This document shows positions 1 to 14,328 of a DNA stretch of 14,328 nt, one piece after another. This DNA comes from Promethearchaeota archaeon (lineage in GTDB: Archaea > Asgardarchaeota > Thorarchaeia > Thorarchaeales > Thorarchaeaceae): assembly GCA_027031765.1 (NCBI GenBank), contig JALVPN010000144.1, forward strand, positions 75,734 to 90,061, given 5' to 3'. The position numbers and the translations under genes were made by a program. The notes under the pieces were generated by a model. That model worked only from the letters and a program-made list of their open reading frames with translations. It ran no database searches and was not told the origin of the DNA. How positions within the stretch are numbered: position 1 is the first letter of the stretch; each line of letters opens with the position of its first letter.

Positions 1-95
1 GTATTACCTGATGCGCGTCCCTCAATGTCATCATCTTCTTCAATCAGCTCTCGAATACGACAGGAGTAGTCTTGACCCGGGGGACTGGCATCCAC
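1..95 (-). CDS. Possible 5' end of a gene running off the left edge (MDASPPGQDYSCRIRELIEEDDDIEGRASGN...)
   Basis: Only open minus-strand frame over 1-95. GTG at 95-93 is directly preceded by an in-frame TAA, and the acidic composition is protein-like. Too short to identify. Confidence 0.3.
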   Translation of the reverse strand, partial: MDASPPGQDYSCRIRELIEEDDDIEGRASGN

Positions 96-264
96 TTAAT
101 CTGTGTTGCTGTCAGGTCATGGGATGGTGACTGCTGGAGTGGCCGGTGACCACAGCCCCCAACACTTCTCAGGAACACAGTGTGCCAGCTGGTTCCACAG
201 TCATCTTGGCATAAGTATAGAGGTCTATATCCTATGGACAGGTGTGAAAGGGTGGTTCAATACG

Positions 265-771
265 ATGAGCGCGACAATACAAGTGGCCCGGGTAATAGGG
301 GCGGCAGTGGCGGCTGCGTTCCTGACAGTGACCTCGGTCAGTGACATCAGGACACGAAAGGTACCAAACCGGGTTGTGCTCGTCTGTGGTGTGTGCGGAC
401 TCGGCGTCAGTCTGACGACAGGGGCGCTCCAGACATTGCTCGCGTCATATGTCACCTCAGTCCTAGTAGCCCTCACGATGGGCCTAGTGTTGTATAGAAC
501 TGGGACAATTGGAGGGGGCGATGTAAAGTTGCTCATCGTGATTGCGGTCACGAGCCCCGGCACAGTCGCAGGGATGACAGTGGGGGCGGATGCAGTCATC
601 GAAGCAGCCCTCATAGTACTTGTTGAAACGCTGCTAATGCTCGCCGTTGGAGCAATCTGGTGGAAGGCTTCAAAGATAGTGACCAAGCAGGACAGGACTC
701 CCCCATTGGTACCGATGCTCCTGATTAGCTTCCTTGTGGTGCAGGGGATGGCCTTTCTGCAGGTACTATGA
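265..771 (+). CDS. Prepilin/preflagellin peptidase-like aspartic peptidase, family A24 (about 168 aa, polytopic membrane protein)
   Basis: Both catalytic Asp motifs are present (SVSDIRTRKVPN and IGGGDVKLL), with several hydrophobic helices and a C-terminal PPLVP. ATG at 265 is preferred over the track start at 103 because the upstream extension looks non-coding and contains AT-rich promoter-like sequence. Confidence 0.85.
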   Translation: MSATIQVARVIGAAVAAAFLTVTSVSDIRTRKVPNRVVLVCGVCGLGVSLTTGALQTLLASYVTSVLVALTMGLVLYRTGTIGGGDVKLLIVIAVTSPGTVAGMTVGADAVIEAALIVLVETLLMLAVGAIWWKASKIVTKQDRTPPLVPMLLISFLVVQGMAFLQVL

Positions 772-1500
772 GGTGATCCGAATCCCGTCGCTCGCAATCA
801 CGAAACGATGACGACGGAGGCTGTGTGCAGTCTGACGCATTTTCCAGACTACAAGACTGCGCCTAAGGGAGCTGTCTATCTCTTCAAGGTCGAGCAGAAT
901 CAGGCCCTGCGTAACATACTGCTCCATCCCGAGATGGCCATGAGCAGGAGAACCGTTGAACTCACCGATGAGAAGGGATGTCACTCCGAGCTCTCGCAGG
1001 AGTGCACTTATCCTATAGACTGCGTTCCTGACTTCGGCCGAGTCGCCAAGACGGATGTCGAGGGCCATGATACTGTCGAGCACCAGGCGTTGGGCCCGGA
1101 GTTCACTTGTGGCCGCGTAAATCTCTTCGGCAAGAGTAGCCATGTCGAAACCACGACGCAGTGCATGCTTCTCAAAAGTCGGCAGACCTGCCCTATTCGA
1201 TGCTGCATCAACAATCATTAGTTTGTTCTCGGCCTCAAGCTGTTGGAAGTCCCAGCCAAAGCGCATCGCCTCGTTCCGCACTTCATGGGGACGGGTTTCA
1301 AGCGTTATCAACACGCCAGGTTCGTTGTAGACTGCCGCTCCAGTGTAGAGGAACTGGAAACCAAAGATGGTCTTACCAGCCCCGGTGGGCCCTGAGAGAA
1401 GAGTGGTACTCCCACGGACAAGTCCGCCGCCAATCAGCTCGTCTAGCCCCGGAATCCCAGTCTTTGTACGTGGGGTCAGGTCATCTCTCTGGCCAACCAC
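766..1500 (-). CDS. Single-domain KaiC-like / RAD55-family RecA-superfamily ATPase
   Basis: TGIPGLDELIGGG, Walker A GPTGAGKT, GWD motif, Walker B RLVLDS and Arg finger KMR. GTG start overlaps the 3' end of the Lrp gene by 20 nt. Confidence 0.92.
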   Translation of the reverse strand: MVGQRDDLTPRTKTGIPGLDELIGGGLVRGSTTLLSGPTGAGKTIFGFQFLYTGAAVYNEPGVLITLETRPHEVRNEAMRFGWDFQQLEAENKLMIVDAASNRAGLPTFEKHALRRGFDMATLAEEIYAATSELRAQRLVLDSIMALDIRLGDSAEVRNAVYRISALLRELGVTSLLIGEFNGSPAHGHLGMEQYVTQGLILLDLEEIDSSLRRSLVVWKMRQTAHSLRRHRFVIASDGIRITS

Positions 1501-1957
1501 TAATCTCCCATCCTTTTACAACCTTCTCAAGACGAATCACTGAAACACGGGTGACATCAGGAGAACGTCGGAGTGCCTCGACCCGTGCATCGAAATCCTC
1601 GTCGTCGGAGGCCATGCACAGTGCGTGAATTGTCATGGGCTCGCGACCAACAGCGACCCAGAGGAACTGTTCGTCCGAGGCGATATCCTCAGCAAATGAA
1701 ACTGTCCGTTCGATGCTAATCTGCGGCAGTATGTGACCACCAATCTCTATCCTCAGCAGTCCAGCAGTATGATAGCCCAGCGCCTCAGGGGATACTAGGG
1801 CAGTGAACCGGGTGACGACCCCGTTATCCCGTAGCCTCCGCGCCCGAAAGTGGACTGTAGTGTCTGGCTGTTTGAGTGCCTCTGCTATCCGTGTGAAGGG
1901 TATCCGTGCATCCTGTTGGAGGAGGCGGATGATAGCACGGTCAAGCTCGTCCATCAA
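1481..1957 (-). CDS. Lrp/AsnC family transcriptional regulator
   Basis: N-terminal HTH MDELDRAIIRLLQQDARIPFTRIAEAL...TVHFRARRLRDNGVV, linker ALVSPEALGY, and a C-terminal RAM-like domain. Start is TTG 1957 or ATG 1954. Confidence 0.92.
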   Translation of the reverse strand: MMDELDRAIIRLLQQDARIPFTRIAEALKQPDTTVHFRARRLRDNGVVTRFTALVSPEALGYHTAGLLRIEIGGHILPQISIERTVSFAEDIASDEQFLWVAVGREPMTIHALCMASDDEDFDARVEALRRSPDVTRVSVIRLEKVVKGWEISGWPER

Positions 1958-2008
1958 TACACAGCACCCGAGGCGTCCGAGTATCCCAACGCCGGAGCTT
2001 CTTTACGG

Positions 2009-2020
2009 CTATTAAGGATT
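2009..2020 (-). promoter_or_regulatory. Putative BRE/TATA promoter of the Lrp-KaiC-like unit (AATCCTTAATAG on minus strand)
   Basis: Nearly the same motif as those upstream of the tRNA genes in this window, about 50 nt upstream of the Lrp start. Confidence 0.55.
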
Positions 2021-2133
2021 GTGTGATTCGCAACCCCCAAGTGTACTTCTTGTGAGGTATACAGACCGTGCAGACAGCAGGGGTGGTGAGAAAAGAGTGG
2101 GCAACTAGCGAGACCCAACCGGAGAGGCACAGC

Positions 2134-2517
2134 CTATAGGAGAGTGGCACAGGACTCAAACACTGCGAGCGTAGAGAGGACGGACTCGGGCAGAGTGAAG
2201 GCATAGAGCAGAGTCCAGAGGACGACCCACAACAGCAGGAACGACACCAGCGAGTTGGTCACCAGCTTCTGCCGACCACCGAGGGCCACCACATCAATCC
2301 CCATTATGTAGACCAAGATGTAGAGGGTGAGGACATACATCAGGAGACCGAACATGATGCCTCGGATACCAGCAAAAGACCTGCCACCAGCTGAACACAC
2401 CAATGCAGTGACTATCGCAAAGAACATCTTAACATAGTACTGCTGGTCAGTGGGCTTGTCGGCCCAGCGACCGAACAGACGATTGAACAGACCTCGTAGC
2501 AAATTGATAGCAGGCAT
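2134..2517 (-). CDS. EMC6/Rab5ip(OPTI)-like three-TM membrane protein (about 127 aa)
   Basis: Three hydrophobic helices. C-terminal RQKLVTNSLVSFLLLWVVLWTLLY resembles the EMC6 C-terminus as I recall it (R..L.TGGL..GLFTYVLFWTFLY). ATG 2517 follows a GGTGA ribosome-binding site; the track start at 2550 is the alternative. Confidence 0.65.
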   Translation of the reverse strand: MPAINLLRGLFNRLFGRWADKPTDQQYYVKMFFAIVTALVCSAGGRSFAGIRGIMFGLLMYVLTLYILVYIMGIDVVALGGRQKLVTNSLVSFLLLWVVLWTLLYAFTLPESVLSTLAVFESCATLL

Positions 2518-2558
2518 TCCCTTCACCCATGTGGCTGTCGTTGTGAGCATCGACTAGG

Positions 2559-2567
2559 TTATAAAAA
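2559..2567. promoter_or_regulatory. Possibly bidirectional TATA box (TTATAAAAA on plus, TTTTTATAA on minus) between the divergent EMC6-like gene and rqcH
   Basis: The only AT-rich island in a 72-nt divergent intergenic region, and it reads as a TATA box on both strands. GGAGG RBS at 2576-2580 for rqcH. Confidence 0.6.
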
Positions 2568-2589
2568 GCTTGGTCGGAGGACGCATGAA

Positions 2590-4593
2590 ATGAAAGAGTC
2601 CATGAGCAACGTCGACATCCGAATGATAGCCCCAGAAATCCGGAGGATAGTTGAGGGGAGTTTCATCAAGAACATCTACCAGTACGGCGATGTGTTCGTG
2701 TTCAAGCTCTATATGCCAGGGGAAGGGACGTTTCAGCTGCTGGTTGAACCGGGACGCCGCATCCATATTACCGAGTTCCATAGAAGAGCACCCCGGACTC
2801 CGCCGCGGTTCTGTTCTGTCCTCCGGAAGTACCTCAGAGAGCAACGTGTGACCAGCATTACACAGCACGACTTTGACCGGATAGTTGTAATCAGGGTTGG
2901 GGATGGAAACGACACGTACGAGGTCGTTGCCGAACTCTTTGGTAACGGCAACCTCCTCCTCCTGGACGGCGACCACAGAGTGTTCGTGGCACTGCGATAC
3001 AAGAGGATGCGGGACAGGGATCTGCTACCAAAGGCAGAGTATCAGTTCCCACCTCCCCGGGGTACTGACATATTCAATATCGACCGGGAAGGGCTGGAAC
3101 GGGTGCTCCGAGAGTCCAAGGCGAACCTAGTGCGGACGTTGGCGAGCCGACTGAACCTCGACGGACTGAGCTGTGAAGAGATATGCCGCATTGCGGGGGT
3201 GGACGGGATTACACAGGCGGCCACACTTAGCGCCGCCACAATCGATACGGTCTATGAAGCAATCGACAGGTTTCGTGGAAAAGTCGAGGCGGGAACCGTC
3301 GACCCACAGGTGATATATGCACCGGGAGATGACGGGCCACAACAGATTGCATTTGTGCCCTTCGAGTACGAGCTCTTCAAGGGGATGCAGTCAGTGCAGT
3401 TCCCAACATTCAGCAAGGCGGTTGACGAGTTCTTCGGGGTGGCAGATGACGGACTGCAGCCTGAGGAGGACATCGCACTACGACGTGAGCGGCAGCGCCT
3501 AGAGAGGATAATAGAAAAGCAACAGGAGAGCATAGAGGCCTTACGGGAACAGGCGGATATGATGCGCAGGATGGGAGAGGCGATATATGCGAACTTCCAG
3601 GTTGTGAGCAACATCCTTGACACGATAGCCAAGGCGCGGGCAAGTGGCGTGGCATGGGATGAAATCATTGCCCGGATTGAAGAGGCAAAAGAACAGGGGC
3701 ACTCCACGGCGACAGTCATTGAACGGATAGACCCGTCCAAGGGTCTAGTTGTTGTCAGGCTGGACGGGACGACCGTTGAGCTGGACATGCGGAAGAGTGC
3801 ACAGGAGAATGCAGCTGCGGCATACGAAAGAGCGAAGAAGTCCGAGACAAAGGTGCGGGGGGCACAGGAACAGGTGAAACGGGCCCGACATAAGCTTGAT
3901 TCACTGGAGACCACCGTTTCGACCAGAGAAACTGTGAGACCCCGGGCCCGCATCAGGAAGAAGAGGTGGTATGAGAAGTACCGCTGGTTCGTCTCGTCGG
4001 AAGGCTTCTTGGTGCTGGGGGGAAGGGATGCAAAGAGTAACGAGCGGCTTGCAAAACGACAGATGCAACCGAATGACATCTTCCTTCACGCCGTCGTCCA
4101 TGGCGCGCCATACGTAGTGGTCAAGGTCCCAGACCAGCCACCAGGAGAGCAGACACTCTACGAGGCCGCGCAGTTCGCGGTCACCTTTTCGAGGGCCTGG
4201 CAGGATGGCCTTTCGAGCGCTGACGCCTACTGGGTGTCGCCAGAACAGGTCAGTTTTAGTCCGCCGACTGGAGAGTACCTGCCTGCGGGGGCCGTGATGA
4301 TTTACGGTAAGAAGAACTACATCCGCAATGTCCCGGTTGAACTGTCTGTGGGGGTGGTACTTGAAGATGAGTATGCCGTCCCGGTGGCAGGGCCGCCGAC
4401 TGCAATTGAAATACATACCACATATCATGTGAGAGTAGTACCGGGGACGGGAAAGAAGGGGCAGCTTGTACGCGACATCCTCGTAGCCCTGAAACGACAG
4501 GTACCGGATGATGATGTGGCGCTGGTCGGCAACATGACGACGGAAGACCTGATGCAGGTCCTTCCTGCGGGTGGCGGGATGGTAGCGGAGTGA
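2590..4593 (+). CDS. rqcH: Ribosome rescue / quality-control protein Rqc2/RqcH (NFACT family, NEMF homolog)
   Basis: NFACT-N motifs (MSNVDI, QHDFDRIV, ELFGNGNLLL), central coiled coil, NFACT-R (WYEKYRWFVSSEGFLVLGGRDAKSNE, FLHAVVHGAP) and an archaeal/eukaryotic-type C-terminal part (GEYLPAGAVMIYGKKNYI). Start is 2590 or 2602. Confidence 0.95.
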   Translation: MKESMSNVDIRMIAPEIRRIVEGSFIKNIYQYGDVFVFKLYMPGEGTFQLLVEPGRRIHITEFHRRAPRTPPRFCSVLRKYLREQRVTSITQHDFDRIVVIRVGDGNDTYEVVAELFGNGNLLLLDGDHRVFVALRYKRMRDRDLLPKAEYQFPPPRGTDIFNIDREGLERVLRESKANLVRTLASRLNLDGLSCEEICRIAGVDGITQAATLSAATIDTVYEAIDRFRGKVEAGTVDPQVIYAPGDDGPQQIAFVPFEYELFKGMQSVQFPTFSKAVDEFFGVADDGLQPEEDIALRRERQRLERIIEKQQESIEALREQADMMRRMGEAIYANFQVVSNILDTIAKARASGVAWDEIIARIEEAKEQGHSTATVIERIDPSKGLVVVRLDGTTVELDMRKSAQENAAAAYERAKKSETKVRGAQEQVKRARHKLDSLETTVSTRETVRPRARIRKKRWYEKYRWFVSSEGFLVLGGRDAKSNERLAKRQMQPNDIFLHAVVHGAPYVVVKVPDQPPGEQTLYEAAQFAVTFSRAWQDGLSSADAYWVSPEQVSFSPPTGEYLPAGAVMIYGKKNYIRNVPVELSVGVVLEDEYAVPVAGPPTAIEIHTTYHVRVVPGTGKKGQLVRDILVALKRQVPDDDVALVGNMTTEDLMQVLPAGGGMVAE

Positions 4594-4710
4594 CTGGACA
4601 ATACGACGGACTGACAGAGTGCACAGAGGAGAGCAGATGAGAGAATGAACCACATATGATGGGCCGTAGTGAATGATGTGACCACTCGACACCCACATAC
4701 TTACACAGGC

Positions 4711-4721
4711 AAACTTTTAAT
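4711..4721 (+). promoter_or_regulatory. Putative BRE/TATA (AAACTTTTAAT) of the CBS-CBS-pyrC-AMMECR1-nadC cluster
   Basis: AT-rich TATA-like element about 75 nt upstream of the first gene of five closely spaced co-oriented genes. Confidence 0.5.
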
Positions 4722-4732
4722 CCGAGAACAGA

Positions 4733-4788
4733 GGGGTGACCTTGACTACGCCATTGTGGTAAGGCACCCCAAGGTCTGACGAGGTCAC
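4733..4788. repeat. Imperfect inverted repeat with repeated AGGTC half-sites upstream of the CBS gene
   Basis: GGGGTG-A-CCTT-G-ACTAC-[GCCATT]-GTGGT-AAGG-CACCCC (4733-4770) can form 15 bp with two single-nt bulges. GACCTTG (4738-4744) is also complementary to CAAGGTC (4770-4776), and GTGACCTTG to CGAGGTCAC (4780-4788). Confidence 0.55.
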
Positions 4789-4792
4789 ACCC

Positions 4793-5362
4793 ATGACGCA
4801 ACCATCACATACGATGTCTGTCAGGGACATTATGGCAGTAAATGTTGTGACCATGCCCCCAGATGCTACAGTAGTCCAGGTCGCAACAGCAATGAGGGAC
4901 ATGGACATAGGGTCGATAATAGTTGTCGCGGGCAACCACCCGGTCGGGATAGTGACCGAGTCGGACATCGTAAGACGTGTGATTGCAGAGGGACGCGACC
5001 CGGGCACCACAACAGCAGCAGAGATAATGTCATCGCCACTGATCCACGTGACGCCAGACACAGCGCTGACCGATGCCATGAGAGTTATGGCCCGCAGCGA
5101 CATACGGCGGGTGGCCGTCCTGAAGAACGACTCCCTCGCGGGAATAGTGACTTCAAGGGACATCCTCCGCTGGTCACCGGAGCTCATCGACATCCTCGTG
5201 GAGGCCTTGAAGCTGCGGAACGCACAGGGAGCGGTAACTGAGGCCGGGGGCGAAGAAGAGGAACTCGTGGCCTACGGTGGGGTCTGTGACCGGTGCGGCG
5301 AGTATTCCACAGACCTGGTCTTACAGGATGGAGAGTACCTCTGTGAGCTGTGTCGGAGGTAG
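4793..5362 (+). CDS. CBS-domain pair protein with C-terminal Zn ribbon
   Basis: Two CBS motifs (GIVTESDIV, GIVTSRDIL) and C-terminal CDRC-x15-CELC. Confidence 0.9.
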   Translation: MTQPSHTMSVRDIMAVNVVTMPPDATVVQVATAMRDMDIGSIIVVAGNHPVGIVTESDIVRRVIAEGRDPGTTTAAEIMSSPLIHVTPDTALTDAMRVMARSDIRRVAVLKNDSLAGIVTSRDILRWSPELIDILVEALKLRNAQGAVTEAGGEEEELVAYGGVCDRCGEYSTDLVLQDGEYLCELCRR

Positions 5363-5394
5363 TCACACAGTAGTAGCCAAGGAGGTAGAAGAGA

Positions 5395-6210
5395 GTGGAA
5401 GTTAGCCAGATTATGGTGGATGCTGTCACTATCGACAAGGACCAACGGCTGTCCTATGCACTGGACCTGCTTGAGAAGAAGGGTGTTGATAGACTGGTTG
5501 TAGTAGAGGATGGAAAGCTTGTCGGCATTTTGACATACGCAGACATCGCCGACAGGCTAGGGGTGAGCAAGGTCATCGCGGTTTCCATAAGCCGCTTGCA
5601 TGTGTCAAGTGCAATGACGGACACAGTGATCACAGTTGCCCCAACAGATGATGTTACGGATGTTGCCCAGCTGATGATTGACCGGGGAATGAGTGGGTGC
5701 CCGGTCATTGGTGAGGACGACGAAATCCTCGGGGTCGTGAGCAAACGTGAGATGTCAGCCCTCGTCAAGAAGTTCACCGGCGTAGAAGTCAAGGAACTAA
5801 TGACAACAGAGGAGCTCCTCGTCGTCAACCCTGTCGAGCGCCTCATCAAGGCCAGGATGGAGATGCTCACTGCGGGGTACTCAGGCCTCCCCGTGACAGA
5901 CGGGGGGAGAGTGCTTGGCCTCCTTACTGAACGGGCAGTTGCTGTTGCCATGGCCAAGTTCAGTGTGGAGGTGCCCGATAAGTACAGGGCCAGCCAAATC
6001 CGTCAGATCCGCGTTGTCGACGCCATGATCAAGCAGCCACCGCTCACCACACCAGAGGCCTCGATTGCAGATGCAGCAACTATGATGCTGGATGCAAACT
6101 TGAACACACTGCCAGTCGTTGCAGCCAAGAACAGACTAACGGGCATCATAAGCGCCACCGATTTCACGCGCTTTGTTGCAAACAAGTTCAAAGTCCCGGA
6201 GAAGACATAG
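5395..6210 (+). CDS. CBS-domain protein (four CBS repeats)
   Basis: Four CBS cores (GILTYADI, GVVSKREM, GLLTERAV, GIISATDF). GTG start after GGAGG. Confidence 0.9.
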   Translation: MEVSQIMVDAVTIDKDQRLSYALDLLEKKGVDRLVVVEDGKLVGILTYADIADRLGVSKVIAVSISRLHVSSAMTDTVITVAPTDDVTDVAQLMIDRGMSGCPVIGEDDEILGVVSKREMSALVKKFTGVEVKELMTTEELLVVNPVERLIKARMEMLTAGYSGLPVTDGGRVLGLLTERAVAVAMAKFSVEVPDKYRASQIRQIRVVDAMIKQPPLTTPEASIADAATMMLDANLNTLPVVAAKNRLTGIISATDFTRFVANKFKVPEKT

Positions 6211-6247
6211 TTGTCTTCACAGCAGAGTCACAGCATTAGGCCGATGA

Positions 6248-7582
6248 GTGGAGATGGGAGTAGACCTGATACTAAAGAACGGGTGGGCAGTGCTCGATGA
6301 TGGAGGACACAGGCTCTCTGTGGCCATCACCGGCGGCCGCATTGATGGACTGTACGCTCCCGGGAACGAGCCACATGCACACGAAACCATAGACTGTGAA
6401 GGGTTATACCTGCTACCCGGGGCCATTGACATGCATGTCCACATGCGTGACCTCGAACAGTCTGAGAAAGAGGACTATGGTAGTGGTACTCGAGCGGCTG
6501 CAGCCGGAGGGGTCACCAGTGTGGTGGACATGCCAAATTCGCAGCCCCCCGCACTCACGGCTGAGTGCATCGCCCTGAAGACAGAGAGAGCAAGAGAGGA
6601 CGGGTACGTGAATGTGGGCTTCTATGGCGGAGTCCCGGAGCCAGTTTCAGAGTTCGAACACGAGATGACGAGGGACATCTTGGGACTGAAAGTGTACCCC
6701 CATTCCCCCCTTGTCCGTGGCGTTGTGTACGACCATGTCAGGATTGAGAGGTGTGTGAGGCTTGCTGCGTCGTTGGGCCTGCCGTTACTGTTCCACCCAG
6801 ATGTCACCATGCATGAGGACGATGACACCAGTGCGGAAGGCTTCTCCCGCCGGCATAGTTGCAGCAGTGAGCACAGTGCAGTGCGCCAGTTTACTGCAGC
6901 ACAGCAGGAAGTGGGGGGCCGGCTCCATGTCTGCCATGTGTCATGCGCCTCTGTAGTCCAAGCAGTCCAATATGCAAAGTGCACTGGTGACGTCACCGCA
7001 GAGGTCACACCACACCACCTGTTACTCAACAGGCTCGAAACCAAGCCGGACAATGGGATCAGCAAGGTACTGCCACCCCTGAGGCTGCCCGCTGACAATG
7101 CTGCGCTGTATTATGGGCTGAAGCAGCAGATAATCGACTGTGTTGCAAGCGACCACGCCCCACACACCGCCGAGGAAAAGAGGGCACCATTTGAAAGGGC
7201 CTCATCAGGGATACCTGGCCTTGAAACAATGGTGCCACTCATAGCATCAGAGGTGTTCTCAGGACGACTGTCATGGGGCGACTACCTCGGTATATGCTGC
7301 AAGGCGCCAGCGAGAATCTTGGGGCTTGAGAGAAAAGGGGCACTCGCCCGGGGGTGTGATGCGGATATTGTTGCTATCCGTAGAGAGGAGTGGACCATAC
7401 GTGGGGACAGGTTCTACTCGAAGAGTAGGCTGACACCGTTCGAGGGGCGGAGAGTACTTGCAAGACCTGTGCTGACCATTGTGGGGGGGGAGGTCGTGTT
7501 CAGGGACGGGCGGTTCGAAACGGAGCCGGGCACTGCCGGAGTGGTGCCGCTCCGCAGGATGCCGCTGGCAAAGACACATTAA
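6248..7582 (+). CDS. pyrC: Dihydroorotase (amidohydrolase superfamily)
   Basis: PGAIDMHVHMRD (HxH plus substrate Arg), DMPN, GLKVY Lys, metal His in LFHPD and LHVCHVS, catalytic Asp in ASDHAPH, and GIPGLET. Start is GTG 6248 or ATG 6254. Confidence 0.85.
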   Translation: MEMGVDLILKNGWAVLDDGGHRLSVAITGGRIDGLYAPGNEPHAHETIDCEGLYLLPGAIDMHVHMRDLEQSEKEDYGSGTRAAAAGGVTSVVDMPNSQPPALTAECIALKTERAREDGYVNVGFYGGVPEPVSEFEHEMTRDILGLKVYPHSPLVRGVVYDHVRIERCVRLAASLGLPLLFHPDVTMHEDDDTSAEGFSRRHSCSSEHSAVRQFTAAQQEVGGRLHVCHVSCASVVQAVQYAKCTGDVTAEVTPHHLLLNRLETKPDNGISKVLPPLRLPADNAALYYGLKQQIIDCVASDHAPHTAEEKRAPFERASSGIPGLETMVPLIASEVFSGRLSWGDYLGICCKAPARILGLERKGALARGCDADIVAIRREEWTIRGDRFYSKSRLTPFEGRRVLARPVLTIVGGEVVFRDGRFETEPGTAGVVPLRRMPLAKTH

Positions 7583-7620
7583 CGTGGCAGAGATGTTGTG
7601 ATGTGTGAGTGTGGTGACAG

Positions 7621-8250
7621 TTGGTCGGAGCGTACAGCGACTCTGAAGGCGAGTTCCTTGTCAGACTGGCAAGGCGTACCGTCGACAGGTTTGTAGAGAG
7701 AGGGGTCAAGGAGAGCCCCCCAGACGACACGCCAGAGAAGCTGTGGCGTGAGTCAGGCGTGTTTGTCACACTGAACACCATTCGTGGAGAGAGCGTCAGC
7801 CTCAGGGGGTGCATTGGCCGCCCATATCCCAACCAGCCCCTAGTGGAGGCCACAATAGACTCGGCGGTGGACGCAGCTGTTCATGACCCGCGGTTCCCAC
7901 CAGTAAGACCACAGGAGCTTGACTCAATCCTCGTAGAGCTCAGTGTGTTGACGCCGCCCAAGAAAATTGAATATTCCAGTCCCGATGAGCTCCTCAACAT
8001 CGTAGAGGTGGGCCGTGATGGGCTCATTGCTGCCTCCGGAGTGTTCCGTGGTCTCCTGCTACCCCAGGTCCCGGTAGAGTGGGGCTGGGATGTCAAGCAG
8101 TTCCTAGAGCACACATGCATGAAGGCAGGCCTGCGGCCAGACGCGTGGCGAGACCCCAGAGTTTCATTCATGTCGTTCCAGGCAGAAATATTTGGTGAGG
8201 AAACACCACGGGGGGCCGTTGTACGGGACCCATTTCACAAACGGTGCTAG
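7621..8250 (+). CDS. AMMECR1-domain protein (TIGR00296 family), function unknown
   Basis: GVFVTL, LRGCIG, DPRFPPV, GRDGL, GLLLPQV and CMKAGL motifs. TTG start after GGTGA. Confidence 0.92.
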   Translation: MVGAYSDSEGEFLVRLARRTVDRFVERGVKESPPDDTPEKLWRESGVFVTLNTIRGESVSLRGCIGRPYPNQPLVEATIDSAVDAAVHDPRFPPVRPQELDSILVELSVLTPPKKIEYSSPDELLNIVEVGRDGLIAASGVFRGLLLPQVPVEWGWDVKQFLEHTCMKAGLRPDAWRDPRVSFMSFQAEIFGEETPRGAVVRDPFHKRC

Positions 8251-8262
8251 GGGGCTGGGAGA

Positions 8263-9123
8263 GTGCATGGAGTACCAGAGGCACGCAGGCTGCTAATGGA
8301 CTACCTTGAGGAGGACCTCCGGTCTGGCGACATCACCACAGAGGCGCTCTGCCCAGCCCACGTTGATGGAGTGGGTACCATCTACTCAAAGGGGAGGGCT
8401 GTGCTTGCAGGTGCGAGAGAGGTCGCCACAATTGCGGGGCTCATGGGCCTTGAATTCGAGGGACTGGTGTCGGAGGGCGACTGGGTCGGTCGTGGAGAAC
8501 CTGTAGTGCGGCTCAGCGGTCAGGTCGCCACACTGCTGCAGGTGGAACGTCTTTGCCTGAACATTGTGATGCACATGAGCGGCATTGCCACAAAGACGAG
8601 GACAATGGTGGAGCGGGTAAGGGACATAGACCTAAGGGTCACAGTAGCAGCAACGAGGAAGACCACCCCCGGTTTCAGGTACTTTGAGAAGCGTGCAGTA
8701 CGGGTTGGTGGTGGAGACCCGCACAGATATGCCCTCGATGACATGGTGCTCATAAAGAACAACCACATCGCAGTTGTCGGCGGGGTCAGGGAGGCCATTG
8801 TCAGAGCACGTGCAACGGTTTCGTTTACAAAGCGTATATCGTGTGAGGTCAGGAATACATCCGAGGCGGTCACTGCAGCACGGGCCGGGGCTGACATCAT
8901 CCTCCTCGACAACCTGACTCCGGAGGAGGTGCTCAATACATGCCAAGTGCTCCAGCGGGAGGGCTTGCGGGACCGGGTAGTCCTAGAGGTATCAGGGGGG
9001 ATTGACGAGGGCAACATAGAATCGTATGCCAGGACAGGTATCGATGTCATATCAGTGGGGGCACTGACACACTCGTACCACGCAGCTGACTTCAACATGG
9101 AGGTTGTAGTCCAAGAAGAGTGA
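8263..9123 (+). CDS. nadC: Nicotinate-nucleotide pyrophosphorylase (carboxylating) / quinolinate phosphoribosyltransferase
   Basis: EDLRSGDITT, ERLCLN, TRKTTPG, LIKNNH, LLDN, EVSGGI and SVGALTH motifs. Confidence 0.93.
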   Translation: MHGVPEARRLLMDYLEEDLRSGDITTEALCPAHVDGVGTIYSKGRAVLAGAREVATIAGLMGLEFEGLVSEGDWVGRGEPVVRLSGQVATLLQVERLCLNIVMHMSGIATKTRTMVERVRDIDLRVTVAATRKTTPGFRYFEKRAVRVGGGDPHRYALDDMVLIKNNHIAVVGGVREAIVRARATVSFTKRISCEVRNTSEAVTAARAGADIILLDNLTPEEVLNTCQVLQREGLRDRVVLEVSGGIDEGNIESYARTGIDVISVGALTHSYHAADFNMEVVVQEE

Positions 9124-9143
9124 AGCAGCAGATGTGAGTAAGT

Positions 9144-9221
9144 TGGTGCCCCGGCCGGGATTTGAACCCGGGTCATGGGATCGAAAGCCCCAGATGCTTG
9201 GCCGGACTACACTACCGGGGC
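9144..9221 (-). tRNA. tRNA-Glu(UUC), intronless, CCA encoded
   Basis: Reverse complement folds as GCCCCGG TA GTGT AGTCCGGCCAA GCAT C TGGGG CT-TTC-GA TCCCA TGAC CCGGG TTCAAAT CCCGG CCGGGGC A CCA. Confidence 0.97.
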
Positions 9222-9251
9222 GGATGTGCAGGCGTCATGATATCTGTGCTG

Positions 9252-9262
9252 TTATTAAGATT
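9252..9262 (-). promoter_or_regulatory. BRE/TATA of tRNA-Glu (AATCTTAATAA)
   Basis: About 30 nt upstream of the tRNA 5' end, matching the motif in front of the other tRNA genes. Confidence 0.7.
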
Positions 9263-9437
9263 GTGCAGTAGTGGTGTGGCCGGTTGCCGAGCAGGACAAT
9301 CATCGACACGGGCAAACAGACTGCATGCCGTACAGGCCCCAAGACATGTGAGAGAGGGATGGGTGAGAACAGGGTTGGACACGGGGACTGAGCGGCATGC
9401 TATGGGACGCATGTGCCACCGCAGCTCCCGGTCGGTT

Positions 9438-9782
9438 CTACGGGTGCGCACGCAGGACATGCATGTTGATGGGGCCGCCAATGACGGCACGTACACGTCG
9501 CATCAACTGGTCGAGCAGGTTGTGGTCACAGTCCGCACCGGGTGAGGCCTGCAGGATGAACGACTGCAGGTCGCTGGGCGAGGGCAGACCCGAAAGGGTA
9601 CTGTTACGAAAGACGAGTGTGGGGACTGTTGACACCCCATAGGCCCGTGCAATCGAATTGTGGAGGTCAACGTCAATCTCGTGTACCTTCAGGTCAGGGG
9701 TCAGAGAGGCAATCTCAGCCTCAACCATCGACTTGACCGTGCTGCACCAGACACAGTGCTTTGATGTGAACAGCAGGATCAT
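9438..9782 (-). CDS. Thioredoxin/glutaredoxin-fold protein (CVWC) with C-terminal extension
   Basis: LFTSKHCVWCSTVK active site, EIDVD strand, ARAYGVSTVPTL with the cis-Pro, and a TATA-like GGCTTAAAT about 35 nt upstream. Confidence 0.85.
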   Translation of the reverse strand: MILLFTSKHCVWCSTVKSMVEAEIASLTPDLKVHEIDVDLHNSIARAYGVSTVPTLVFRNSTLSGLPSPSDLQSFILQASPGADCDHNLLDQLMRRVRAVIGGPINMHVLRAHP

Positions 9783-9872
9783 TGCGCCTCATCACATCTG
9801 TGCCCACAGGGCCCGATTTAAGCCCGCACAATCCTAGGGTGCAGGGGGCCAAATCCATGTGCAGTGTTTCGG

Positions 9873-9883
9873 AACCTTAATAT
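9873..9883 (+). promoter_or_regulatory. BRE/TATA of the CAU tRNA (AACCTTAATAT)
   Basis: Identical 11-mer occurs upstream of tRNA-Asn (12902-12912) at a similar distance. Confidence 0.75.
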
Positions 9884-9915
9884 CGCAATCCTAACGAGGA
9901 GGAGGCGTCATTGAT

Positions 9916-9992
9916 GGGCCCGTAGCTCAGCTTGGTAGAGCAGCAGGCTCATAACCTGCCGGTCAGGGGTTCAAACCCCCTCGGGCCCACCA
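9916..9992 (+). tRNA. tRNA with CAU anticodon, most likely tRNA-Ile2 (agmatidine-modified); intronless, CCA encoded
   Basis: GGGCCCG TA GCTC AGCTTGGTA GAGC A GCAGG CT-CAT-AA CCTGC CGGTC AGGGG TTCAAAC CCCCT CGGGCCC A CCA. G1-C72 and the lack of three consecutive G-C anticodon-stem pairs argue against initiator Met. A GGGCCC acceptor stem is typical of archaeal Ile tRNAs. Confidence 0.9.
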
Positions 9993-10004
9993 GCCTGCGT
10001 GTTC

Positions 10005-10763
10005 TCAGCCGAACATGTTGTCCAGCAACATCATAACAACAAACCCGAACATCAGACCTAGTGTGGCATGCCGTGCAAAGCCACCGGAATGGCTTTCCGG
10101 GACCATTTCATCAGATACTACGAAGACCATTGCGCCAGCAGCAAATGAAAGCGCCACAGGGAGAAGGAACTGGGCAATGGAAACGACCGACACGCCGACC
10201 AGACCCCCCAAGGGCTCCACAAGTCCCGTCAGGAGTGCATACCCTGCAGCACGACGCCGACCATACCCCTCCCTAACCAACGGCATTGCAACGGCCAGCC
10301 CCTCCGGGATGTTCTGCAGGCCTATCGCGAGGGCGATTGGGACCCCGACTTCTAGGCTCTCCGCGCCAAACGCAACACCGACTGCCAGTCCTTCTGGAAA
10401 GTTGTGTATTGTGATTGCAAGGATGAGTAGCCAGATCCGGCGCATGCGTGTAGACGGGGGGCCCTCGTGCCCAGAAACAAAATGCTCATGGGGTATGTAG
10501 ATGTCCACGAGGTGGACAAACAGACCACCGAACAGGAAGCCAGCTGCAACCAACCAGATGTCAGCAAGGCCGAGAGCAGGCACTAGGAGACTGAATGCAG
10601 ACGCGGCAAGCATGACCCCACCGGCAAACCCCAGCATTGTGTCAAGTGACCTCCGCCCGAACTGACCCCCAAGTAGGACAGGAACCGCACCAATGCCAGT
10701 GGCAGCCCCCGCAAGCAGACTCGCCAGAGTCCCAGCGATAATTGTGTCTGTCAGCGCATCCAC
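10005..10763 (-). CDS. ZIP family divalent metal transporter (ZupT/GufA type)
   Basis: AITIHNFPEGLAVG (TM4), AIGLQNIPEGLAVA (TM5), His-containing loop PHEHF, FAAGAMVFVVSDEMVPE, and about eight hydrophobic segments. Confidence 0.93.
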   Translation of the reverse strand: MDALTDTIIAGTLASLLAGAATGIGAVPVLLGGQFGRRSLDTMLGFAGGVMLAASAFSLLVPALGLADIWLVAAGFLFGGLFVHLVDIYIPHEHFVSGHEGPPSTRMRRIWLLILAITIHNFPEGLAVGVAFGAESLEVGVPIALAIGLQNIPEGLAVAMPLVREGYGRRRAAGYALLTGLVEPLGGLVGVSVVSIAQFLLPVALSFAAGAMVFVVSDEMVPESHSGGFARHATLGLMFGFVVMMLLDNMFG

Positions 10764-11151
10764 CGGTTACACCGCCAAACAGCCCCACGTCTGTCGGATT
10801 CGGGACTATACTATACCCATGGCCTGAAACGGATAACAGTGTCCTGACTGGAGTACAGGCAGATGGGTACACACTTTACCCGGCCTGACACAGCAGCCGC
10901 ATATGAACTTGGCGTGTATCACAAGGGGGTCGTCCGGGCGCGACAGGGACATAGTTAGTCCATTGCCACGGCTGATAGGGCGGCTCAATTAACACATTGC
11001 AGCTCACAAGGGGGTGGGGCGGTAGCACACCTATTCGTCTGGTGCGCATCAACGGAGGGGGCGACTGGAAGAACACGAGAGAGCTGTCGCAACTGATATA
11101 ACAGAGATGGAGGAATGCCGCTACCAGTGTGACAATGCGGGAGTGTAAGAG

Positions 11152-12474
11152 TTGACCGAGCACAGACAGTTGTACGACAAGGTCTTCAGCCTGATTGAGC
11201 AGCATGATAGTTGGATGAGCAAGACAATCAACCTGATTGCCTCGGAGAACGTCTCGTCCCCTGCTGTCAGGTCTGCGATAGTCTGCGACTTCAGGGACAG
11301 ATATGCAGAGGGATGGCCTGGCGAACGGGTGTATGCAGGGTGTAAGTATATCGACGAGGTGGAGCTCATTTGCATAGACCTTGCAAAGAAGCTGTTCAGA
11401 GCAGAGTTTGCCGATGTGCGGCCCGTGTCCGGTGTAGTGGCCAACCTGATGATGTACACAGCCATGATGGAACCGCTCGACCGAATGATGGCGCTGTCAA
11501 TCGCACATGGGGGGCACATATCACATGCAAGGAAGAGCCTCGGTGGGACTGCTGGCGCAGTCCGGGGGCATAAGGTGCGTAACTGGGTGTTTGACGAGAA
11601 GGAGTTCAATATCGATGTTGACGCCAGTATCAAGGAAATACGGAGGCTCCAAGAGAAGGGGCAGGAGATAAGGTTCCTGCTGTTCGGGGGGTCTGTCTTT
11701 CCATTCCCGCATCCTGTAAAGGAGTTCCGTGAAATCGCAGACGAGTTCGGGATGCATATCGGGTACGACTCTGCACATGTGTCAGGACTCATTGCAGCAG
11801 GCCGTTTCCAAGACCCGCTACGTGAAGGGGCCGACATAATGACTGCATCCACCCACAAGACCCTACCGGGACCACAGCACGGGATTGTGCTCTCAAAGGC
11901 CGAGTTTGCAGATGCAGTGAAGGTTGCAGCCTTCCCCGGACTGCTCAGCAACCACCACCTCCACAACGTTGCTGGTCTGGCTGTGGCCCTTGCGGAGATG
12001 ATTGAGTTCGGAAAGGAGTATGCAGACCAGGTAATCAGGAATGCAAAGGCCCTTGCACAGGCACTCCATGAACGCGGGTGGAACGTAGTCGCTGAACACA
12101 AGGGGTTCACGGAGTCACACGTAGTACTCGTGGATGTTTCCGAAACGCCAATGAAGGATGGACGGACTGTCGAGGAACATCTTGAACGAGCGAACATCAT
12201 CATTAACCGGAACCTGCTGCCATGGGACAAAAAGATGGGGAGGGACTACAGGCGGCCCGGTGGGATCAGGCTCGGCTCAAGTGAGATGACGCGCCTTGGT
12301 ATGAAGGAGTCCGAGATGGACGCAATCGTCGAGTTCATGCACAGGGTGGTCATGAAGGGCGAAGATGTCGACAGGGTCGCGGCGGATGTGGCCGAGTTCA
12401 GGAAGGACTTCCAGAAGGTACACTTTGCTTTCGACACTGAAACACCCGCCTATGCACACCTGCGTTTCAGATAG
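11152..12474 (+). CDS. glyA: Serine hydroxymethyltransferase, archaeal type
   Basis: NLIASEN, YAEGWPGERVYAGC, HGGHISH, YDSAHV and the PLP-binding STHKTLPGPQHG. TTG start. Confidence 0.96.
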   Translation: MTEHRQLYDKVFSLIEQHDSWMSKTINLIASENVSSPAVRSAIVCDFRDRYAEGWPGERVYAGCKYIDEVELICIDLAKKLFRAEFADVRPVSGVVANLMMYTAMMEPLDRMMALSIAHGGHISHARKSLGGTAGAVRGHKVRNWVFDEKEFNIDVDASIKEIRRLQEKGQEIRFLLFGGSVFPFPHPVKEFREIADEFGMHIGYDSAHVSGLIAAGRFQDPLREGADIMTASTHKTLPGPQHGIVLSKAEFADAVKVAAFPGLLSNHHLHNVAGLAVALAEMIEFGKEYADQVIRNAKALAQALHERGWNVVAEHKGFTESHVVLVDVSETPMKDGRTVEEHLERANIIINRNLLPWDKKMGRDYRRPGGIRLGSSEMTRLGMKESEMDAIVEFMHRVVMKGEDVDRVAADVAEFRKDFQKVHFAFDTETPAYAHLRFR

Positions 12475-12508
12475 TGGCAGGGCCCCAAGGGTCTGCGAGG
12501 GGTTGCAG

Positions 12509-12805
12509 ATGGAGCTGCACGAGGCACAGGATCTTATGCGCAGGATATACCTAGAGCGAGACCGCAGACGAGGAGTTGAACGGACAATCCTACGCACATT
12601 CCAAGAGCTGGCAGAGCTCAGCGATGCGTTCCTCAAGGGGGATGACCACAGCAGCATCAATAGTGAGCTCGCAGATGTCCTCGCCTGGGTCTGTTCCCTC
12701 GCAAACCTCTTGGATGTCGACCTTACGCAGGCACTGACGAAAAAGTACGGCAGTGGGTGCTCTCGGTGCGGGCATACGCCGTGTGAATGTAAGGACACAC
12801 CGTAA
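12509..12805 (+). CDS. MazG-like nucleotide pyrophosphohydrolase with Cys-rich C-terminus (98 aa)
   Basis: ExxE (QELAEL) and ExxD (SELADVLAW) motifs, KY motif, and tail CSRCGHTPCEC. ATG 12509 is preferred; the track start at 12365 lies inside glyA. Confidence 0.85.
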   Translation: MELHEAQDLMRRIYLERDRRRGVERTILRTFQELAELSDAFLKGDDHSSINSELADVLAWVCSLANLLDVDLTQALTKKYGSGCSRCGHTPCECKDTP

Positions 12806-12901
12806 GGCATGCGGTTGACCCGTCCCACGACCCGCCGCGGAATGGGAGACGCCCGGTGACACACACACCCGATAGAGTGACCGTTGCGGGCAACAGACAG
12901 C

Positions 12902-12912
12902 AACCTTAATAT
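12902..12912 (+). promoter_or_regulatory. BRE/TATA of tRNA-Asn (AACCTTAATAT)
   Basis: Identical to 9873-9883 and about 30 nt upstream of the tRNA. Confidence 0.75.
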
Positions 12913-12985
12913 TCCCAACCACTCCACGATGACCCAAGGACGCCGCCGTAGCTCAGTTCGGTAGAGCGACAGCCTGTTAAGTTGT

Positions 12986-13016
12986 AACGCGCTACGGTCA
13001 CGTAGTGCGTGACGAA
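12986..13016 (+). other. tRNA-Asn intron 1 (31 nt, about position 43/44, relaxed BHB)
   Basis: 10-bp hairpin ACGCGCTACG/CGTAGTGCGT with GTCA loop, central helix AGTT/GACG, bulges GT|A and AA|T. An alternative register would shift the cut sites. Confidence 0.8.
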
Positions 13017-13032
13017 TGGCCGGAGGTTCAAG

Positions 13033-13061
13033 TGTCACTGTGGGCACACAGTGGCTGAAAG
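13033..13061 (+). other. tRNA-Asn intron 2 (29 nt, position 59/60, strict hBHBh')
   Basis: h = GGAGG/CCTCC, H = TTCA/TGAA, two AG|T bulges, h' = GTCACTGTG/CACAGTGGC with GGCA loop. Excision restores the T-loop TTCAAGT. Confidence 0.92.
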
Positions 13062-13122
13062 TCCTCCCGGCGGCGCCACTACCTCCTGTTGCACGTATGC
13101 GATTGCATGGATGACTCACCAC

Positions 13123-13134
13123 AACCTCTATAAG
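13123..13134 (+). promoter_or_regulatory. Putative BRE/TATA of tRNA-Lys (AACCTCTATAAG)
   Basis: Variant of the AACCTTAATA motif, about 25-30 nt upstream of the tRNA. Confidence 0.55.
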
Positions 13135-13156
13135 CTGAAACATGTGGGAGAATGTG

Positions 13157-13263
13157 GGGCCAGTGGCTAAGCCAGGTATAGCGACAGGCTCTTAACTTGT
13201 AGAGCGCGAGGCTGCCTCGCACTTGAGGACTGGTCGGGGGTTCAAATCCCCCCTGGCCCGCCA
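13157..13263 (+). tRNA. tRNA-Lys(CUU) with one non-canonical intron (about 43/44), CCA encoded
   Basis: Removing 13201-13230 gives a 77-nt cloverleaf: GGGCCAG TG GCTA AGCCAGGTA TAGC G ACAGG CT-CTT-AA CTTGT TGGTC GGGGG TTCAAAT CCCCC CTGGCCC G CCA. Confidence 0.93.
13201..13230 (+). other. tRNA-Lys intron (30 nt, about position 43/44, relaxed BHB)
   Basis: Hairpin GAGCGCGAGG/CCTCGCACTT with one mismatch, central helix ACTT/GAGG, bulges GT|A and AC|T. Same geometry as tRNA-Asn intron 1. Confidence 0.8.
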
Positions 13264-13461
13264 CTCCACTGTACTATTATCGTCTAGGACGTTGAGGGGG
13301 ACGGTCGCCCAAGTCATGTATCAAATGGGTGGCGTGCAGACGGTTGTGCATGACCGCAGGGTGGCCGCGACTGTGAACCTGGTCGACCATGACGCAGCCG
13401 CCAAGTATGTATATATTAGTGCACTACAGAGCGGGACTACTACACTGGACTGTGCGTAGCC

Positions 13462-14328
13462 ATGTCCCTACGTGAGAACAGGTTCATCGTGGCAGTGCTG
13501 GTCGCAGCAGTTGTATTCAGCGGACTTACCATGGGCAACTTTCACCCCGCACCGGTGCCTGCTGGGGTATGCATTGTAAGGGGCACTGTCTTTGACTTTG
13601 GAGAATACCCCATCATTGACCACGAGCAGATTGCAGTGTTCAACTATCTCAGGGGGTTTGTGGCCGGGAAGCCATATGGGGACTGGGACGACTGGCATGT
13701 TGGGCAGTACCATGGACTTTTGCACTATGTGGTAGCCTTCATGACGTATGCAACATCAATGATGTTTGCCTCAACACCCGGATACCGGACGGAATACTAC
13801 ATGGGGTTTGCCCACAATCTCATCAAGAAAATGAACACATCTTATGAGGAATGGGGGGAGGACTCGATAGAGTACATGGAGTGGCTACACCCGTCCTACA
13901 ACTACGTGGACTACTACTGGCCGAACGCCTCCGACCCGAGTGGGCTGTACATGGGAGGGTTTCGGGGCCCTGCAAACATAATGTGGACAGGACACTACAC
14001 ACTGATGATGATGCTATACGAGCGGAACTTCAACACAGGCGAGTTCACAGGTGAGATAACAAGGTTCATCAATGGCTGGAACGAGTCGCTCACTACCGAT
14101 GGGCTTGGCAACCCGAGGGAGGGCGGGATCTGGGGCGTCGGCCTCATACCTTGCGAGCCGTACATTGTGTTTGTCCAGTGCAACAGTATCCCAATCATGT
14201 GCACAGAACTCTATGACAACATGTACGGTGCTCGGTACGTGGAGGGTGGGATGTGGGACTATGGACTGCAGTTCATCAATACCGTGATGCAAGACCACTA
14301 CGGACTGTTCATAGATGGGTACTATGTG
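13462..14328 (+). CDS. Linalool dehydratase/isomerase (LinD)-like protein with N-terminal signal peptide or anchor; truncated at window end (289 codons visible)
   Basis: My translation from ATG 13462 has no stop to the window end: MSLRENRFIVAVLVAAVVFSGLTMG...HYVVAFMTYA...ANIMWTGHYTLMMMLYER...GLIPCEPYIVFVQCNSIPIMCTELYDNMYG.... This matches LinD motifs as I recall them (NIMYKGHLNLMYGLY and GIVCEPDNYFVQCNS). Missing from the supplied ORF track, apparently because it has no stop within the window. Confidence 0.8.
   Translation, partial: MSLRENRFIVAVLVAAVVFSGLTMGNFHPAPVPAGVCIVRGTVFDFGEYPIIDHEQIAVFNYLRGFVAGKPYGDWDDWHVGQYHGLLHYVVAFMTYATSMMFASTPGYRTEYYMGFAHNLIKKMNTSYEEWGEDSIEYMEWLHPSYNYVDYYWPNASDPSGLYMGGFRGPANIMWTGHYTLMMMLYERNFNTGEFTGEITRFINGWNESLTTDGLGNPREGGIWGVGLIPCEPYIVFVQCNSIPIMCTELYDNMYGARYVEGGMWDYGLQFINTVMQDHYGLFIDGYYV

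Follow-up and report, generated by a model that had tools for sequence, protein, structure and literature searches.

The link between non-canonical BHB/HBh' introns in tRNA genes and an (alpha-beta)2 form of the splicing endonuclease EndA is textbook knowledge for Crenarchaeota (PMC4090602; PMC4033280). Asgard archaea, one Thorarchaeote included, have been reported to possess an (alpha-beta)2 EndA with an L1 loop together with disrupted tRNA genes (PMC5829648), and later accounts describe two EndA paralogues in most Asgard genomes as well as tRNA genes with heavy intron loads, in which variable-region insertions mostly have relaxed motifs (PMC11291895; bioRxiv 10.64898/2026.10.13.758758). Here I describe introns at position 43/44 of two neighbouring tRNA genes, tRNA-Asn(GUU) and tRNA-Lys(CUU), in a thorarchaeal genome.

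As in the Thermoproteales and Aeropyrum pernix, the introns are short hairpins outside 37/38, often several per gene (PMC4090602, PMC5829648, PMC3241643), their splice sites lie in a central helix of four positions with a 3-nt bulge and an intron helix next to it, and EndA combines a catalytic subunit, alpha, with a structural one, beta, and has a loop lysine that is linked to broad specificity. Unlike the crenarchaeal cases, they occur in an Asgard host, at 43/44, with a conserved A.G central position and a one-base ambiguity of register. In a comparison that covered the text of reviews, 43/44 is not named among the known intron sites, whereas 45/46 is. The host shares with other Asgard archaea, which belong to the same phylum, many non-canonical and multiple introns, variable-region insertions and relaxed motifs, but the Asgard surveys centre on other classes, the text of the preprint making no mention of Thorarchaeia (bioRxiv 10.64898/2026.10.13.758758), whereas the present work follows a 43/44 intron through a single family, in tRNA-Asn and tRNA-Lys, and analyses its register. 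The study of Thorarchaeota SMTZ1-83 by Kaneta et al. (2018) also found an (alpha-beta)2 EndA with an L1 insert and disrupted tRNA genes; it is a survey, and its text describes no individual introns, positions or motif registers (PMC5829648). The thorarchaeal 43/44 introns are real and conserved, and introns of their kind were already known in Asgard archaea. The original prediction held that either of its two proposed outcomes, a broadly specific endonuclease or an unusual 7-nt variable region, would be notable, which was an overstatement, as an Asgard (alpha-beta)2 EndA with an L1 loop and non-canonical introns had already been published (PMC5829648).

The host genome and its two interrupted genes

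The window, by which I mean the whole stretch of 14,328 nt that was analysed, belongs to a 2.95-Mb Thorarchaeota MAG with a G+C content of 59% and a completeness of 95%. A search for sequencing runs that contain the window listed only one, a hydrothermal vent metagenome (DNA) that is its probable source, and no run of RNA. The relatives of its EndA protein in named genomes are nearly all from Candidatus Thorarchaeota MAGs. Non-canonical introns are numerous across the tRNA genes of this genome. Introns at the canonical 37/38 position occur in Thr-UGU, Gln-UUG, Ser-GGA, Ser-CGA, Asp and Leu-CAA; the T-arm is interrupted in Asn, Lys-UUU, Thr-CGU, Tyr and Gly-CCC, the D-arm in both Pro genes, Ala-GGC, Met and His, and the variable region in Asn, Lys-CUU, Leu-UAG and Thr-GGU.

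ARAGORN does not report the Asn and Lys genes in their unspliced form, and both were found by direct reading combined with an Rfam scan. The tRNA-Asn(GUU) gene, which encodes its CCA, extends over positions 12942-13078 of the forward strand (Rfam RF00005, 33.3 bits), with the acceptor stem GCCGCCG/CGGCGGC and discriminator G. Its exons on that strand, at 12942-12985, 13017-13032 and 13062-13078 (coordinates checked by script), are separated by a directly read 31-nt intron at 43/44 (12986-13016) and by a 29-nt intron at 59/60 in the T-loop (13033-13061). The T-loop intron has the strict hBHBh' form, with 4/4 pairs in the central helix H, an inner helix h' of 9 and an outer helix h of 5; a repeated AAG gives it five adjacent placements (e.g., a shift of +1) that all yield an identical product. 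The tRNA-Lys(CUU) gene, likewise on the forward strand and with an encoded CCA, extends over 13157-13263 (57.3 bits in Rfam), its exons at 13157-13200 and 13231-13263 flanking a 30-nt intron at 43/44 (13201-13230). A single tRNA-Asn gene and a single Lys(CUU) gene were found in this 95% complete assembly.

Both 43/44 insertions, which the original prediction had placed at about this position, fall exactly between U43 and U44, and the flanks that it had given, TTGT before and TGG(C/T)C after, are as it had read them. Once the insertions are removed, ARAGORN calls a 77-nt tRNA-Asn(gtt) and a 77-nt tRNA-Lys(ctt). Judged by their sequence, both insertions are very probably protein-spliced archaeal tRNA introns of the BHB type at the non-canonical 43/44 position.

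A relaxed splice motif

In the Asn gene the intron begins with i1 = A, continues with a stem of 10 bp (12987-12996/13001-13010) around a loop at 12997-13000, and ends in the tail GACG AA. Exon bases A38, G39, U40 and U41 (12980-12983, forward strand) face 13011-13014 to give a central helix AGTT/GACG, in which an A38.G mismatch is followed by G-C, U-A and U.G. The 5' bulge GT|A consists of G42, U43 and i1 (12984-12986), with a cut predicted between 12985 and 12986 because of the junctions seen in intron-free orthologues; at the 3' end, the site AA|T (A A before U44, 13015-13017) has no closing outer helix, and the predicted cut is at 13016/13017. The Lys intron is built alike, with the central helix ACTT/GAGG (13195-13198/13225-13228), bulges GT|A and AC|T, and the tail GAGG AC. 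These helices, each with A38.G and three pairs, the bulges and the lack of an outer helix confirm what had been predicted. A 10-bp intron stem had also been claimed for both genes; this stands for Asn, but the Lys stem (13202-13211/13215-13224) has one C.A mismatch among its ten positions and thus nine pairs (3+6).

The strict hBHBh' form is absent at 43/44 in both genes, as only three of the four central positions are paired, with A38 opposite G. Since A37 stands opposite G45, neither gene has the outer exon-exon helix that would close the 3' bulge (h = 0 under the strict rule). The relaxed HBh' form is present in both, with a 3-nt bulge G42-U43-i1, an inner helix h' (10 pairs in Asn, 3+6 in Lys), at least three of four central pairs, and a 3' site two bases past the helix. 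When each intron was shuffled 200,000 times, at least three central pairs together with an inner helix of at least three pairs arose in about 0.9% of cases. Removal of the introns restores a canonical cloverleaf identical to that of the intron-free orthologues, as expected of a BHB intron of any form.

A purine-purine juxtaposition at one end of H also occurs in the Ser-GGA intron at 37/38 and in the Lys-UUU T-loop intron, and the junctions of both are unambiguous. For this reason the A.G position looks tolerated in the thorarchaeal host, so far as gene sequences can tell.

Two other placements were considered and rejected. The minimum-energy fold of the Asn region contains a third pairing, UUGU/ACGA, which is not a BHB and is impossible in Lys, where G42 would face G. 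A reading at 44/45, with A44 supplied by i1, would need a bulge of 4 nt that is asymmetric; moreover, i1 varies, whereas the T that precedes GG does not.

Conservation and covariation across the family

Among the suggested checks was covariation across orthologous genes, and this was carried out on a set of 86 genomes from the family by BLAST and pattern searches followed by retrieval of the regions. A total of 35 distinct orthologous introns at 43/44 were recovered from 11 genera, 18 of them in Asn and 17 in Lys-CUU genes, and their pairing is conserved with compensatory changes. All 35 are flanked by TTGT and TGGYC and are 28-31 nt long. Pair counts refer to 32 aligned rows, three introns of odd length that MAFFT misplaced having been left out, and readings for all 35, the odd-length ones included, were made by end-anchored indexing.

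Within the 32 aligned rows, each of the nine intron-stem pairs (9/9) has changed on both sides somewhere in the family. The structure is 88.5% paired in these orthologues, as against 64.5% in shuffles and 31-45% when partners are slid, and 104 cells have changed on both sides where 41 were expected. Pairs 39-41 are standard in 100% of the aligned orthologues, and the pair 39:i(n-3), where i(n) is the last intron base, is G-C in 18/18 Asn introns and C-G in 17/17 Lys introns. Of the 35 orthologues, 29 share the A38-G juxtaposition with three of four central pairs, and 30 have just three standard central pairs in the preferred 43/44 register; in five Asn orthologues A38 faces a U and can form a Watson-Crick pair.

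The register of the splice sites

A competing register exists as the original prediction described it. In it H would be formed by bases 39-42 with i(n-6) to i(n-3), which is fully paired in both genes (GTTG/TGAC in Asn, CTTG/TGAG in Lys), with bulges U43-i1-i2 and i(n-2)-i(n-1)-i(n) and closure by A38-U44. The two registers differ in two respects only, namely the partner of i(n-6), which is i2 in the 43/44 register and G42 in the competing one, and the state of A38, opposite i(n-2) in the former and paired with U44 in the latter. If EndA used the fully paired register, it would cut after i1 and before i(n), and the mature Asn and Lys(CUU) tRNAs would retain two extra bases in a 7-nt variable loop, e.g. 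AAUGGCC. By published motif rules this would be the more canonical site, and its four central pairs are standard in 32/32 aligned orthologues, with an invariant A38-U44, and its raw pairing is the higher at 95% (32 aligned orthologues). Furthermore, i1 is A in 31/35 orthologues, as a retained base might be, and ARAGORN still accepts the 79-nt products. The additional pairs, however, use exon bases A38, G42 and U44, which are invariant in intron-free genes too, and their pairing is therefore uninformative. The pair that distinguishes the 43/44 register, i2:i(n-6), is formed in 32/32 aligned orthologues and covaries (G-C in 27, A-U in 3, G.U in 2), and in two Lys orthologues of one genus it is U-A, where the competing G42 would have to face A. 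The last base i(n), which a 7-nt loop would retain, varies among A, C and G. By nearest-neighbour energies the fully paired register is the less stable in 34/35 orthologues, the mean difference being 1.3 kcal/mol. Variable loops of class I tRNAs are 4-5 nt long, and a 7-nt loop exceeds this range.

The genes that lack the intron also speak to the choice. Intron-free orthologues have the junctions GTTGT|TGGYC and CTTGT|TGGYC, matching the 43/44 products; in all, 72 direct TTGT|TGGYC junctions were found in 56 of the 86 family genomes, some genera also holding intron-bearing genes, and 0/72 contain two extra bases. A search of the family genomes for a tRNA with a 2-nt remnant found none, the pattern giving three matches against eight in a reversed control. 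One of the three, L189, has an Asn-like T-stem but belongs to a coding region and so was rejected as a tRNA; the other two, uninspected, are judged to be chance matches. Since intron-free alleles could be ancestral instead of copies of spliced RNA, their junctions are not proof of the cut sites.

Two further genes of the same genome are relevant. The isoacceptor Lys(UUU) has the variable loop UGGCC. In the tRNA-Leu(UAG) gene (G000:C40:105027-105146, reverse strand), 43/44 is interrupted by a 35-nt intron whose motif is strict and whose geometry matches that of the Asn and Lys introns: bases 38-41 form H (ACCC/GGGU) with 4/4 pairs, GG|A makes up the bulge, and the inner and outer helices h' and h have 8 and 2 pairs, respectively. 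This intron leaves no possibility of the shifted register. This makes three tRNA genes of the genome that are interrupted at the 43/44 bond (Asn, Lys-CUU and Leu-UAG). In the variable region of tRNA-Thr(GGU) (G000:C217:37388-37492, forward strand), a 30-nt insertion has no register that combines at least three central pairs with a 5-nt loop; the best reading of its sequence would put it at 46/47, with a central helix AGGA/GCCG, A.G at both ends and an inner helix of 5 bp.

On this evidence the 43/44 register, with its normal 5-nt variable loop, is favoured over the fully paired one. The expectation that it restores such a loop was borne out by the 77-nt products and the intron-free junctions, and the alternative of a 7-nt variable region, which the original prediction had left standing beside it, is disfavoured by the intron-free orthologues, the covariation, the folding energies and the Leu(UAG) intron. 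I consider it improbable that EndA uses the fully paired register in these two genes. Slightly different is the proposal that both registers are cleaved, or that the two sites are chosen independently, to give a mixture of 5-, 6- and 7-nt loops in which stability or function would be confined to the 5-nt form. The registers are interconvertible by bulge migration over a single pair, since i2 is usually G like G42, and the energy gap given above is small, both of which fit such a mixture. Yet no second gene was found for Asn or Lys(CUU), and selection should disfavour their wasteful mis-splicing, but G at i2 is maintained in 29/35 orthologues all the same; I regard mixed products as quite improbable. 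Taken at the level of the family, a 7-nt loop, or a 5- to 7-nt mixture from two registers, across much of Thorarchaeaceae appears unlikely.

It might also be supposed that no splicing takes place, in which case either the mature tRNA would keep each insertion as a long extra arm or the genes would be pseudogenes in decay. The text of a recent preprint indicates that splicing has yet to be demonstrated in any Asgard cell (bioRxiv 10.64898/2026.10.13.758758), and the hairpin does stand at the position of the long arm of class II tRNAs. Against this, the same genes occur without the insertion in many relatives, and the tail of the intron can pair with bases 39-41 and, between Asn and Lys, covaries with base 39, which makes sense for a splice motif only. 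In addition, the exons are conserved, the stems show compensatory changes, and the assembly, at 95% completeness, yielded no other gene for Asn or Lys(CUU). Retention or decay is thus extremely improbable, and splicing in the 43/44 register is the reading followed below.

The splicing endonuclease

Two homologues of EndA were identified in the genome as PF01974 matches, with no third, and both also match the N-terminal domain. The alpha gene (L001, G000:C38:6207-6639) is cut by the end of its contig; 154 residues remain, and about 45 N-terminal residues are missing when counted against a relative of 195 residues. The remaining part contains the segment GQPVGIRKPK and a Y-8-H-31-K spacing. That relative (L069), a full-length 195-residue alpha homologue, is encoded on a complete Thorarchaeota chromosome and matches the alpha subunit of A. 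pernix (3P1Z_B) with an E value of 1e-43 from residue 16 to its end. Its segment GQPLGIRKPK aligns without gaps with GQPLDVEKPR of A. pernix, placing RKPK opposite EKPR, which contains K44. With the specific loop assigned from the remaining part of the host's own gene and from L069, the alpha subunit has both the Y/H/K triad and the lysine of the specific loop (CSL/L1).

The second EndA-like protein (L002) has no histidine at the aligned catalytic position and by its sequence is for this reason a structural, presumably non-catalytic, beta subunit. Inspection of the endA architecture, which had been proposed as a check, has thus revealed two paralogues with a loop of the crenarchaeal type in alpha. 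The evidence supports an (alpha-beta)2 EndA with a specific loop of that type, linked to broad specificity, at the level of protein sequence comparison. The alternative of a broadly specific enzyme like the crenarchaeal alpha2beta2 form that accepts a mismatched HBh' motif, one of the two explanations in the original prediction, gains support in that there are two homologues, of which alpha has the loop lysine and the triad and beta is without the histidine.

A proposed splicing mechanism

In the precursor, exon bases 38-41 would give up their places in the anticodon stem to pair with i(n-5) to i(n-2), A38 lying opposite G and 39-41 forming three standard pairs. An intron hairpin of 9-10 bp would stack on this central helix from i2:i(n-6) onwards, leaving over the 3-nt bulge G42-U43-i1, and the 3' site would lie two bases past the helix in unpaired RNA, which is the relaxed HBh' motif. 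With the specific-loop lysine in its alpha subunit, the heterotetrameric (alpha-beta)2 EndA is predicted to cut after U43 and before U44, and in doing so would probably tolerate the A.G juxtaposition. Once ligated, the exons should make up a normal tRNA, its variable loop being the 5-nt UGGYC.

Implications

The 43/44 introns are a well-resolved addition to the catalogue of Asgard tRNA introns, conserved at one site throughout a family, in both tRNA types, and with patchy turnover within genera. With their conserved A.G and a register that is ambiguous by one base, they are useful test substrates. They also call for caution, as annotation based on motifs may misplace the junction by one base at either end and so report a false 7-nt variable loop. 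Were the 7-nt loop true, it would be an unusual class I tRNA architecture produced by splicing. The current picture of archaeal tRNA splicing is unchanged by these introns.

Intron turnover and further observations

The introns of different genera are visibly homologous, and the presence of the 43/44 intron is patchy within genera. I read this patchiness as probably the outcome of a single old gain in each tRNA and of repeated losses since. In several genera (L020, L021, L037, L041 and others) tRNA-Asn has three introns, at 37/38, at 43/44 and in the T-loop, except that in L041 the third lies in the D-arm instead of the T-loop. In other genera tRNA-Asn has one intron or none. Both states are found inside single genera, which suggests rapid turnover of the tRNA-Asn introns. 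In most genera the introns of Asn and Lys are alike in being 30 nt long, starting with AG, having a 5-nt loop with the consensus AYTYC and ending in the tail GA(C/G)GAA; the stems of the two are not related. The likeness hints at a shared origin, or at spread of an intron between the similar anticodon arms of Asn and Lys. The copies in the window have diverged from the family consensus in the loop.

Elsewhere in the window, the tRNA-Glu(UUC) gene (9147-9221, reverse strand) and the tRNA-Met(CAU) gene (9916-9989, forward strand) are free of introns. Two long mechanical ORFs, 12277-13143 on the reverse and 9162-9545 on the forward strand, overlap the tRNA-Asn and tRNA-Glu genes, respectively, and are probably spurious. 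Finally, TATA-like A+T-rich boxes lie at 12907-12914 (TTAATATT) and 13128-13134 (CTATAAG), about 25-35 nt upstream of the tRNA genes; as each of the two genes has such a box upstream of it, tRNA-Asn and tRNA-Lys would seem to be transcribed separately.

What the first reader, a model, noticed from the sequence alone, without database searches (positions are those of the whole stretch)
13462..14328. Linalool dehydratase/isomerase-like enzyme in an archaeon, absent from the ORF track
Seen: an open frame of at least 289 codons with an N-terminal hydrophobic segment, own TATA-like element (about 13406-13419), NIMWTGH (M174, H178) and PCEPYIVFVQCNS (C231, E232, Q239, C240). Established, from my recollection of LinD of Castellaniella defragrans: the active site uses M125, H129, C171, E172, Q179 and C180 with the same spacing, and the enzyme is exported. 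Inference: a cofactor-free terpene hydratase/isomerase outside the membrane, acting either in anaerobic terpenoid degradation or in remodelling archaeal isoprenoid lipids. I know of no characterised archaeal member.
Basis: partly seen in the sequence, partly recalled or inferred. Interest (0 to 1): 0.7.

Follow-up and report, generated by a model that had tools for sequence, protein, structure and literature searches.

The report
Asgard LinD-like surface enzyme, cut gene
The window ends inside a real gene of a Thorarchaeota (Asgard) archaeon for a membrane-anchored, outward-facing relative of the bacterial terpene enzyme linalool dehydratase/isomerase; it keeps the catalytic cysteines and is always followed by a vitamin-transporter-like membrane protein, but its substrate is untested.

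Summary
Bases 13462-14328 (+) are the first 289 codons of a gene cut by the contig end. The gene has an N-terminal membrane helix, NIMWTGH and PCEPYIVFVQCNS. These motifs align residue for residue with LinD M125, H129, C171, E172, Q179 and C180.

Family membership holds. Pfam Ldi scores 53.7 bits against a cut-off of 26.1. The family profile hits only LinD in the PDB (E 1e-21). A confident model of the full-length paralogue superposes on LinD at Z 39 (rmsd 2.1 A); the best glycosidase scores Z 22.7.

The rest of the gene almost certainly lies at the start of contig C40. Synteny in relatives joins the two contigs, with about 26 codons missing, for about 540 aa in total.

It is not a LinD orthologue. 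It belongs to a separate Asgard clade with about 21% identity to LinD, an extra C-terminal beta-sandwich and no LinD disulfide. In 53 of 56 matches an ECF S-component-like gene follows directly; the three exceptions are fragments at contig ends.

Function is inferred: a cofactor-free Cys/His acid-base (de)hydratase or allylic isomerase working outside the cell and handing a small molecule to its membrane partner. Public annotation already names relatives "linalool dehydratase/isomerase domain-containing". No paper was found. This scan reported the same module earlier on other DNA.

The parts
13406..13419 (+). BRE/TATA-like promoter element (aag-TATGTATATATTAG), about 45-55 nt upstream of the ATG
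   Evidence: Sequence read. AAGTAT followed by an A/T-rich run recurs upstream of the orthologous gene in 7 other Thorarchaeota loci (L009, L011, L012, L013, L014, L015, L016). Promoter function is inferred; no transcript data.
13462..14328 (+). First 289 codons of the Ldi-family (LinD-like) gene, cut by the end of contig C144. The full protein is about 540 aa.
   Evidence: ORF. Pfam PF18566 scores 53.7 bits against a cut-off of 26.1. Homologues are 50-74% identical in Thorarchaeota MAGs. The AF2 model of this fragment hits only LinD in the PDB by Foldseek, E 2e-4. The remainder is at G000:C40:3-686.
13483..13536 (+). N-terminal hydrophobic helix (residues 8-25, FIVAVLVAAVVFSGLTMG). It is a signal anchor or uncleaved signal peptide that places the catalytic domain outside the cell.
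   Evidence: Helix 7-25 in the fragment model and helix 9-27 in the paralogue model. The K/R-hydrophobic-(T)F(S/G)NLP pattern is conserved in full-length homologues. Topology is inferred from the positive-inside rule.
13975..13995 (+). NIMWTGH motif (M174, H178), equivalent to LinD NIMYKGH (M125, H129)
   Evidence: Alignment to PDB LinD chains. M is present in 56/56 and H in 56/56 Asgard sequences. N, M, G and H are invariant across a 44-sequence sample of the superfamily.
14149..14187 (+). PCEPYIVFVQCNS motif (C231, E232, Q239, C240), equivalent to LinD CEPDNYFVQCNS (C171, E172, Q179, C180)
   Evidence: Alignments. In Asgard sequences C231 is 58/58, C240 is 58/58, E232 is 55 E and 3 Q, and Q239 is 48 Q and 8 N. 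CEPx6CN is found through the whole superfamily.

Best explanation
The frame is the 5' part of one intact gene of a Thorarchaeota MAG. The gene encodes a protein of about 540 aa with this layout:
- a short cytoplasmic N-terminus;
- one membrane helix;
- an extracellular LinD-type (alpha/alpha)6 barrel;
- a C-terminal beta-sandwich.

The missing 3' part, about 26 codons away, starts contig C40. There it is followed 14 nt later by a 203-aa, six-helix membrane protein of the ECF S-component type.

Shown here: the family, the fold, the conserved catalytic residues, the contig join by synteny, and the strict gene pairing.

Inferred mechanism: like LinD, the enzyme needs no cofactor. It uses the reduced cysteine pair (C231, C240), with H178, E232 and the conserved Tyr/Trp residues, as acid/base catalysts. 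These would add or remove water at a C=C bond, or shift an allylic hydroxyl, in a hydrophobic alkenol, most plausibly an isoprenoid alcohol. The reaction would take place on the outer face of the membrane. Substrate or product would pass to or from the S-component partner for uptake. The genome has EcfT-type modules elsewhere.

My confidence that it is an Ldi-superfamily ectoenzyme paired with an S-component-like protein is about 0.95. My confidence that the chemistry is LinD-like (de)hydration or isomerisation of an alkenol coupled to uptake is about 0.4. The single confidence figure given (0.55) is a compromise between the two.
For: Family:
- Pfam Ldi above cut-off.
- The Asgard profile hits only LinD among 177,635 PDB sequences, E 1e-21, over LinD residues 30-321.
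- hhalign against a LinD-type profile gives probability 99.95%, E 1.5e-38, 350 columns.

Fold:
- The model of the full-length paralogue from the same genome has pLDDT 87.6 and pTM 0.87.
- Foldseek gives LinD E 1e-13, TM 0.80.
- VIA-align gives LinD Z 39.0, rmsd 2.1 A, 337 of 364 residues. The next hit is GH105 YteR at Z 22.7.
- The model of the window fragment hits LinD only.

Catalytic residues: M, H, both Cys, and the equivalents of LinD Y66, Y240 and W244 are invariant or nearly so in about 58 Asgard sequences. PDB entries for C171A/S, C180A and M125A mutants show which residues LinD researchers targeted. A review states that two cysteines act in the proposed acid/base mechanism (PMC6013536).

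Contig join:
- tblastn finds only one N-terminal fragment (C144 end), one C-terminal fragment (C40 start) and one complete paralogue (C173).
- The two fragments abut in the alignment with a gap of about 26 residues.
- Relatives have the gene order SHMT...LDI-ECFS...c2-c3-c6-c7-c4-c5-c8-c14. The window ends with SHMT...LDI, and C40 starts with ECFS-c2-c3-c6-c7-c4-c5-c8-c14.

Partner:
- It lies immediately downstream on the same strand in 53 of 56 matches from 50 of 301 Asgard genomes. The three exceptions are fragments at contig ends.
- Tandem duplicates each carry their own partner.
- The partner matches PF07155 (ECF riboflavin-type S component) in 10 of 12 members. NCBI and JGI name it an ECF S component.
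- Two EcfT/CbiQ homologues are present in the genome.
Against: - No activity, substrate, transcript or protein data exist.
- Identity to LinD is only about 21%. The protein sits in a different clade from LinD.
- LinD's active site lies at a pentamer interface and uses residues of the neighbouring subunit. The equivalent of LinD D39 is not conserved here (R64/G65 in the window protein; D/R/N or T/D/E in relatives). The alignment around Y45 is uncertain. The oligomeric state could not be tested.
- LinD's channel-capping disulfide is absent.
- Known ECF S components bind water-soluble vitamins, not terpenoids. The genome's own partner copy scores below curated cut-offs.
- No terpene-catabolic genes are conserved next to the pair.
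- The contig join rests on synteny, not on a spanning read. The Logan contigs do not bridge it.
Confidence: 0.55

Rival explanations
1. It is a functional equivalent of Castellaniella LinD: the first enzyme of anaerobic monoterpene (myrcene/linalool/geraniol) catabolism, feeding carbon into central metabolism.
For: It belongs to the same superfamily, has the same fold and keeps the same catalytic residues. It is located outside the cytoplasm, as LinD is (PMC6013536).
Against: It sits in a separate clade with about 21% identity to LinD. No alcohol or aldehyde dehydrogenase, CoA ligase or acyclic-terpene-utilisation genes are conserved beside the Asgard pair. Bacterial long-form relatives, by contrast, do sometimes have Zn-ADH and AMP-ligase neighbours. 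The only invariant neighbour here is a high-affinity-type S component, which suits scavenging a trace compound rather than bulk carbon.
Confidence: 0.1
2. It is a non-catalytic, membrane-tethered capture or lid protein. It binds a ligand and delivers it to the S component, acting as a surrogate for the solute-binding protein that ECF transporters lack.
For: The pairing with the S-component gene is strict 1:1 and directly adjacent, and tandem duplicates keep the pair together. The protein is tethered at the outer face of the membrane.
Against: The two Cys, the His, the Met and the Glu are invariant across about 58 Asgard sequences and across the bacterial superfamily. That pattern is what a catalytic centre would show. 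A binding site should vary with its ligand.
Confidence: 0.1
3. It acts on a non-terpenoid substrate, such as a carbohydrate-derived enol or vinyl ether or another unsaturated polar compound. The mechanism would be a hydratase-type one, like the GH88/GH105 unsaturated glycuronyl hydrolases that are the next-best fold matches.
For: GH105, GH88, GH76 and epimerase barrels are the next structural matches, at Z 20-23. GH88/GH105 enzymes are known to work by hydrating a C=C bond (my own knowledge). S components normally carry polar vitamins. Sequons such as MNT[ST] and WN[NE]S are conserved, as in surface glycoproteins.
Against: LinD matches far better than any glycosidase (Z 39 against 22.7; E 1e-13 against 3.5e-5). 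No glycosidase family appears in the sequence searches. The conserved residues are those of LinD, not the catalytic Asp residues of GH88/GH105; that point was not aligned explicitly here.
Confidence: 0.12
4. It remodels the organism's own membrane isoprenoids from the outer face, for example by hydrating or isomerising double bonds of lipid or polyprenol chains. The partner would present the lipid.
For: The ectoenzyme is membrane-tethered next to an integral membrane protein. A MacB/FtsX-type ABC system, a class that handles lipophilic cargo, lies beside the pair in 6 of 20 loci from two Asgard families.
Against: The pair was found in only 42 of 76 genomes of the window's own family and was not found in most Asgard families searched. 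A core lipid function should be universal. The ABC system is not adjacent in this genome. No lipid-biosynthesis genes are conserved nearby.
Confidence: 0.08

Closest known systems
Linalool dehydratase/isomerase LinD (Ldi) of Castellaniella defragrans 65Phen (EC 4.2.1.127 / 5.4.4.4; Pfam PF18566; PDB 5G1U, 5HLR, 5I3T)
   Same: The fold is the same (alpha/alpha)6 barrel: Z 39, rmsd 2.1 A over 337 residues for the paralogue model. The NIM(Y/W)xGH and CEPx5QCN motifs are shared, with M125, H129, C171, E172, Q179 and C180 all matched. The equivalents of Y66, Y240 and W244 are conserved. Both are located outside the cytoplasm. No cofactor-binding motif is present.
   Different: Identity is about 21% and the proteins fall in separate clades. 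This protein is about 540 aa against 397 aa. It has a probable uncleaved membrane anchor rather than a Sec signal peptide, and an extra C-terminal beta-sandwich of about 80 aa. The C49-C102 disulfide is absent and the D39 position is not conserved. The organism is an archaeon. The obligatory neighbour is an ECF S-component-like gene rather than terpene-oxidation genes. Activity is unknown.
Bacterial long-form Ldi-superfamily proteins (about 520-600 aa, NIMYSGH / CEPNxxFxxCN; uncharacterised; Hydrogenedentota, Acidobacteriota, Myxococcota, Desulfomonilia, Sphingomonas, Bacteroidales and others)
   Same: Length and barrel-plus-C-terminal-domain layout are similar (profile matches reach positions 484-494 of 495). 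The Met/His and Cys pair are invariant.
   Different: None of 80 bacterial loci has the S-component partner. Their recurrent neighbours are a DsbA-like thioredoxin, Zn-ADH, a TonB receptor and an AMP-ligase. The residue before the second Cys is P/E/I/V rather than Q.
ECF transporter S components of the RibU type (PF07155; NCBIfam PRK13661), for the partner gene
   Same: The partner is about 200 aa with six predicted membrane helices and a small-xxx-small motif in helix 1. PF07155 matches 10 of 12 partner sequences. NCBI and JGI name it an ECF S component. EcfT homologues are present in the genome.
   Different: The copy on C40 scores below curated cut-offs. There is no PDB sequence match. It forms an Asgard-only subfamily that is never found apart from the Ldi-like gene. 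I know of no S component that is paired with an ectoenzyme, and none surfaced in the literature searches. The invariant GAxRGPxAGxxxGYxG motif has no known meaning.

Membership tests
Ldi / linalool dehydratase-isomerase superfamily (Pfam PF18566) | Score above the Pfam gathering threshold | tested here: met
   The window fragment scores 53.7 bits against a cut-off of 26.1. The paralogue scores 35.9 bits.
Ldi / linalool dehydratase-isomerase superfamily (Pfam PF18566) | LinD-type (alpha/alpha)6 barrel fold | tested here: met
   The paralogue model (pLDDT 87.6) against LinD gives Z 39.0, rmsd 2.1 A, 337 aa, and Foldseek E 1e-13. The next family scores Z 22.7. The window fragment model (pLDDT 67.9) hits LinD only, E 2e-4.
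Ldi / linalool dehydratase-isomerase superfamily (Pfam PF18566) | Catalytic cysteine pair (LinD C171, C180) in CEPx6CN | tested here: met
   C231 and C240 align with C171 and C180. Both are present in 58/58 Asgard sequences.
Ldi / linalool dehydratase-isomerase superfamily (Pfam PF18566) | Met/His of NIMYxGH (LinD M125, H129) | tested here: met
   M174 and H178 are aligned. Each is present in 56/56 Asgard sequences.
LinD proper (C. defragrans-type enzyme, EC 4.2.1.127) | Orthology: same clade as LinD, about 400 aa, single domain | tested here: not met
   The Asgard sequences form their own clade (SH-aLRT 99), apart from the LinD-type short clade. The protein is about 540 aa with an added C-terminal beta-sandwich.
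LinD proper (C. defragrans-type enzyme, EC 4.2.1.127) | Channel-capping disulfide (LinD C49-C102) | tested here: not met
   The aligned positions are Gly and Thr or other residues, with no Cys. The role of this disulfide is stated in PMC6013536.
LinD proper (C. defragrans-type enzyme, EC 4.2.1.127) | Cyclic pentamer with the active site at a subunit interface, completed by neighbour residues (D39, Y45; these residue roles are from my memory) | tested here: inconclusive
The D39-equivalent column is variable (window R64/G65). The Y45 region aligns with gaps, and a conserved Tyr (Y72) lies one to three positions off.
LinD proper (C. defragrans-type enzyme, EC 4.2.1.127) | Reversible linalool dehydration to myrcene and isomerisation to geraniol | not testable with these tools
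   This needs an enzyme assay.
LinD proper (C. defragrans-type enzyme, EC 4.2.1.127) | Export across the cytoplasmic membrane | tested here: inconclusive
   An N-terminal hydrophobic helix preceded by K/R is conserved. No signal-peptide predictor was available. A cleavable signal and a signal anchor cannot be told apart.
ECF transporter S component (PF07155 / PF12822), for the downstream partner on C40 | Profile match and a six-helix, roughly 20-kDa architecture | tested here: inconclusive
   10 of 12 orthologues match PF07155 (best E 7.5e-8). The genome's own C40 copy has no Pfam hit at E <= 0.01 and scores 22 bits on NCBIfam PRK13661 against a cut-off of 99. Sources name close homologues 'ECF transporter S component'. 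No structure was predicted.

The most novel reading that the evidence does not exclude
The Ldi-like ectoenzyme and its S-component partner form an Asgard-specific salvage system for environmental isoprenoid alcohols. The enzyme would convert tertiary allylic alcohols or alkenes released from decaying lipids (linalool-, nerolidol- or geranyllinalool-type) into primary allylic alcohols outside the cell. The S component would take these up. Kinases would re-phosphorylate them for membrane-lipid synthesis. In 5 of 20 loci an archaeal-type isopentenyl phosphate kinase and an unnamed membrane protein directly follow the pair. If true, this would be a molecular route for the isoprenoid recycling long proposed for benthic archaea.
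Probability: 0.15. Interest if true: 0.8.

Novelty: new variant of a known kind. Interest (0 to 1): 0.5.

Why it matters
LinD is the only studied member of a small superfamily: 172 clusters at 50% identity among 1.84 billion representative proteins. It is valued as a cofactor-free catalyst for hydrating and dehydrating unactivated alkenes.

A conserved Asgard-archaeal branch with these features would be the first archaeal example:
- it is tethered to the outside of the cell;
- it keeps the whole catalytic set;
- it is locked to a transporter-type membrane protein.

It would also be the first link between this chemistry and an uptake component. If the substrate is an isoprenoid alcohol, the module would bear on how sediment and vent archaea obtain or recycle the building blocks of their membranes.

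For this window alone the result is modest. It is a truncated copy of a module that is recognisable by standard annotation and that this scan has already reported in other genomes.

Tried and rejected
Neighbourhoods were taken from the genome search and the fetch from genomes instead.
- The protein-atlas search could not read the partner sequence.
No model was made of the partner, the isolated C-terminal domain, the complex or an oligomer.

Searches with no result:
- NCBIfam has no model hit for the Ldi-like proteins.
- The partner profile has no PDB sequence match.
- The first related-loci query (alignment A4) was too diverse to give a search pattern. A narrower alignment worked.
- The S-component HMM found nothing in the 80 bacterial loci.
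- The membrane protein that follows the pair in 5 loci (c22) has no Pfam or NCBIfam hit, even at E 10. I therefore could not confirm that it is a prenol kinase. Its GDGLADxIGRKxG-like motif reminded me of CTP-dependent polyprenol kinases, but that is from memory only.
- ARAGORN missed two intron-bearing tRNAs that Rfam found.

Sequencing runs:
- One DNA holder was found, a hydrothermal vent metagenome, which may be the source sample. No RNA holder was listed.
- Logan contigs of that run stop at 14121 and at 14328 and give no loose end or bridge to C40.
- No shared k-mer of more than 17 nt exists with the paralogue, and there is no overlap between the C144 end and the C40 start. An in-genome repeat therefore does not explain the break.

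Literature:
- No paper links linalool dehydratase to archaea, Asgard or sediments in a relevant way.
- Nestl et al. 2017 and Brodkorb et al. 2010 are not held. The roles of H129, E172, Q179, D39 and Y45 therefore rest on my memory and on PDB entry titles.

Readings considered and rejected:
- Chance ORF or pseudogene. The frame is conserved, intact and under clear constraint.
- Glycoside hydrolase. The fold and profile gap to LinD is too large.
- Type IV pilin-like signal peptide. The residue before the hydrophobic stretch is K/R, not G/A.
Full report
**What is in the window.** With open-ended frames allowed, the ORF listing shows one frame at 13462..14328 (+). It has an ATG start and 289 codons, and it runs off the end of the window. 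The window is G000:C144:75734-90061 and C144 is 90,061 bases long, so the gene is cut by a contig end. That explains its absence from an ORF track that drops open-ended frames. Residues 8-25 are hydrophobic and follow an Arg-containing N-terminus. AlphaFold models them as a helix. The A/T-rich element at 13406-13419 is present.

**Family.** Pfam gives a single hit, Ldi (PF18566), at 53.7 bits against a cut-off of 26.1.
- phmmer against all PDB sequences finds only LinD chains. It aligns NIMWTGH with NIMYKGH and CEPYIVFVQCNS with CEPDNYFVQCNS.
- A profile of 15 relatives again hits only LinD, at E 1e-21, in three stretches covering LinD residues 30-321.
- A profile-profile comparison with LinD-type sequences gives probability 99.95%, E 1.5e-38, over 350 columns. 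That set includes P0096, which matches PDB LinD at E 3e-190.

**Fold.** The window fragment alone folds with moderate confidence (pLDDT 67.9). Its only significant Foldseek matches in the PDB are LinD entries, at about E 2e-4. The same genome has a complete paralogue on contig C173, 545 aa and 56% identical. Its model is confident (pLDDT 87.6, pTM 0.87). It shows a membrane helix (residues 9-27), an (alpha/alpha)6 barrel (about 51-465) and a C-terminal beta-sandwich (468-545).
- Foldseek puts LinD first, at E 1e-13 and TM 0.80. GH105, GH76, GH88 and GH127 barrels follow at E 3.5e-5 or worse.
- VIA-align gives LinD Z 39.0, rmsd 2.1 A, 337 of 364 residues. GH105 YteR is next at Z 22.7.
It is not met.

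**The rest of the gene.** tblastn of relatives against the whole assembly finds three pieces:
- the C144 end (N-terminal 289 aa);
- the start of C40 (C-terminal 227 aa, bases 3-686);
- the complete paralogue on C173.

In the family alignment the first two pieces abut without overlap, about 26 residues apart. Synteny settles the join. In 13-14 related genomes the gene order is SHMT ... Ldi-like, S-component, then a block c2-c3-c6-c7-c4-c5-c8-c14. That block includes TYW2/Trm5, DUF371, PCMT, a riboflavin kinase, a translin-like protein and TYW1. The window ends with SHMT ... Ldi-like, and C40 begins with S-component-c2-c3-c6-c7-c4-c5-c8-c14. No read or contig spanning the gap could be obtained, so the join is inferred, though strongly. 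The full protein would be about 540 aa.

**Conservation.** In about 58 Asgard sequences:

| Window residue | LinD equivalent | Conservation |
|---|---|---|
| M174 | M125 | 56/56 |
| H178 | H129 | 56/56 |
| C231 | C171 | 58/58 |
| C240 | C180 | 58/58 |
| N241 | N181 | 58/58 |
| E232 | E172 | 55 E, 3 Q |
| Q239 | Q179 | 48 Q, 8 N |
| Y89 | Y66 | 47/47 |
| in the C-terminal part | Y240 | 52/52 |
| in the C-terminal part | W244 | 51/52 |

Three LinD features differ. The LinD disulfide C49-C102 has no counterpart; a review describes it as capping the substrate channel (PMC6013536). The column of LinD D39 is variable (R64/G65 in the window protein). The alignment around LinD Y45 is uncertain. The three E-to-Q sequences, including the C173 paralogue, form a small paralogue lineage.

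**Distribution and relatives.** A scan of all 1.84 billion cluster representatives with the family profile finds only 172 clusters at E <= 1e-3, and 15 at E < 1e-30.
- The close set is from Asgard archaea. Sources name Thorarchaeota, Hodarchaeales, Helarchaeota and Kariarchaeaceae, and NCBI already labels several 'linalool dehydratase/isomerase domain-containing protein'.
- Among 301 Asgard genomes the gene was found in 50. By family code that is 42 of 76 in the window's family, 3 of 3 in f13 and 4 of 21 in f22. It was not found in the other families searched.
- The remaining relatives are bacterial. One group is a short LinD-type clade of about 400 aa. The others are long forms of about 520-600 aa, widespread in Hydrogenedentota, Acidobacteriota, Myxococcota, Desulfomonilia, Sphingomonas, Bacteroidales and others.
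- NIM[YW]xGH and CEPx6CN run through the whole superfamily.
- In a maximum-likelihood tree the Asgard proteins form one well-supported clade (SH-aLRT 99). It is separate from the LinD-type clade and from two bacterial long-form clades. The protein is therefore a member of the superfamily but not a LinD orthologue.

**The partner.** On C40 the C-terminal fragment is followed 14 nt later by a 203-aa membrane protein. On C173 the paralogue is followed by a homologue.
- The same gene follows the Ldi-like gene in every locus examined.
- Of 56 Ldi-like matches across the Asgard sample, 53 have it immediately downstream on the same strand. The three exceptions are N-terminal fragments at contig ends, including this window.
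- Tandem duplicates carry one partner each.
- The partner matches PF07155 (ECF riboflavin-type S component) in 10 of 12 members. NCBI and JGI name it an ECF S component, and all close homologues are from Asgard archaea.
- The genome's own C40 copy is below curated cut-offs.
- The genome has two EcfT/CbiQ homologues elsewhere.
- None of the 80 bacterial loci has such a partner.

**Other neighbours.** These are lineage-specific.
- In 6 of 20 loci, from two Asgard families, a MacB/FtsX-type ABC system lies beside the pair. In this genome it is on contig C165.
- In 5 of 20 loci the pair is followed by an unnamed membrane protein and an archaeal isopentenyl phosphate kinase (NCBIfam IPPK_Arch, 176 bits against a cut-off of 120). 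In this genome they are not adjacent.
- No alcohol or aldehyde dehydrogenase or CoA-ligase genes are conserved next to the Asgard pair.

**Promoter.** The motif AAGTAT followed by an A/T-rich run, the shape of an archaeal BRE plus TATA box, lies about 45-90 nt upstream of the start in the window and in seven other Thorarchaeota loci. Three of those seven are from one genus.

**How it most likely works.** Shown here: an outward-facing, membrane-tethered LinD-type barrel with a complete LinD-like catalytic set, genetically locked to an S-component-type membrane protein. Inferred: cofactor-free acid/base catalysis by the reduced Cys pair with His and Glu. This would add or remove water at a C=C bond, or shift an allylic hydroxyl, in a hydrophobic alkenol, with hand-over to or from the partner for uptake. 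I put about 0.95 on the identity and architecture and about 0.4 on this chemistry and coupling. The rivals are bulk monoterpene catabolism as in Castellaniella, a non-catalytic capture protein, a polar or carbohydrate-type substrate, and remodelling of the cell's own lipids. Each gets about 0.1, for the reasons given under the rival explanations.

**Novelty.** The family and the fold are known, and automatic annotation recognises the domain. Three things are not described in any paper I could find: the Asgard clade, its anchor-barrel-sandwich layout, and its strict pairing with an S-component-like protein. The same module was reported earlier by this scan on other genomes. I re-derived the pairing, the three-lineage distribution and the CQP variant independently here. 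I only partly checked the kinase and ABC associations. For this window the specific additions are the split across two contigs, the synteny-based join and the conserved promoter-like motif.

Noticed in passing
window 12942-13028 and 13157-13260 (+): Rfam finds two tRNA genes here (33.3 and 57.3 bits) that ARAGORN missed. At 87 and 104 nt they are longer than a standard tRNA, which fits intron-bearing archaeal tRNAs. They lie between the MazG-like gene and the Ldi-like gene.
   Followed up: partly
window 11152-12474 (+), 12365-12805 (+), 10005-10763 (-): Upstream genes are serine hydroxymethyltransferase, a MazG-type pyrophosphohydrolase and a ZIP metal transporter. The long MazG frame overlaps the SHMT 3' end by about 110 nt, so its true start is probably later. 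In relatives SHMT is on the opposite strand to the Ldi-like gene; here it is on the same strand, which suggests a local inversion.
   Followed up: partly
G000:C173 (L003 1459-3096, 3110-3514): A second, complete Ldi-like paralogue has CQP instead of CEP (Glu to Gln at the LinD E172 position). It has its own S-component partner and a WD40-repeat gene upstream. With P0020 and one copy in G296 it forms a distinct paralogue lineage (SH-aLRT 98).
   Followed up: partly
L110, L114, L117, L119 (family f1) and L126, L127 (family f22): A MacB/FtsX-type ABC system lies beside the Ldi-like/S-component pair. It comprises an ABC ATPase, an FtsX permease, three small unannotated proteins of 142-156 aa and a 341-aa protein. 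It is divergent from the pair in Thorarchaeota and co-directional in f22. In the window's genome the cluster is on C165:14.8-17.9 kb, away from the pair.
   Followed up: partly
L109, L111, L112, L113, L123: In 5 of 20 loci the pair is followed directly by a 268-aa membrane protein without any Pfam or NCBIfam hit, and then by an archaeal isopentenyl phosphate kinase (IPPK_Arch, 176 bits). This is a possible lead for isoprenoid-alcohol salvage. The two genes are absent from this position in the window's genome.
   Followed up: partly
G000:C40 4646-5326 (-) (L004): A CTP-dependent riboflavin kinase with an N-terminal HTH domain lies about 3.3 kb from the RibU-family-like S-component gene. It sits inside a syntenic block of tRNA-modification and housekeeping genes. 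The placement is probably coincidental, but the S component's best family match is the riboflavin type.
   Followed up: no
L025-L104 (80 bacterial loci): Bacterial long-form Ldi relatives often have a DsbA-like thioredoxin gene next to them (16 loci). Other recurrent neighbours are a Zn-dependent alcohol dehydrogenase (11 loci), an HGD-D dehydratase component, a TonB receptor and an AMP-dependent ligase. This hints at periplasmic redox care of the Cys pair and at catabolic contexts.
   Followed up: partly
window 14122-14328; also G155:C125 / C121 and G281:C140: This gene is often broken at contig ends in MAGs. Many NCBI homologues are marked 'partial'. G155 shows the same split, with an N-terminal fragment at a contig end and the partner at a contig start. 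In the one run that holds the window, Logan contig depth drops from 10.8 to 3.2 after 14121. No in-genome repeat explains this; strain-level variation is a guess.
   Followed up: partly
Partner alignment A3 (e.g. L004 701-1312): The S-component-like partner has an invariant motif GAxRGPxAGxxxGYxG, plus invariant Y123, S130 and K133 (C40 numbering). I know of no meaning for these. The conserved Arg and Lys might bind an anionic group.
   Followed up: no
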